Of a stretch of 64,000 bases of DNA, positions 1 to 64,000 are shown piece after piece. Positions within the stretch are counted from its first letter, which is position 1; every line of letters begins with the position of its first letter. The stretch comes from an uncultured Acidobacteriota bacterium (lineage in GTDB: Bacteria > Acidobacteriota > UBA6911). A program made the position numbers and the translations under genes. The notes below the pieces were generated by a model. It saw only the letters and a list, made by a program, of their open reading frames with translations, was not told the origin of the DNA and did not search any database. The DNA lies in the NCBI GenBank assembly GCA_963809485.1, contig CAWEJX010000020.1:32001-96000 (forward strand), in the 5' to 3' direction.

Positions 1-3000
1 GCTTTCCCTCCTGGTCTATCAACCGGGAGTGCTGATCAACGGCGGGAACGAAGCCATATCGACCGTGAACGGCACACGGCAGGCAATGAATTCCATCGCG
101 ATGGACGGCCTTTCGGTTACCGACCCGGTCGAGCCGAAGCTGGGATTTTCCATGCTGCCGATGAGCACGGATTCCCTTTCGGGCATCCAGGTTGTCACGA
201 CGGGAGCCAGGGCTGAATACGGCCGGTCGGGAGGCGCGCAGTTTATGATGGTTTCGCGCACTGGCTCGAAAAAATGGTCCGGAAACCTTTATGACTACCT
301 CCGGAGCAGGCGTCTGAATGCCAATGACTTCTTCAACAATTCATTCGATCTGCCGCGCCCCGGGCTCTCCCGGAATATCTACGGCGGCACCCTGTCGGGG
401 CACATTGGGGAAAAGACGCTGGTTTTCGGCAATTTCGAAGGCAACCGCACCGACCAGCAGGTGATCAGCAATCGGCAGATCCTGACCGACGAGGCCAGGT
501 CGGGCATATTCCGGTGGTACGAACCCGGAGACACTACCCGGGATGAAACCACGCTGCGCTCCTACGATATCGCCCAAAATGATCCCCGGGGGCTCGGGAT
601 CGATCCCACGGTAGCGGCGACTCTCGCCAGGCTTCCGGATCCGCTATATGACAACGAGTTCAACGACGAGTTCGGCGATGTCCTGAATACGCGCGGATAC
701 CGATTCGACAATCCGGTTACCAAAAGAGGAAAACGCGTAGCGGCGCGTGTCGACTACAACCGCAGCAAGGACCACCGGCTCTTCTTCCGGGTGAACTGGG
801 ACAATATCAAGGCTACGGACGTGATGAACGGGGCCGAAGCCCCTTATCTCGGAGAGCCCGAAGGGATATTCCGTCAGAATAACTGGGGATTCGCAGTCGG
901 CTCGGACTGGACCCTGAATCCGCAAATGGTCAATGAATTGCGCGTCGGCTACCTCCGGCCCGAAGTTAAGCTCGATCGGGCCGCCCGGTCCACCGATCCC
1001 ATGTTTCTGGCCAACTCCTGGACGAATCCGCTGGATCCGTCTTTCCCCCGCTCCTACAAATCGCCGGCATTGGAGATCACGGATAACCTCAGCCGCGGGA
1101 TGGGACGGCACGCCCTGAAAGTCGGAGCGACTTACCGGAGGACCGTCCAGAGCTTTACCGACTATAACGGCGTCTATCCCAACGTGACCATGGGAATCAA
1201 CCACGGCAACGCTCCGGATGAATCCATCGGCCCGGCGGGACGATCGGAGATTTCCATCGACGACCGCGAGACGTTCGAGTTGCTTTACAACGACATCCTC
1301 GGCAGAATGGAAAGCGTCTCCCGGACATTCGACTCGAGCCTGACATCCGTCTCGCCTGCCGGCACCCCGAGAGAGCGCGATTATGGGTTCAATGAATTCG
1401 CCGCCTATATTCAGGACGATTGGAAAGTCAAACCGAACCTGACCGTCAGCCTGGGCTTGCGCTATGAGCTGAACGCCGTGCCCAAAGAGACGAACGACCT
1501 GCAGGCGGTGCTGGACAAGGCCGGGCAGATCAGCAATTCGGCCAGCATATCGGACTTCAGCGTGGTTTCCGGCAACAACTGGTATTCCAGGAACACGAGC
1601 GACTTCGCGCCCCGCATCGGCTTTGCCTGGGATGTTTACAGCACCGGGAAAACCATTATCCGCGGGTCCTACGGGGTGTATTACGACCGCCTCATCGGAG
1701 CGCTGACGAATTTTGTGGACCAGTACAGCTACGGATTTTCCCAATCGCCCGCGCTATACCCGAATTCCGGCGGGACAGACATCCGCTTGAACGATGGCGT
1801 CCCCGCCATCCCTCAGCCCGCTCCGGCCAATCTGACGCCGCCTGCCACACGGTCCGCCAACATGGCCATCTTCGACGCGACCGTGAGTACGCCCCGCATC
1901 CAGCAGTACAATCTCACCCTCGAAAAAAACTTCTGGGGCGCGATCTGGGAAATGGGGTATGTGGGCTCGCAGGGGAAAAAGCTTTTTCAGCACCTCAATC
2001 TGAATCAGACCAAAACCGACGGCGACTTCCTTTCGGCCTTCAAGGAAATCCAGGCGTATCGCGAATCGGGCACGCCCGTTTCGGAGAACAACACCCTGGT
2101 TCACATATTCGGATCGCCTCTGGCCGCCACCGTCGCGCTGGGCGGGAAAAACGTGAGCACGGGACAGGCGGGAGCGGGCGCCGACAGCATGGACCGGACT
2201 TACTTCGGTTCGTATGTGGCTGCGGGAGTGTCCGACTACTATATCAGGAACTTCCCCCAGTTCGACAAACTCATTGTCGGATCGAGCGCAGGCACTTCAT
2301 CCTATAACGCTCTGCAGCTGGGGATGCGGTCCAGCGGCAAATCCCATCAATTGCGCCTGAATTACACGATAGGCAAGGCGCGCGACACTCTCTCCTCCGA
2401 CGGTGCGAAATATGTAAGCACGCCCAACAGTCTCGACGTCAATTACGGCAAAACCCCCAGCGATTTCGACCGGAAGCACGTCTTCAACGCAGCCTTCTAT
2501 TACAAGTTTCCTTTGGTCCGCACGCCCGATTCCGACATGCCCGGCTGGCTAAGCGCCCTGTTTGCGGACTGGAATATCAGCGCTCATTACATCCGGCAGT
2601 CGGGACCGAGGTTCAGCGTCACCACAGATCGCGAAACGGTTTACGGGGGGGTGAAAAGCCTGGCGGATTTCAGGGACCTCGAGACGAACCAGGATCCCTC
2701 CTCTGTGGGCGATGTCATCAGCACAAGAGATGGTGTGTTCTGGTTCAACGACGATGAAAGAGCGATGTTCACTTTCCCCGTGGCGGGCGAAAACGGGACT
2801 TCGGGCCGGAATTCCTTCAAGGGACCGATGTACGTCAACCTGGACGTCGCGCTTTTCAAGAGTTTTCCGGTTCGCGAACGGAGCAGCATCCAGTTCCGCG
2901 TAGAGGGATACAACATATTCAACAGGACCCAATACGCCTTGCCGGATACCGACCTGTCGAGCGATACCTTCGGGAAAATCACGTCGACGGTGGGCACTCC

Positions 3001-3037
3001 GCGCTCGCTGCAGGTAGCCTTGCGCTTTCAATTCTAA
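1..3037 (+). CDS. TonB-dependent outer-membrane receptor (Oar/Acidobacteria type), 5'-truncated by the window edge
   Basis: ORF of over 1000 aa with plug-like 'AEYGRSGG', 'YIQDDWKV..NLT..LGLRYE', 'FAPRIGFAWD' and a C-terminal 'PRSLQVALRFQF' ending in Phe. Confidence 0.9.
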   Translation, partial: LSLLVYQPGVLINGGNEAISTVNGTRQAMNSIAMDGLSVTDPVEPKLGFSMLPMSTDSLSGIQVVTTGARAEYGRSGGAQFMMVSRTGSKKWSGNLYDYLRSRRLNANDFFNNSFDLPRPGLSRNIYGGTLSGHIGEKTLVFGNFEGNRTDQQVISNRQILTDEARSGIFRWYEPGDTTRDETTLRSYDIAQNDPRGLGIDPTVAATLARLPDPLYDNEFNDEFGDVLNTRGYRFDNPVTKRGKRVAARVDYNRSKDHRLFFRVNWDNIKATDVMNGAEAPYLGEPEGIFRQNNWGFAVGSDWTLNPQMVNELRVGYLRPEVKLDRAARSTDPMFLANSWTNPLDPSFPRSYKSPALEITDNLSRGMGRHALKVGATYRRTVQSFTDYNGVYPNVTMGINHGNAPDESIGPAGRSEISIDDRETFELLYNDILGRMESVSRTFDSSLTSVSPAGTPRERDYGFNEFAAYIQDDWKVKPNLTVSLGLRYELNAVPKETNDLQAVLDKAGQISNSASISDFSVVSGNNWYSRNTSDFAPRIGFAWDVYSTGKTIIRGSYGVYYDRLIGALTNFVDQYSYGFSQSPALYPNSGGTDIRLNDGVPAIPQPAPANLTPPATRSANMAIFDATVSTPRIQQYNLTLEKNFWGAIWEMGYVGSQGKKLFQHLNLNQTKTDGDFLSAFKEIQAYRESGTPVSENNTLVHIFGSPLAATVALGGKNVSTGQAGAGADSMDRTYFGSYVAAGVSDYYIRNFPQFDKLIVGSSAGTSSYNALQLGMRSSGKSHQLRLNYTIGKARDTLSSDGAKYVSTPNSLDVNYGKTPSDFDRKHVFNAAFYYKFPLVRTPDSDMPGWLSALFADWNISAHYIRQSGPRFSVTTDRETVYGGVKSLADFRDLETNQDPSSVGDVISTRDGVFWFNDDERAMFTFPVAGENGTSGRNSFKGPMYVNLDVALFKSFPVRERSSIQFRVEGYNIFNRTQYALPDTDLSSDTFGKITSTVGTPRSLQVALRFQF

Positions 3038-3059
3038 AAAGAGACGGGAGGATTGAAGT

Positions 3060-3680
3060 TTGACGACTCGGGGCCAGGCAGGCCATCCGAAGTGGATTCT
3101 TGCCTCCGCTTCCCCGCGACGCAGGGAAATCCTGCGCCGCCTGGGACTGAAGTTCCGGACCGCCCCCACCCATCTCCCGGAACCCGGCCGCATGAGGCGC
3201 GAGTCTCCGGCCGGCTACGCGGTGCGGGTCGCCTGCCTGAAAGCGGAAGAAGCTGCCGCAGGAAAGCGCAGCGGGCTGGTTCTCACCGCCGACACGATCG
3301 TGGTCCTGGGAAACAGCATCCTGGGAAAACCTTCAACGCGCGCGCAAGCACGCAGGATGCTCGAGCGTCTCAGCGGGCGCTGGCACGAGGTAATCTCCGG
3401 CATCTGCCTGCTGAACTGCGAATCCCGCCGCGCAAGCTCCGCCTTCAGCCGGTCGCGCGTCCATTTCCGCAAGCTTACGGCAGCCGAAATCGAGTGGTAC
3501 CTCAAAACCGGCGAATATCGGGACAAGGCCGGCGCTTACGGAATCCAGGGATACGCGTCGCTTTTTATCGACAACATCGAAGGCTGCTACTTCAACATCG
3601 TCGGATTCCCCGTCGCCACGTTCGAGAGGCTCTGCAGGAAAATGGGAATCGATTTAACGGCTCAGCTGATTAGTGGTTAG
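3060..3680 (+). CDS. maf: Maf-family nucleoside triphosphate pyrophosphatase
   Basis: ILASASPRRREIL, ADTIVV, LGKP, DKAGAYGIQG, NIVGFP motifs. Confidence 0.93.
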   Translation: MTTRGQAGHPKWILASASPRRREILRRLGLKFRTAPTHLPEPGRMRRESPAGYAVRVACLKAEEAAAGKRSGLVLTADTIVVLGNSILGKPSTRAQARRMLERLSGRWHEVISGICLLNCESRRASSAFSRSRVHFRKLTAAEIEWYLKTGEYRDKAGAYGIQGYASLFIDNIEGCYFNIVGFPVATFERLCRKMGIDLTAQLISG

Positions 3681-3695
3681 TGGTTAGATGGTTAG
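3671..3695. repeat. Short heptamer tandem repeat (TAGTGGT)n at the maf 3' end
   Basis: tagtggt-tagtggt-tagatggt-tag read directly. Confidence 0.6.
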
Positions 3696-3740
3696 AAAAT
3701 ACTATGGGCAGGAGAACCGGGGCCGAATTTCGAGTCAGAG

Positions 3741-4599
3741 TTAACCCCACCGCAGCTTTTCGCGCAGCAGCTTGAAAAAGCTGTTGCCGAAGGGCATCAC
3801 CAGTTTCAGAGTCGATTGCGCCCTGCGAATCCTGAGACAATCCTGCTGCTCGAGGGGCATGCCGACCTGCCCATCCACCGTCAGCATCACTTCCGTGCCG
3901 TGACGCAGGCAGATCTCCACCACGTGCCGGTCGGGAATCACAACCGGGCGGTTGGTCAGGGTATGCGGGCAAATCGGGGCGATGATAAAAGCCTCCAGGG
4001 TCGGGTAGAGGATCGGACCGCCCGCCGCCAGCGAGTAGGCCGTGGAACCGGTCGGGGTGGAAATGATCAGGCCATCGGCGCGGGTAAAAAGCACCGGCTG
4101 CGAGTTGACGCTGACCTCGAGTTCGATGATGCGGGCAAGGGCCCCTTTATTTATGACGGCATCATTGAGTGCCAGGTATTGCGCCTCAAGCTTTTTTCCC
4201 GCAGGACCTCCACATCCAGAAGCACACGTTCTTCCAGCCGGTACTTTCCCGAGAGCAGTCCTTCAAAAGCCGCATGCATCTCATCCAGTTTCACCTCGGT
4301 AAGAAATCCCAGAGAACCCAGGTTGATGCCGAGGATGGGAACTCCGCTCGCTCCGATGAGCCGGGCTGCGTAGAGCAGAGTGCCGTCGCCGCCGAAGACA
4401 CTCACAATCTCAACCTGTTTCGCCAGCTCCTCCGGCGGCACAGCCGAATGCCCGGCGGACACGGTTCCGCCGAGGCCTGGTCCAGGAAGACCTCGACCCC
4501 GCGGGACTGCAGCCAGGGGATTATGTCGCTGACAATGCCGCGAACGCGAGCATCCTGTTTTTTGAGAATGATTCCGATTTTTCGAATGGAGGGATTCAT
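3741..4599 (-). CDS. nadK: NAD+ kinase (split across frames, probably sequencing indels)
   Basis: MNPSIRKIGII start at 4599; FGGDGTLL and GINLGSLGFL in ORF 4151..4693; ADGLIISTPTGSTAYSLAAGGP in ORF 3741..4094. Confidence 0.9.
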
Positions 4600-5379
4600 G
4601 GCATGGATAATAGACCCTTTGCAAGCTGAAGATACAATAAAAATTCCTGGTTTCCCTCGGCTCCGGCCACGGGCGAGGGGATGCTGCCTGCAACCCGGAA
4701 TCCGGTTTGGCGGCAAATTCCTCGAAGCCTTTAAGCGCCCGGGGCGTTTGGCCGGATCCCGGACGATGCCCCCCTTCCCCACCTCACCCTTTCCGACTTC
4801 AAACTGGGGTTTAACCAGGACGATAACATCGATGGGCAGCCTCTTGTTCTCCTCGCTTGCAGACGCCCTTTTAAGCGCAAGGGAATCTCTCAACGCGGGC
4901 AAGATCTTGGTCACGGAAATAAAGGAAAGATCGATGCAGACGAACGAGATCTCGTCAGGCAGGTCCGCAGGCCTCAGGTTGCGGACGTTGAATTCGTCCC
5001 GGACGACGATGCGCGGATCCGACTGGAGCTTCCAGGCCAGCTGTCCTCTTCCCACGTCGAAGGCATAAACTCGCGAAGCGCCGTTCTGAAGCAGACAGTC
5101 GGTGAAGCCGCCCGTGGAAGCTCCCAGATCGGCACACACCCTTCCCGATGCGGATATCTGAAAGAATTCCAGCGCAGCCTGCAGCTTGGCGCCGGCCCGG
5201 CTGGCAAAAGGAATCTGGCGCAGGACGCGGATTTCCGCATCGGGATCCACCAGCTGGCCGGGCTTTTCTATCTTCTGTTCGTCGACCAGAATTTGCCCTG
5301 CCAGCAGCAAGGCCTGAGCCTTGTGGCGGCTTTCGGCGAGGCCTTTTTCCACCAGCAGTTGATCGATGCGTCGTTTCAT
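4596..5379 (-). CDS. tlyA: TlyA-family RNA methyltransferase/haemolysin (frameshifted near the C-terminus)
   Basis: S4-like N-terminus, DLGASTGGFTDCLLQNGA, LVKPQFEVG; true C-terminus QEFLLYL...* ends at 4596 and overlaps the nadK ATG. Confidence 0.9.
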
Positions 5380-5383
5380 CGGA

Positions 5384-6266
5384 TCAGGCGGTGCGGCTGA
5401 CTATAAATGTGCGAGGCTGCGAAGGACATCCGCCTTCTCGCCGAAATCCCGAATATCCTTCAGCGCCGACGCCACCAGTTCGTCTGCCTTTTGCCGCGAT
5501 GCTTCAATTCCATAAAGGGCCGGATAGGTGGCTTTTTTTACTTTTTCGTCCTTGCCGGCGGTCTTGCCCAGCACTTCGCTGCTGGAGGTGACATCCAGGA
5601 TGTCATCCACAATCTGAAAGACCAGTCCGATCTTCCGTCCGAATTCCGTCAGGGCATGCAATGCCGTTTCCCCGGCGCCCGCCGCCAAAGCACCGCAGCG
5701 GACGCATGCCTTCAACAGCGCCCCGGTCTTGGAGTCGTGGATATATTCCAGCAGTCCGGGGCTGATGGCTTTGCCTTCCGATTCCAGGTCGACCACCTGT
5801 CCGCCGATCATGCCGTTGACGGTTCCCGTCGCCGCGGCGATCTCGCGGATGATGCATATTCTGACGGCATCGGGCGTTTCCGGCAGATCCGCCAGCAGCT
5901 GATAGCATCGCGTCATCAGGGCATCGCCGGCCAGAATGGCCATCGCGTCGCCGAAAACCTTGTGGCAGGTCGGAACGCCGCGCCTCAGGTCGTCGTTGTC
6001 CAGCGCCGGCAGGTCGTCGTGGATCAGGGAATAGGTGTGCATCATTTCGATGCAGCGCCAAGCTGAAGAAGAACGTCGCGGTCTCCCGCCAGACTCTCGC
6101 CCGAAGCAAGCACCAGAATGGGCCGCACGCGCTTGCCCCCGGCAAAAACGGAGTAGCGCATGGCTTTGTGAATGGTCGGAGGGTCTTCGTCTTCCGGGGG
6201 AAGCAGCCTTTCCAGGCACTCATCCACCAGCTTTTTCGATTCCGATAGGTATAGTTGTATGTCCAT
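5384..6266 (-). CDS. ispA: Polyprenyl (farnesyl) diphosphate synthase (frameshifted)
   Basis: GGKRVRP in ORF 6042..6266; HTYSLIHDDLPALDNDDLRRG and FQIVDDILD in ORF 5401..6219. Confidence 0.92.
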
Positions 6267-6289
6267 GGCCTCGCTCAGAAACCGGAGGG

Positions 6290-6538
6290 TCAGGGTTCGT
6301 TTCCTTCGGCATCTTCCGAAAACGGCGTTTCTTTCAGAGCGCCGTCCGCTGTCTTGATGAGCACTTCCACTTTTCTCTCCGCCTCTTCCAGCTTCGAACT
6401 GCAGAAGCGGCTGACCTTGATGCCTTCCTCAAAAAGCTCCAGCGCGCGGTCGAGCGTCAGATCGCCGGCTTCGAGCTGAACCACGATATCCTCGAGCGAT
6501 TTCAGCGCCGATTCAAAATCCTTCACCTTCAATTCCAT
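6290..6538 (-). CDS. xseB: Exodeoxyribonuclease VII small subunit
   Basis: MELKVKDFESALKSLEDIVVQLEAGDLTLDRALELFEEG. Confidence 0.93.
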   Translation of the reverse strand: MELKVKDFESALKSLEDIVVQLEAGDLTLDRALELFEEGIKVSRFCSSKLEEAERKVEVLIKTADGALKETPFSEDAEGNEP

Positions 6539-6550
6539 CGTACCCCCCTC

Positions 6551-6720
6551 ACGAATTACGAATGACGAATTACGAATGACGAATTGGTAAAATCGAAAGT
6601 CATCGGCCAAGCCAAAGCCGCAAGCGCTGGGTTCCATCGGCGCTGCCCACAAAATAGTGAATTGGGAAAGCCAAAAACTGATGTTTTCATTCGTAATTCG
6701 TCACTCGTAATTCGTCATTC
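6551..6720. repeat. Inverted pair of heptamer tandem arrays (ACGAATT/G)x5 ... (C/AATTCGT)x4-5 between xseA and xseB
   Basis: 6551-6585 and 6688-6720 are reverse-complementary arrays about 100 bp apart. Confidence 0.85.
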
Positions 6721-8058
6721 AGTAATGTTTTCTACGCGGCAATCCAGTTCGCCTGAACCGAGAGTTACGCGCACTTTGTCGCCGCGCGAAACGTCGGCGG
6801 CGCTTTTGACGATTGCTCCCTTGGCATCGCGGCAGAGCGCGAATCCGCGCTTGAGAATGGCCAGCGGGCTGAGCGCATCAACTTTCCCGACAGCCACCTG
6901 GAACGGGAGCGCTCATGGCGCAGCCGGGCCCTGATGCCGGCAGATCAATCCCTGATACTTCCGCGCCAGAATATCCTTTTTATGCTGGATGATGCGACGC
7001 AGATCCAGCGTATTCAGGCGCGTGGAAAGCATGCGCTCCCGGTGCCGGATTTCATCCGCAGAACTGGCGCATCGCCTGCGCCATGCGCAGCGTGCCTTCG
7101 TCGAAACGCTGCTGCAGATCGCGGATCTTGTTGGGCGCTACCGTGAACGCCTTGTTGTGGGCCAGCCGCTCGAGATTCAGGCGGCGCCGCTCCATTCCCC
7201 GGCGCATCGCCTGGGAAAGGCGCCCTGTCAGGGAATTCACGCTCATGCGCAGATCTTCCCGCGCGCCCGAAACCATTTCCGCCGCCGCGGAAGGCGTGGG
7301 AGCCCTCAGGTCCGCCACAAAATCGGCAATCGTAAAATCCACTTCGTGCCCGACCGCCGAAATCAGCGGAAGCTCGGATTCATAGATCGCCCGCGCAACA
7401 ATTTCCTCGTTAAAAGCCCAGAGATCCTCAATCGAGCCTCCGCCGCGTCCGATGATGATGACGTCAATGTCGCGTGCGGCTGTTGAGATAGCGAATGCCG
7501 GCGGCAATTTCCTCGGCGGCACCCTGCCCCTGCACCTTGACCGGATACAGGAGCACATCCAGAGATGCGTTGCGCCGCTTGAGAATCCGCAGCATGTCCC
7601 GGATCGCGGCGCCTGTCGGAGACGTGACGATGCCCACCTTTCTGCGGCAAGCAGCGGCAGGGAACCTTGTGGGCTTCATCAAACAGGCCCTCCTTGCGCA
7701 GCTTCTCTTTCAGCTGATCGAACGCCAGCTGGAGCGAGCCCAATCCGACGGGCTCCATGTATTCCACGATGATCTGGTAATCGCCCCTGGGCTCATACAC
7801 GCTCAGCCGGCCGCGGACGACGACTTCCATCCCGTCCTCGGGGCGGAATTTCAGATACATGTTGTTGTTTTTGAAACATGCGGCCTTTATCTGAGCGCGC
7901 GAATCCTTAAGGGAAAAATACAGATGGCCCGAAGTGTGGCGCTTGAAATTCGAGATTTCTCCCTGAATCCAGACGATGCCGAGCTCATCAAGCGATCGCT
8001 TGATTTCCGATGTAATGTCGTAGACAGAATAGATTTTGCGCTGCGCGAAAAGATCCAC
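6715..8058 (-). CDS. xseA: Exodeoxyribonuclease VII large subunit (multiple frameshifts)
   Basis: [69 protein letters not shown] spread over consecutive frames. Confidence 0.92.
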
Positions 8059-8186
8059 GGCTCATGTTTATCATGAAGAAAGCGGATTCACAATCTTCAT
8101 GAACAGGGAAAGAGAATCGCGGTTCGCGGGTGGAGGAGCGATCACTATAATGCAGCATTATTTTTAATGAGGATGGCGCTCCAGAG

Positions 8187-8617
8187 ACTGTCTCAAAGTC
8201 AGGTACCTCCGGCAAAGCCGGAGGCAAGATTTGAACCGCCCAAAGCCGTTGGAGGAGTTACGCCGGTCTTGAACGCTGACTTACGCGGGCAAAAGCTGAT
8301 GAGGCGCTTCCGATCCCCGCAGGGGCCAGCGCTCCGCGCTGGACAGTTTTCTGCGGCGGCACTGCGGCAAACGCCCGATTTCTCATACCCTTCATCTCCT
8401 TGCCTCACGGCGCTTGCCACAGTGCCGCCGCAGAAAACTCCATCGGAAGCACCTCATCGGCTTTTGCTCGCCGACCCTCGCCGAACAAATCGGCGTTTGT
8501 CAGCGCTTTTGTCAGCGTATCTCAGCGTTTCAAAATACGGAGTTGTCAATCTCTTTGAGTCCTCCGGCAAAGCCGGAGGTTTACCAATGGAATTGGTGGC
8601 GAGGATTTCGAGACAGT
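8187..8617. mobile_element. Non-autonomous IS200/IS605-like element (two subterminal hairpins, no transposase) inside an 11-bp imperfect inverted repeat
   Basis: CCTCCGGCAAAGCCGGAGG at 8206-8224 and 8561-8579; flanks ACTGTCTCAAA (8187) and TTCGAGACAGT (ending 8617). Confidence 0.6.
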
Positions 8618-8661
8618 GTATAGGAATCACCGCCAGGCCAATTCGGAGCCGCGAACACAGT

Positions 8662-9297
8662 TCAGCCCTGGTACAGGAACCGTCCCGAGTCCGGGCTGCG
8701 AAGCCAGGAAGCCAGAGAATGGCCGTTCCGGTCTTTTTCCGTCATCAGGGGGCTTCCGGAGGCGATTGCGTCGAATTCCTTTTTTAGCGTGGGTTCAAAA
8801 AGAGACCAGTCCATGTCGCCGGCAAGCGGCGAGATTCCCGCCTCACAGCCGGGACTGTATTCCCCGGAGCAGAAGTACTCGATATGGGCTCGCCTGCAGG
8901 AAATAGTTCCCGTGCGCGAAGCCCGGCGGAACCCAGATCCATTCTGCATAATCGGATTCTGCGTCCGCCGGCATATCGTGCGCAATGATCTTGCCGAAGC
9001 TTGGGGAGCCTTTCCGTATGTCCAGAACCATATCCGTCATGCGGCCGCTCAGTGTTCTCACCAGCTTGCCCATATACGGATTCCACTGAAAATGCAGCCC
9101 GCGAACAGTCCCCGGCTTTGACCAGCTTTCATTGCACTGGCGAAATTCCACGCCCTTCATGAAATCCAACTGCGGAAGCTCGGAAAAATCGCTTTTCCTG
9201 AAGTTTCCGCAAAAAATCCGCGATCATCCGCGAACCTCGCGAAGCGAATGACTTTGATGTCCGGGATCGCCAGGCCGGTGACCGACAGGATCTTCAT
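8662..9297 (-). CDS. rfbC: dTDP-4-dehydrorhamnose 3,5-epimerase (frameshifted)
   Basis: MKILSVTGLAIPDIKVIRF.RFADDRGFF start; NESWSKPGTVRGLHFQ, DIRKGSPSFG, WVPPGFAHG motifs. Confidence 0.88.
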
Positions 9298-9554
9298 CCA
9301 TTCCCTCCCTGCAAGTTCGTAAAGCTTTGAAAGCCGGCATCATATCAGAAATCCGGGGAATTCCGTGCCCGGAAATCGGGGAAGCAGGCCATTACAATTA
9401 AATACAATTAAGGACATTCTGATGACAACCCCTGTATTTTCTTTATCTATACTGCGCCGGCTTATTCAGGGAGAAGTTATGCATCTATTTGAGCCTGCGG
9501 CCTCGGCCTACGAGAAATTCCTCAGGACCGGGCAATATTTCATATCTGTATCAG

Positions 9555-11087
9555 ATGGATACTTTCGATACGGTGATCGTGACCGCCTACTTTGCGATTC
9601 TGGCAATTCTGAGTTTTTACGGCCTCCATCGCTACATCATGGTCTTCTCTGTACCTCAAAAATCATAAAAAGGCCGCGGAGCCGCAAATCCCGGTTTGAA
9701 GAACTGCCCCGGGTTACCGTCCAGCTTCCCTGCCTACAACGAAATGTATGTCATGGAGCGCATTATCGATGCCGTCTGCTCCTTCGATTATCCGGCGGAC
9801 CGCCTGGACATCCAGGTGCTGGATGATTCCACGGACGAGACCCAGCGAATCGCCCGCGACGCCGTTGAACGGTGGAGCAATCTCGGCGTCGATATTCATT
9901 ACATCCACCGGGACGACCGAACAGGCTTCAAGGCCGGCGCGCTGGAAAACGGCCTGCGCACGGCAAAAGGCGAATTCGTTGCGGTTTTTGACGCCGATTT
10001 TGTGCCGGAACCGGATTTCCTTCAGAAATCCATCCACCATTTCACCGATCCGAAAGTGGGAATGGTCCAGGGGCGGTGGGAGCACCTGAATCGCGAATAT
10101 TCGTTTCTGACCCGGACCCAGGCCATTTTTCTCGACGGCCATTTCATGCTCGAAAGTTACACCCGCTTTTTGAGCGGCCGCTTTTTCAATTTCAACGGGA
10201 CTGCCGGAATTCTGCGCAGGAAAACCATCGAGGATGCCGGAGGGTGGGAACACGACACGCTGACCGAAGATCTGGACCTGAGCTATCGCGCCCAGATGAA
10301 GGGCTGGAAGTTCATCTTCCTGCCGGACCTGACGGTTCCAGCCGAACTCCCGGTGGAAATCAATTCGTTTAAAACCCAGCAGTGCCGCTGGGCAAAGGGC
10401 GCCATGCAGACCTGCAAGAAAGTGCTCCTGAAGGTACTGAAAGGCGATTTTGCGCCGGCGAGAAACTCGAAGCCTGGTATCACCTGACCGGAAACATATC
10501 CTACCCGCTTATGGTGATTCTCTCACTGATACTGTTTCCCTGCTCTGATTGTCCGCTACAACCAGGGTTGGTTTGAACTCCTGGTCATCGACCTCCCGCT
10601 TTTCATTCTCTCCTTCAGCAGCGTCTCGACGTTTTACATCGTATCCCAGAAGTCGCTACACAAAGACTGGCTCAGGCGCATCGCCTATCTCCCGGGATTG
10701 ATGGCCGTCGGAATAGGCATGACGATTCCCGGTTCCAAGGCTGTGCTGGAAGGCGCCCTGGGCTGGAAAACGCCCTTCGTCCGCACGCCCAAGTTTTCGG
10801 TGGAAGGAAACAAGGGAGAATGGATGAGCAAGAAATACCGATGCAACATCGGATTCCTGACCCTCGTGGAAATCGCGTTCGGCTTTTATTTCACGCTCGT
10901 CACAATCTACGCCTGGAGCCTCGGCATCTACGGCGTTATCCCGTTCCTGATGCTTTTCCAGTGGGGCTTTCTCTACACGGGTCTCTGGGCCCTGGCTCAA
11001 AGCCTCAAGCGTTCGGGATTCGGATATTCGCTCGCGCGGCTTCACACGACCATGCGCCCCTATCTCCGGATAACGAATTACCTGTAG
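9555..11087 (+). CDS. Membrane GT2 glycosyltransferase, cellulose-synthase-like (frameshifted)
   Basis: VLDDSTD, GFKAGAL, FDADF, TEDLDLSYR, QQCRWAKG (QxxRW) motifs; hydrophobic N- and C-terminal parts in neighbouring frames. Confidence 0.88.
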
Positions 11088-11160
11088 AACCTTCAGTCCG
11101 GCTTCCTTGTGCTTCGGTTGAAGAAAGATCGGCCGGTTCTGGAGGTCGCCTCAAATTTTA

Positions 11161-11200
11161 ACGCTGACGAACGCCGATAAGCGCTGACTTACGCTGAAAA
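11161..11200 (-). repeat. Dispersed intergenic tandem repeat of ~10-nt (T)CAGCGT/CGGCGT units
   Basis: acgctgacgaacgccgataagcgctgacttacgctga; related copies at ~8490, 14295, 26586, 28231 and 31961. Confidence 0.7.
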
Positions 11201-11330
11201 ATTTTAAATAAATATTGTTTTCTCAGCATTGAGTGCTGATCGGGTGAGGACGGCTCTCCAGAGATATTCTCAAAACTGCAGGCGAAGATCTCATGACAGT
11301 GGTTTTGAGACAGACGATGGAGAGCCGTCC

Positions 11331-11975
11331 TCACTGAATACTGAGGGGAATGCCCCTGCGCGCCAGCGCGGATTTGAGAGTCTCTCCGGTCAATTCCTCA
11401 TAGCCCGAAGGGGTATCTATGTCCCGGACAACGGCGCTTTCCTCGGTCGGCAACAGTGCCGTGGCCTGTTCGTGTCGCAATAAAATCTTCTTCGGACCTT
11501 CTTCCAGGGGCGCGTCCATGAACTCCCGGAAAAGCTCCCGGTGAAAAATCGCGGGATGGCCGCGCCGGCCGCGATACGCCGGGCAGGCGATCCTCGATCC
11601 GGAGTCGATAAAGAGCCGGACGAGATCGCGCACCAGTTTTTCGGTAACCGCGGGCTGGTCCACAGGCCAGATCATGCCGGCATCGTATTCCGGCCGGATG
11701 CAGGACAGAGCCAGCTGTATGGATGACAGCTGTCCCCGGTCCGGGTCCGGGTTGATGCGCACTTCGGCATCCCATTCGCGAATCAGCGGCTGAATAACCG
11801 CAGCCGACCTACCCAGAACAATAATCGGGGCCGGCAACCCGTTTTTCCGCAGGACAGCCAGGATTCGAGTGAGAAAAGTATCCGCGCCCAGAGGCAAAAG
11901 CGCCTTGGGATAGCCCATTCTTGTGGAATCCCCGGCAGCAAGGATGACAGGGGCAATGGTGGATATGGATGCCAT
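11331..11975 (-). CDS. MocA/MobA-like NTP transferase family protein
   Basis: ILAAGDSTRMGYPKALL, PVDQP, GHPAIF, DIDTP. Confidence 0.85.
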   Translation of the reverse strand: MASISTIAPVILAAGDSTRMGYPKALLPLGADTFLTRILAVLRKNGLPAPIIVLGRSAAVIQPLIREWDAEVRINPDPDRGQLSSIQLALSCIRPEYDAGMIWPVDQPAVTEKLVRDLVRLFIDSGSRIACPAYRGRRGHPAIFHRELFREFMDAPLEEGPKKILLRHEQATALLPTEESAVVRDIDTPSGYEELTGETLKSALARRGIPLSIQ

Positions 11976-12107
11976 CGGGATCCTTCCATTCGTGACAGCA
12001 AGCGCGTCACTATACTCCAGGACAGTTGCCGGATCAACCCGAGAGGCCCGGCAATGCGCGCTGAGCGTTGGTGCATCCGAAGTGCGGTTGGATTACAATC
12101 AAACGCA

Positions 12108-13607
12108 ATGAAACGTACACTGTATTTCTCGGCCTTTTTTTTATTGGCCATTCTGTCGCCCGCTTCTGTCGCGCACCCGCCTGTTTGTGCTGAAATGCCG
12201 CTGTTCGCAGCCGATTCGGCCAAAAACCTGCGAACCGACCTCGACCGGATTTTTTCCGACCGCAGGTTCGCCGGCGCGCGCTGGGGAGTGGAGGTCTTTT
12301 CGCTGGACCGGTCGGAAAAGCTCTACGAAAGAGACACCTCGGGGCTGTTTGTGCCGGCGTCCAACAACAAACTCGTTACCGCGGCCGTGGCTTTGATGCG
12401 CCTGGGCCCCGACTATCGATATGAAACCCGCGTCCTGACTGACGGACAAATCGAGGCCGGCGTGCTCAAAGGGAATCTGATTATCGTGGGTTCCGGGGAT
12501 CCTTCCTGCGCGCCGCAATTCCAGGCTGGAGACGCCTTCGCCGCCTTCAGAAACTGGGCGGCGCAGCTGAGAGCGATGAATGTGCGCCGGATCGCCGGAG
12601 ACATCCTCGGGGATGAAGGAGCTTTTGACAGCACAAAATTCGGGCTCGGGTGGGAATGGAACGACCTGGGGCAGGGTTACGCGGCGCCGATCGGAGCTCT
12701 GCAGTTTAACGATAACACGCTGTCGCTCGAGATATCGCCGGGACCGGAAAAAGGCGATCCCGCATTCCTTAAAACCTCACCCTTGCCCGGATATCTCTCC
12801 ATAGAAAATAAGATTGTGACGGGAGCCGAAAACACCCCGGTCCGCGTTCAAATCCGCCGCGGGCCCTCCCGCAAAACGATGGTCGCCGGCGGATCCGTTC
12901 CCCTTGGAGGCGCGCCCGTGGCGCGGGCGGTCGCGGTCCTGTCTCCCGCCCACTATTATCTTTCGGCCTTGAGGCAGGTTCTGGCAGAGGGAGGGATCGA
13001 CACAAGCGAGTGTGAAATCAAGGAAAAGGAAGGCTATGCCGCAACACCCCTGACGACGCTCTGGAGCCACTCCTCCCCGCCTTTGTCCGAGCTTCTCAAG
13101 CCACTGATGAAAACAAGCCAGAATCTGTATGCCGAGACTCTGACCCGTACGCTGGGCCTGACGCTGAAGGGCGAAGGCACTTTTGACAAGGGCAAGGAAG
13201 TTGTGGAGGAAACCCTAGCAGGGTTGGGCATCGAGAAGGAAAGCTATGTTTATGCCGATGGATCCGGCCTGTCCCGCCTGAATCTGATCAGCGCGGATGC
13301 GCTGGCCAGGATTCTGAGGCATATGTACCGGCAGCCGCAGTTTTCCGATTTTTACGATGCGCTGCCGGTCGCGGGCATTGACGGCACTCTCTCTGCCCGG
13401 ATGAAAAACACGCGGGCGGAGAACAATGTCCATGCGAAAACAGGCAGCATCGCCAACGTATCCGCGATTTCGGGCTACGTGCGGACAGCGCGCGGCGAAA
13501 TGCTGGCGTTTTCAATACTGGCAAACAACTTTCTTGTGGCAAGAGAGGTTGTGGAATCCATCCAGGACAAAGCTCTGGAGCGGCTGGCGAATTTCTCCGG
13601 GAAGTGA
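12108..13607 (+). CDS. dacB: D-Ala-D-Ala carboxypeptidase/endopeptidase (PBP4, peptidase S13)
   Basis: Signal peptide; PASNNK (SxxK), SQN (SxN), HAKTG (KTG), DGSGLSR. Confidence 0.93.
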   Translation: MKRTLYFSAFFLLAILSPASVAHPPVCAEMPLFAADSAKNLRTDLDRIFSDRRFAGARWGVEVFSLDRSEKLYERDTSGLFVPASNNKLVTAAVALMRLGPDYRYETRVLTDGQIEAGVLKGNLIIVGSGDPSCAPQFQAGDAFAAFRNWAAQLRAMNVRRIAGDILGDEGAFDSTKFGLGWEWNDLGQGYAAPIGALQFNDNTLSLEISPGPEKGDPAFLKTSPLPGYLSIENKIVTGAENTPVRVQIRRGPSRKTMVAGGSVPLGGAPVARAVAVLSPAHYYLSALRQVLAEGGIDTSECEIKEKEGYAATPLTTLWSHSSPPLSELLKPLMKTSQNLYAETLTRTLGLTLKGEGTFDKGKEVVEETLAGLGIEKESYVYADGSGLSRLNLISADALARILRHMYRQPQFSDFYDALPVAGIDGTLSARMKNTRAENNVHAKTGSIANVSAISGYVRTARGEMLAFSILANNFLVAREVVESIQDKALERLANFSGK

Positions 13608-13645
13608 CACAATAGAAGCAGGGTGTTATTGCCGGTGAAATTGAT

Positions 13646-14230
13646 ATGTATGTTTCCGTAATGCAAAAGGCTTCCCTGCTTTTCCTGCTTGTGCGCCTGT
13701 TTCTGGCGGCTCAGCTTCCATCCGAACCGCCCTCGACGGCGCCCGGGGAAAGCCCGTCTTTAGAGAAGAGCTCTTACTTCGCTTTCGTGGACCGCGACTA
13801 CATTTTTACCATCGAGGTGGTCAAGCCCGGCGTTCCCCTGCTGAATTTCGTCTCCATGGCCGATGAGGACGTTAAGCTTCCGGCCAAGAATGTTCGGCTT
13901 TCCCTGGAGAATCGAAAAGCGGCAGGAAAACTTTTTGCGGTCGAAACGGCGGATGCCAGAAAGCCGATGATCGTGTACTCCCTGACCATTCACCCAAGGT
14001 CCTCTTTTGGCGTCCGTCTTGAAGGGGATTTCGACAAAGCCAAAGAGTTTTTGGGTGTAACCATAAGGCTGGGGAAAGAAGACCTGAAGCTCGCTCCGCT
14101 CACCAGATTTGACTTCGAAAGCCTGGTGCTGAAAGTTAATGGCCTGAATCTCGGCTCGCCCGATTTCAGCGACGACTGGCGGGTGCTGAAGATAGAAAAG
14201 ATAGGCAGCCGTTCACCCGCCCGAAATTAG
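13646..14230 (+). CDS. Hypothetical exported protein
   Basis: 194-aa ORF with N-terminal hydrophobic signal, co-oriented with dacB. Confidence 0.65.
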   Translation: MYVSVMQKASLLFLLVRLFLAAQLPSEPPSTAPGESPSLEKSSYFAFVDRDYIFTIEVVKPGVPLLNFVSMADEDVKLPAKNVRLSLENRKAAGKLFAVETADARKPMIVYSLTIHPRSSFGVRLEGDFDKAKEFLGVTIRLGKEDLKLAPLTRFDFESLVLKVNGLNLGSPDFSDDWRVLKIEKIGSRSPARN

Positions 14231-14363
14231 CCTTCATCCGAAAAAATCCGCAGTTGAATACGGATAATACAACCGCTGAGCTTCTTCTTCAGAATCAGCG
14301 TTTGTCGGCGTTTTTTCAGCGTTCGTCTGCGTTATCAGTACTGGTTTCGGCATCAGAGAAAAA

Positions 14364-15548
14364 TCACGAGAAGTGCTTTTCGATGGCAACCAGGCAGGCG
14401 TCGAGTGAGTCCGCAGGGATTCCGCCGGCCTGAGCGAGTTCCGGCCTCCCTCCCCCCTTCCCGCCGAATACCGCCGTCACCTGCCGGATGGCCTCGTGAC
14501 AGCTTCCCGTCAATCCTGCATTGCGCGCCACGACCAGCTGGCGCGCATCTTCAATCGCCAGGATTGCCACAACGCCCGGATGCGCCGCCAGTTTTTGAGC
14601 GAGCAGCTTGACATCGTCAAGCTTCCGACCGCTAAAGGTTCTGCGGATGATGGCCATACGTCCGGCAGCGGCGGCGCCCCCGATCAGCGCTTCGGCTTCC
14701 ATATCCAGCAGCTGGGTCTGCAGACGGTCCTTCTCCCTGGAGAGCGCCGCCCTCTCCTGCATCAGTTTTTCCGTCATTTCGGCAAGGTTGTCGGCGCCTG
14801 TGGAATACAGCTTACAGAGTCCCTTCAGCAACTCACGGTCCCTGGACAATATTTTCAGCGCTCTCTGCCCGGCAGCGAATTCAACCCGGGTTCCGCCTTT
14901 GTATCGTTCGAAGCCCAGGATAGAGATGATCCCGATCTCCCCCGTATGGCGGACATGGGTGCCCCCGCACGCCGACCGGTCAAAACCTCCGACATCGATA
15001 ACGCGTATTTCGCCTTCGCGCTGCGACTCCTTGCGGATTCCCAGGGAGTCGAGATTTTCCCTGTCGGTTGTCAGGACATGAACAGCGCGGTTTTCGAAAA
15101 CGATCCGGGATGCCAGTGTCTGAGCATCATCCATCCGCGACGCGGATGGTTCTGCCAGATCGACGTCGATGGTCGAGACTTCCTGCCCCATATGAAAGGA
15201 AAGAGTCGGGGCTTTCGCGACCGCGATGAAGGCCTGAGAAAGGATGTGCTGGCCCGTGTGCTGCTGCATATGGTCAAAGCGGCGCTCCCAGTCAATGAAG
15301 CCGGAGACCGGTCCGGGAAGGATTTCCCGGTCCAGGATGTGAATGATCTCCCCGGCATCACCCTCGAGCACTCTCAAGACACGCGCTTCGCCCAGCAATC
15401 CGGTATCGTGCGGCTGGCCTCCGGATTCCGGGTAGAAGGCCGTCTGATCGAGGACTACAGCAGGCTTCCCGTCGACCCTGAGCTGCTGCGTCACTTCAGC
15501 GGAAAATTCCTTGAGGTAAGAATCAAAATAATAGATTCGTTGTGTCAT
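14364..15548 (-). CDS. AlaX-like alanyl-tRNA editing protein with DHHA1 domain
   Basis: [43 protein letters not shown]. Confidence 0.9.
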
Positions 15549-15715
15549 CGGATTTCTTCCATCCTGCATCGTGTATATATGAAGTCCGCCCGCGCAAAAG
15601 GCTTTTTACCACGAAACGCACCGATTTCACGAAAGGGATTTTGTGCCCTGTAGCCCGCGACTCAGCCTTCAATCAATTTGACACTGGTTCAGCGCGGTGT
15701 CTATACTTCGCCGTT

Positions 15716-16261
15716 ATGAATTCCGAAAACAAGGTTTTTCACGGAACGACAATTCTGCTGGTCCGCAGAGGCAATCAGATTGTCATCGCGGGCGACGGGC
15801 AGGTAACTCTGGGAGATACGGTTATCAAGCAGAGCGCCCGGAAAATTCGCCGCGTATACAATGACCGGGTCCTCGTGGGCTTTGCCGGAGCAACCGCGGA
15901 TGCTTTCGCCCTTTTTTCCCGGCTGGAAGTCAAGCTGGAGCAGTTCCAGGGCAATCTGAACCGGGCAGCCGTGGAGCTGGCCCAGGAGTGGCGCATGGAC
16001 CGCGCGCTGCGCCACCTGGAAGCGTTCCTTCTCGCCACGGACGGCAAATCCATCTACCTGCTTTCGGGGACCGGGGACGTAATAGAGCCCGACGACGGGG
16101 TGCTGGCGGTGGGATCGGGCGGGGTTTTCGCGCTCGCCGCAGCCCGCGCTTTGCTGCGTCATACCAAACTGCCGGCCCGAAAGATCGCCCAGGAAGCTTT
16201 GAAGATCGCCAGCGAAATCTGCGTGTTCACCAATAGTGAAATCATTGTCGAAGAATTGTAG
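15716..16261 (+). CDS. hslV: ATP-dependent protease peptidase subunit HslV
   Basis: [28 protein letters not shown]. Confidence 0.95.
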
Positions 16262-16348
16262 GCCTGAATTCGACGGCAGGGACCGGCGATCCCGGGTTGT
16301 TACCAGGGGTATCCGCAGGGCCAACCTTTTTCTATAGAGCGAGAATCC

Positions 16349-17749
16349 ATGCAGGAAAATTCAAGACGTCGAAAAGCCCGGGCACGCGGTCTGGATGAAA
16401 TGTCGCCCAGGGAAATTGTCCGGCAGCTGGATCGATATGTCGTGGGTCAGCAGGCGGCAAAAAAGGCCGTTGCCATCGCCTTGCGCAACCGCATACGCAG
16501 GCAGAAGCTGGACGAGGAGATGGCCGAAGAGGTCGCTCCCAAAAACATCATCATGATCGGGCCCACGGGCGTGGGAAAGACCGAAATCGCGCGCCGGCTG
16601 GCCCGCTTGGCGAATTCTCCATTCCTTAAAGTCGAAGCGACCAAATTTACCGAAGTGGGTTATGTCGGCCGTGATGTCGAATCCATGGTGCGCGACCTGG
16701 TTGAAATTGCCGTTGATATGGTCCGCGAAGAAAAGATCGCCGAGATTGAGGAAAAGGCGGAGCAGAATGCCGAGGAGCGGCTGCTCGATGTTCTGCTGGC
16801 CTCTCTCCAAAATATACCGGGAGAAAAAAGCTTGCCGGCAGGCAGTAACGGCCTTGCCCGGATCGAGCAGATGCGTGAGAAAGTGCGGAAGCAGCTCCGA
16901 GCCGGAAAGCTCGATAAGCGAATCATCGAAATGGAGGTGCGAGAGCATCCCATGGGTCCGGTTTCGCTCCAGTTTTTTGAAGGCCCCAGTCTTGAGGAAC
17001 TCCAGTTCAACATGCGCGACCTGCTCTCAGGCATGATGGAAGGCAAGCCCAAGAAGCGGCGCATGCCCGTCGACGAAGCCGCGGACTACATTATTCAGGA
17101 AGAGGAGCAGAAGCTGGTGGACATGGACCAGGTTGCCCGGCTGGCCCTGGACCGGGTGGAGCAGAGCGGAATCATTTTCCTGGATGAGATAGACAAAATC
17201 GCGGGGCGGGAATCGGGCCACGGTCCCGATGTAAGCCGCGAAGGAGTGCAGCGGGATATTCTGCCCATCGTGGAGGGTACGAGCGTCAACACCCGCTACG
17301 GCATGGTGCGGACGGATCACATCCTTTTCATCGCCGCAGGGGCTTTTCATGTTTCAAAGCCCACGGACCTTATCCCCGAGCTTCAGGGGAGGTTTCCCAT
17401 CAGAGTCGAGCTGAATCCTTTGGGCGAGGAGGATTTCGTACGGATCCTGCAGGAGCCGAAGAATGCGCTGATCAAGCAGTACACGGCGCTGCTGGGCACG
17501 GAGGGGCTCAAGCTCCACTTCACCGAGGATGCGATACGCGAGATCTCCAGCCTGGCGTGCCTGGTGAATGAAAGCACCGAGAACATCGGCGCCCGCCGCC
17601 TGCACACGATCGTGGAGGCCCTTCTGGAGGATTTTTCATTTGAAGGGAAGCAAAGCAGAGCAAAAACCGTCCGTATCACGGCATCCTATGTCCGTCAGAA
17701 ACTCGGGGATATCGCGCGGGACAAAGATTTGAGCCGCTACATTCTTTAA
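16349..17749 (+). CDS. hslU: ATP-dependent protease ATPase subunit HslU
   Basis: [40 protein letters not shown]. Confidence 0.96.
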
Positions 17750-18873
17750 TGCTTATGCGAACGTCTCAGCAGACCTCCGAACCATCCGGCAGATCCGCGC
17801 GGGCAACCGCCATGCTGGCTATCCTCGCCCTGGCACTGGCGGCAGGATGCGCAAAGATCGGGGATCCTCAGCCTCCGCGCATTCGCATTCCGAAGCCCGC
17901 CGCCGACCTCGCCGCGCGCCAGGTCGCCGATTCCGTCGAGCTCACAGTCTCAGTCCCGGTTCAAAACACGGACGGTTCCGCCGCAACCACTTTCAGACAG
18001 GTGGATGTCATGCGGCTGGCCGAGGATGCAGGCAGGAATGAGCAGACAGCTCCGGTGTCCGAAAAGGAATTCATGAAACAGGCGGTCCGGATTCTGTCGA
18101 TTCCGGAATCCCGGTTCTCGAGCTATCGGCGCGAAAATGCTTTTGTGATCCGTGACAGCCTGGATTTTCCTCAAAAGTCCGTAATTTATTCTTCCAGCTT
18201 CCGATATGCGGTGCTTTTCATCAACAACCGGAACCAGGCCGCCGGGCTGAGCAACCAGGCCTTCATCCGGCCTGTTCCAATCCCCCGGGCTCCGGCGGAT
18301 ATTTCGGCCGTCGTCACCGAAAGCTCCATCAATTTGAGATGGCAGAGGCCGGCGGAAAATATGGACGGTTCGACTCCGGCCCGTATCGCCGGCTTCAATA
18401 TCTACAGGTCGGAAGAAGCGGGGGTATTCCCGCCTGCACCATTGAATGCGGCTCCCGCGCAAAATCCAGCCTATGAAGATCACGATTTCAAGTTCGACCA
18501 GACATATTTTTATGCCGTCAGCACGGTAGGAAATGCCGAAAACCCACATGCGGAAAGCCTGCGTTCGGATGCGCTGAAGGTGGTTTCCAGAGACGTGTTC
18601 CCGCCCGCGCCGCCCAGGGACTTCACGGCTGTTCCGGACGGTAAGGACATCATTCTGCTCTGGGCCCCGTCGCCGTCGGCGGATGTGGCCGGATACCGGA
18701 TTTACAGGCTTGAGGACGGCAAAGCGCCGGGAATGCTTCTTCAGGATGAGCTGATCAATAACTTGAGTTATCGCGATACGCGTCTGGACGGGAAATGGAT
18801 ATACAGCATCCGCACGGTAGATGGGCACGGGAACGAAAGTCCGCCGGTTCTGGCGCCGGTGGATGAACGGTAA
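17749..18873 (+). CDS. Lipoprotein with fibronectin type III-like domains
   Basis: Lipobox AAGC + 'AKIGDPQPP'; FN3-like 'INLRW', 'GFNIYR', 'GYRIYR'. Confidence 0.75.
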   Translation: MLMRTSQQTSEPSGRSARATAMLAILALALAAGCAKIGDPQPPRIRIPKPAADLAARQVADSVELTVSVPVQNTDGSAATTFRQVDVMRLAEDAGRNEQTAPVSEKEFMKQAVRILSIPESRFSSYRRENAFVIRDSLDFPQKSVIYSSSFRYAVLFINNRNQAAGLSNQAFIRPVPIPRAPADISAVVTESSINLRWQRPAENMDGSTPARIAGFNIYRSEEAGVFPPAPLNAAPAQNPAYEDHDFKFDQTYFYAVSTVGNAENPHAESLRSDALKVVSRDVFPPAPPRDFTAVPDGKDIILLWAPSPSADVAGYRIYRLEDGKAPGMLLQDELINNLSYRDTRLDGKWIYSIRTVDGHGNESPPVLAPVDER

Positions 18874-19009
18874 GCTCGAAAATCAGGGCCGGAAGCAAGG
18901 CTTTTCCGTCCGGTTTTTGTGACGCGGGTCTGGTGGAATTCCGTGCGATTGCAGGACTGACATCAAGGGCTTTTTCCTATAATATGCGTGGCGGGAAGGA
19001 GACAGTAAC

Positions 19010-19660
19010 ATGAAATTTTTTCTGGATACGGCGAATATCGAAGAAATCAGAAACGCGGCGGAGTACGGACTCATTGACGGCGTCACAACCAATCCATCGC
19101 TGGTCAGCAAGGAGGGACGAGCTTTCAAGGACATCATCCTGGAGATCACCAAAATCGTGGATGGCCCAATCAGCGCTGAAGTTGTCAGCACCGACGCGGC
19201 GGGGATGCTGCGCGAGGCCTACGAACTTGCCAAACTGCACAAAAATATCGTGGTAAAGATCCCCATGATCAAGGAAGGGATGAAGGCGCTCAAACAGTTG
19301 TCCGATGATGGGATCCGCACTAATATCACACTCATATTCAACTGCAACCAGGCCCTGATCGCGGCAAAGCTCGGCGCGACCTATGTCTCCCCCTTCGTCG
19401 GCCGGTTCGACGATGTGAGCGAAGTGGGGATGAACCTGATCGGCGACCTGGTAAAAATTTTCTCAAACTACGGATTTCCGACCCAGATCCTGGTCGCCAG
19501 CTGCCGCAATCCCCTGCATATACGGGAAGCGGCCCTGCTTGGCGCGCACGTCGCCACGATGCCTTACAAAGTTCTCGAGCAGCTGCTCAAACACCCGCTT
19601 ACGGACATCGGGCTGGAACGTTTCCTGAAAGACTGGGAAAAAGTGCCCAAGCCTGTCTAA
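19010..19660 (+). CDS. fsa: Transaldolase / fructose-6-phosphate aldolase (small type)
   Basis: [28 protein letters not shown]; RBS GGAG upstream. Confidence 0.92.
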
Positions 19661-19782
19661 GCGCACGGCCTGCGGGGATTCGATTATTGTCTCCGCGAGC
19701 TCTGCGCCTCCGCGTGAAGCTTTCCTCTGCGAACCTCAGTAAATGAACACTCAGGGATTTTCGGGCGGCCGGAAGGCCGCCT

Positions 19783-21087
19783 TTATTTTTTGCAGTTCGC
19801 CTGAACCGTCGGGAGCAAATTCCCTACCAGGTAGAGGGATCCCGTGACGACTACCAGGCCTCTGAGCGAACAGCGCCGCCAGGCTGATTCCAGGGCATCG
19901 TTCGCGTCCGGATGGAACTGCATGCGGGAGCGAAAGCGCCGGTGCAGGTCGGCAATCTCGTTAGGTTCTGCGGAACGGGAGTTTGCTATGGGCGTGAGGT
20001 GAATGCCGGCAGCCAGGGGAAACAGGTACGAGCCCATCTCGCGTATGTTCTTGTCCCGCATCGCCCCGAAAACGAACTGAACTTCTTTCTCCCCGCAATG
20101 GACAAGGAAGTCCCTCAGCAGCCGCGATCCTTCGGGATTGTGCGCGCCATCGAGCAGCGTTCGCCGGCGCGAATTGTATTCATCCAGCCGCCCCGGCCAT
20201 CTCGTGCGTGCCAGGCCGCGCCGCACATCGCCGGCCTTTATCGTAAAAGACTTTAAAGCCTCAACCGCCATTACGGCAAGAACGGCATTTAGAACCTGGT
20301 GATTTCCGGCCAGGGAGATTCGCAGGTTGGAGTATTCCCTGTCCGGTGTCCTCAGGTCGAAGGAATACCGTCCGCGGCGTTCTCCTGTAATGACGCTTTG
20401 GCTGTCGCGCCAGCTTTCCAGCAGAGGCGCTTTGGCTTTGCGGGCGAAGCTGCGTATGACCCGCCGCGCGGCTTCGGCTCGAGCACCGGATATAACCGGG
20501 ACGTGTTCTTTGATAATGCCTGCCTTTTCCCCGGCGATTTTTGTCAGGGTGTTGCCAAGATAATTCTGGTGATCCAGCGCGATTCCCGTGATTACGCTGA
20601 CCTCGGGCAGGACTATGTTCGTGGCGTCCAGCTTGCCGCCCAGTCCCACTTCCAAAACGGCGATATCGATTTTTTGCTCGCCGAAATGGAGGAAAGCGCA
20701 GCAGGTAAGGAATTCAAAGGTGGTCAGCGGACGGTCCAGGACCTTCCTGAGCAGCAGGGTTTTCTCCGCCCTTCGAACGCGTGTGGCCAGAGCTGCGAAG
20801 CTCCGGGGCGCAATCGGGCGCGCGTCGATCTGCATTCGCTCTTCGACGCGGACCAGGTGCGGCGACGTATAGAGACCGGTTTTCAAACCTGCCTGGCGCA
20901 GAATGGACTCGCAGATTGCAGCCACGCTTCCTTTGCCGTTGGTTCCGGCGATGTGGATGGAGGGATAATGCCGCTGCGGATCGCCCAGAGCCTGCATCAT
21001 GGCCCGAGTGCGGTGCAGGCCGAGGTGCATCATTTGCACCTCGTTGCCTTTGAGATCCAGGTATTTCAGGGTTTCGCTGTGATTCAT
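19783..21087 (-). CDS. folC: Folylpolyglutamate/dihydrofolate synthase
   Basis: HIAGTNGKGS, YTSPHL, EVGLGGKLDATN, LDGAHN, TGSLYLVG. Confidence 0.95.
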   Translation of the reverse strand: MNHSETLKYLDLKGNEVQMMHLGLHRTRAMMQALGDPQRHYPSIHIAGTNGKGSVAAICESILRQAGLKTGLYTSPHLVRVEERMQIDARPIAPRSFAALATRVRRAEKTLLLRKVLDRPLTTFEFLTCCAFLHFGEQKIDIAVLEVGLGGKLDATNIVLPEVSVITGIALDHQNYLGNTLTKIAGEKAGIIKEHVPVISGARAEAARRVIRSFARKAKAPLLESWRDSQSVITGERRGRYSFDLRTPDREYSNLRISLAGNHQVLNAVLAVMAVEALKSFTIKAGDVRRGLARTRWPGRLDEYNSRRRTLLDGAHNPEGSRLLRDFLVHCGEKEVQFVFGAMRDKNIREMGSYLFPLAAGIHLTPIANSRSAEPNEIADLHRRFRSRMQFHPDANDALESAWRRCSLRGLVVVTGSLYLVGNLLPTVQANCKK

Positions 21088-21316
21088 GGGATTTTGCAAA
21101 TGGCGGTCTGTACGCTCCGCAAAGGCGCACAGCTTAAACGGATTTTGCCATTTCAGCAACAGAGAAATCGCGGCGGAAACAATTCTGCCAGGCTATGAGA
21201 AAGCCGTTGCGGGATGTACAGCATTCCCGATCATTTTACCGGGAGTGCGCCAAGATAAAACCCATATCTTGGTTTTTTGCAGTTATGGGTTGTTCTTGAT
21301 TGTGGTTTGATTCCGT

Positions 21317-21391
21317 TGGTGGGCGGTATAGGATTTGAACCTATGGCCCCCGGTGTGTAAGACCGATGCTCTGCCGCTGAGCTAACCGCCC
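21317..21391 (-). tRNA. tRNA-Val (TAC)
   Basis: Reverse complement GGGCGGTTAGCTCAGCGGCAGAGCATCGGTCTTACACACCGGGGGCCATAGGTTCAAATCCTATACCGCCCACCA: cloverleaf, TAC anticodon, GTTCAA T-loop, encoded CCA. Confidence 0.96.
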
Positions 21392-21442
21392 AAAGAGTGT
21401 AAATTTATACTATCCAACTCCGGATCCAAAGCCATAAATGGA

Positions 21443-21526
21443 AATGGGGACGGTCACCAGTGTCCCCATTACGAATGGGTAATCCAAATTTTGGCCTGGA
21501 AGTGGGGACACTGGCGGCTGTTCCAC
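21443..21526. repeat. Inverted pair of REP-like palindromes
   Basis: AATGGGGACGGTCACCAGTGTCCCCATT (21443-21470) and a degenerate inverted copy GTGGGGACACTGGCGGCTGTTCCAC (21502-21526). Confidence 0.6.
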
Positions 21527-21533
21527 CTTTCGG

Positions 21534-22400
21534 TCATTGAGGGGGCTTGGGCTTCATGGGAGGGAGGCCGCAATTCGGCTGGATCGTGCACACCTGGATC
21601 GTATGAACATATCGCAGCTTTCCATTCTCCATGCGGAACGCGTGGTAATCGGGATTTCGCTTAGGGGCGACAAAGTCCACCATCCCCACGGCCGTTCCCA
21701 TATCCACGTCAACGAGAAAGTGGCGGTTGATTATGGGGATTCCTCCAGTCTTCGGCATTCCAACGGTGCATGAAGCATTCGGATCGTTTTTGGGATTCGT
21801 GTACATCCCGCCCTCGATGCGGGCGCACGGAGTGCCCCAGGGCACTTTGTCGAAATTGGCATAATCACCAAATGTGTCGTAATAGGCATTGGCGGCGTTG
21901 AGCAGGGTCTGGCGGTCACTGCGCTTTTCCGGAGGCAGGATATCCCATTTTTCCTGCAATGCATACTTCTGATAGTCTGCAGCATTGAAAAGCCAGTCGT
22001 CTTTGTCCGCAACAAGGCTCTCAATTTCGGAAATTTTGTTATCTTCAGCTTTTATCCGGGTCGCGAGCAAATAGTGATGGTCGCTGCTCGTGTGCGCAAT
22101 TTCCGTGAAAGCTTCGCACTGTTCCACATCGAGCAGGCTGCGGCTGTAATCGACAGCCAAAGGAGTCTTCCAGATGCCCTGACCAAATGGGACCTCATTT
22201 CTGTTTTCTATATACCTGGCCTGTCCCGCCAGAAGCATCAGGGACGGATTCCCTTTCTGCAGCGCATCCAGGTACCTGTCGACGGTTGCCTGCAGGCTCG
22301 CCCGTGTGCATCCCGCCGCCGCGGCAGACAACGCAGCGGTCTCCGCGCGAACAAACGCTGTGCTGAAAAGGAGCATAAGAAGAGCCATTGTTCGAATCAT
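21534..22400 (-). CDS. Hypothetical secreted protein
   Basis: 288-aa ORF, signal peptide, RBS AGGAGG, several Cys. Confidence 0.75.
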   Translation of the reverse strand: MIRTMALLMLLFSTAFVRAETAALSAAAAGCTRASLQATVDRYLDALQKGNPSLMLLAGQARYIENRNEVPFGQGIWKTPLAVDYSRSLLDVEQCEAFTEIAHTSSDHHYLLATRIKAEDNKISEIESLVADKDDWLFNAADYQKYALQEKWDILPPEKRSDRQTLLNAANAYYDTFGDYANFDKVPWGTPCARIEGGMYTNPKNDPNASCTVGMPKTGGIPIINRHFLVDVDMGTAVGMVDFVAPKRNPDYHAFRMENGKLRYVHTIQVCTIQPNCGLPPMKPKPPQ

Positions 22401-22670
22401 AGAACCTCCTGAGGAATTTTAGGTTGCCGAACGCACCGACTTGCGGTTTCTGACGGCGAAGGTTGTTCCTGCAATTGGTTCGTTCGGCTGTAGCAGGCGG
22501 ATTATACACCCAATACAGATCGCATTGTGCTTTTCGCATTCATCATCCGGCTCAGGCTTCCTGCAGAAGCCCTGCGCATAGGATTTCTCTTTTAACAGCC
22601 GGACCGCCCGAATATAATCAGCTCAACACATCGCAAGACGGCACACAATCCAGTTCGCCCGGAGGGACCT

Positions 22671-24014
22671 ATGTCCATGATCGGGAAATTGATCGCACAT
22701 TATGAAATCACAAGCCAACTCGGCAAAGGCGGCATGGGAGAGGTCTATCAGGCCAAGGACCACAAACTGGGCAGAGAGGTGGCCATCAAGGTGCTGCCCG
22801 AAGAGTTCGCGAGCGAAACGGACCGGGTCGCCCGGTTCCAGCGTGAAGCCAAATTGCTCGCTTCTCTCAATCATCCCCACATCGCCACCATCCACGGATT
22901 GGAGGAGTCCGGCCGAACCAGTTTCCTTGTCCTGGAACTGGTCGAGGGCGAGACACTGGCGGACCGCCTGAGGCGCGGTCCAATCCCTGTAGAGGAATCC
23001 CTGAAACTGGCGCTGCAGATCGCCGAAGCCCTGGAAGCAGCCCATGACAAGGGCATCATCCACCGGGATCTGAAGCCCGCCAACATCAAGGTGACGCCGG
23101 AAGGCAAAGTGAAGGTGCTCGACTTCGGCCTGGCGAAAGCTTTCGCGAGCGGGCCGGCCGAGGAGAATCTCTCGAACTCCCCCACGCTGAGCGACGCCGC
23201 CACACGGCAGGGCGTCATCCTCGGAACAGCCGCTTATATGAGCCCGGAGCAGGCACGAGGGGGAACAGTCGACAGGAAGGCCGACATCTGGGCTTTCGGC
23301 TGCATCCTGTTCGAGATGCTGAACGGACAGGCGACCTTCGAGGGACGTTCGGTTACGGATATTCTGGCTTCGGTGCTCAAGAGCGAACCGGTGTGGAACA
23401 AGCTGCCGCCCAACCTCCATCCGCGGATCCGCCTGCTGCTGGAGCGCTGTCTGGAAAAAGATCCCAGGGACCGTTACGGCAGCATCGGCGACGCGCGCGT
23501 GGATTTGCAGAAAGTGCTGGCCGATCCGGGAGGCGTGTTTGCGCATCCGGTTGAAGCAGAAAAACCGCGCGGCAGGCTGCGGGCGATACTGCCCTGGATC
23601 GCGGCGGCCGTCGTTCTGAGTGTGATTAGCGGCGCAATTGTATGGAAACTGAGAGCACCCGAACCGCGCCAGGTCATGCGCTTCGAATACCAACTGCCGG
23701 AAGGCCAGCAATTCAGCAGTGTTGACATGCCGTCATTCGCTGTCTCCCCGGACGGAAAACATTTCGTTTATGGCGAAACGAAGGGGCTTTTTCTTGCCGA
23801 TTCGTGTGTAAAATTCTTCCGGTATATCCGCGGGATTCTTGTAGAAAACGAACTGACAGGAGCCGTGATAAATCGGGTCGGCCACAATATGGCACGCGCC
23901 GAAATCGCCGGTGCTTTCGATCTGAAGCATCTCCATAACCGGGCAGTGCACGCAATAAATCGGGAAATCTCTCTTCCCCCATGTGATGGGATGGGGATCC
24001 TTCACCGTGGCTAA
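22671..24014 (+). pseudogene. Ser/Thr protein kinase with TM helix, truncated at the start of its beta-propeller region
   Basis: [35 protein letters not shown]; after 'SPDGKHFVYGETKGLFL' (~23795) the frame runs antisense through the neighbouring gene. Confidence 0.75.
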
Positions 24015-24458
24015 TCCGACTTCGGGTTTATAGCCGCCTCTTTGAATGATCCTCTCCCCGGAACCGCAGGGCCGCATGGTGAGACTGATTTTCTCGTCAT
24101 CCTCCACGATTTTTATCGGCTGCAGATGCCCTCGCAAACCGCCGGCAAGGTGTTCCACCAGGGAGCGTAGATCGGTCGCCTCGATCGGCTGGAAAACGGT
24201 CCTGGCTTCTATCGTGTGGGCTTCTCTTTCCGCTTCCTCCAGGGCGTCAACACCCAGCCTGTTATAAATGTAGGTTTGAAGCCCCGTAACCCAGATCCCA
24301 TAGCCGTCGTGGAGATAATTGAACTCCCGGTACATCCTCTGAGCGAGGTCCTTGGCCCTGTCCTTGTCTCCGGCATCGATGGCCTCGAGTATGAGGTCCA
24401 GCGTCCGTGTCCCCATCTCCTTCAATTCCTGATCCGTGAATAATCGCTGCTGACTCAT
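23733..24458 (-). CDS. Hypothetical protein with PCGSG / YCVHC Cys motifs
   Basis: RBS GGAGG before MSQQRLFTD; Cys/His motifs suggest metal binding. Confidence 0.7.
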   Translation of the reverse strand: MSQQRLFTDQELKEMGTRTLDLILEAIDAGDKDRAKDLAQRMYREFNYLHDGYGIWVTGLQTYIYNRLGVDALEEAEREAHTIEARTVFQPIEATDLRSLVEHLAGGLRGHLQPIKIVEDDEKISLTMRPCGSGERIIQRGGYKPEVGLATVKDPHPITWGKRDFPIYCVHCPVMEMLQIESTGDFGACHIVADPIYHGSCQFVFYKNPADIPEEFYTRIGKKKPLRFAINEMFSVRGDSE

Positions 24459-24593
24459 GGCTGCCTCCATCTTCTTTCCCCCTGTGGTAATAGCATATTT
24501 GATGATACTCCATGGGAATGCCCTGCCGGAGCAATATCCGTGCACCCGCAGTCCCGGCCGTCGAGTGAAGCGGCTTCCGGAAGCGGACTCCGG

Positions 24594-24953
24594 CTATTCG
24601 CGATGGACGAGATCCGGGCCAAAGGCGGGCAGGCACACAGAGACGTATTCGGCCCCTTCCGGACCGGGTGTGCTGTATTGGACACGGCAGCCTTTGGGAA
24701 TGATGAGCGCTTCTCCGGCGTGGGCAATCATCGTTTCATCGCCGGTATAAGCGTGCAATTCACCTCGAAGGACTACGCTGAACTCGTCGAATTCGGGAGT
24801 CTGCGGCGGCTCGAGCCAGCCGGAAGGGCTTATCATGCGCGCAATGCTCACTGCAGCCGTGTTCGAATTCACCCTTCCAACATATTCCTCAATCATTTTG
24901 GGCTTGCTGCCCGCAGCTTCGATCAATTGGGGCGCAACAATGGCGGCTTTCAT
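24594..24953 (-). CDS. Cupin-domain protein
   Basis: GWLEPPQTPEFDEFSVVLRGEL...AGEALIIPKG..VQYS cupin pattern. Confidence 0.8.
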   Translation of the reverse strand: MKAAIVAPQLIEAAGSKPKMIEEYVGRVNSNTAAVSIARMISPSGWLEPPQTPEFDEFSVVLRGELHAYTGDETMIAHAGEALIIPKGCRVQYSTPGPEGAEYVSVCLPAFGPDLVHRE

Positions 24954-25057
24954 CAATGCATTCCTCCCGGCGTCTTTGGTCAACATCCTGTCCTATTCAT
25001 CAACGAATCTATCAACGGGTTTGAATTTCCCATCAAGTTGCAGGGCATGTCGCCGAA

Positions 25058-26551
25058 TTATTTCTCGGCTTTGACGCGTTTGGCAAATCCGGTGATATGG
25101 CCGATCCAGGCGATGAAGTCTTCCGGATCTTCATCGGCGCCGTGCCCTGCGTCCCAGTACAGCGAGGTATTCACATTCTTTTTGCGGTTTTCCAAAGCTG
25201 TGGCCAGGTTGATGATGACCGTCAGCGAGGTGTGATTGTCGCTTGTGCCGTGGCGGATCCACCAGTATTGGACGCAGCCTTTGTTTTTCCGGTCGATGAA
25301 ATACATAGGATTCATCATATCCAAGATCGTTTGCAGGTCGTTCTCAACCCTGGCGCTCTTGTCGCCGGTGGTCTGCCGGAGGCTGAAGCTGGTGAAGTGC
25401 CGGGCATTGGCGGTCTTGCTGCCGAATAGAATCGGCTCGGCCTGCTTCATGTCAAAATCGTCAAAGGCAGGGAGGCCTTTCATTCTGCCGACGTGCGCGA
25501 CATAGTCCGCGAAGGAAAACACAGCCCTGTTACCGGTCCATGTGATCCACTTATTTTGGGCCAGGTAATCCTTGCGCTTTTCATCCGTCAGATTTCTCAG
25601 GTACCTGTTCGCCGAAGGGATCAGATAGGCCTCGATAAGATACCGGGAATAGTTGTCGGCCGTAAGGATTCCAAAACCATTTTTGCCCTTTAATTTCAGG
25701 GCCACCTGATACGCGGCAAAGGCGTCCTTTAACTGTTTTGACAGTTCCTGGTCCACCAGTCCGGATCTGGCAGGCGTAGTCCCGTACATCCACTCATACG
25801 CGCCGTCGGCGTGCTCCAGATCCGTGATGGGGCAAAAGCAGGCGCTGGCATAGATCCGGTCATCCTCGTCGGCAGCGCCGATCTCCTCAAGATATGCTTC
25901 ATACATTTGGCTGTTGCCCGAGGCGCCGAGAAGTGCGGAGAGCGCGCCACCCGCGCTGCTCCCAGTCGAGATGATCCATTTGGCGTTGCCGGGCACTATG
26001 CCCTTGTTGTGGCGTATATACCGGACAGCGGCTTTCAGATCCACAATGGCGGCGGGCGCCTTGCCGTAGTAAGTGCCGTCGGCAGCTTTATTATCACGGC
26101 CTCGGCAACCCGGCAACACCACCACGTAGCCCGCTGCTAAAGCCAGATCCAGGTTGCCGCTGGTTTTGCTGCCCGTGCCGGGAGGGGTTTTCGTCATGAC
26201 GCCGCGAGTGGCGTTATTTACAGACATATAACCGCCCACGCCGATGGCAAAGAGAATGGGAGCTTTGGTTGCATCGACAGCCACACTATCGACCTCGACG
26301 GGGACGGCGAGGTCGAGGCTCTCATAATCCTTGTCGACGGGATTCGCAACATAGGGAATATGCCTATAGGAGCGGTACGTGACTTTCTTTTCGCCCGCAG
26401 AGGTCCGCACCGTATTGGTTTCCACGGTGTAAGCATCCCTGGGAAATTGCAGAGGATCTTTGCTTTGCCCTCCCGCTGATACCCAGGCAAGAGAACAGAG
26501 GATTGCGAGTGCCAATGAAACCAATGCTGCTTTGGAAATTGCCTTTTTCAT
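25058..26551 (-). CDS. Secreted alpha/beta hydrolase, subtype-B tannase-like
   Basis: Signal peptide; GKAPAAIVDLKAAVRY, GSSAGG nucleophile elbow, PITDLEHAD, RHGTSD, GHG. Confidence 0.8.
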   Translation of the reverse strand: MKKAISKAALVSLALAILCSLAWVSAGGQSKDPLQFPRDAYTVETNTVRTSAGEKKVTYRSYRHIPYVANPVDKDYESLDLAVPVEVDSVAVDATKAPILFAIGVGGYMSVNNATRGVMTKTPPGTGSKTSGNLDLALAAGYVVVLPGCRGRDNKAADGTYYGKAPAAIVDLKAAVRYIRHNKGIVPGNAKWIISTGSSAGGALSALLGASGNSQMYEAYLEEIGAADEDDRIYASACFCPITDLEHADGAYEWMYGTTPARSGLVDQELSKQLKDAFAAYQVALKLKGKNGFGILTADNYSRYLIEAYLIPSANRYLRNLTDEKRKDYLAQNKWITWTGNRAVFSFADYVAHVGRMKGLPAFDDFDMKQAEPILFGSKTANARHFTSFSLRQTTGDKSARVENDLQTILDMMNPMYFIDRKNKGCVQYWWIRHGTSDNHTSLTVIINLATALENRKKNVNTSLYWDAGHGADEDPEDFIAWIGHITGFAKRVKAEK

Positions 26552-26869
26552 GATGCCCCCTCAATGCCTTACATATTAATTTTTTTGTCAGTGTTCGTCA
26601 GCGTTTTTTCAGCGTCTGTCAGCGTTCCCCTGATGCTAAAACCATCGAGCCCTGCAGGTCCGCGGCAAAGCTGAAGATCGGGCTTGTCTTCATACCGCCA
26701 AAAACGATTGTCCGGATGCGACAGGACAATGCTAGAATCGCGCGATAAGCCAAGGGTCATAGTTCTCGAAATTGCTCTTTTTGTACCCATCTTGATGAAG
26801 ACGAACACCGGGATTTCAGAGTGATCGAGATTTTCATACTATCAGCCGGACAGGAACGGAGATGTCACT

Positions 26870-28213
26870 ATGACGGAAACTAAAGCGTGGTCGGAAATGA
26901 CGTGGCAGGAAAAGCGTGAGGAGCGATTCAAACAGTGGCTGGCCGCGCCGGGCGTTAAATTCATAAGCCCCGAAGCGGAAGCGCTGCACAAAGCAAGGGT
27001 GACGCGTTTTATCAAAGCCATCAAGCTGGAGGAACCCGACAGAGTTCCCGTTCTGCTGCCGGTCGGCAGCTATCCGGCCTACTACGCCGGATCCAGCTTT
27101 TACAAAATCATGTACGACTACAACGAACTGCGCCGGGCATGGATCAAGTTCATGGACGATTTCGGGGACATGGACACTTTTATGGGCCCCGGATTGATAC
27201 CGTCCGGCAGGATCTCCGAAGCTCTGGACGTCAAGATGATGAAATGGCCCGGCCATGGCGTCGGAAAGGACGTCACCATGCAGCAGGTTGTCGAAGGGGA
27301 ATACATGAAAGCCGATGAATATGACTGGATGCTGATGGACCCCACCGATTACAACCTGCGGGTTACGCTGCCGCGAACCACGGGGCTGTTTGAGCCCTTC
27401 AGGAAGCTGCCGCCCCTGCGAATGCTCTTCGGCGGCGCGAGTTGGGTCGGAATCCTGGCCGATCCGGAAATACGCAAGGTGTTCCAGACCTTGATGGATC
27501 TGGCGGATGAATATAAGCAGCATCAGGCGGCTGTTATGGAAGTCAACACCTTGGCCATGGCCCGCGGATATCCTTCTTTCTTCGGCGGCCCGATGGCCCA
27601 GGCGCCCTATGACTTTTTCGCCGATATGCAGCGGGGTACGCGAGGCATCACACTGGATCTCTATCGTCAGCCGGACAAATTGCTGGAAGCCATTGACGTG
27701 CAGCTAAAGCTTTCGATCAACACCGCCATCAAGAATTATCCCATGACCAATTGCCCGCTTTGCATGATGCCGCTGCACAAGGGCGATGACACATTCATGT
27801 CCGATAAGCAGTTCGAGAAGTTCTACTGGCCTTCGCTGCAGAAAATCTTCCTGGCCATGATCGAAGAGGGTCTCGTTCCGATGCCCTTTGCCGAAGGCCG
27901 CTACAACAATCGATTGAAGCAGATCACCGATACGCCCAAAAGCGGCGTGGTCTGGTATTTTGACCAGACGGACATGGCCGAAGCCAAGAGGATATTGGGC
28001 AGGAATTCCTGCATTGTCGGCAACGTGCCTTCGTCCATCGTAATGACAGGCACCAGAGAGCAAGTGAAGGAAAACTGCCGCAAGCTTATCGAGACCTGCG
28101 CCCCGGGCGGAGGCTACATCCTTGCCGGGGGCGCCAGCATCGACACCGGGGACATCGCCAACCTGAAAGCCATGATGGAAGCGGCCTACGAATACGGCGC
28201 TTATAAGAAATAG
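26870..28213 (+). CDS. Uroporphyrinogen decarboxylase-like / MtaA-CmuA family protein
   Basis: EEPDRVPV, FMSDKQFEKFYWPSL, CIVGNVP, APGGGYIL. Confidence 0.82.
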   Translation: MTETKAWSEMTWQEKREERFKQWLAAPGVKFISPEAEALHKARVTRFIKAIKLEEPDRVPVLLPVGSYPAYYAGSSFYKIMYDYNELRRAWIKFMDDFGDMDTFMGPGLIPSGRISEALDVKMMKWPGHGVGKDVTMQQVVEGEYMKADEYDWMLMDPTDYNLRVTLPRTTGLFEPFRKLPPLRMLFGGASWVGILADPEIRKVFQTLMDLADEYKQHQAAVMEVNTLAMARGYPSFFGGPMAQAPYDFFADMQRGTRGITLDLYRQPDKLLEAIDVQLKLSINTAIKNYPMTNCPLCMMPLHKGDDTFMSDKQFEKFYWPSLQKIFLAMIEEGLVPMPFAEGRYNNRLKQITDTPKSGVVWYFDQTDMAEAKRILGRNSCIVGNVPSSIVMTGTREQVKENCRKLIETCAPGGGYILAGGASIDTGDIANLKAMMEAAYEYGAYKK

Positions 28214-28324
28214 AGCCGGCGCCGGCGCATTTTTCAGCGTAAGTCGGCGTTACCAGACTCCGGAACCGTCAAATCGCGTGAGTTCCCCGGCATAGCCGGG
28301 CAACTGCCAATGCCCTATCGCGAA

Positions 28325-29605
28325 TCATTGTGTCTGCAGAGACGGGTGTTTGGGCGGTTTTGCAAGGAGAAGGCAAAAGAAAGCGATCACCATCAAACCA
28401 AAAAACAGCTGGAACGCAGGAATATAGCTGCCTGTTCGATCACGGATGTATCCGGCGATAGGAGCTCCGAGGCTGCTGATGAAGGTATTGAAGGGCATAG
28501 TGTAGCCCATAATTTTGGCAAATTCCGTTCTACCGAAAAAATCGGGGAAGATGTTTCCCATGGCTATGGACGTTATTCCCTGGCTAATGCCGAAGACGAT
28601 GGAATAGGCGAGCACCAGCGGGAGAGAATGCGCAAACATCAGGAAGGAGAAACCAAGCAATCCCAGGACCATCGAAAACAAAGCCAGGGAATACATATTG
28701 AAACGGAGTCCCAGGAAGCCTATGCCCAGCTGGCTGATCCCCATTACGGCGGAAAAGACTCCTCCAACCATGCCTGCAGTGACGGCTGAGATGCCGAGGT
28801 CGAATTGGAAAGCGATGATGTGCGTCCCGACACCGAGCGCGACAAGAAACCCCAGGGCGCCATAGGCGACCAGCAACCACAGAGTCCGGGTGCGCAAAGC
28901 CTCTTTGGCTGTAAAATCCACGGGAGTCCTATAGAGGTGTTTCGGCGCCGGGCCGTCGGGTATCGCCTTGCCCTGTCTGGTTGTTCCGGGTCCGTCCGGA
29001 ACCTGGCCGATATCTTCAGGCTTGTTGATAAGCAGCAATCCCGGCAGGACCACGCAGAATATCAATCCGGCGGCGGCCAGGAGGAGATATGTATTTCTCC
29101 ACCCCACGGTTCCAATCAGGGCCATCATGGACGGATTGATAATGACGCCTGAAAAACCCATTGACGCCATGGACACGCTCAATGCCACGGTTCGTTTCAT
29201 TATGAACCAGTTGTTTATCAGCGTCATCGATGCCAGCATGCCGCCGAGGCTCGTGCCCAGCCCGAGAAGGACGCCAACTCCTACATAGAGGTGCCAGATT
29301 TGAGTCTGAAACGCCAGCAGCACCAGGCCCGCGATGCTCATGATGTTACCCAAAACAATGGCCAATTTTGTCCCGCGTTTCATAATAAAGATTGCCACCA
29401 GGGGAGCCCCGACGCCCGACAGGATTATGGATAAGGTGGAAGCTCCCGATGCAAATCCCCGGCTCCAGCCGAATTCCTTGACCCAGAAGGGCAGGAAAAA
29501 CGAAAAAGCCATCAGCATCGGCATCAGCGCGACATTGAAGAAAAACAAGACAGCAAGATTTGTCCAACCGTAGAATCCATCTTTACTCAGTCTTTTTGAA
29601 ACCAT
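28325..29605 (-). CDS. MFS transporter
   Basis: About 12 hydrophobic segments; FYGW N-terminus, EFGWSRG, GYIRDRTGSY. Confidence 0.88.
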   Translation of the reverse strand: MVSKRLSKDGFYGWTNLAVLFFFNVALMPMLMAFSFFLPFWVKEFGWSRGFASGASTLSIILSGVGAPLVAIFIMKRGTKLAIVLGNIMSIAGLVLLAFQTQIWHLYVGVGVLLGLGTSLGGMLASMTLINNWFIMKRTVALSVSMASMGFSGVIINPSMMALIGTVGWRNTYLLLAAAGLIFCVVLPGLLLINKPEDIGQVPDGPGTTRQGKAIPDGPAPKHLYRTPVDFTAKEALRTRTLWLLVAYGALGFLVALGVGTHIIAFQFDLGISAVTAGMVGGVFSAVMGISQLGIGFLGLRFNMYSLALFSMVLGLLGFSFLMFAHSLPLVLAYSIVFGISQGITSIAMGNIFPDFFGRTEFAKIMGYTMPFNTFISSLGAPIAGYIRDRTGSYIPAFQLFFGLMVIAFFCLLLAKPPKHPSLQTQ

Positions 29606-30410
29606 ATCGTTGGTCTCCAACTGAATGAGAAGCTCAAACCAGCGCCTCACAGTGCATCGACGCAAAGAAGCGCATGAATCCACAGGATGCATCCAATCGC
29701 TGTCACCAATGCCCGGGATTTATGTTTCGAGCTTATAGGGCATTACGCCCGAAGACACAAGCATAAAACCGGATGAAAATGATAATATTTTCCCGGACTG
29801 GTCTGCCAAACTCTGTGCGTTCCCCTGCAGGATTTGGGTGTTCAGGCACCTCCGGGCAAAGCCGGAGGCTTGAGAAGATGCCGGGCCAAGCGATTCTACC
29901 GGTATCTGGACAAGAAACGATAAGGTCTTCGAATACCGACATTTCGACTGTACGACGCGGCAGAATGTCGAAATCTCGTCATTCAGAATTCGACATTCTG
30001 CGCGTTCAGATGCTGCAGCAGATATTTATCGGCGCATGAATCTCAACTTATTCATTTACTGTTTGCATCGGACTCCCTGAGATCGCCGACAAACCGTGAG
30101 GTTCCCGGATCCTTAGGTACGGATTTCTGCCAGGTCCGACTATCGGCCCTGCGGCGCTCTGTCCTCGACGTCCGCCGTCAGTTTGTGATACAAACACGCA
30201 GCTTTATGTTATTTGGGCAAAATCTATCGATCTGCACGCCTGCGGACGGCTTGAAGAGCCGTCCGCATAACGGCGCGGCCGTCTTATGAATTCGCATCCA
30301 TTTGGTTGCAACCACCCGGCCGCGCCGCGTAAACTGCATCGAAAATTTTTTTCTTGCCGGTGCGCAAAGATAACGCGCCGGCTCATTGTTTTTCCGATAG
30401 CGCGGGTAGC

Positions 30411-31880
30411 ATGACATTATTTCATCCCGGTTCTTCCTGGTCCCAGAGAGTCGCACACGCCGGAATCTGGTCCTTCGCGCTTCACTTTTCGGAACAGCTT
30501 TTTGTTTTCGGCCGCGTCTTCGTGGTGGCCGTGCTGTTGTCTCCCAGGGATTTCGGCCTCTACAATATGGCGACGATCACCTTCATAGCCCTGGACGCCC
30601 TTTCCAGGACCGGCTTCGAGCAGGCTTTGATCCAGAAGAAGGAGGATATCCGGCCCTACCTCGAGGTTGCCTGGACAGTCCGCTGCGTGCGGGGTCTGCT
30701 GCTGGCGCTGTTTCTCTTTATGGCGGCTCCCTGGGTAAGCGCTTTCTTCAAAGAGCCCGACGCCCTGGCGTTTGTCCGTGCCATCGGGCTCTCCTTTGTT
30801 TTTCAGGGATTCATCAATATTGGCGTCGTAACCTTTCAGAAAAACCTCGAGTTTCACAAAGAGTTTGCCTATCGTTTCAGCGGCGCGTGCATGGACCTGG
30901 TGGTCACGGTCACGGCCGCTTTGTGGCTTCGCAACACGTGGGCGCTTGTCGTCGGCTACCTTGCGGCGGACCTGACTCGCATGCTGGTGTCTTACTGGAT
31001 CCATCCCTTCAGGCCAAGACTTCGCTTCGAGTTTGGCAAGGTCAAAGAGATGCTGAGCTACGGGATATGGATACTCTTTTTCGGCGTTGCGGTGGTCGCC
31101 GGCGAAAACGGAGCCGGCATCATTATCGGCAGGATCCTGGGAGCCGCCGCCCTGGGATATTTTCAGCTTGCCAACCGCATCACAAGTCTGGCGGTAAGGC
31201 AACTCGGCATCACCATACACCGGGTAGCTTTCCCGGCCTATTCCGAACTGCAGGATTCCGCGGAACGCCTGCGCGAGGCTTATGGGAAAATAGCAGGATT
31301 TTCGGCGGCCATTTCGATTCCGGCCGCAGTGGGCATATTTTGTATGGGCCGGGATTTTACCAGAATCTTTCTCGGGACCAAATGGATGCCCATGGTCCCC
31401 GTACTGCTGATACTCTCCTTGTCCAGCCTTATCGTTTCCATCGTCTGGACCGGGCGCCCGGTCTTCATGGGAAGAGGTCGTCCGGATATTGCCTTTTACA
31501 TGCAGTTGGCCACATGCGCAACACTCTTCAGCCTGATTTATCCCTTCTCGCACCGTTGGGGGATTAGGGGGGGCGCGCTTGCGATGCTCTTGAGCAGTGC
31601 CGCAGCCATGGCAGTATGGTATTGGAACATCAGGCCGCAGATGGGAATCGGGGGAAAAACTCTGGCTTTGATTTTCTCCCCTGCCCTGATCGCAGCTCTT
31701 CTCATGGCGGGTGCGCTTGCCGGACTGCGGGCGCTCACTCTCCCCCTGGTCCCCGACCTGCAAAGCTGGAACATCGTATGGTTCGCAGGCATGATTCTGC
31801 TCGGAATCGTCATTTACCTGGGCGCATTATTTCTTATCCGGCGCCGCCCGCCGGCTTTCGGGCCTTTTGATGTTCTGTAA
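30411..31880 (+). CDS. Wzx-type polysaccharide flippase / LPS biosynthesis export protein
   Basis: LLSPRDFGL, GFEQALIQ, IIGRILGAAALGYF, FLGTKW; many TM helices. Confidence 0.85.
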   Translation: MTLFHPGSSWSQRVAHAGIWSFALHFSEQLFVFGRVFVVAVLLSPRDFGLYNMATITFIALDALSRTGFEQALIQKKEDIRPYLEVAWTVRCVRGLLLALFLFMAAPWVSAFFKEPDALAFVRAIGLSFVFQGFINIGVVTFQKNLEFHKEFAYRFSGACMDLVVTVTAALWLRNTWALVVGYLAADLTRMLVSYWIHPFRPRLRFEFGKVKEMLSYGIWILFFGVAVVAGENGAGIIIGRILGAAALGYFQLANRITSLAVRQLGITIHRVAFPAYSELQDSAERLREAYGKIAGFSAAISIPAAVGIFCMGRDFTRIFLGTKWMPMVPVLLILSLSSLIVSIVWTGRPVFMGRGRPDIAFYMQLATCATLFSLIYPFSHRWGIRGGALAMLLSSAAAMAVWYWNIRPQMGIGGKTLALIFSPALIAALLMAGALAGLRALTLPLVPDLQSWNIVWFAGMILLGIVIYLGALFLIRRRPPAFGPFDVL

Positions 31881-32044
31881 AATTTGAGGTCTTCTCCAGG
31901 CTTGACGCAATGCCGCCTCACACCCCACGCTCGTCTCTTGGATGCCCATCTTTGCCTTGTTTGTCAGCGTGTGTCAGCGTTTTTGTCAGCGTTAAATGAT
32001 CCAGGGGCCGTCAAACTCTGTGCTTCCAACATCAAAGCCGGGTA

Positions 32045-32881
32045 TCATGGTTTGACGGCCTTTGCCGCGACAAAATATCCGGTCAGGCCTTTTGTGGGAA
32101 GCCGCTCGGTGTGTTCCATCGCTTTGAGCAGGCTGACAAAACAAGCTTTCATCCGTTTCCGTTTTGTTTTGCCGATCAAGGAACCCGCCCATATGGCCAG
32201 AATCCTTGGACTGTGAACTATCACCGTGCTGTCGGCCACCCTGAATCCTGCAGACTCGAGAGCATCAATCAGCTCGGGCCGCGACAGAGTCACGCCCATG
32301 TAATAGGGGATGATCCCAAGCCGCCTGAGAAAGCGATAGGGCAAACGGTTCCTCACCCACACGACAGGGTTCCAGGGATTGTCCAGGGTGATAATAAGGA
32401 CTCCGCCCGGCTTCAGAATTCTGTGCAACTCTGCCAGGCTCGCCAGCAGGTCGCCTCGTTGGGAGAAATGATCAAGAGTCGAATTGGACAGGATTTCGTC
32501 GAAAACCTGGGCTTTGAAGGCCTGGCGCCTGGCATCGGAAACTGCAATAAGGTTTTGCGCTCTTCCCGTTTGCTTCAGCCTGCGACTGGCCGCCTGGGCT
32601 GTTTCCAGAGAAACATCCGTTCCCACCATGCAGACGGATCCTTCTGCAAACAGAGAGAATAGATCATGCGCGCTTATGGCTTCATCATATAGATCGGTTT
32701 TGAGCGTCCGTCCGACGCTGCCCGTTTTTCGCCATCGAGTCCCAAGCGCTCGATATACATCTTTAAGGTAAGCCCTCCAGAGATCCTCCCGATCGTTGTC
32801 TTCGGATTGCGGCACAAGAAAATTCCAGTAGCCGTGAACGCCGGGCTTGGTTTCAGACTTGTTTTGCATGGAATCCGACAT
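32045..32881 (-). CDS. Class I SAM-dependent methyltransferase
   Basis: LKTDLYDEA, GTDVS, FDEILSNSTLDHF, LKPGGVL. Confidence 0.82.
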   Translation of the reverse strand: MSDSMQNKSETKPGVHGYWNFLVPQSEDNDREDLWRAYLKDVYRALGTRWRKTGSVGRTLKTDLYDEAISAHDLFSLFAEGSVCMVGTDVSLETAQAASRRLKQTGRAQNLIAVSDARRQAFKAQVFDEILSNSTLDHFSQRGDLLASLAELHRILKPGGVLIITLDNPWNPVVWVRNRLPYRFLRRLGIIPYYMGVTLSRPELIDALESAGFRVADSTVIVHSPRILAIWAGSLIGKTKRKRMKACFVSLLKAMEHTERLPTKGLTGYFVAAKAVKP

Positions 32882-33986
32882 GCCTCAGCACGGGCGTGAA
32901 AGGAGCAATCCACCGGAACAGGCGGTGGATCTGAATGCTATTTCGAATATGGCAGCAATAACCGCAAACGCAGCGATCGCTCATGCCCTCGAGACCCTTC
33001 CGCGTGGAGGAAGCTCTCCTGAATCTCCGATAGGATTCCCCGCTCCAGATCCGGGAAAAGCTTTTTTCGCTCAGGTTCCCCAGAGGCAGCTCGCACCTTC
33101 CGCAGGGGTAAATTGTGCCGTCCACCCGCACTCGCGAATGCACCCAGCCGACATAGCAGGGCAGCGCATCCCACACATTTTCGCCGATCCGGTATAATTG
33201 AAGTGCTACATTAATATTGTTATTCATTTCATGCTTGTATAAAGCTTTTTTTATACGATCAATCGAGGCGCATACCACGCTTTCCTCTTCCGCTGAAAGC
33301 TTATAAGAAGACCCATCTCCTTTCAGCGAGTGAACCGGGGCGACTGTGAGCTGGTTGCATCCGCCGCGTAAGGCCTGCTCCAGGGCGGTCTCCACCGTGC
33401 TGAAATTGTCGCGGCTGATGGGCCGGTGCAACCGCAAAGCGGGCAGGGAGCTTTTTCTTTGGGCCTTTAAATCCGTTACCAGGCTTAGGGATTCGATGAC
33501 TTTGTCAAAAAAATCCGCCCGGGTGCCCGGATAAAGCCTCGCATATTCCTCTTTGGAGCTTGCCCAGAGGCTGACGGTTAAAAGATCGAGCCGCATATCA
33601 ATAAGTTTGCAGATTATGTCCCTGGTGAGCAGCGTCCCGTTGGTGATTACGTTTAAAGAGAGGCCTGCCGATTTTGCGCAAGCAACGGCTTCCAGGAAAC
33701 GGGGGTAAAGCAGCGGGTCTCCTTCTCCTGCAAAGATGAGTTCGCGCGTACCGATTTGCTGCAGTTCGCGCAGCAGGTTTTTCAAAATATTAAAATCCAT
33801 ATCGGATATCCGGCTGGCAACCGGTGAGGGGAATTCCGAAAGGCAGGAATGATAGCGGCAGTGCAGGCAGCTGAGATTGCAGCGGCGCGTTAAATCCACG
33901 CTGACAAAAAACGGGCTCGTGTAGGCGCGTTCGCGCGTAATCAATCCTCTGAGCAGCCCGGCTTTTTCAATCCATGTAGTGCCCAC
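32853..33986 (-). CDS. Radical SAM protein with SPASM/twitch-like domain
   Basis: CNLSCLHC (CxxxCxxC), GEGDPLL, ITNGTLL; C-terminal CYVGW..GTIYPCGRC..CVCGYCCH. Confidence 0.9.
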   Translation of the reverse strand: MGTTWIEKAGLLRGLITRERAYTSPFFVSVDLTRRCNLSCLHCRYHSCLSEFPSPVASRISDMDFNILKNLLRELQQIGTRELIFAGEGDPLLYPRFLEAVACAKSAGLSLNVITNGTLLTRDIICKLIDMRLDLLTVSLWASSKEEYARLYPGTRADFFDKVIESLSLVTDLKAQRKSSLPALRLHRPISRDNFSTVETALEQALRGGCNQLTVAPVHSLKGDGSSYKLSAEEESVVCASIDRIKKALYKHEMNNNINVALQLYRIGENVWDALPCYVGWVHSRVRVDGTIYPCGRCELPLGNLSEKSFSRIWSGESYRRFRRASSTRKGLEGMSDRCVCGYCCHIRNSIQIHRLFRWIAPFTPVLRHVGFHAKQV

Positions 33987-34016
33987 GCGTTACGCTCTCC
34001 GCATCACGCCCGAAGC

Positions 34017-35492
34017 CTAGTCCTGCCTTCCATAAAGCCCGAACGCCCGTACCAATTTTGACTCGATGGGCAGGCGTGCATCGAGATGCTTTATCCTGTA
34101 TCGGGCCAGGGGGTAATAGAGCCTGGATAAACCCACGACGACAGGATTGGTTTTTTTGTAGGGAGCCACGAAGTGTTTTTTGCCCAGAAACATCAGAGGG
34201 AAATCCAGCCCCTGCACCAGCTTCCGCATCTCCGGCGCAAGCCAGGTGTATGGCTCAGGCACGTTGCGGTAATTGAAGTGAACCCATTCCTCCAGGCAAC
34301 GGGGTTCCCTCAGCCCCAGCTCGACACACTTCGTGTAGAGTTCCGTTCCCGGGTAAGGAGTATATATATTGAATGTCTTGACCGCCTGCGGATTTTCATC
34401 CGTGAGGCGGATAGCCAGGCGGACGCTTTCGGCGAACTCGTCGGGCGTTTCGGTGGGAAGCCCCATCATAAAAAGATAGAGCGGAACAATCGGATAGGAT
34501 GCCAGTATGCGGTTGGCCCTGACGATCTGCTCGACCGTTTCGCCTTTTTTCAGCAACTGAAGGACGCGCTCATTGCCGGATTCCACTCCCATGGTCATTC
34601 TTTTGACCCCTGCCCTGACGAGCAGCCGGAAAAAATCCCGGTCCATTTGACAGGCGGAATCCGCGCGGATCTGCAGCTTGGCGATACTGATTCGAAGGTC
34701 CTCCCTGACGATGCCTTCAAGGATGGCGTGAGCCCTGTCCAGGTCGACAAAAAAGTTGTCGTCGGCAAACAGGAAACCCCTTATCCCGTAATCCCGGATG
34801 ATGCGCTTCATGTGCTCCAGAACCGTTCCCGGTTTCAGGGTGCGCCATTTGCGTTGGTTCATGGCCGGTTCCCAGCAGAACGCACAGTGAAACGGGCATC
34901 CACGGCTCGAAGTAAAACTCACATAATCCATGCCGAAAAGCCGTCTCCTGTATCGGTCCATGTCGACCAGGCTGTACGCAAGAGGAGGTTGCCCGTCATA
35001 GTCTATAAAGGGGCGATTCCCCGTAAAGCAGGCTTTTCCATTTTCCCGGTGCCATAGGCCAGGGACCCGGCTGAGAGGCGCGCCTGTCTCCAGAGCGTTG
35101 ACAAGTTCTTCGAACGTGGCCTCTCCCTCGCCGGCCACGACTATGTCCACCAGCGGATTTTCGAGCGTTTGTTCCGGAAGCAGCGTGGGGTGAATTCCGC
35201 CCCAGACAATAGGAACATCCGGGTGCAGCCTTCGGACCAGCCGGCATCCCTCGAGCGCGCGCAGGATCTGCGGCCCGGTCATACAGGTCACGCCGAAACA
35301 GATCGGCTTTTCCTTCACCGCTTCCAGGAGTTCCTTTTTCCAGCCCGAAGAGGCGAATCCATCGATGATCCGGACCTTATATCCCCGTTGGACTAACCCT
35401 GTGGCGACGCACAGCAAGCCCAACGGCAGTTCGACACGCCTTTGAACCTGCCAGCCGCTGCGCGGCGCTGGATTAAACAGCACAACCTTCAT
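34017..35492 (-). CDS. Cobalamin-binding (class B) radical SAM protein
   Basis: LPLGLL, VWGGIHPT, GEGE, SRGCPFHCAFC, DDNF, GVESG, PYPGT. Confidence 0.92.
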   Translation of the reverse strand: MKVVLFNPAPRSGWQVQRRVELPLGLLCVATGLVQRGYKVRIIDGFASSGWKKELLEAVKEKPICFGVTCMTGPQILRALEGCRLVRRLHPDVPIVWGGIHPTLLPEQTLENPLVDIVVAGEGEATFEELVNALETGAPLSRVPGLWHRENGKACFTGNRPFIDYDGQPPLAYSLVDMDRYRRRLFGMDYVSFTSSRGCPFHCAFCWEPAMNQRKWRTLKPGTVLEHMKRIIRDYGIRGFLFADDNFFVDLDRAHAILEGIVREDLRISIAKLQIRADSACQMDRDFFRLLVRAGVKRMTMGVESGNERVLQLLKKGETVEQIVRANRILASYPIVPLYLFMMGLPTETPDEFAESVRLAIRLTDENPQAVKTFNIYTPYPGTELYTKCVELGLREPRCLEEWVHFNYRNVPEPYTWLAPEMRKLVQGLDFPLMFLGKKHFVAPYKKTNPVVVGLSRLYYPLARYRIKHLDARLPIESKLVRAFGLYGRQD

Positions 35493-35502
35493 TACAATTC
35501 CT

Positions 35503-36459
35503 TCAATGAGTGACTTTTCTTTCCAATCCGACCAGGGATGGATCAAAGGCTTCGAACAGCTTCGGGATATCCAGATGTGCGGGGGATTTATGGGTGGCAA
35601 CAAACTCCCCAACTACCGGGGCCAGTTTCGATACCGGGATCCCGCTTTCCCGCTCGACGGCCTGTGACAGTTCTTTCAGTGTGCCAAGATCAATCCCCGT
35701 CTCCATGCCTTGCAGATGAAGCGCCATCACAACCTGCTCCAGGGAGGCATTCCCCGCCCTGTCTCCCAGGCCGTTTACGGTCACATCCACGCCGTCGGCG
35801 CCGGCTCGCACTGCAGCGACGGAATTGGCTGTGGCCATCCCAAGATCGTTGTGGGCATGAAAGAAGATGGGAACATCGACACACTCTCTTAGGCGACGGA
35901 TGAGGCTGTAAACGCCGAAGGGGTCCATGCCGCCATGAGTGTCATAAATAAAAATCCTCGCGGCGCCCCGACGTGCACTTTCCCGGCATATATCCAGCAA
36001 AAATTCCGGGGCGGCCTGCGTGGAATGCGGGAATCCCACACCAACATTGGGGCAGTACTCCCGGGAATAACTCAGAGCGTCCAGCAGGACCTCTTTTTTG
36101 GTCTCTCGATCATAGGGTTTTCTTTGTTCCGAAACCGGCATCAGAACGTCGAATCGATCCAGGCACTCGCGGGCGGCCTTTACCTCTTCCCTGCAGCGGG
36201 GGCTGGAGGCGAAAATCAAACCGGAAGCCTTGATTCGCAGGTTTTCAGCTTTCAGGCCGCGGGCAAATTCCAGGTCCTGGAAAACTCTGCCAGGCGCCAC
36301 AATCTCAATCTCCGGCACCATGGACCGGTCGAGCAGTTTCGCTATTTTGACTCTCTGTCCGGATGAAAAAGCGACACTGGGAACGTCCAATCCTTCCCGC
36401 AGAGTCGAGTCCCGTATAGCGACTTTTCGAGCTTCAGTGGCCCAAGTTTCACGCACCAT
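35503..36459 (-). CDS. DRE-TIM (homocitrate/isopropylmalate synthase-like) acyltransferase, catalytic domain only
   Basis: DSTLREG, HAHNDLGMATAN, NGLGDRAGNA; 318 aa, no regulatory domain. Confidence 0.85.
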   Translation of the reverse strand: MVRETWATEARKVAIRDSTLREGLDVPSVAFSSGQRVKIAKLLDRSMVPEIEIVAPGRVFQDLEFARGLKAENLRIKASGLIFASSPRCREEVKAARECLDRFDVLMPVSEQRKPYDRETKKEVLLDALSYSREYCPNVGVGFPHSTQAAPEFLLDICRESARRGAARIFIYDTHGGMDPFGVYSLIRRLRECVDVPIFFHAHNDLGMATANSVAAVRAGADGVDVTVNGLGDRAGNASLEQVVMALHLQGMETGIDLGTLKELSQAVERESGIPVSKLAPVVGEFVATHKSPAHLDIPKLFEAFDPSLVGLERKVTH

Positions 36460-37675
36460 AAATCATCCCGTGGCAATCCTGCACCAGCTTGTCAGGGTTT
36501 GACACACGATACTCCGGTTTGGCATTCCCATCCGCCACCCTTGTGCCGCTTGTCAGGCAGCACAAGATCCTGCTCCCACGCGAAATTCTGCCGCCGGCTA
36601 TTTGCTTGAATGCCCCCGCGAGCGAAATCAAGCCGGTTTTTTCGACCACGTCCCCGTTGCGGGTTCCAATGTGAACCCCGTTCTCCGCAAGCAAATCCAG
36701 AAGGCTTTTCCCGTTGGCTTCATAGTCGAGCAGACCGGAGAATTCAGGATGATTAATGGTTGTTAAATCCCCTCCCGTAGCCGTCAGCAGCCGTTTTAAG
36801 TCTTCGAAGGTGCCGTAGGTCTGCGGGGTAACGTCGTACATAACTCGGGTCAGAAGCTTCCCGCGGACATCGGGAGGGGGCGAGCCCGGGTCCAGGTTCC
36901 CGCCGCCGGATTTCCAGGCCCTGTACATCGGGCTGTTGGCCTCCTGCTGGACCCCCAGGAATCTTGGGACTGCGCCGCTGCTCGATTTGAAGCCGTCGAG
37001 AACGCTGTATATGCCTATCGGGCCGAAAGCCGCGCTGATGGTTTGGACAATCCAGTCAAAGTCCCCGTTTTGCGTGGAATGCTCCAGGATAAAACAGCCC
37101 CTGAACCTGGAGGCTTCGTATCGCCAGGCAACTTCGGGAATATGCTGAATCCCGTTCAGTCTTTGAAACAAATACGCGGACTTTTTCACCCATCCGGCTT
37201 CGGCCACCGATAAGAGGTGCGCCCTGCCGGACTCAAAAGCCTTGCTGTCGAGAAGAGAAAGATTTTCTTCCGGGACAAAAAGAAAGGTCTCCAGACCGGC
37301 TCTTCCGCAATATTCGGTCAGGGCTGCGCCGGTGTTCCCTCCGGACTCGAAGACAACCCGCCGATACCCTCTCAGCTTGCACTTTGCCGCGGAAATGCAG
37401 CCGTCGATCGACTTCAGCGTGCCGGTATGCATCAACGAGGACTCGTCCAGGATATGGATATCGACGCCCCGGTATGTGAGCAGGCGGAATATCCTTACGC
37501 CTTCCCTAATGCTGGTTTCGAGGAGTGTTTTTTTGTATACGGCATCTTCATCGGCAGAGCCGAAGGTGAAGGCATTTCTGTACCGGCACACGACGCTTCG
37601 TTCGGGGTCGTATACGGGGTCGATGAAATCAAACAGATTCCGCTTATCTCTTTCCAAAACATTCATAGGAAACAA
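36449..37675 (-). CDS. PLP-dependent fold-type II enzyme (threonine synthase-like)
   Basis: HTGTLKS (PLP Lys motif variant), ESGGNTGAAL, CLTSG. Confidence 0.75.
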   Translation of the reverse strand: MFPMNVLERDKRNLFDFIDPVYDPERSVVCRYRNAFTFGSADEDAVYKKTLLETSIREGVRIFRLLTYRGVDIHILDESSLMHTGTLKSIDGCISAAKCKLRGYRRVVFESGGNTGAALTEYCGRAGLETFLFVPEENLSLLDSKAFESGRAHLLSVAEAGWVKKSAYLFQRLNGIQHIPEVAWRYEASRFRGCFILEHSTQNGDFDWIVQTISAAFGPIGIYSVLDGFKSSSGAVPRFLGVQQEANSPMYRAWKSGGGNLDPGSPPPDVRGKLLTRVMYDVTPQTYGTFEDLKRLLTATGGDLTTINHPEFSGLLDYEANGKSLLDLLAENGVHIGTRNGDVVEKTGLISLAGAFKQIAGGRISRGSRILCCLTSGTRVADGNAKPEYRVSNPDKLVQDCHGMIYGA

Positions 37676-38195
37676 GTCCGTGTATGGATTTCATGTTTTT
37701 GGGTTCCGGAGTCTCGTCCGGATAGCCCAGGGGCAGGATCGATATGGGATCGATGTGCGGCGGAATTGCCAAAATCCGCCGGATCTCGCCGGAGACGCCC
37801 GGCTCATCCGCCCTGTAGGCTGACATATAGACACTGCCCAATCCCCTGGCATACGCGGCCAGAAGCAGGTTCGCCGCGGCAAGAACACCATTTTCGATTT
37901 CCCGGTCGTATGATTTCTCCCTGTCGACACAGATCACCACGATCGCCGAGGCGTTCAGAAGGAAATCAGCCCTGTATTCCTTTTTCTCGATGGGGCAGTA
38001 TTTGTTTTTGATCTGCACGAGCTTTGTTTTTGTTGCGTCGTCCCGGATAACCATGAAGGTCCAGGGCTGGCCGTTCATCGACGACGGGGCATATCTTGCC
38101 AGATCCAGGATCTCTTCAATAAGCGAATCTTCCACGCGTCTGTTCTTGTATTTCCGTATGGACCTTCTGCCCTTCACGGCCTCGTCAAATTCCAT
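37644..38195 (-). CDS. Nitroreductase family protein
   Basis: RRSIRKY, APSSMNGQPW, LAAYARGLGS, LGYP. Confidence 0.9.
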   Translation of the reverse strand: MEFDEAVKGRRSIRKYKNRRVEDSLIEEILDLARYAPSSMNGQPWTFMVIRDDATKTKLVQIKNKYCPIEKKEYRADFLLNASAIVVICVDREKSYDREIENGVLAAANLLLAAYARGLGSVYMSAYRADEPGVSGEIRRILAIPPHIDPISILPLGYPDETPEPKNMKSIHGLVSYECFGKR

Positions 38196-38219
38196 CAGTG
38201 CACCTCACGCCGGATCCTG

Positions 38220-39434
38220 TCAAATCCCGCCTTCAATTCGCTTTTGAAAATATTTCACGGCCAGCTTTCCCACCAGGGCTGAAGGAATCATTCCATTTCT
38301 GTAGAGCTCCAGCCCGAGTGAAAATGTCCGGCTCCGGAGCGAGCGCTTTTCGGCGGCGCTTTTCACACGCCTCCATCTTTCCGCCGCAATTCGCTCGGCG
38401 TGATCCCGTATGTGGATGCCTTGCCTGCCGGCCTCCCGTATGAGAGCGGAAACCTGCCTCGAAAAGCTTTTATCCATGAATTCGGCTATGTCCCGGGGCC
38501 GGATCCCGGCGAATTCCATGGTGCCCCCCAGCACCCCGCCCGAGTTGGCGACAAAATCCGGGATGCAGAGTATGCCTCGCTGCCAGAGAGACCTCTCCGC
38601 TTCTTTGGTTATGGGGGCATTCGCCCCGCAGCTGATCAAATTCGCTTTGATGGAGGGGGCATTGCCGGACTGAATGCTGTGGTGTCTGGCGCAGGGGAGC
38701 AGGATATCGACATCAAGCTCCAGGAGCGCTTCTCTCGGGATTTTCCTCGGTCCATCATAAAAATCAACCAGCCGGCTGCCATATTGGCGATAGCACTGGA
38801 GAAGCCTTGCCACGTCGAGTCCCTCTGCGGCATAAAGCGCTCCGTTGTATGTGGATATTGCGACCACCCTGCTTCCCAGCCGGCTGAGTCCTTCCGCGAC
38901 GGCGCTTCCCACAGAGCCAAAGCCCTCGATCGCGACGGCGGCTTTCGCCAGGTCCAAATCCCGGTGCTCAGCCGCCGTTTTTGCGCTGGCAACAACCGTC
39001 AGACTTGTATACCACCCCGACAGCGCTCCCCTCAAAGCTTTGGCCGGCACGCGGATCCCGACGCTTTGCATCATTTCGCGGATTTCCTTCCCGGTTGTGC
39101 CCATGTCGGCCCCCGGGAGGTATGCACGCTGCTCGAGAAGATCTTTGATGTTCCGCGCGAATGCGGTCAGCAGTTTTGCCTTATCCGCTTTCCTTCTCTC
39201 TTCGTCGTATACGATGCCCGCCTTGGCGCCGCCATGCGGAAGCCCCAGAAAGGCGTGCTTCAGTGTCATAGCTTGGGCCAGTTCGGCCAGTTCCGGAGCT
39301 GAGACGTCGGGAAGCATCCTCAGCCCGCCGCAGTAGTGATTGTCAACGATGGAATCGACGGCAAGCCAACTCGTAAGGCCGGCCTTAGCGTCCGATACCT
39401 CTATTACTACCGGTGGTTGCACCGCAGACGTCAT
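38220..39434 (-). CDS. Glu/Leu/Phe/Val dehydrogenase family protein
   Basis: GGLRM, AMTLK, GGAKAG, ADMGT, EGFGSVG, PDFVANSGGV. Confidence 0.9.
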   Translation of the reverse strand: MTSAVQPPVVIEVSDAKAGLTSWLAVDSIVDNHYCGGLRMLPDVSAPELAELAQAMTLKHAFLGLPHGGAKAGIVYDEERRKADKAKLLTAFARNIKDLLEQRAYLPGADMGTTGKEIREMMQSVGIRVPAKALRGALSGWYTSLTVVASAKTAAEHRDLDLAKAAVAIEGFGSVGSAVAEGLSRLGSRVVAISTYNGALYAAEGLDVARLLQCYRQYGSRLVDFYDGPRKIPREALLELDVDILLPCARHHSIQSGNAPSIKANLISCGANAPITKEAERSLWQRGILCIPDFVANSGGVLGGTMEFAGIRPRDIAEFMDKSFSRQVSALIREAGRQGIHIRDHAERIAAERWRRVKSAAEKRSLRSRTFSLGLELYRNGMIPSALVGKLAVKYFQKRIEGGI

Positions 39435-39737
39435 AAAGTGATTCCCGGGAAGGGCGCCGTCATCATGCGCCTATAAGCCGCTGTGATCACCGCAGTCCTA
39501 TTCTGCAGAGAGTCGGAGTATAGGCAATAAGCAATTGCAGGTCAATTGGCAGTACCATATATTTAGGGCCTGCCCATCTTGGCACAAAGCCGGTTATAAC
39601 CATGCCGATGCTGCGACCATTGGCGGCAACCGCTATTCTCGTAAATATGGGGCGGAAACCTTTGAAAATCTTCACCTACTGTTCCGCGCAAACAGGTGGT
39701 ATATTGAGCCCTCCCGGCCATGCCGGGGAGCCGGAGG

Positions 39738-41708
39738 ATGGCTTTTTTGTTCTATTCAACCCGCTCAAAACTCATTGTCAGTTTCCTCGCAGTTTCACTG
39801 CTGGTATGCGGGGTAGCGCTTCTGGTTGGCGGCCAGCTTCTCTACAAGGCGTTTCTAAATGAAGCCTACAATCGAATCGGCCTGGAATTAAATGCCGGAC
39901 GCGAGATTTACGCTTCCCGTATTCTTGGAGTCCGTCAGGCCCTGGGTGTTACGCAATCGGCGGCCGAATTCCGCGCAGCGCTTGCGAGGCAGGATCCGTC
40001 CGGGATCGTGCCGCTTCTAAGGGACGTTGCCGGCCAAACCCGGATGGATTTTGCCGGGATCGTCACAAAGGACAGCCGGACACTGTGCCGGATGGGACCC
40101 AATGCAATTCCAAAGGCCGCAAGCCCTCCCAACCCAATCGCGGACCTGGTACTCAAAAAACATGTGCCCGTCTCAGGAACTATGGTGCTGGATCCGGAAT
40201 TTCTCTTTGCCGAAGATCCCGCGCTCGCCGATCGGGCCAGGATCAAAATGAAACCCACCGAGGGGGCAGGCACACGCGAGAGCGCCGAGCAACTCTCCGG
40301 CATGGCCCTGGCTGCAGCGGTCCCGGTTTTTGAAAATGGCGCCTTTCTGGGAGTTCTCTACGGCGGGGTTTTACTCAACCGAAACGAAGAGATCGTGGAC
40401 AGGATCTGCGACACGCTCTTCCGGCATGAGATTTACAGCAATCGCCGCGTCGGCATGGCTTCCATTTTTTTAAAAGACACCCGCATTTCCACCGATATTG
40501 TTTTTACGGACGGAGGCCGGGCGATCGGAGCCGTGGCATCCGGCGATGTTGCAGAGCGGGTTCTCACGCAGGGGAAGCAATGGATCGACAGGGCTTTTGT
40601 GGTGAATGACTGGTATATAACCGCCAGCGAACCCATCGAGGATATCCTCGGCCGGAGAGTTGGGATGCTTTGTGTGGGTGTGCTGGAGGCCAAGTACGCC
40701 GATGTCCGTCGTAAGGCGCTCTCGATCTTTATTTTGATCACTTTGGCGGGCATGGCCCTTGCGCTTGGCCTGGGCTATATCATCGCGGACAGGATCAGCC
40801 AACCGGTGCGCCAGCTCATCGACGCAAGCGTTCAGGTATCGCGGGGGAACCTCTCGCCCGATACCGGCAGCATCTCCAAAGGGGAGATCGGGGTTCTACA
40901 AAAAACCTTCCATCAGATGCTTACGTCCATTCAGGAAAGGGACAAACGCCAGAAAGCTGAGAGCGAGACCAAGCTGCTCCAGTCGGAAAAGCAGGCCAGC
41001 ATCGGCAAGCTCGCCGGCGGAGTGGCCCACGAAATCAACAATCCGCTCACCGGAGTGGTCACATTCACTCACATGCTGCTGAAGCGCAAGGATCTCCCCG
41101 AAGATGTCCGATCAGATCTGGAGACCATCGCTCAGGAAACGGAGCGCGTGCGAAAGATCGTAAAAGGCCTGCTGGATTTCTCCCGTCAGTCCCAGCTGGA
41201 TCCGGAGCCCACGGACATCAACCGGCTGATCCGCCACACAATCTCGCTCGTTGAAAACCAGGCCCTGATCAAGGGTGTCACGCTTTCCTTCGAGCATGCG
41301 GATGGGCTTCCCATGATTACGGTCGACAGGAATCAGATGCAGAGCGTCTTCCTCAACATCATCATAAATGCCCTGGACGCGACAGACACCGGCGGCAGCA
41401 TAAAAATCTCGACGTCGGCTAAAATGAGGATGGCGGCCGGGAAAGCCGGCCAGAAGGGCATCGAGATTGCGATAACCGATACAGGCTGCGGTATCCCGCC
41501 CGAGATTATGGATAAGCTGTTCGATCCGTTCTTTACCACCAAGGACGTTGGCCGGGGAACGGGTCTTGGATTATCCGTTTCGCACGGGATCGTGGAACGT
41601 CACGGCGGAACGATTTTAGTTCAAAGCAAGCCGCAAAGCGGCAGCACCTTTTTCGTCTGGCTTCCCAGCGACGAACAGGTATTGGGAAATGAAAATACTA
41701 ATAGTTGA
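39738..41708 (+). CDS. Sensor histidine kinase (Cache-like periplasmic domain, HAMP)
   Basis: Two TM helices; GVAHEINNPL H-box, NIIINALDA, DTGCGI, FDPFFTTK, GTGLGL. Confidence 0.93.
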   Translation: MAFLFYSTRSKLIVSFLAVSLLVCGVALLVGGQLLYKAFLNEAYNRIGLELNAGREIYASRILGVRQALGVTQSAAEFRAALARQDPSGIVPLLRDVAGQTRMDFAGIVTKDSRTLCRMGPNAIPKAASPPNPIADLVLKKHVPVSGTMVLDPEFLFAEDPALADRARIKMKPTEGAGTRESAEQLSGMALAAAVPVFENGAFLGVLYGGVLLNRNEEIVDRICDTLFRHEIYSNRRVGMASIFLKDTRISTDIVFTDGGRAIGAVASGDVAERVLTQGKQWIDRAFVVNDWYITASEPIEDILGRRVGMLCVGVLEAKYADVRRKALSIFILITLAGMALALGLGYIIADRISQPVRQLIDASVQVSRGNLSPDTGSISKGEIGVLQKTFHQMLTSIQERDKRQKAESETKLLQSEKQASIGKLAGGVAHEINNPLTGVVTFTHMLLKRKDLPEDVRSDLETIAQETERVRKIVKGLLDFSRQSQLDPEPTDINRLIRHTISLVENQALIKGVTLSFEHADGLPMITVDRNQMQSVFLNIIINALDATDTGGSIKISTSAKMRMAAGKAGQKGIEIAITDTGCGIPPEIMDKLFDPFFTTKDVGRGTGLGLSVSHGIVERHGGTILVQSKPQSGSTFFVWLPSDEQVLGNENTNS

Positions 41709-42090
41709 TGACGATGCCATCGTGATCCGGAGCTGCACGCGGATCCTCCAAGAGCGGCAATTTGAAATCACCTGCGTCGCCAGCGCCGATGATGCGCTGG
41801 AATCCGCAAAGAAAACCTCATTCGACCTGTTGCTCATCGATGTGGTAATGCCCCGGCATAACGGCATGTACCTGCTGACGGAGTTTAAAAAGATATCGCC
41901 GCACACACCGGTTATCGTGATGAGCGGGTATTCGACGCCTGAGACAATTTCGGAAATGTTCAGGTTGGGAGCCGACAAATTCGTCCCGAAACCTTTCAGG
42001 CCGGATGAGTTGTTGAAAACGATTCGGCAGGTATTGCAAAAGCGGCGAAGCAGCAAATCCATGCCTGAAACGGAATCCCGGGAATCCTGA
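41689..42090 (+). CDS. Single-domain response regulator
   Basis: ILIVDDD, LIDVVMP, MSGY, KPF. Confidence 0.9.
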   Translation: MKILIVDDDAIVIRSCTRILQERQFEITCVASADDALESAKKTSFDLLLIDVVMPRHNGMYLLTEFKKISPHTPVIVMSGYSTPETISEMFRLGADKFVPKPFRPDELLKTIRQVLQKRRSSKSMPETESRES

Positions 42091-42167
42091 ATTCCCGTGC
42101 ACAGGATTCTGAAACGCAAAGGAAACCGGACCCGGAAATCGGATCACAGTTTGGGGGAGAGAGCCTG

Positions 42168-43436
42168 ATGGCCGAAAAAATGCTGATTATCGATGACGAA
42201 GAGATTGTATTGAAATCCTGCCGGAGGATATTCGAATCCGAAGGATTTGAGGTGACAACCACGGGCAATCCGGACGAGGGTCTCAACCTGGTATCGCAGA
42301 AGCATTTCGATGTCATCCTGGTGGACTGGATGATGCCGGGTTTCGACGGGATGGATGTGGTCGAGGAGATCGACCGGCGATCCGCCAATTCCGCCATTGT
42401 TATGATCAGCGGGCATCCTTCGGTGGGCCGTGCAACGGAAGCCATGAAACGCGGTGCTATGGACTATCTTGCCAAGCCCTTTACCCCGGAGGAGGTCAGT
42501 GCGGTAGTCAAAAAAGCGGTGAGGAGAAAAGTCGTCGAGGAAAAGAAAGCCATAGGCCGCGTCGAGACAATAATGAAATCCTGGCAATTCCCCGTGCCCG
42601 CCCTGGAGGACAACGCGCCCAAAACGATTGCGGAGACTGTCGCCCAGAAGATTGGGGTTACCAAAGCCACTTCTCCATGGTTGAGCGTCTTCGTGTTGGG
42701 CATCCTGGCCGGCGCCTATATCGGTTTTGGAGGCATGCTTTCCACGACCGCCACGTTTGACGCTGCGGCCAAGGTGGGAGTCGGCCTTTCCAGGGTGCTC
42801 GGCGGGGCCGTCTTCAGCGTAGGCCTGATGCTGGTCGTGATCGCGGGGGCGGAATTGTTCACCGGCAATAACCTGATGGTCTCCAGCGTGATGCTGGGAG
42901 AAATCACCTTCAGCACGATGCTGCGGAGATGGGGGATCGTATTTATCGCCAACTTCATCGGGTCCATCATTGTAGCGCTCCTCTTCTTCTACTCGGGTCT
43001 CTGGAAAACGGGGGACGGGGCCTTGGGCGCCGCAGCTATCAAGGTAGCCTATAACAAGGTCAATCTCTCCTTCGTGGAGGCGCTCATCCGGGCGATAGGG
43101 TGCAATTGGCTGGTCTGTCTTGCCGTCTGGATGGCGCTGGCCTCGCGTCAGACCATCGGGAAGATATTCGCCATTTTCTTTCCAATCATGGCTTTTGTCG
43201 CTATCGGCTTTGAGCACAGCGTCGCCAATATGTACTTCATCCCCACCGGGATGCTGCTGGCTCACGGAACTGCCGTCTCGGAACTTGCGGGCATAGACAT
43301 CAGTCAGCTGAACTGGGCGAATTTTCTATTCAGGAACCTTCTGCCCGTAACCATAGGAAATATCATCGGGGGCGCTGTTTTCGTCGGCATGAGCTATTGG
43401 GGAGCTTACCTCAGGCCTCTCAAAGCGGCCAAATAG
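42168..43436 (+). CDS. Response-regulator receiver domain fused to a formate/nitrite transporter (FNT)
   Basis: N-terminal IIDDE..VDWMMP..KPFT; C-terminal GAELFTGN, GCNWLVCLAVW, GFEHSVANM, GNIIGG, all in one frame. Confidence 0.9.
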   Translation: MAEKMLIIDDEEIVLKSCRRIFESEGFEVTTTGNPDEGLNLVSQKHFDVILVDWMMPGFDGMDVVEEIDRRSANSAIVMISGHPSVGRATEAMKRGAMDYLAKPFTPEEVSAVVKKAVRRKVVEEKKAIGRVETIMKSWQFPVPALEDNAPKTIAETVAQKIGVTKATSPWLSVFVLGILAGAYIGFGGMLSTTATFDAAAKVGVGLSRVLGGAVFSVGLMLVVIAGAELFTGNNLMVSSVMLGEITFSTMLRRWGIVFIANFIGSIIVALLFFYSGLWKTGDGALGAAAIKVAYNKVNLSFVEALIRAIGCNWLVCLAVWMALASRQTIGKIFAIFFPIMAFVAIGFEHSVANMYFIPTGMLLAHGTAVSELAGIDISQLNWANFLFRNLLPVTIGNIIGGAVFVGMSYWGAYLRPLKAAK

Positions 43437-43465
43437 AAAAGAGAGCCGGAGGGAGCAGGCGCCGG

Positions 43466-44758
43466 CTATTCGATCGGATTGGCGCTCCTTCGATCGACGG
43501 TATCGCCGAGCTGCAGGACCGTAACTTCCACCGTTGAGCGGACTCCCTCCACGACCACGATTCCGTTTTCGGATACAAAATAGGAACTGCGATCCTTCTC
43601 GGGGTCATATCCGATGGCAGCCCCTTCGGGCACGTGGACATTCTTGTCCAGGATGGCGCCCCGCACCCTGGCATAGCGCCCGATATCGCAGTTATCGAAC
43701 AGGACCGACGATTCGACGACCGCCCCGGAATGAATCCGCACGGCCCTTCCGAGCACCGAATTCAGTGCGACTCCGCCCGAGAGAATGCACCCGCTCGATA
43801 TGATCGAGTCGATGGCATGACCGCGCCGCCCATCCTGGTCGAATACGAATTTTGCCGGCGGATAAAGCTCACGGGTCGATCCCAGCGGCCATTGCGTGTT
43901 GTAAAGGTTCAGATCGGGGATCACGGCGCGCAGATCCATGCTGGCCTGGTAGTAAGCATCGACGGTGCCCACGTCGCGCCAGTAGGGGAGCACAGAGGGA
44001 GGATCTCCGGGGATGCGGTTTTCCCGGAAATCGTAGGCGTAGACTTTCGCCCGCTGCACCAGGTCGGGCAGGATATCCTTCCCGAAATCATGGCTGCTCG
44101 TCTCATTGGCCGCATCGGCGACAAGTTCCCGCATCAGGACGTCCGCCGTAAAGACATAATTGCCCATCGAGGCAAAGACCTTTTCCGGGTCATCCGGAAT
44201 GGTGGGGGCATCGGATCTTTTTTCGTGAAAATCGATGATCCTGCCTTCGGGCGTCACTTCCACCACACCGAACTCGGCTGCAAGCTCCTTGGCCATCGGG
44301 AATGCCGCAACCGTCACATCGGCGTCTTTTGCATTGTGAAACTCGATCATGTCCCGGATGTTCATCCGGTAGATGTGATCGGCGCCGAAAACCAGGACCA
44401 GGTGCGGGTCTGCCCGCTTGACAAGATCCATGTTCTGATAAATCGCGTCTGCCGTTCCTTGATACCAGGTTTCGTCCGGAGACCGCATCTGCGCAGGGAC
44501 AGGGACGATAAATTGATACGGCAGCAGGCTTCCGAACTGCCATGTATCCCGCAGGTGTTGGAGCAGAGACTGGCTTTTGAACTGTGTGAGCACGAAGGTG
44601 GAATATACGCCGGAGTTCACAAGGTTGCTGAGAACAAAATCGACGATGCGGTATTTGCCGCCGAAGGGCACCGCCGGCTTTGCCCTGTTCTTCGTCAGCG
44701 GGTAGAGACGAGTTCCCTTCCCTCCGGCGAGCACCATTGCGAGTACGCGACGATTCAT
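43466..44758 (-). CDS. glgC: Glucose-1-phosphate adenylyltransferase
   Basis: LAGGKGTRLYPLT, RAKPAVPFGG, GTADA, DFGKD, YWRDVGT. Confidence 0.96.
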   Translation of the reverse strand: MNRRVLAMVLAGGKGTRLYPLTKNRAKPAVPFGGKYRIVDFVLSNLVNSGVYSTFVLTQFKSQSLLQHLRDTWQFGSLLPYQFIVPVPAQMRSPDETWYQGTADAIYQNMDLVKRADPHLVLVFGADHIYRMNIRDMIEFHNAKDADVTVAAFPMAKELAAEFGVVEVTPEGRIIDFHEKRSDAPTIPDDPEKVFASMGNYVFTADVLMRELVADAANETSSHDFGKDILPDLVQRAKVYAYDFRENRIPGDPPSVLPYWRDVGTVDAYYQASMDLRAVIPDLNLYNTQWPLGSTRELYPPAKFVFDQDGRRGHAIDSIISSGCILSGGVALNSVLGRAVRIHSGAVVESSVLFDNCDIGRYARVRGAILDKNVHVPEGAAIGYDPEKDRSSYFVSENGIVVVEGVRSTVEVTVLQLGDTVDRRSANPIE

Positions 44759-45150
44759 TATTTGCCCGGCTTTCCTGGAGCGCGTTGCGAATTCCTCTGC
44801 TACTGTCTGTTAGTTTATTCTAATTCCTTCGCCGGATCAACCCAATCACATCAGCATGGCCACGAGCGGTTGGTGGTTTTTCCGGGCTCTCCCGAGCGAA
44901 GAGACCGATGGAGCCGAGAACAACATCCGCAAATATCCAGCGTGCCGCGAGGCATGGGCAAATTGAGCATAATCCCTGCAAAGAATTAGGCTTGTCTTCA
45001 AACAATTCAGTATAAAATACCCGTTTAGTGTCGGCGGTGCAGCAGTTGGGCATATCCGCAGCAATCCCGAAAATAATCTTGGGCGGGTAGCATCATATTT
45101 TGCCTTTCATCTCATATCCGCAATTTCACAAGGGAGGACTGAAGACATCC

Positions 45151-46668
45151 ATGCCACGCAGAATCGGGTTCGACAACGAGCGGTATATCCAGGAACAGAC
45201 GTCGGAAATCCTCCAGCGGGTGAAGCGGTTCGATAACAAGCTGTACCTGGAGTTCGGAGGCAAGCTTTTGTTTGACTTCCATGCCTCGCGCGTTCTTCCG
45301 GGCTACGACTCCAATGTCAAAATGCGCCTGATCCGGGAGTTAAAGGACAAAGCGGATATCCTGCTGTGCATTTACGCAGGAGATATCGAGCGAAAGAAAA
45401 TCCGGGCCGATTTCGGCATCACCTACGACGCCGATGCCTTGAAGCTGATTGACGACCTGCGAAGGTGGGACATCAGCGTGCGCGGCGTGGTCATCACCCG
45501 CTTTGACAACCAGCCGGCTGCCACCCTTTTCAAGAACAAGCTGGAGCGCAGAAACATCGAAGTTTTCACGCATCGATATACAAAAGGCTATCCGACGGAC
45601 ATCGAGTCGATCGTGAGCGACGAAGGCTATGGGGCGAATCAATATGTAGAGACCAAAAATCCACTGGTGATTGTGACGGGTCCCGGACCGGGCAGCGGCA
45701 AGCTCGCCACCTGTCTGTCCCAGCTTTATCATGAGTACCGGCGGGGGAACAAGGCCGGCTATGCCAAGTTCGAGACCTTCCCAATCTGGAACATCCCGCT
45801 CAAACACCCGATTAACGTAGCCTATGAAGCAGCCACCGCGGATATAAGGGATTTCAACCTCGTGGATCCCTTCCATCTGGACGCATATGGAACGAAAGCC
45901 GTGAACTATAACCGCGACGTGGAGGTTTTTCCGATCGTCAAACGCATTCTTGAAAAAATCACCGGGGGGAATTCTTTCTACCAGTCACCGACCGACATGG
46001 GCGTTAACAGGGCGGGATTTGCCATTGTCGACGACGGAGCAACCAGGGAAGCCGCAAAACAGGAAATTCTGCGTCGCAGCTTCCGCTACCGTTGCGAATA
46101 CGCTATGGGTCTGGCGGACAAGGACACCGTTCAAAGGGTGGAACTCCTCATGGAGGATCTGGGGATCCGGACGGAGGACCGCGCCGTTGTCGCTCCTTCA
46201 TGGGAGGCGGCCCGGAAAGGCCAGGAGCAGGAAAAGGGAAACGAGGGGATCTATTGCGGTGCAGCGATAGAGCTCAGGGATGGGACGATCATAACAGGCA
46301 ACAACTCCCCTCTCATGCATGCATCCTCAAGCCTTGTGCTCAATGCCATCAAATTCCTGGCAGACATTCCCGACAAGATCAAACTGCTGCCAAATGCGAT
46401 TACGGACTCGGTGCGAAGCTTGAAGACGGATATTCTCAACGAGCATTCCGTCAGCCTGGACCTGGAGGAAACTTTGATAGCCCTCAGCATCAGTGCCGCA
46501 ACAAATCCGGCCGCCCAGCTCGCTATCGAGAAGCTGACGGAGCTTCGCAACTGTGAAGCTCATATGACCCACATCCCCACGGCAGGCGATGAAGCCGGCC
46601 TGAGGCGTCTTGGTGTCAACCTGACCACCGAGCCTCATTTCTCGACCAAAAATCTCTTTATGCCCTGA
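45151..46668 (+). CDS. DUF1846-family protein
   Basis: KLYLEFGGKL, GPGSGKLATCLSQLYHE, YAKFETFPIWN, SPTDMGVN. Confidence 0.85.
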   Translation: MPRRIGFDNERYIQEQTSEILQRVKRFDNKLYLEFGGKLLFDFHASRVLPGYDSNVKMRLIRELKDKADILLCIYAGDIERKKIRADFGITYDADALKLIDDLRRWDISVRGVVITRFDNQPAATLFKNKLERRNIEVFTHRYTKGYPTDIESIVSDEGYGANQYVETKNPLVIVTGPGPGSGKLATCLSQLYHEYRRGNKAGYAKFETFPIWNIPLKHPINVAYEAATADIRDFNLVDPFHLDAYGTKAVNYNRDVEVFPIVKRILEKITGGNSFYQSPTDMGVNRAGFAIVDDGATREAAKQEILRRSFRYRCEYAMGLADKDTVQRVELLMEDLGIRTEDRAVVAPSWEAARKGQEQEKGNEGIYCGAAIELRDGTIITGNNSPLMHASSSLVLNAIKFLADIPDKIKLLPNAITDSVRSLKTDILNEHSVSLDLEETLIALSISAATNPAAQLAIEKLTELRNCEAHMTHIPTAGDEAGLRRLGVNLTTEPHFSTKNLFMP

Positions 46669-46910
46669 CGAAGGAAGGACGGCAATTTCAAAAGCCATTT
46701 TCAAGATCGCCGCTGGCCGGCGGAAAGGTCACAGCCTGATGGAGGCAGCTTGAAGCATCGGCCGGCCGGTTCCGCCGTCCGGCAATCCGGCGAAGCATCG
46801 GGCAGGGCGATGAGCTCCGATGCAGCGGCTGAAAGCCTGGTTGTTTGAGCCTGAGGCCTGTGTTAGACTTTTTTCCTTGAAGATGGGTTGAACGGCCGGA
46901 GGAACCAGAG

Positions 46911-47570
46911 GTGGAATTCCACAAATCAACGGTTCGGGAATATTTTGAATCCATAGTCATAACTGCCATCATTGCACTCTTTGCCACCACGTTCGTGGTT
47001 CAGGCGTTCAAGATTCCTACCGGATCGATGGAATCCAATCTGTTGATCGGCGATCATCTTTTGGTCAATAAATTTGCATACGGGCTAAAGTCAGGCTTCA
47101 TATCCAAGCTCCTTCCCTATAAAGAACCCAAACGCGGGGATGTCATCGTTTTTAAATATCCGAACAGCCCGGAAGTCGCCTACGTTAAGCGGCTGATCGG
47201 AATGCCCGGCGACCGGATTGAGATGGTAGGCCATACCATCTACGTCAATGGTCAGGCACTAAAGGAAACTTATACCCAGTATATTGATCCCGGGAGCATT
47301 TATGCTCGCTACGGGCCATATACCGTGCCGACGGGCCATTATTTTGCCATGGGGGATAACAGGGACAACAGCCAGGACAGCCGTTTCTGGGGATCGGTGC
47401 CCCGGGATTACCTATTGGGCAAAGCCCTGGTCATATATTGGTCTTTCGAAACGCCGCGAGATGAATATCTCCAGACAAGCGTGCCGGATCGACTGAAACA
47501 GTTTGCCGATGTCTTCCTTAACTTTTTCACCAAGACGCGGTGGCGCCGCACCCTCAAGATCATTGCATGA
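46911..47570 (+). CDS. lepB: Signal peptidase I
   Basis: IPTGSM, YVKRLIG, MGDNRDNSQDSRFWG. Confidence 0.95.
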   Translation: MEFHKSTVREYFESIVITAIIALFATTFVVQAFKIPTGSMESNLLIGDHLLVNKFAYGLKSGFISKLLPYKEPKRGDVIVFKYPNSPEVAYVKRLIGMPGDRIEMVGHTIYVNGQALKETYTQYIDPGSIYARYGPYTVPTGHYFAMGDNRDNSQDSRFWGSVPRDYLLGKALVIYWSFETPRDEYLQTSVPDRLKQFADVFLNFFTKTRWRRTLKIIA

Positions 47571-47585
47571 TCGAGGCGCACGATC

Positions 47586-48225
47586 ATGGAATTCAAGATG
47601 CGCCATTATCAGCCGGTGGTGCCGGCCTGTCCTTCGGCTTGCAATTATCGCTTTGCCTGCCGGGCTCATGATGGTCCATGCCCGGCCGGAAACCAAGCCT
47701 CCCGGCATATCTCAAGCGGCCGCAGAGCGTTGCGGTCTCAAGATGAAAAGCCTCGAGGATTTTGCGGCCGACCGCAAAGGTCATCCGAACCAGACTACAC
47801 AGTTTTCCGAGGAAGAGGCCAATTCATATCTTGCGCTCAATTTAAGCCGGAAATACCATCCCTCCCTCAAGAGCCTGGTCGTTACTTTTGAAAAGGAACG
47901 GATGCAGGCGGTTGCGGTTATTGACTTCGACCAACTGGCAAGCAAATCGACCAAGCTGTTGCCCCAGCTGATTGGCTTATTGCTTTCCGGAACCCACACT
48001 CTCACGGCGCGCGGGCAGGTAATAAGTGGGGGCGGCAAGGCCAGATTCCAGCTGGAACAGGCCCGCTTTGACGACAGCACGCTCCCAAAATCCCTGGTTG
48101 AGGAGATTATTACGGCTGTAGGAAAGAAGCAGAATCCTCCTTTCGATCCTTTGCAGCCCTCAACGCTGCCGTATGAGATCGATCACCTGGAGCCGAATCA
48201 GGGGAATATCATGGTATTCCAGTAG
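47586..48225 (+). CDS. Hypothetical exported protein (start uncertain)
   Basis: Long open frame to 48225 with a hydrophobic N-terminal stretch; the start may be affected by an indel. Confidence 0.6.
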
Positions 48226-48330
48226 ATGCGCTGGCCGGCATCCGGCAAAGCCCCCTGGAGCAAGCCCTTGGCGGCTATAGCCGGCATGCGGTTATGTTTT
48301 TTTCACTTAATCCTTGTGAGGTCTCCCGCA

Positions 48331-49449
48331 GTGAACAATCAACAATTCAAAGCCATGCTTAAGAGTGCAAGCACCGACGAGGAACGAATATCTCTCTATG
48401 ACACCTACGGCGAAGAGTTGTTCGAAAAGGCGAGCTATGCCGAAGCCATTGAGATTAATGCACAGGCGTTGAAGGCTCAAAAGCAGCCGAACCTGAAGGC
48501 ATACTTTATGGGGCGGATCGGGTTTTGCCACTTCAACATGGGCAATGACAGGGAAGCCTTCAAATACCTGCTGAAATCGGCGCAGCTCTTTGAGCCCGGC
48601 AAGCCGGAATTCATGGAGGATATGTTTGGTTTCGTCCATTTCCACCTGGGATCGCTCTATGAGTTTCACGGCAAAATCCAGAAATCACTGGAGGCCAGGA
48701 AGATATGTGAGGGGCACATTGACAGCCAGGAAAAGGATACTCAGTGGATGCTTTATGCCGGGATCAGCCGCAACTATGAAATGCTGCGCATGCACGATGA
48801 GGCTATTCGATATTCCCAGAAGGCCATTCAGGTACTGAGTGATAATGACCCTGGGTTGGGCTATCTGTATGAAAGCATGGCCAATAACTATATGGGGCTT
48901 CAGCAGTATAACGAGGCTATCAAGCATTTTTCAAGAGTGCTGGAACTGGATCCGCATTTCGAACGTAAGGACGAGATCCAGATGAAAATGGCCGAGTGCT
49001 ACCATAGGCTCGCCAATTACAAGATGGCAATGGAAACCTACCAGAAGATCCTGGAACTCAAGCAGATCACCGGGAAAAAGAACGATCTGGTCTGGCTCTA
49101 CCTCAAAATGGCTGAATGTCATTTTCGTCAGGAAAAGTATGAAAAATCTCTGCTTGTCACGCTTGAAATGCTGCGCCGGTCTATCAGAAACAAGCTGGAG
49201 AAAGCCGAAGCCCGCAGCTACCTGACGGATAACTATTATGAACTGGGCCGCTATAAAGAAGCCGTGGAAGAAGGAGAAAAAACGCTATTGCTGGCCCGGC
49301 GATTCCCCAACGACGATCTCTTCTATGTCCGCATGGCTTTGAGCTATCAAAAATTGGGAGACAAGAAAGCCTTCGCAAAATACCGCTCTCTTTTCCGTAG
49401 AATGTTTCGCGGGGACAATTGGAATAAATACCTTGAGAAACTGACCTAG
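48331..49449 (+). CDS. Tetratricopeptide-repeat protein
   Basis: Repeated helical units such as 'MANNYMGLQQYNEAIKHFSRVLELDP'. Confidence 0.85.
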   Translation: MNNQQFKAMLKSASTDEERISLYDTYGEELFEKASYAEAIEINAQALKAQKQPNLKAYFMGRIGFCHFNMGNDREAFKYLLKSAQLFEPGKPEFMEDMFGFVHFHLGSLYEFHGKIQKSLEARKICEGHIDSQEKDTQWMLYAGISRNYEMLRMHDEAIRYSQKAIQVLSDNDPGLGYLYESMANNYMGLQQYNEAIKHFSRVLELDPHFERKDEIQMKMAECYHRLANYKMAMETYQKILELKQITGKKNDLVWLYLKMAECHFRQEKYEKSLLVTLEMLRRSIRNKLEKAEARSYLTDNYYELGRYKEAVEEGEKTLLLARRFPNDDLFYVRMALSYQKLGDKKAFAKYRSLFRRMFRGDNWNKYLEKLT

Positions 49450-49557
49450 ATCCTTCTTTCGGCAGTTGGTTGACGGCAAACAAGGCCATGCGATTCCCGT
49501 AGCTGTGTATTCTTAAAGCGCCCCGGAGAAGCCGGGGATTTTCATCAGAAGTCAAAG

Positions 49558-50868
49558 ATGAGAAAAGCTGCAAGGCGGATAGTGGAGAAACTTCGTCTGC
49601 ACGGTCACGAGGCCTTCTTCGCGGGCGGCTGGGTGAGGGACTATCTGCTGCGAAAAAAGCCCAAGGATGTGGATATCGCCACAAGCGCCCTTCCGGATGA
49701 AGTGATGAGGCTTTTCCCGAATGCCCGAGCCATTGGCGCGCAGTTTGGCGTAGTCCAGGTTCGCATGTATGGCCGTGCTTATGAGGTGGCTACCTTTCGC
49801 AGCGATCACCTATACCTGGACGGGCGCCATCCGTCCTCCGTATCCTTTTCCGGACCAGAGCAGGATGCTTTGAGGAGAGATTTTACGATCAATGGCCTTT
49901 TCTATGATCCGGTGGCGGATCGGCTTATTGATTTCGTCCGTGGCAGGAACGACCTTCAGAACCGGCTCATCCGAACCATCGGCGATCCGGGCGCTCGTTT
50001 TGCAGAAGATAAGCTCCGGATGTTGCGGGCCGTTAGACTTGCCAGCTGCCTCGATTTCGAAATTGTGCCGGAAACATGGGATGCCATTCGGAAGCTGGCG
50101 CCGGAAATTCTGAGTGTCAGTTGGGAGCGGATCCGCGACGAATTGGTCAAGCTTCTGACGGGACCGGCACCTGCCGCCGGAATCGACCTGCTCCATGAGA
50201 GCCGCCTTCTTTGGCATATCCTGCCGGAACTTGAAACGATGCGGGGAGTTCCAAACATGGGGGCCTCCGGGGATGTAGACGTCTTTGCGCATACGCGGGC
50301 GGCATTATCGCTGCTTCGCAACCCGTCGCATTGTCTGGCATTCGGCACCTTGCTGCACGATGTCGGCAAGCCGTCCTCGTATTCTGTTGATGCCCAGGTA
50401 TGTTTTGCAGGACATGCCAAACTGGGCGGCAGGATCAGCGAGCAGATTTGCCGCCGTTTGAAAATGTCGCGGGAAGAAGCCGGCCGGATAACCGACCTGG
50501 TTGAAGGACACCTTGACTTCGAGCAAGCTAAAGGCCTGAAGGAGAGCGCGCTGCGCAGATTACTCGGCAAACCCTATATTGCCGAGCACCTGGAACTCCA
50601 CCGGGTGAACCTGCTTAGCAGCCGCAGAGACTTGGAGGTTCACACCTACTGCCTGCAAAAACTTGAACAATATCGGCATGAGCCTGCACCTGCGCCATTC
50701 ATAACAGGGGAAGACCTGATCGGGCTGGGTTATCAGCCTGGCCCGATTTTCAAAGAGATGCTTCGAGCCATCGAGGACCTCCAGCTTGACGGGATCGTGC
50801 GTTCGCGCGAGGAAGCTCTCGAATACCTGAGCCGGAGTTACCCGCCGCTTGGCACGGCAGAATCATAA
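49558..50868 (+). CDS. CCA-adding tRNA nucleotidyltransferase with HD domain
   Basis: AGGWVRD, DVDIAT, RRDFTING, EDKLRMLRAVR, LLHDVGK. Confidence 0.92.
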   Translation: MRKAARRIVEKLRLHGHEAFFAGGWVRDYLLRKKPKDVDIATSALPDEVMRLFPNARAIGAQFGVVQVRMYGRAYEVATFRSDHLYLDGRHPSSVSFSGPEQDALRRDFTINGLFYDPVADRLIDFVRGRNDLQNRLIRTIGDPGARFAEDKLRMLRAVRLASCLDFEIVPETWDAIRKLAPEILSVSWERIRDELVKLLTGPAPAAGIDLLHESRLLWHILPELETMRGVPNMGASGDVDVFAHTRAALSLLRNPSHCLAFGTLLHDVGKPSSYSVDAQVCFAGHAKLGGRISEQICRRLKMSREEAGRITDLVEGHLDFEQAKGLKESALRRLLGKPYIAEHLELHRVNLLSSRRDLEVHTYCLQKLEQYRHEPAPAPFITGEDLIGLGYQPGPIFKEMLRAIEDLQLDGIVRSREEALEYLSRSYPPLGTAES

Positions 50869-50880
50869 TCGGAGGCCTCG

Positions 50881-52059
50881 TTGAATCCCTTTGTCATAGA
50901 CAGTCGTGCTCAAATTACTGCGGCCGCAGTCCGGCGCCTGCGCCGCGGTCATCTGTGGGTTTATGCCGGGGACGTAGAGCATGAGCCTTCCGGAACTCCC
51001 GCGATTGTTCAGGTAAACGATCCGGCTTCCAATGTTCTGGGATATGCCTTTTATAGCAGGCAATCGCAGATTCGGCTGCGCTTTCTTTCCCGGGATACGG
51101 ATCCGCCTACCATAGATTTTTTGCGGGCCCGTATCCAACAATCGATAGGCAGAAGACGGGGAATGATGGGTGAAGGATCGGCATGCCGTCTGGTTTTTGG
51201 AGAGGGAGACCTGCTCCCTGCCGTCATTGTGGACCGATATGGTGATTACGTCGCATTGCAGACTCTTTCGAGCGGCGCCGACGCGATAAAACCTGCACTG
51301 GTTGACATTCTCGCAGATCTGCTCTCACCGGTGGGAATTCTGGAGAGGAATGACGTTAAGTCCCGCCGTTTGGAAGGACTTGAAGAAAAACAGGGCGTTT
51401 TGTGGGGGAGTGTTCCCAAGGAAATTGAAATATTGGAAGATGGAACCCGATTCCTGATCGATTTAAGGGGTGGACAAAAAACAGGCTTTTTCCTCGATCA
51501 AAGTCAGAATCGCATAGCCGCCAGGAAGTATGCTTCCGGCCGGGCATTGGATTGCTTCAGCAATACGGGGGCTTTTGCGCTCCAATTCGCGCGATGCTGC
51601 GATTCCGTATTGGCGGTCGACATATCCGCCGAATCACTGGAGATTGCGCGCCGCAACAGCGAACTCAACGGCATCAAAAATGTCGATTTTGTGGTCGGGA
51701 ACGTTTTTGATTTTCTCCGGGAAATGGAAAGCGGGGGTCAGTTGTTTGACACAATATGCCTGGACCCTCCGGCATTCGCCAAAAACCGGAAGTCGCAGGC
51801 CGGCGCGAGAAGCGGATATAAAGAAATCAACTTGCGGGCTCTCAAGCTGCTGCGGCCGGAGGGTATTCTGATTACGTCGAGCTGTTCTTATCACATTTCC
51901 GAGACGGATTTCTTTGATCTGGTCTGCGATGCTGCCCGTGACAGCCACCGTTCCCTTCAGGTTATCGAGAGACGCGGGCAGGCGAATGACCACCCGGTGC
52001 TGGCAGGCATGCCTGAAACGCAATACCTCAAGTGCTTCTTCCTTCGGGCTATTCATTGA
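50881..52059 (+). CDS. rlmI: RlmI-family rRNA m5C methyltransferase
   Basis: GHLWVY PUA-like start, GQKTGFFLDQ, LDPPAF, TSSCS, ETQYLK. Confidence 0.85.
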   Translation: MNPFVIDSRAQITAAAVRRLRRGHLWVYAGDVEHEPSGTPAIVQVNDPASNVLGYAFYSRQSQIRLRFLSRDTDPPTIDFLRARIQQSIGRRRGMMGEGSACRLVFGEGDLLPAVIVDRYGDYVALQTLSSGADAIKPALVDILADLLSPVGILERNDVKSRRLEGLEEKQGVLWGSVPKEIEILEDGTRFLIDLRGGQKTGFFLDQSQNRIAARKYASGRALDCFSNTGAFALQFARCCDSVLAVDISAESLEIARRNSELNGIKNVDFVVGNVFDFLREMESGGQLFDTICLDPPAFAKNRKSQAGARSGYKEINLRALKLLRPEGILITSSCSYHISETDFFDLVCDAARDSHRSLQVIERRGQANDHPVLAGMPETQYLKCFFLRAIH

Positions 52060-52421
52060 TTGCCGGATAACACCGTCTCAGAAACACGATTCCCCTTCCT
52101 GAAGCTCGATGAGAATGGTCCCAAGCACCTGCTCGCGGTTGGGCGCAGATGAAGAACAAGCCAAAAGGGCAGCGCATCGCCTGGCGGAGACGAAGCCATA
52201 TTCAAAATCCGATTCTCAATATCTCGCCTATTTCAAAGGAGTTCAGGGACGTGACAATGGGTGGCTCAGTTGCAGGACATTGGGCAGGTGAGGACGGGCC
52301 TGTTGGCTCGTCCTCACTTGTTAAAATCAAAAGGCAGAAGACTTTGTGGAAATGACGATGGCAACCGTCCTGTTGCTTTGAGCATTCTCCACTGGAGGCG
52401 TGCGCCATTCAGCATAAAGCG

Positions 52422-53261
52422 CTACTTCTTCTGCGATTCCCTGGCAATATCTTCGGGCGTCGCATCTTTGGCGCAGCGGAAGCCGAAATCATATAGGGCT
52501 TCCGGCTGAGCTCCCAGGCGCTCCCATATATGCGCAACCTTCCCTCGGTAGCGCGAAGACAGGCCTCGGACCACACGGTGAGTCTCTCCGGATACGGGAT
52601 TTCTCTTGGGATTTCCCTTATAGGTCTTATACCAGGAAGAGGTCCATTCCTGAACATTCCCGAGCATATCAACGGCACCATAGGGGCTTATATCATCGTA
52701 TTGAGCAATTGCAGTCGGCTTGGATGGTCCAAATTCGTAGGTGTTCGCCCGCTTTTCCCCCCAGTCATTTCCCCAGGGATAGCCTCGTCCATCGGTTCCT
52801 CGGGCTGCTTTTTCCCATTCCTCTTCAGTCGGAAGCCGCTTCCCTTCTGCTTTGCAGTAAGCAGCCGCATCGTTCCAGGTAATATAAACAACCGGGTAAA
52901 GGCCTTTATCCGGGGTAAAGAACAGCCTCCAGTCCTTGCCCTCTTTGGCGCCTTCACCGGTGTAGCCGGTTTTGATGGAAAAGTCCAGGAATTGAGAATT
53001 TGTTACTTCGTATTTATCGATATAGAATGCCGGCAAATCGACCTTAAGCTGCGGATAGGCATCGTTATTTTTGTCATCCGTGCCCATGATGAACTCTCCT
53101 GCCGGCACGAAAACCATCTCTCCGGGAATAACGGCCGGCGTGGCGATTTCGGCAGCGCCTTCGCCCTCAACCTGTTCAGCGGAATCCTTGCGGCCGCAAG
53201 CGCTTAAGGCGCAAACGGCCAGTAACAAAATAATAAAAGCAAAATATGCCTTTCTTGACAT
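52422..53261 (-). CDS. Formylglycine-generating enzyme/SUMF1-domain lipoprotein
   Basis: Lipobox LSAC; FIMG, YEVTN, RLPTEEEWEKAARG, DMLGNVQEW, GFRCA. Confidence 0.88.
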   Translation of the reverse strand: MSRKAYFAFIILLLAVCALSACGRKDSAEQVEGEGAAEIATPAVIPGEMVFVPAGEFIMGTDDKNNDAYPQLKVDLPAFYIDKYEVTNSQFLDFSIKTGYTGEGAKEGKDWRLFFTPDKGLYPVVYITWNDAAAYCKAEGKRLPTEEEWEKAARGTDGRGYPWGNDWGEKRANTYEFGPSKPTAIAQYDDISPYGAVDMLGNVQEWTSSWYKTYKGNPKRNPVSGETHRVVRGLSSRYRGKVAHIWERLGAQPEALYDFGFRCAKDATPEDIARESQKK

Positions 53262-53578
53262 GATTTCTCCTTGGGAGTTGTGCATAAATCCCAAAATGCG
53301 TGATGCTTTATACAGTAACTCGGCCATCCAGTCAAATTCAGCCTGGTGACGAAATCACAAAACCTCCGACCATGATTATTATGGTATAGACCTGGCCAAA
53401 ATCAAAGCCCGCTGCTTTGCCCGAATCCCCTGAAGCTCTCAAACCGGCATGGCCATTAACGCCTTAAGTGCCTGCAGATGCTCATTGTTATTGCAATTGC
53501 TGCAATCTAACACTATCATTCGCAACCATAAACGCTATCGTGGCCGTAGTTGCCGAGTCCCCTCGACTGAGGCTCGAG

Positions 53579-55954
53579 ATGGCAGAGATGCATTGGAAGT
53601 TGCGATCGGACCTTGAGATTCGTTCGGAGCCGAACTCAGGGATTATCATTAAGGATCCGATCACCGGCAGTTTCTATAGATTCCCTCCCGTGCAGGCTTC
53701 AGTGCTGGAGCTATTGGATGGGCAGGCCGATGCTGCGTCCATAGCCGCATATGTTTCCGAGAAACATCAGACCGAAGTCCTGGAAGAACAGGTAACGATT
53801 TTTGCCGGAAAGCTGCAAGCGCTTGCTCTGCTTGATCATCCCTCTTGCTGGGCCAAGCTCGAAAATCTGGGTAAGAAAAAGCGCGGAATTGTGCGAAGCA
53901 TACTTTCGATCAAGATACGCGCTTTCAATCCCGACACATTTTTGACCGAGCTCGAAAAAAAGGTTCGTTTCTGCTTTAGCCCGGCTTTTGCGACGATTGC
54001 CTTGGGCACCATGGCTATCGCCATGGTCATTTCTGTTCTGAATTGGGAATCGCTGTTTGTTTCTGTGCGCTCCCTTTTCTCCCTTTATTCCGTTCCGCTT
54101 ATACTGACGGTAGTTTTTGCCGTCATGACTATCCATGAAATATCGCATGGCGTTGCATTGAAACACTTTGGCGGGAAAGTGGAGGAGATGGGATTCATGA
54201 TTCTCTATTTTATCCCGGCCTTCTATTGCAATGTCAGTGACGCATGGATGCTGAAGAAGCGCGAGCGGATCCTGGTCTCATTGGCGGGAAGCTACATCCA
54301 GGTATATCTCTGGGCTCTGGCCACAATAGCATGGAGGCTACTGGCGCCCGAAATCCTGCTAAGCCGGATTTGCCTCATTGTTATAGCCTTCACGGTTATT
54401 CAGACCCTGCTCAACTTTAATCCGCTGATCCGCTTGGATGGCTATTATGTTCTTAGTGATTTTATCGAAGTCCCCAATTTGAGGCCTAAGGCTGTTAAGT
54501 ATATCAAGGATCGGGTTCAGTCAATGCTTACTGGAGCGCCCCATGTAAGCGCTGGCGGACTAAACTCAAGAGAGAAAAGGTTATACTTGTATTACGGGAC
54601 TTCTTCTTTGCTCTTCACTGCGGCTCTGATAGGGATTATGTTTCAGCGTCTCGGAGAGTGGATGGTTCGTGAATATCAGTCATGGGGCGTGCTTTTGATA
54701 TCGGTGCTTTTTTTAATGGTTGTACCGATTGCGAAGAAAGAGAACGCGACGAATTCCGGAAAGATGCTAAAGCTGGTTATAAAGCGCACAGGAAAAACCC
54801 CTTGGGCCCTCATAGTTATTTGCCTCCTGTTAGCAGCCGGGTTCCTGCCCTGGGAGCTGAAAATTTCGGGCGATTTTACGATCATAGCCTCCAAGAGGGT
54901 TTCTGTGACACCACAGGTAATGGGGAATCTGAAGAAGATACATGTCGGGCAAGGCAGCCAGGTTCGTGCGGGGCAGTTGCTGGCAGAGATGGAAAATCTG
55001 GAGATTGCCAATAATTACCAGGAGACCAAAGGGGAACTTGCATCCCAGATGGCTTCACTGGATCTGCTGAAAGCCGGATCCAGGCCCGAGGAAATTGAAA
55101 GAGCGAAGCGGCTTGTGGAGACAAAAAAGGCTGAGCTTTATAACGTATCCCGAATCGCCCAGGAGCGCGCGGTTTTACTTGAGACTATCGCCAAAAAGGA
55201 GGCCGAACTGGCCAATGCCCGGCTAAATCACGAACGGTCGCAAAAGCTTCTTGATACCGGGCTGATAGCACGAAATGATGCGGACAGGGACCGGACAGCT
55301 TATGAGGTTCGGCAGAAGGAGCTTTCGGAAGCCAAGGGGAAGCTTAAGGTTTTGGAGGAGCAGACGGATCGGAGCCGGGACATCAAGAACAAGGAATTGG
55401 CTCAGGCCAATAGCGAACTCAGGATACTCCTGGCGGGATCGCGCAAGGAAAACATACGGGCGGTTGAGTCTCAGGTGAAAAAGCTGGAAGAAAAGCTGTA
55501 TATCCTTGAACGTGAAATTGAGCTTTTAAAAATACGAAGCCCTATTGATGGTGTAGTTTCCACATCCTATCTCCAAAACAGAATCGGCGATTTTTTGGAC
55601 AAAGGAGATGCATTCTGTGAAATTGTCAGTGAAGGAACGGTGGTGGTGGAAATGCCCGTTCCTGAGAAGGAGATTGGAGATGTGAGCCTGGGATTTCCGA
55701 TCACCATCAAAGTTCGCGGATATCCGAAGCGCTGGTACAGGGCTCATGTAACCAGCATCGCGCCGGTGGCTGCAGTCCATGGGCTGGAACGGATTGTGGT
55801 AGTGCAGGGCCAGTTGGAAAATCCGGATGGCAGTCTCAAAGCCGGGATGACGGGAGTGGGCAAGATTCTATGCGGAAAGCGGATGATTTTTGACATCGTA
55901 TCCCGTCGCCTGATCCGGTGGCTTCGGACGGAGTTTTGGGAATACCTGCCTTAA
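53579..55954 (+). CDS. Fusion of PqqD/RRE-like domain, M50 (site-2) zinc peptidase and HlyD-type periplasmic adaptor
   Basis: N-terminal 'IIKDPITGSFYRF..VLELLDG'; HEISH (HExxH) and NPLIRLDG; coiled coil plus IRSPIDGVV and LKAGMTG. Confidence 0.85.
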   Translation: MAEMHWKLRSDLEIRSEPNSGIIIKDPITGSFYRFPPVQASVLELLDGQADAASIAAYVSEKHQTEVLEEQVTIFAGKLQALALLDHPSCWAKLENLGKKKRGIVRSILSIKIRAFNPDTFLTELEKKVRFCFSPAFATIALGTMAIAMVISVLNWESLFVSVRSLFSLYSVPLILTVVFAVMTIHEISHGVALKHFGGKVEEMGFMILYFIPAFYCNVSDAWMLKKRERILVSLAGSYIQVYLWALATIAWRLLAPEILLSRICLIVIAFTVIQTLLNFNPLIRLDGYYVLSDFIEVPNLRPKAVKYIKDRVQSMLTGAPHVSAGGLNSREKRLYLYYGTSSLLFTAALIGIMFQRLGEWMVREYQSWGVLLISVLFLMVVPIAKKENATNSGKMLKLVIKRTGKTPWALIVICLLLAAGFLPWELKISGDFTIIASKRVSVTPQVMGNLKKIHVGQGSQVRAGQLLAEMENLEIANNYQETKGELASQMASLDLLKAGSRPEEIERAKRLVETKKAELYNVSRIAQERAVLLETIAKKEAELANARLNHERSQKLLDTGLIARNDADRDRTAYEVRQKELSEAKGKLKVLEEQTDRSRDIKNKELAQANSELRILLAGSRKENIRAVESQVKKLEEKLYILEREIELLKIRSPIDGVVSTSYLQNRIGDFLDKGDAFCEIVSEGTVVVEMPVPEKEIGDVSLGFPITIKVRGYPKRWYRAHVTSIAPVAAVHGLERIVVVQGQLENPDGSLKAGMTGVGKILCGKRMIFDIVSRRLIRWLRTEFWEYLP

Positions 55955-56511
55955 ACGCACGTATTACATTCGTTATTCAAGCTGCTGTCGGGACAGAACT
56001 CTATTACTGCATATCGGCATACCGCACGCTATAAATTACAGAATTAAACAATTTATATTGACAAGATCATTGGAACCCTGTTATTTTCCACAACATAGCT
56101 AAGAATATGCTTTGGGAAACGCGCATCGGGAACTTGCTTTTTTGAGTTTTTGGTGGCGAATCCGGCTTGGCTATGAAGATCAGCATTCTCGAATAGCTCT
56201 CTCACCTTGATGAGCATCTGGTCTGTTTTCGCATGGGGAAAACGGATTTGGATGCCTCTCCCAATCTGAGCAAGAGCAAAAGCTGATGTTGCGGCAGGGC
56301 TTTGCGGTTGAGGTTTAAGTTCTTGCTTCTGATGCACAAGCCGGAGGCGGATATCTGTGGATATGCCGTGCCGGATCAAGCCATCCCGTAAGCGGGGCTG
56401 CCTCGAAGCAAACCTGGAGCAACCAAGCTTTGTTGTTCCTATTGGGTTTCGAACTGTAAGGGGGCAACCTCGAACAGAAAGATTTCCAACGAGGAAGCTG
56501 TGTCTGTGTAT

Positions 56512-56528
56512 TTGGCTGAATTAGTGCC
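56512..56528 (+). promoter_or_regulatory. Candidate sigma54 -24/-12 promoter
   Basis: TTGGCTGAATTAGTGCC with GG(56514-15)-N10-GC(56526-27); predicted TSS ~56539, just before the AAGGAGG RBS. Confidence 0.5.
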
Positions 56529-56553
56529 GTTCCGCGCAGCAAAGGAGGCCTTT

Positions 56554-56580
56554 ATGGCAAGCGGAATTCTTTGGCTGTAA
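56554..56580 (+). CDS. Micro-ORF peptide MASGILWL
   Basis: AAAGGAGG at 56541-56548, then ATG GCA AGC GGA ATT CTT TGG CTG TAA. An in-frame GTG at 56500 would give a 26-aa version. Confidence 0.55.
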   Translation: MASGILWL

Positions 56581-56632
56581 TGCTCGGGGACACCCTCAGT
56601 GCCACCGAAGCAAGTTCAAAAGTGGAGGCTGT

Positions 56633-56692
56633 ATGCAGACCGAAATCGAAATTCTCGAAACTCGTGAAAATCCTAGTGTTCTCTGGATGTAG
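56633..56692 (+). CDS. Micro-ORF peptide MQTEIEILETRENPSVLWM (putative precursor peptide)
   Basis: GGAGG RBS at 56624-56628; 19 codons plus TAG; acidic leader-like part and a C-terminus resembling the upstream peptide. Confidence 0.7.
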   Translation: MQTEIEILETRENPSVLWM

Positions 56693-56731
56693 GATCTAGC
56701 GTGTTTGTAGGACGAGAAAACTTTCTCGCAT

Positions 56732-56789
56732 TTGATCTGCAGGTCAGATCTGGGAGTTTCTCACTCCTGGATTCTGATCTGCAGATCAA
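56732..56789 (+). terminator. Long stem-loop downstream of the micro-ORFs
   Basis: TTGATCTGCAGGTCAGA-TCTGGGAGT / ACTCCTGGA-T-TCTGATCTGCAGATCAA, about 26 bp of stem with G-U pairs; no clear U-tract. Confidence 0.55.
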
Positions 56790-56929
56790 CAATAAGTCAT
56801 TGGCCTGCTAATCCATTGAAATTATTGGTCTTGGTAATTTTCTTTTGACTAATGCCCAACCAATCGATTGCCGATTAGTTCACGGAGGCCTTTTAGATAG
56901 AAATACTGATTTCTCGGCCTGAGATTTTT

Positions 56930-59346
56930 ATGACTTGGCATGATCTGCCCAAGAAGCTTAAATATTTTATCGTTCTCATAAATCTTCTAGCTCTTCCGAT
57001 TTTTGCCCTATCCTCGTGGAATCTCATCCAGCACCCGCCAAGTGACAAAGGCTGGATAATCCTAACTATTTTAACCGTCTTAACTGTACCGGCATTCCTC
57101 GGCTTCCCTCGGTGAACACAATGGCACTCATAGGGGATGCCTATGTAATGTCAATTGCAATGATGTACGGGTGGACACCTTGTATCGTGGCAACTGTATG
57201 CCATAGTTTGGTCGCTTCCATTTTTGGCATACAAAAATCAAAACGATACATTTATCGGATTGCATTCAATGTATCGAGCAGTGTTTGTTGTGCCTGGGCT
57301 TATAGTAGCATCTATCAACTAATGAATCCCGGGCTGAGCAAGCATGCAGCGGACATAGCTTTGCCCACCGTTGCACTGACAATTACATTTTTCGCCCTGA
57401 ATTCTCTTCTAACAGCAGTAGCCATAGGACTGGCATCAGGGCAAAATGTCCTTCGATTTTGGACCGAAAATTACCTTTCTTTGGGGGTCGAATTTTCCAT
57501 ATCTTCTGTTTGTGCTGCGCTAATAGTAACCCTCTACCAGATGGGTCCTTGGGTACCATTCATTGCAGCTCCATTTATAAGCGTAGTCTGGGGATGGAAT
57601 AAATTGAACAAAGCAAAGGCCATGGAAGCCGAAAGGCACTTGAAGGAGCAAGAAGAGCTTTACATGCGGACGGTAGAATCACTGGCACTGGCTGTTGACG
57701 CAAAAGACCAAACCACGTACGGACACATTCGACGGGTCAAGGTTTATGCGACTGGTCTTGCAAAGCTGGTAGGCATCAAAAATCCTGACGAGCTTAAAGC
57801 AATTGAAACTGGTGCATTACTTCATGATATTGGCAAACTGGCCATTGACGATTACATTCTGAATAAGCCCGGGCGCCTTTCGAAACAGGAATTTGAAAAG
57901 ATCAAGATGCATGCAACTGCCGGCGACGAAATTTTGCAGCAGATCCGATTCCCGTTCCCAGCGGCTAAGTACGTGCGTTACCATCATGAACGTTGGGACG
58001 GACAAGGCTACCCGGACGGACTAAAGGGAGAAGAAATACCGCTTGGGGCCAGGATACTATCCATTGCTGATGCTTTCGATGCCATTCGCTTTTCGCGCCC
58101 CTACAAGCTTTCGATTGTGCAGGACGAAGCAGTTGAAATCCTTCGATCTCAGAGCGGGACTGTCTATGATCCTAAGTTGATTCAGCTATTTTTAGAGCAT
58201 ATCGTGGAATTGGAGGAAGCCGCTGCAAAAGAGTCCGAAAGTGTTCCTGAGCTGTCCTTCAGAAAGTACTTCGAAAAAGTCGATCAAGCAATATCTGCTG
58301 CCGATGTTTCGCTCTCTGGCCTTTCTGTTCCACAAGATATCCCGGCCGAACTTGTACAACTGGCTGAATTTTGCAGCACGATGACCGGACATCTCGATCT
58401 AGGAGATATTCTCTCTGTTATTGCGCGAAAGATGGAGCGACTGGTTCCATATACTACTTGCGCATTTTATGTTGATGACGGGGAGGATCACGTACAAGCA
58501 ATTCATGTAAATGGGAGGTTTTCTGAAGTTGTCCAAGGACATAAAATCAGCATGGGCAAGGGAATAAGCGGCTGGGTAGCTGCATATAGACGACCCATGA
58601 TTAACACTGGACCCGCACTTGATTTTCAGGGGATCCAGGGGGACTTTTCCGCATTTAAGGATGCTCTTGTTGTACCAATTTCCCTAGATGACGAATCGCT
58701 GGGAACAATATCGCTCTATGCGCAGGAACCCATCGCATATAGCCCGTATGAATTGAGCATATTGCAGACGTTATCAAGCTTTATTGCGCCGTTAATCTCT
58801 GATGCCAAAAAACATGCAGCCGTTTCATCTGAGCACTTTATCGATCCAACAACACATATTCACCGCGTTTCCTACCTGACTGCAATCGGCCCGCAGCTTA
58901 TCTTCTTTCGCTAGCAAAAACCGGGCTCCTGTTTCGCTGATTTATCTCGGGATTAGGAATTTATCTCAAATCATACGTGTGTATGGAGATGCTGTATCCA
59001 ATTCGGTTGTTAAAAAGGGTTGCGGCATCCATCAAACCCGAGCTACGGGAGACAGACGTTCTTGGTTCGATATGGGCATCAGGCATTTGTAGCCTTTCTG
59101 CCTGGCGTTCGTGACGATCAAGCTAATCATTGCGTGGTCCGCCTTCTTCATCAGATACGGAATCAAGGATTGGCTTTTTCCGGCCAAAATGTGCTGGTCG
59201 ACTGTAAAGCAGGTATATCTTCATTCCCAAAAGATGGAGCCACGATATTCGCTCTAATCCAGTCCGCGCAGGAGAATATTTTGGATGCTGATCCTGGGGC
59301 ATCGGTGGCGGACAATAATGTCGTGGATTTCCTGCCGCGCGCCTAA
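56930..59346 (+). CDS. Membrane-sensor HD-GYP phosphodiesterase with GAF and degenerate GGDEF domains (frameshifted into 3-4 pieces)
   Basis: Multiple N-terminal TM helices; LLHDIGK, HHERWDGQGYPDGL, IADAFDA; GAF 'GKGISGWVA'; RYGHQAF in place of RYGGDEF. Confidence 0.85.
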
Positions 59347-59372
59347 AACCATATTTTGCAATATTATAGAAA

Positions 59373-62300
59373 TCAGTTCGCGCGAGAACTCCGGAACTGA
59401 CGATATTCCAGATAGCAATTGTTGCGCTTTAAGAACAACATAATCGACGAATATTGCCGAGCCGGGATTCCCAAAATCTCAAAAGCCTCACGATAATTCC
59501 CCTTAGCCTGTTTCAGCGCCTTATGCAATACGGCTCGTACAACTGATGGGCCCAATTGGTGACTCGAAAATGGTTTTTTCACCAAGTCTGCGAAGCTCCC
59601 TCTTTTATCAAGGATGTCGTTAAAAAGCCCCTCGGCAGTTTCAAGTTCCAAATTTGCCTCTCTGGGCATTGCATTGCGAACATCCAAAGGCAAGTGGTTA
59701 ACATCGAGAATTGAGTCGGTTGTTGAGAAGTATGCCCCTTCAACAATCTTTATCAATTCCCTGACGTTTCCTGGATAGGAGTATTTTTTTAGTACATTAA
59801 TCGCACTGGGTGAGAACCTCTTGACCCTACCTCCTTCCATTTCAGCTGTTTTCGACAAAGCCCATGCGAGCAATATAGGGATATCATCTTGGCGTTCCCG
59901 CAATGTCGGCACCTGAATTTCCATAGCCTTCAGTCTGTAGTAAAAATCCTTTCGAAATGTCCCTATCCTCATCTCCTTTATTAGGTCTTTGTTGGTTGCA
60001 GCAAGTACTTGAATGTCGATTTTGCGGGGTGCTGTTTCTCCCAATCGCCTTATTTCGCGCTCTTGCAGCACACGCAAGAGCTTGGCCTGCAGGCGAAGTG
60101 GCAAATTTGCAATTTCATCCAGAAAAATTACTCCCCCGTTTGCCGCTTCCAGTAAACCTTGTCGGTTTTCTGTTGCACCGGTGAAGGCACCCTTCCTATA
60201 GCCAAAAAGCTCGGCTTCCGCTAGGCTATCGGATAAAGATCCACAGTCCACGGGCACAAATCGGCCGGATTTACGCCTACCAGTTCTATAAATGGCCCGA
60301 GCCACCAATTCCTTCCCGGTACCGCTCTCGCCTGTTATCAATATATCTAGAGGTGAGTCTGCAGCGCGACCTATTCGCCTGCGCAATTCCTTCACCGCTA
60401 TGCTTTCTCCAATAATCTCCGCATATCCCTCTCGCGCTTGATGCAGATATTGTTCAAGCTCTGTTTTTTCCCTAATGAGCTGCTGATGCGCCAAGGCATT
60501 ATCAATCGCAATGGCTGCAAGATTACAGAAGGCGGCAAATAGACTAATGGTAGACTCACTTAGGCTTCTCGCAGGCGAAGAATGATCGGCATAGAGCACA
60601 CCCAGCACTCGTCCAGATACCTTCAATGGTGCGCATAAAATTGTCCCCAATTGAAAGGCAACAATGTGCTCCTTGTTTGCTACACGAGGGTCTCCTTGCG
60701 CATCGGCACTCACGAAGGGACTTCCTTTACGGCTTACTTCTTCTAATATATCCTGGCTAATAGCATGGGCCCCATCTAATGACTCTCGTTTGATATTCCT
60801 TCCCTTAAATAACTCGAGATTACCAGTAGATTCATTTTTTATAAACACCAAAGCCCTTTCAATCCCAACTGCTTCAATTAGCAAATCCACGATTGATTCA
60901 AGAAGGGGATCCAATTCCCTTATCGAATTGATAACTCTGCTAACTCGTAACAACGTTCGGATCTGCTGTTCCTGGATATCGTCAACAGCAGAGCTGCTAA
61001 AAATCCTTCGCTTGTTTTGCAGACTCTCATTGCGCTTCTCACACTCCGACATGGTATGACGTCGAGCAAAGGCTGCCCAGAATGATTCAAGCTTCGCTTT
61101 TGGCACTTTCTCCGCAATTATTTGAAGGCACTCTATCGTTTTTGAGCTGTGGTATAAGCAAGATTCCCAATTTGATAATATTTCTTCAATGCGTGACATT
61201 TCTGCATGGGAACGCCATTGAAGCTCGAAGTCTCCACAATCGCGCGAGAGTCTGATAGCGATTTCAACCTCATTTTTTGCATCTGTTATGGAATTATCTG
61301 AGTTCAACTTGAGCTTTCGAAAATTAAGCCCTCCCAATATTAAATGCGCTTTAGCCATAAGAAGATTACTATTCATCGCCCTTGCCAACCTCATTGCATT
61401 TCTAATAACCCTTGAGGCACCCTGTAAATCGCCACTTGCTGTAAGGCATTCGCCCAAATACAGTTTTATCAGGCATGATTGATACGGCCAGTGCTTTATT
61501 GTTACGGCCTTATTCAAGTTAGAAAGCAACCTAATTGCATCGGCTTCCCTTGCTCGCTGAAATAGAATGCATGCGCGGATGGCTTCGCCAAGTTCCCTTT
61601 CGTATACGGGTGCTTCAGAAGTTTCAAGTTTAGCCAATTGAGTAACATAGGCTAGGGAAAGATCAAAATCTCCGAGTTCGAAATTGAGCCACGCCGATAG
61701 ATAGGAGGCTTGCGCTTTTGAAAAAATGGCTACGAAAGGGCTTATTTCGAAATCTAGTTTGCATAATATATCGTTGGCACCTTGATAATCTCCGGTGGTG
61801 ATTTTGATGTCAGCCAGAGTGGCTTGACATGAGTGTTGGAGTATCGGGTTTCCGCTTTCAATAGAGAATCTAACCGCGCGTTCAGAGGCCGCCTTTGCCT
61901 CTGCCAGTTGTCCATCTCGGCATAGGCATTCAGCGTAATTGCTTAGAGCTTGGGATCTTAGGGGAATAGATCGACATTCTTCGCTGATTTTAACAGCGCG
62001 TTCATGATGCTCCAATGCCTTCGCAAATCTACCTCTTGCAAGCAAGCAGGCCCCATAATGTGAATGTGCCACTCCCAGTGCGCCAAAATCTTCATATTGC
62101 GCAAGGATATCAACAGATTTTTTTGCCGCACTAACAGCAGAATCTAAGTCGCATGCAACACGCTGAAGAGCGGAAACCAACGCATAAATTTGGCCTACTG
62201 CGACGCTCGCCTTTTCCCTGGACATTGCCCTAAGAGCTCGATTTAAAAGCAATAATCCTTGACGTGGATGTGATTTTATAAGCTGACAGTAAGCTAGGTG

Positions 62301-64000
62301 TCTGAGCAGTGAAGCCCTAATTGTCGAGTCCTTAGTTCCATACTGCCCCTTTAAAACCAGCAATGCCTTATTTGCAAATAACTCCACTTTTGCAGCATTC
62401 CCATCGTGACGATAGGAGACGGCCAATTGGAGTAGAAGGTTGGATTGCGTTGTGCTAGAAATCCGCCCAATTCTACTCAGGCTTCGCGTTATAAGCCTGG
62501 TTGCCTTCCTAGCCGATCCAAGGGCACAATAGCTCTCTGCAGCATTAATCGTAATTTCAGACAATACATCAGGAGGGTAGTTATTTCTCGTAGCCAAGAC
62601 ATACTCATAAAACAAAAGCGCACTATCATATGAATGATCGTTTTTGCATTCTGCAGCAGCATTGAGGGCATATTCAGTTGCCTTTTCGCGATGTTCACCC
62701 TGCATATAATGTACGGCCAATTCTTGGAGGTGGCCTTCTGGACCATACTCCTGTTCAAGCACCTCGGCGATTTTGCGATGCATCCTCCGTCGCATCGGCT
62801 TTGGCAGACTGCCACGGATCACTTCCGCAATCAGTGCATGGCGAAATTCCACGGTTTCATCTGATTCCTTAGCCTCCACACGCACCATCTGGCGATGGCT
62901 CAGTTCCTGCAACGCCTCGTTCGTTTCAGCCGAGCTTTTGGACATGACTGAAATCAGCGTTCCTTTGGAAACAGCCCGCTCCATTAAAGCCAGCCAGCGA
63001 GACAGCTCCTGGGCAAGTGAGGACAACTGGTGCAGACGACGCTGAAGAACCGCACTCAAGCTGGCCGGGACATCGAGGTTTTTCAAATCCTCATTGATAA
63101 ATATCCACGCACCCGACTCACAGCGGAGCAATTCCTGCTCAACCAGGTGCTTCATCATTTCTTCCAGAAAAAACGGATTGCCCCCAATATTTCTATACAT
63201 CCAGGATCCCAAGGTCACCCTTAGATTCCGATCTCCCGTCATTGCGGCAACCAAGTCCTGAACGTGATCCTGAGATAACGGTTCCAGCGTTACGACTTCC
63301 CCGCGCTGTTGCCGCACAACAAGCTCCATGAGCTTACCCAGCATTGCCTTGGGCTCCTCCCCGGTACGCAGGCTGACACACAGAAGAACCGCATGAGCCT
63401 GTATATCCGAACTCAGGTAATCCAGAACTGTGCAGGTGGCTTCGTCCGCCATGTTAAAGTCATCCAATAACAGCAGGGTTGGATGCTCTTTAAGACGCCG
63501 GACCAGTTCCCGGGTCAGCAAGTCCCGGAATTGCCCGGCCGCAAACTCAGAGGAAGACTCAAACGCGCCCGAATCCGGCACCCGGGGTGAATTCCCAAAA
63601 TCAAATAGCGCTTCTCCCTCCGCCGGCTCGGTTCGGGCCAATATCTGGCGGAAGGGTGCGTACGATCCATCCTCGCGCGTCCCACAAGTCCCCTCAATAA
63701 CCCTCCATCCTTCCAGAAGTGCCCAGCTTCTTAGTTCCTCCATGCACCTTGTCTTCCCGGATCCGGCTTCTCCTGTCAGGAATACTGTCCACCCCCGGCG
63801 GTTTCCCCGCACTCTATCAGCGCAATCCTGCAGGATCGTCATTTCTTTTTCCCGGCCGACAAACCGGGTGATGGAAAAATGACTTTCCAGTTCTTTCACG
63901 TCCATCGCCAAACAGTCTTTGCCGATGGCCTCGCCCAGCGGCCGCAACACTTCTTCCCTGGAATGAGGCCGTTTTGAAGGATCTTTGTCCAAAAGTCTGC
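59373..64000 (-). CDS. Giant sigma54-dependent activator: (kinase tail)-AAA/STAND NTPase-TPR-GAF-sigma54 interaction domain, 5'-truncated
   Basis: KDPSKRP kinase-tail-like motif; GEAGSGKT, GGNPFF; helical repeats; GAF; GESGTGKE, GAFTGA, FLDEI. Confidence 0.9.
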   Translation of the reverse strand, partial: RLLDKDPSKRPHSREEVLRPLGEAIGKDCLAMDVKELESHFSITRFVGREKEMTILQDCADRVRGNRRGWTVFLTGEAGSGKTRCMEELRSWALLEGWRVIEGTCGTREDGSYAPFRQILARTEPAEGEALFDFGNSPRVPDSGAFESSSEFAAGQFRDLLTRELVRRLKEHPTLLLLDDFNMADEATCTVLDYLSSDIQAHAVLLCVSLRTGEEPKAMLGKLMELVVRQQRGEVVTLEPLSQDHVQDLVAAMTGDRNLRVTLGSWMYRNIGGNPFFLEEMMKHLVEQELLRCESGAWIFINEDLKNLDVPASLSAVLQRRLHQLSSLAQELSRWLALMERAVSKGTLISVMSKSSAETNEALQELSHRQMVRVEAKESDETVEFRHALIAEVIRGSLPKPMRRRMHRKIAEVLEQEYGPEGHLQELAVHYMQGEHREKATEYALNAAAECKNDHSYDSALLFYEYVLATRNNYPPDVLSEITINAAESYCALGSARKATRLITRSLSRIGRISSTTQSNLLLQLAVSYRHDGNAAKVELFANKALLVLKGQYGTKDSTIRASLLRHLAYCQLIKSHPRQGLLLLNRALRAMSREKASVAVGQIYALVSALQRVACDLDSAVSAAKKSVDILAQYEDFGALGVAHSHYGACLLARGRFAKALEHHERAVKISEECRSIPLRSQALSNYAECLCRDGQLAEAKAASERAVRFSIESGNPILQHSCQATLADIKITTGDYQGANDILCKLDFEISPFVAIFSKAQASYLSAWLNFELGDFDLSLAYVTQLAKLETSEAPVYERELGEAIRACILFQRAREADAIRLLSNLNKAVTIKHWPYQSCLIKLYLGECLTASGDLQGASRVIRNAMRLARAMNSNLLMAKAHLILGGLNFRKLKLNSDNSITDAKNEVEIAIRLSRDCGDFELQWRSHAEMSRIEEILSNWESCLYHSSKTIECLQIIAEKVPKAKLESFWAAFARRHTMSECEKRNESLQNKRRIFSSSAVDDIQEQQIRTLLRVSRVINSIRELDPLLESIVDLLIEAVGIERALVFIKNESTGNLELFKGRNIKRESLDGAHAISQDILEEVSRKGSPFVSADAQGDPRVANKEHIVAFQLGTILCAPLKVSGRVLGVLYADHSSPARSLSESTISLFAAFCNLAAIAIDNALAHQQLIREKTELEQYLHQAREGYAEIIGESIAVKELRRRIGRAADSPLDILITGESGTGKELVARAIYRTGRRKSGRFVPVDCGSLSDSLAEAELFGYRKGAFTGATENRQGLLEAANGGVIFLDEIANLPLRLQAKLLRVLQEREIRRLGETAPRKIDIQVLAATNKDLIKEMRIGTFRKDFYYRLKAMEIQVPTLRERQDDIPILLAWALSKTAEMEGGRVKRFSPSAINVLKKYSYPGNVRELIKIVEGAYFSTTDSILDVNHLPLDVRNAMPREANLELETAEGLFNDILDKRGSFADLVKKPFSSHQLGPSVVRAVLHKALKQAKGNYREAFEILGIPARQYSSIMLFLKRNNCYLEYRQFRSSRAN

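Follow-up and report, generated by a model that had tools for sequence, protein, structure and literature searches.

A candidate peptide-signalling locus in one Acidobacteriota family, with tryptophan-containing micro-peptides next to an RRE-protease-adaptor fusion and an HD-GYP protein

Introduction

In Gram-positive bacteria, peptide pheromones made by the ribosome and paired with strain-specific receptor cassettes are textbook material; to our knowledge, bacteria that possess an outer membrane offer hardly any known example. Could a locus from the Acidobacteriota, which are abundant in soil and whose signalling has been little explored, encode one? The question is raised by a 64,000-nt stretch of DNA from an uncultured member of this phylum (the window), in which an earlier, sequence-only reading had proposed four adjacent modules: a fusion of a PqqD-like RRE domain, an M50-type peptidase, and an HlyD-type adaptor; two tiny ORFs with ribosome-binding sites; a multi-TM HD-GYP protein; and a convergent giant sigma54 activator. 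All four modules sit where that reading had placed them (Table 1). Comparison with related genomes and metagenome loci inclines us, by somewhat more than an even chance, to see here a peptide-signalling locus of a single Acidobacteriota family, in which the peptides would be matured by the fusion protein and sensed by the HD-GYP protein.

Table 1. Features of the peptide locus in window coordinates
Feature	Position	Strand	Details
FGE-sulfatase-like gene	52422..53327	-	Pfam FGE-sulfatase E 7.5e-49; divergent from fusion gene
Fusion-gene promoter, sigma70-like	53491..53519	+	TTGCAA-N17-TATCAT; conserved in alignment of 12 upstream regions
RRE (PqqD-like) + HExxH/LDG intramembrane site-2-type metalloprotease + HlyD-type periplasmic adaptor	53579..55954	+	791 aa
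Peptide-operon promoter, sigma70-type	56058..56087	+	TTGACA, 18 nt, TATTTT with TG; conserved among relatives
Structured leader RNA	56180..56283	+	Invariant single-stranded UUCUCGAAUA, then long hairpin
Type A micro-ORF	56554-56580	+	8 aa, MASGILWL; SD AAGGAGG; family M-x2-5-[GA]ILWL
Type B micro-ORF	56633-56692	+	19 aa, MQTEIEILETRENPSVLWM; SD GGAGG; leader MQTEIEILETRENP + core SVLWM
Hypervariable cassette (B core, intergenic hairpin, membrane sensor domain of HD-GYP gene)	~56650..57580	+	Bounds approximate
26-bp stem-loop 3' of peptide genes	56732..56789	+	-57.1 kcal/mol, z -6.5; no U tract
MASE9-like membrane sensor + HD-GYP + GAF + degenerate GGDEF gene	56930..59346	+	Broken by four 1-nt indels
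Giant sigma54 activator	59373..64000	-	1794 aa in total; extends past the window to coordinate 64757

Results and discussion

Linkage and distribution of the modules

The proposed circuit entails co-occurrence of the four genes. In assessable metagenome loci, the fusion gene lies directly upstream of the peptides in 24 of 30, the convergent activator is present in 12 of 12, and the HD-GYP gene lies directly downstream in 22 of 31 and is absent there in the other 9. In one genome (G210), the fusion gene is unlinked from the peptides, the B leader is matched by a looser pattern only, and on contig C44, whose end was compared with the start of the peptide contig C15, the activator gene ends ~930 nt inside the contig with no peptide gene after it. 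In another (G063), the fusion and activator genes both run off contig ends. Among the 401 Acidobacteriota genomes that were sampled, 5 have DNA encoding the B leader, and these belong to a single family; orthologues of the giant activator occur in 7 of 7 genomes of this family and in 0 of 394 others. Genome-level co-occurrence carries little weight, because all components are limited to this one family. The sequencing runs that contain the locus do so in small shares only, hence we make no claim about habitat or strain.

The genes flanking the system, from a scan of the locus, encode a CCA-adding enzyme, a SAM methyltransferase with a PUA domain (50881-52059), which looks like a housekeeping enzyme, and an Opp-like importer. 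The importer lies beside the activator and might tentatively be considered a re-import route; it was found in 2 of 4 assessable genomes, too weak a basis for such a role. In every close locus the FGE-like gene adjoins the fusion gene, even in G210, whose peptides have been relocated; the membership of this gene in the system is uncertain.

Two families of micro-ORFs

Both micro-ORFs read as they had first been described, are far beyond chance, and are kept in other loci. A search of the 6.0-Mb genome gave no second ORF like either of them. A scan of homologous loci, proposed with the original reading, found at least one of the two peptide types in 10 of 10 close genome loci with downstream DNA (type A in 9, type B in 9), and peptide genes were also recovered from ~57 metagenome loci. 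In total, 66 loci yielded 89 complete B ORFs, and the true A ORFs number 66. The 51 unique DNA forms of type A all encode the Ile and the Trp while using six Leu codons and all three stop codons. Among the 75 unique DNA forms of type B, Arg11 is encoded in 75 by means of six codons and Pro14 in 74; Trp18 is found in 57 of 60 unique peptides. Only the Shine-Dalgarno sequence is conserved in the DNA upstream of the micro-ORFs (before type A in 63 of 69). Because residues stay constant while codons differ, A and B are, on this pattern of substitution, real coding genes.

The two families differ in design. Type B consists of a 14-residue conserved leader, MQTEIEILExRExP, followed by a variable core of 5 to 9 residues, x-[IV]-[ILVF]-W-x, whose C-terminus may be M, T, G, Y, A, L, or I or carry a longer tail, and up to four copies can occur in tandem (L136). 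Type A is leaderless and almost invariant, with a C-terminal [GA]ILWL. Neither peptide matched the precursor models of NCBIfam or Pfam. No conserved ILW-type micro-ORFs were found beside distant homologues of the fusion (25-36 % identity); a different small repeat-protein gene is present at those loci instead.

Transcription and promoters

A lack of transcription or translation of 56540-56700 would have spoken against the proposal; RNA-library contigs span both ORFs. Contigs from 3 libraries in 2 studies (X14, 524 nt; X5, 471 nt with 1 mismatch; X9, 553 nt) cover 56183/56191 to 56661/56740, with the reservation that contigs from RNA libraries may include DNA. They show an RNA of ~0.55 kb that bears both micro-ORFs behind a sigma70-type promoter and a structured leader. 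Its predicted start is ~56095, as set by the TTGACA promoter, and not the contig ends at 56183-56191. Many further short RNA contigs join the codons of the B leader to other cores. Over most of the HD-GYP gene no RNA contig aligns, which is no guide to whether that gene is expressed. The promoter pattern TTGACA-N17/18-TAnnnT lies ~500 nt 5' of the peptides in 11 of 11 close loci, and a sigma70-type promoter was recognised in 24 of the 41 metagenome loci having enough upstream DNA.

This arrangement bears on the suggestion that the giant activator drives peptide expression through sigma54. The GG-N10-GC motif had been reported ahead of both ORFs; it precedes ORF A alone (56514-56527), with none read before ORF B, and it is a chance motif, occurring 781 times in the window against an expected 826 +/- 27. 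With a crude score based on the reference element (-24 GG / -12 GC near TGGCAC-N5-TTGCW), the 56514-56527 site reaches 15.5/20, similar to nearby chance sites, and it is shared with the closest relative (L016) only. No site of at least 18/20 lies within the locus. A sigma54 promoter for the peptides of the window was therefore rejected, the best site scoring 15.5/20, the motif occurring at chance frequency, and a sigma70-type promoter being conserved instead.

The suggestion does hold in a sister arrangement (L096/L142), where an orthologous giant activator lies directly upstream of a 20/20 sigma54 promoter that fronts A and B; the corresponding promoter in L108 scores 18.5. The activator itself is convergent and carries an intact GAFTGA, as first read, at residue 1523 of 1794. 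It combines a kinase-like domain without the catalytic Asp residues, a STAND AAA_16 domain, MalT-like TPRs, a GAF domain, and the sigma54 AAA+ domain. The giant activator belongs to the same module as the peptides.

The leader RNA is a candidate cis-regulatory element and a candidate new structured RNA. It was found in 9 of 11 close loci and as a single copy in the genome. The base of its hairpin is invariant and the distal helix covaries: 91.7 % of cells are paired, versus 27-44 % when the pairing is slid, and the covariation score is 0.213 versus 0.145, a level reached by 0 of 500 shuffles. We built a covariance model (R1) for it; the leader matched no Rfam family. A c-di-GMP riboswitch was considered and rejected, since the leader of the window has no Rfam match to c-di-GMP-I or -II at E up to 1, and neither 10 close nor 12 distant loci gave a match at the gathering score. 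A mir-492 match to the stem-loop 3' of the peptide genes is spurious.

Taken together, ORFs located 5' of the HD-GYP gene, a single Trp codon near each stop, and a strong hairpin after them would fit micro-ORFs that are cis-acting leader peptides and control the HD-GYP gene by attenuation or by ribosome arrest at the Trp codon. We regard this as very improbable. Tandem copies and two mixed families per locus do not suit such a role, and conservation covers the whole peptide, beyond the residues that a ribosome tunnel would hold. An RRE protease is encoded next door, and the B leader looks like a recognition motif known for RREs. The sigma54-class loci keep A and B without an HD-GYP gene downstream, and G210 keeps its peptide gene even though ~4 kb of integrase genes intervene before the HD-GYP gene.

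A fused RRE, intramembrane protease, and periplasmic adaptor

The first description of the fusion is supported: it is an RRE-guided HExxH membrane protease joined to an adaptor, and the nearest relative that has been characterised cleaves the leaders off short precursor peptides. The start codon is conserved in an alignment of upstream regions, and the gene is the sole full-length copy in the genome. The protease region matches the NCBIfam model daptide_HExxH (NF041824; E 4e-62, 210.5 bits, below the equivalog cut-off of 300), with residues 63-421 of an 828-aa reading aligned to profile positions 22-367 of 379. The YydH/LiaK model (NF058609) gave E 3.6e-16 and 59.6 bits against a cut-off of 225. 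HEISH occurs at residue 186 and LDG at 286, and all 21 sequences compared have H186, E187, H190, P282, and D287. The adaptor exceeds the cut-offs of both RND_mfp/HlyD TIGR01730 (101.6 bits vs 94.9) and Pfam HlyD_D23 (66.4 bits vs 30). The N-terminal signals of an RRE are weak but agree with one another: Pfam PqqD was matched at E 0.0017, below its cut-off, and a profile of this part compared with PDB sequences gave TfuB1 (0.053), TbiB1 (0.094), and PqqD (0.83), the top match being the unrelated eS10 (0.042). Databases name such fusions 'multidrug efflux pump', 'efflux RND adaptor', or 'putative peptide zinc metalloprotease'.

The kinship of this protease brings in a second explanation: A and B could be precursors from which a natural product (a minimal RiPP or antimicrobial) is made for secretion. 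Its modification might fall to an enzyme encoded elsewhere or to the periplasmic FGE-like protein next door, and the HD-GYP protein and the activator would be mere neighbours. The closest characterised relative of the protease does sit in a RiPP pathway, multiple tandem precursors per locus are typical of RiPPs, and the FGE-like gene remains beside the fusion gene. We nevertheless consider a natural product unlikely: the core has merely ~5 residues, no tailoring enzyme, immunity gene, or ABC pump was found among the scanned neighbours of the peptide locus, and both regulators are linked to the peptides in two different arrangements. The pattern of variation discussed below also speaks against it.

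A hypervariable cassette joins the peptide core to the HD-GYP sensor

A multi-TM HD-GYP/GAF/degenerate-GGDEF gene is present downstream of the peptides as had been described; four frameshifts in it were overlooked. Compared with its closest relative, the gene lacks 1 nt near 57092 and has 1 nt too many at each of 58903, 59012, and 59064, which leaves fragments at 56930-57115, 57112-58914, and 59020-59346. In five relatives, the gene is a single ORF of ~800 aa; one intact orthologue has 809 aa, the L016 form 802 aa, and the L131 form 816 aa. Either the window carries a variant that is blind to the signal, or the assembly is at fault here. The HD-GYP motifs of the gene are present (HDIGK 238, HHE 291, GYP 299; Pfam HD_5 E 1.3e-34). 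The truncated reading of the sensor matches MASE9 (PF20972) at profile positions 73-189 of 203 with E 2.4e-4 and 21.5 bits, versus a gathering score of 24.3, and the 809-aa orthologue gave no MASE9 match at E 1e-5.

The sensor is the most variable part of this protein, with a mean pairwise identity of 0.415 vs 0.734 for the catalytic domain in 25 intact loci, and the variability is sharply bounded. Sliding DNA identity between the window and L016 is 0.85-0.99 before the cassette, 0.49-0.58 inside it, and 0.77-0.91 after it; the fusion genes of these two loci are 85-94 % identical despite different pherotypes. In the pair L089/L144, the stretch that runs exactly from the B core through the sensor domain is 0.38-0.64 identical, against 0.91-0.93 before it and 0.97-1.00 after it. 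At the protein level, this pair is 0.98 identical in the catalytic domain, 0.93 in the rest, and 0.35 in the sensor, and the cores are CILWG vs TIFWY. The converse is seen between L013 and L092/L098, which have the core MIVWY in common and are 0.80 identical in the sensor and 0.50 in the rest. The window is itself a mosaic of this kind: its sensor is nearest to those of L131/L143 (60/59 %), which have the same SVLWM core, and its catalytic domain is nearest to that of L016 (94 %), whose core is CILWG.

In these pairs, the sensor domain follows the peptide core and not the protein backbone. The match is imperfect, as L075 and L105 have the core GVFWT in common and sensors merely 0.61 identical, and L102 and L105 have different cores and sensors 0.84 identical. 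A regression of sensor identity on core identity was matched by 0 of 2000 permutations, a test that kinship confounds in that pairs of loci with equal cores are also closer kin; the individual mosaic pairs therefore carry the argument. The B core adjoins the sensor, so that one recombination moves both, and co-variation could be due to linkage alone. The exchange of core and sensor together as a single hypervariable cassette is the ground on which we would assign the receptor role to the HD-GYP protein, and its likeness to the agr and comQXP cassettes supports this assignment. The link between peptide and HD-GYP sensor proposed by the sequence-only reading thus gains strong comparative support.

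For a natural product, the cassette would have to reflect diversifying selection on the product together with hitch-hiking of neighbouring DNA. Hitch-hiking predicts neither a variable block that stops exactly at the junction of sensor and catalytic domains in two independent pairs nor a sensor that tracks the core across different backbones.

Co-variation of core and sensor would also fit peptides that are never exported and act, after intramembrane cleavage, as small membrane modulators that bind the HD-GYP sensor of their own cell, much as sensor kinases can be tuned by small proteins of the membrane. Such a role would suit the strong hydrophobicity of the peptides and the intramembrane nature of the protease; the periplasmic loops of the sensor are all short, and in-membrane ligand binding has been proposed for MASE9. 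Genes for an inner-membrane pump or an outer-membrane duct are likewise absent from the locus, which also counts against our preferred reading. An HlyD-type periplasmic adaptor fused to the protease is hard to explain without passage through the envelope, and strain-specific diversification is a hallmark of discrimination between cells. We rate this explanation as improbable, slightly more so than a natural product.

Comparison with known systems

The closest biochemical parallel to the fusion is the daptide peptidase MpaP, described as an intramembrane site-2 protease that carries a fused RRE and acts beside several short precursors (MpaA) with an ELExMEAP leader (bioRxiv 10.1101/2023.03.08.531785). 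Both systems have an N-terminal RRE with an HExxH protease of the intramembrane type, more than one short precursor gene next to it, and an acidic leader motif ending in Pro (ELExMEAP in daptides, EIEILExRExP here). The invariant C-terminal Thr described there for daptides is missing here, where the core has ~5 residues and an invariant Trp. In addition, the protease here is fused to an HlyD adaptor, the scanned neighbours include no oxidative decarboxylase, aminotransferase, or ABC transporter, and the locus belongs to a diderm phylum and is linked to a c-di-GMP enzyme and a sigma54 activator. The YydH/LiaK epipeptide protease has a homologous HExxH membrane protease core and also acts on a short ribosomal peptide, but its radical-SAM epimerase and ABC exporter have no counterparts among the scanned neighbours here.

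The architecture of the cassette resembles agr (AgrB/AgrD/AgrC) and comQXP, Gram-positive pherotype loci in which the peptide core and the membrane sensor of the receptor lie within a single, sharply bounded hypervariable block. As in those loci, a tiny precursor gene adjoins a membrane receptor, the output domain and the flanks are conserved, and close strains bear different pherotypes. Unlike them, the candidate receptor is an HD-GYP phosphodiesterase with GAF and degenerate GGDEF domains and not a histidine kinase, and the processing enzyme does not co-vary with the core, as the fusion genes of the window and L016 illustrate. The envelope is also diderm, and thiolactone or prenyl chemistry is not implied.

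In streptococci and enterococci, short hydrophobic peptides such as XIP are processed by the M50 protease Eep, exported by PptAB, re-imported, and sensed by cytoplasmic Rgg/ComR. Those systems, too, encode hydrophobic signals in unannotated micro-ORFs and mature them with a site-2-type intramembrane metalloprotease, a step that is predicted here, but they have no RRE, adaptor fusion, or c-di-GMP output. In Xanthomonas and Lysobacter, the fatty-acid signal DSF acts through RpfC/RpfG, where a separate histidine kinase phosphorylates a REC-HD-GYP regulator. A cell-to-cell signal would in both cases be turned into c-di-GMP hydrolysis by an HD-GYP domain; here, sensor and HD-GYP are parts of a single polypeptide, and a ribosomal peptide is the candidate signal.

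A model for peptide signalling and its significance

By homology with MpaP, the RRE domain of the fusion would bind the B leader, the HExxH/LDG intramembrane domain would cut B at or near the invariant Pro14, and the fused HlyD adaptor would hand the short, hydrophobic Trp peptide outward. Comparative genomics suggests that the released B peptide is then sensed, probably within the membrane, by the MASE9-like domain, and that sensing by the HD-GYP-GAF-degenerate-GGDEF protein alters c-di-GMP hydrolysis. The giant pseudokinase-STAND-TPR-GAF activator would act via the sigma54 promoter before the peptides in the sister arrangement, not in the window. In its full form, the model is one of pherotype-specific quorum sensing in a diderm, in which a 5-residue Trp peptide acts on the MASE9-like/HD-GYP protein and thereby on c-di-GMP, and peptide A, the leader RNA, and the activator form a second tier, with sigma54 autoinduction in some lineages. 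We hold this full form tentatively, at a little under an even chance.

The hypothesis is directly testable because the peptides are short enough to synthesise, with the pherotypes, SVLWM, CILWG, TIFWY, and MIVWY among them, serving as specificity controls. What is new here is the B core and the HD-GYP sensor as one sharply bounded hypervariable cassette. If the model is true, the locus would represent a new, kinase-free route from a peptide signal to a second messenger, a function would be found for a very large and unstudied family of RRE-protease-adaptor fusions, and the 8-codon gene would join the shortest conserved coding genes known.

Two micro-ORFs conserved as genes

The host assembly (G000, 6.0 Mb in 21 contigs, Acidobacteriota; the window is C20:32001-96000) encodes 2 tiny peptides at this locus, type A, which ends in [GA]ILWL, and type B, in which a conserved leader is followed by a variable tryptophan-containing core (SVLWM in the window). 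The sequence-only reading described 4 adjacent modules, a protease-adaptor fusion, the micro-ORFs, an HD-GYP protein, and a convergent sigma54 activator. That description is essentially right, except that its GG-N10-GC motif precedes type A only and that the HD-GYP gene is broken.

Table. Features of the locus and related elements, in window coordinates unless a locus or contig is named
Feature	Position	Strand	Remarks
FGE-sulfatase-like gene	52422-53327	minus	divergent from fusion gene
Fusion gene	53579-55954	plus	791 aa
Spacer	55955-56929		975 nt, with two micro-ORFs
Sigma70-type promoter	56058-56087		also found by independent search
Structured leader RNA	56180-56283		invariant UUCUCGAAUA and invariant basal helix
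RNA contig, library X14	56183-56687		524 nt
RNA contig, library X9	56188-56740		553 nt
RNA contig, library X5	56191-56661		471 nt, 1 mismatch
Type A micro-ORF	56554-56580		MASGILWL; SD AAGGAGG
Type B micro-ORF	56633-56692		MQTEIEILETRENPSVLWM; SD GGAGG
HD-GYP gene	56930-59346		broken
Giant sigma54 activator	59373 to past window end		convergent; 1794 aa in genome
Opp-like binding protein and two permeases	G000:C20:97096-101030 (window 65096-69030, past window end)		divergent from giant activator
Small repeat gene of distant loci	L056:7072-7449	minus	also in gaps of L057-L059, L063-L067, L070

The micro-ORFs are genes, as had been proposed. Among the 10 orthologous genome loci with DNA 3' of the fusion, type A occurs in 9, type B in 9, and at least one of them in all 10, with up to 3 B and 2 A copies in one locus (L009). 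The DNA 5' of the micro-ORFs is unalignable save for the SD, and the ORFs are kept with synonymous changes. A degenerate DNA pattern of the first 9 B codons hit 62 contigs in metagenomes. True B genes are present in about 57; matches in L110, L129, L133, L134, and L141 were set aside as chance or degenerate. Across all sources, 66 loci contribute 89 complete B ORFs, in 75 unique DNA forms encoding 60 unique peptides. At positions left free by the search pattern, Arg11 is found in 75 of 75 DNA forms, encoded by six codons drawn from the two codon families, and Pro14 in 74 of 75, encoded by four; residue 18 is Trp in 57 of the 60 peptides. Type A is present in 58 of the 64 loci having at least 150 nt before the first B, and its last five residues read [AG]-I-L-W-L across 51 unique DNA forms, with Ile and Trp in all 51 and the Leu at −3 in 49, written with six codons. 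All 3 stop codons are used, and an SD precedes 63 of 69 type A detections, 3 of the 69 being internal-Met artefacts of B genes. Each type is the sole ORF of its kind in the window's own genome. A full-text literature search with the peptide strings returned nothing relevant, and searches for related systems yielded only the daptide paper as pertinent.

In one long-read MAG, a B copy (L017:11062) runs out of frame past its leader through a 1-nt difference, and the HD-GYP and activator genes there are likewise in pieces; these breaks may be either assembly indels or decay.

Transcription over the micro-ORFs, which the proposed circuit presupposed, is supported by contigs from 3 metatranscriptome libraries (2 studies) that were placed, together with those of one DNA library, on 55900-59400. 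Each RNA library yielded one long contig over the leader and both micro-ORFs, and numerous short contigs match the B leader codons only and then run into other cores. This fits an abundant RNA bearing A and B, with the proviso that RNA libraries can contain DNA. Such contigs cannot set transcript ends; unmatched contig ends 5' of 56185 (X5 and X14) suggest that the RNAs of relatives reach further upstream.

A sigma70-type promoter, a leader RNA, and a sister arrangement with sigma54

The idea that the activator drives the window's peptides from a sigma54 promoter was not upheld. The GG-N10-GC motif before type A is common to the nearest relative only and does not outscore chance sites around it; the window contains 781 such motifs, with 826 +/- 27 expected. 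No sigma54 site reaching at least 18/20 on a crude score was found in the window's locus or near these genes in 7 related loci. RpoN is encoded in the genome. A sigma70-type promoter is present in 11 of 11 aligned spacers, followed by a variable stretch that places the TTGACA motif 85-156 nt from the start of a block conserved in 9 of the 11.

This block folds as a long hairpin (29 distinct sequences) whose basal helices are invariant in sequence and whose distal helix covaries, with 91.7% of cells paired versus 27-44% in slid controls and a covariation score of 0.213 versus 0.145, which 0 of 500 shuffles reach. The leader RNA is single-copy in the window's genome and matches no Rfam family. 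The Rfam c-di-GMP riboswitch models gave no match in the window's leader at E up to 1, or in 10 close and 12 distant loci at gathering score. A covariance model of the leader RNA finds weaker copies in 3 loci (L136, L089, and L107), whereas L013, L015, and the sigma54-class loci yield none. It is a candidate new cis-regulatory RNA. A 26-bp stem-loop lies 3' of the B gene.

The motif scan had a different outcome outside the fusion-linked loci. In 6 metagenome loci, several of them near-duplicates (L093, L094, L096, L112, L122, and L142), the giant activator orthologue is co-directional and just 5' of the peptides, and these loci lack both the TTGACA promoter and the leader block. Two of these (L096 and L142) have a perfect TGGCACG-N4-TTGCT promoter about 50 nt 5' of type A, and weaker TGG-N9-TGCA sites occur in the other activator-first loci and in the orphan loci L103, L108, and L118. 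ORFs listed for L094, L096, and L142 include no fusion or HD-GYP gene within 2.8-4.5 kb downstream. A single 50-kb metagenome contig, from one organism, has 2 peptide loci: L132, which is fusion-linked with the sigma70 promoter and leader RNA, and the orphan L103, with a sigma54-like promoter. Judged by these promoter sequences, the sister arrangement appears to use sigma54 for its peptides.

The RRE-protease-adaptor fusion

The protease-adaptor fusion stands as proposed. Residues 63-421 (in an 828-aa reading) match the NCBIfam daptide intramembrane metalloprotease model at E 4e-62 and 210.5 bits, below its equivalog cut-off of 300 bits, and match the YydH/LiaK epipeptide protease model more weakly. 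The C-terminal half matches HlyD/RND adaptor models (NCBIfam and Pfam), in one case above the model's cut-off. Across 21 aligned homologues, including members of only 25-37% identity, H186, E187, H190, P282, and D287 never vary and N279 hardly does; these residues are recognizable as the site-2 protease signatures HExxH and NxxPxxxLDG.

Pfam PqqD matches the first ~100 residues at full length, though below threshold (E 0.0017). A profile of this region searched against PDB sequences places the lasso-peptide RRE proteins TfuB1 and TbiB1 and PqqD among its 6 best matches (E 0.05-0.8), the top match being an unrelated ribosomal protein (E 0.042). The RRE assignment follows from these weak but concordant signals together with homology to MpaP, in which, according to the daptide preprint, an N-terminal RRE is joined to an intramembrane site-2 protease (bioRxiv 10.1101/2023.03.08.531785), the same pairing as that assigned to the fusion.

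In public databases the names of the orthologues go no further than "putative peptide zinc metalloprotease protein," "multidrug resistance efflux pump," or "efflux RND transporter periplasmic adaptor subunit"; among 8,000 scored candidates from them, 452 proteins are related at E <=1e-5. A conserved sigma70-like promoter of its own precedes the fusion gene. Distant homologues in other Acidobacteriota families (25-36% identity) are often paired with an adjoining GAF-HlyD paralogue and face a histidine kinase and an NtrC-type activator, together with a small gene behind a canonical sigma54 promoter. This small gene lies between the RRE-protease-adaptor gene and the activator and encodes a conserved ~45-aa N-terminus followed by highly variable basic tandem repeats. 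Fusion family, small genes, and sigma54 activators are combined in these loci, and the link therefore predates the ILW peptides.

Linkage and lineage distribution

The 4 genes largely co-occur. The fusion is immediately 5' of the peptides in 24 of the 30 metagenome loci with at least 1,300 nt upstream (the activator in 4, neither in 2), and HD-GYP immediately 3' in 22 of the 31 with at least 1,300 nt downstream, 5 of the other 9 being activator-first. All 12 metagenome loci that have HD-GYP and at least 3,600 nt beyond it show the activator next, in convergent orientation. The linkage is broken in G210, a sampled genome in which the fusion keeps its FGE-like neighbour and is followed by unrelated genes. 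A B gene and a decayed B copy are at the start of another contig (L083, G210:C15:1-12000). Next come integrase (rve) and primase-like genes spanning ~4 kb, and beyond them lies an HD-GYP orthologue, intact at 809 aa. The locus looks rearranged by a mobile element.

Across 401 sampled Acidobacteriota genomes, 65 have fusion homologues. Orthologues above 50% identity are confined to the window's family (6 of 6 members besides G000), as are the B-leader pattern (5 genomes) and activator orthologues (7 of 7 in the family, 0 of 394 others), the fusion and activator tallies including unpublished genomes G024 and/or G152. Because all components are confined to one family, these profiles speak for lineage specificity and not for functional coupling.

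Two neighbours may also be mentioned. Every close locus keeps the FGE-sulfatase-like gene divergent beside the fusion, including where the peptides are now elsewhere, and its G210 orthologue begins with a lipoprotein-type signal; periplasmic modification of the peptide is conceivable. The Opp-like genes, recognized from ORF sizes and N-terminal sequences alone, are present in G280 and absent from G220 and G300, and could be a weakly linked peptide re-import route.

A broken HD-GYP gene and a giant activator

Relative to L016, the window's closest relative, the HD-GYP gene has 4 single-base indels, each at a short homopolymer; the ORF is continuous in 5 relatives. A related DNA contig, though from a different strain, does not have the insertion at 58902. 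Every protein of the neighbouring ~9.8 kb of coding DNA aligns in one piece with L016, and the chance of 4 random indels over 12.2 kb all falling in the 2.4-kb HD-GYP gene is ~0.0015, which makes real decay more likely than random assembly error.

The activator contains a kinase-like domain (residues 1-300), a STAND Walker A at residue 332, a MalT-like TPR region, a GAF domain, and a sigma54 AAA+ domain with GAFTGA at residue 1523. In the first of these, HGN replaces HRD and GFG replaces DFG. Both changes remove the catalytic Asp, so the domain is probably a pseudokinase.

A hypervariable peptide-sensor cassette

The proposed role of HD-GYP as the sensor gains comparative support. Among 25 loci with an intact protein of ~800 aa, mean pairwise identity is 0.415 in the membrane sensor domain, 0.734 in the catalytic domain, 0.430 in GAF, and 0.467 in the degenerate GGDEF. 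Individual pairs show the sensor domain following the B core and not the backbone. Loci L089 (CILWG) and L144 (TIFWY) are 0.98 identical in the catalytic domain, 0.93 in the rest, and 0.35 in the sensor; L098 (MIVWY) and L131 (SVLWM) are 0.84 identical in the catalytic domain and 0.39 in the sensor. Conversely, L013 and L092/L098, all with MIVWY, are 0.80 identical in the sensor and ~0.50 in the rest. The window's sensor domain, whose MASE9 match is sub-threshold, is nearest that of L131/L143 (60 and 59%), which have the same SVLWM core, whereas its catalytic domain is nearest L016 (core CILWG; 94%) and has just 70-72% identity with that of L131/L143. Some pairs fit less well: L075 and L105 both have GVFWT, yet their sensors are 0.61 identical, and L102 (GVLWT) and L105 differ in core with sensors 0.84 identical. 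A global permutation test of the association (0 of 2,000) is confounded by kinship.

The DNA is mosaic in the same way. L089 and L144 are 0.91-0.93 identical across type A and the B leader. Over the next ~950 bp, which begin with the B core and run out where the sensor domain stops, identity is 0.38-0.64; it is 0.97-1.00 for the catalytic domain and 0.92-0.97 from there to the locus end. The window and L016 are 0.85-0.99 identical from 53579 to ~56650, 0.49-0.58 to ~57580, and 0.77-0.91 beyond. Core and sensor are physically adjacent, so one recombination event can move both. The fusion gene has no comparable variable block, which fits a fusion that would recognize the conserved leader rather than the core.

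In agr and comQXP pherotypes, a variable block extends from the peptide core to a receptor domain junction. The cassette described here likewise starts in the peptide core, stops at a domain junction, and recurs on different backbones. In this Acidobacteriota family, the fusion would cleave and export the Trp peptide, and the HD-GYP protein would sense it and change c-di-GMP.
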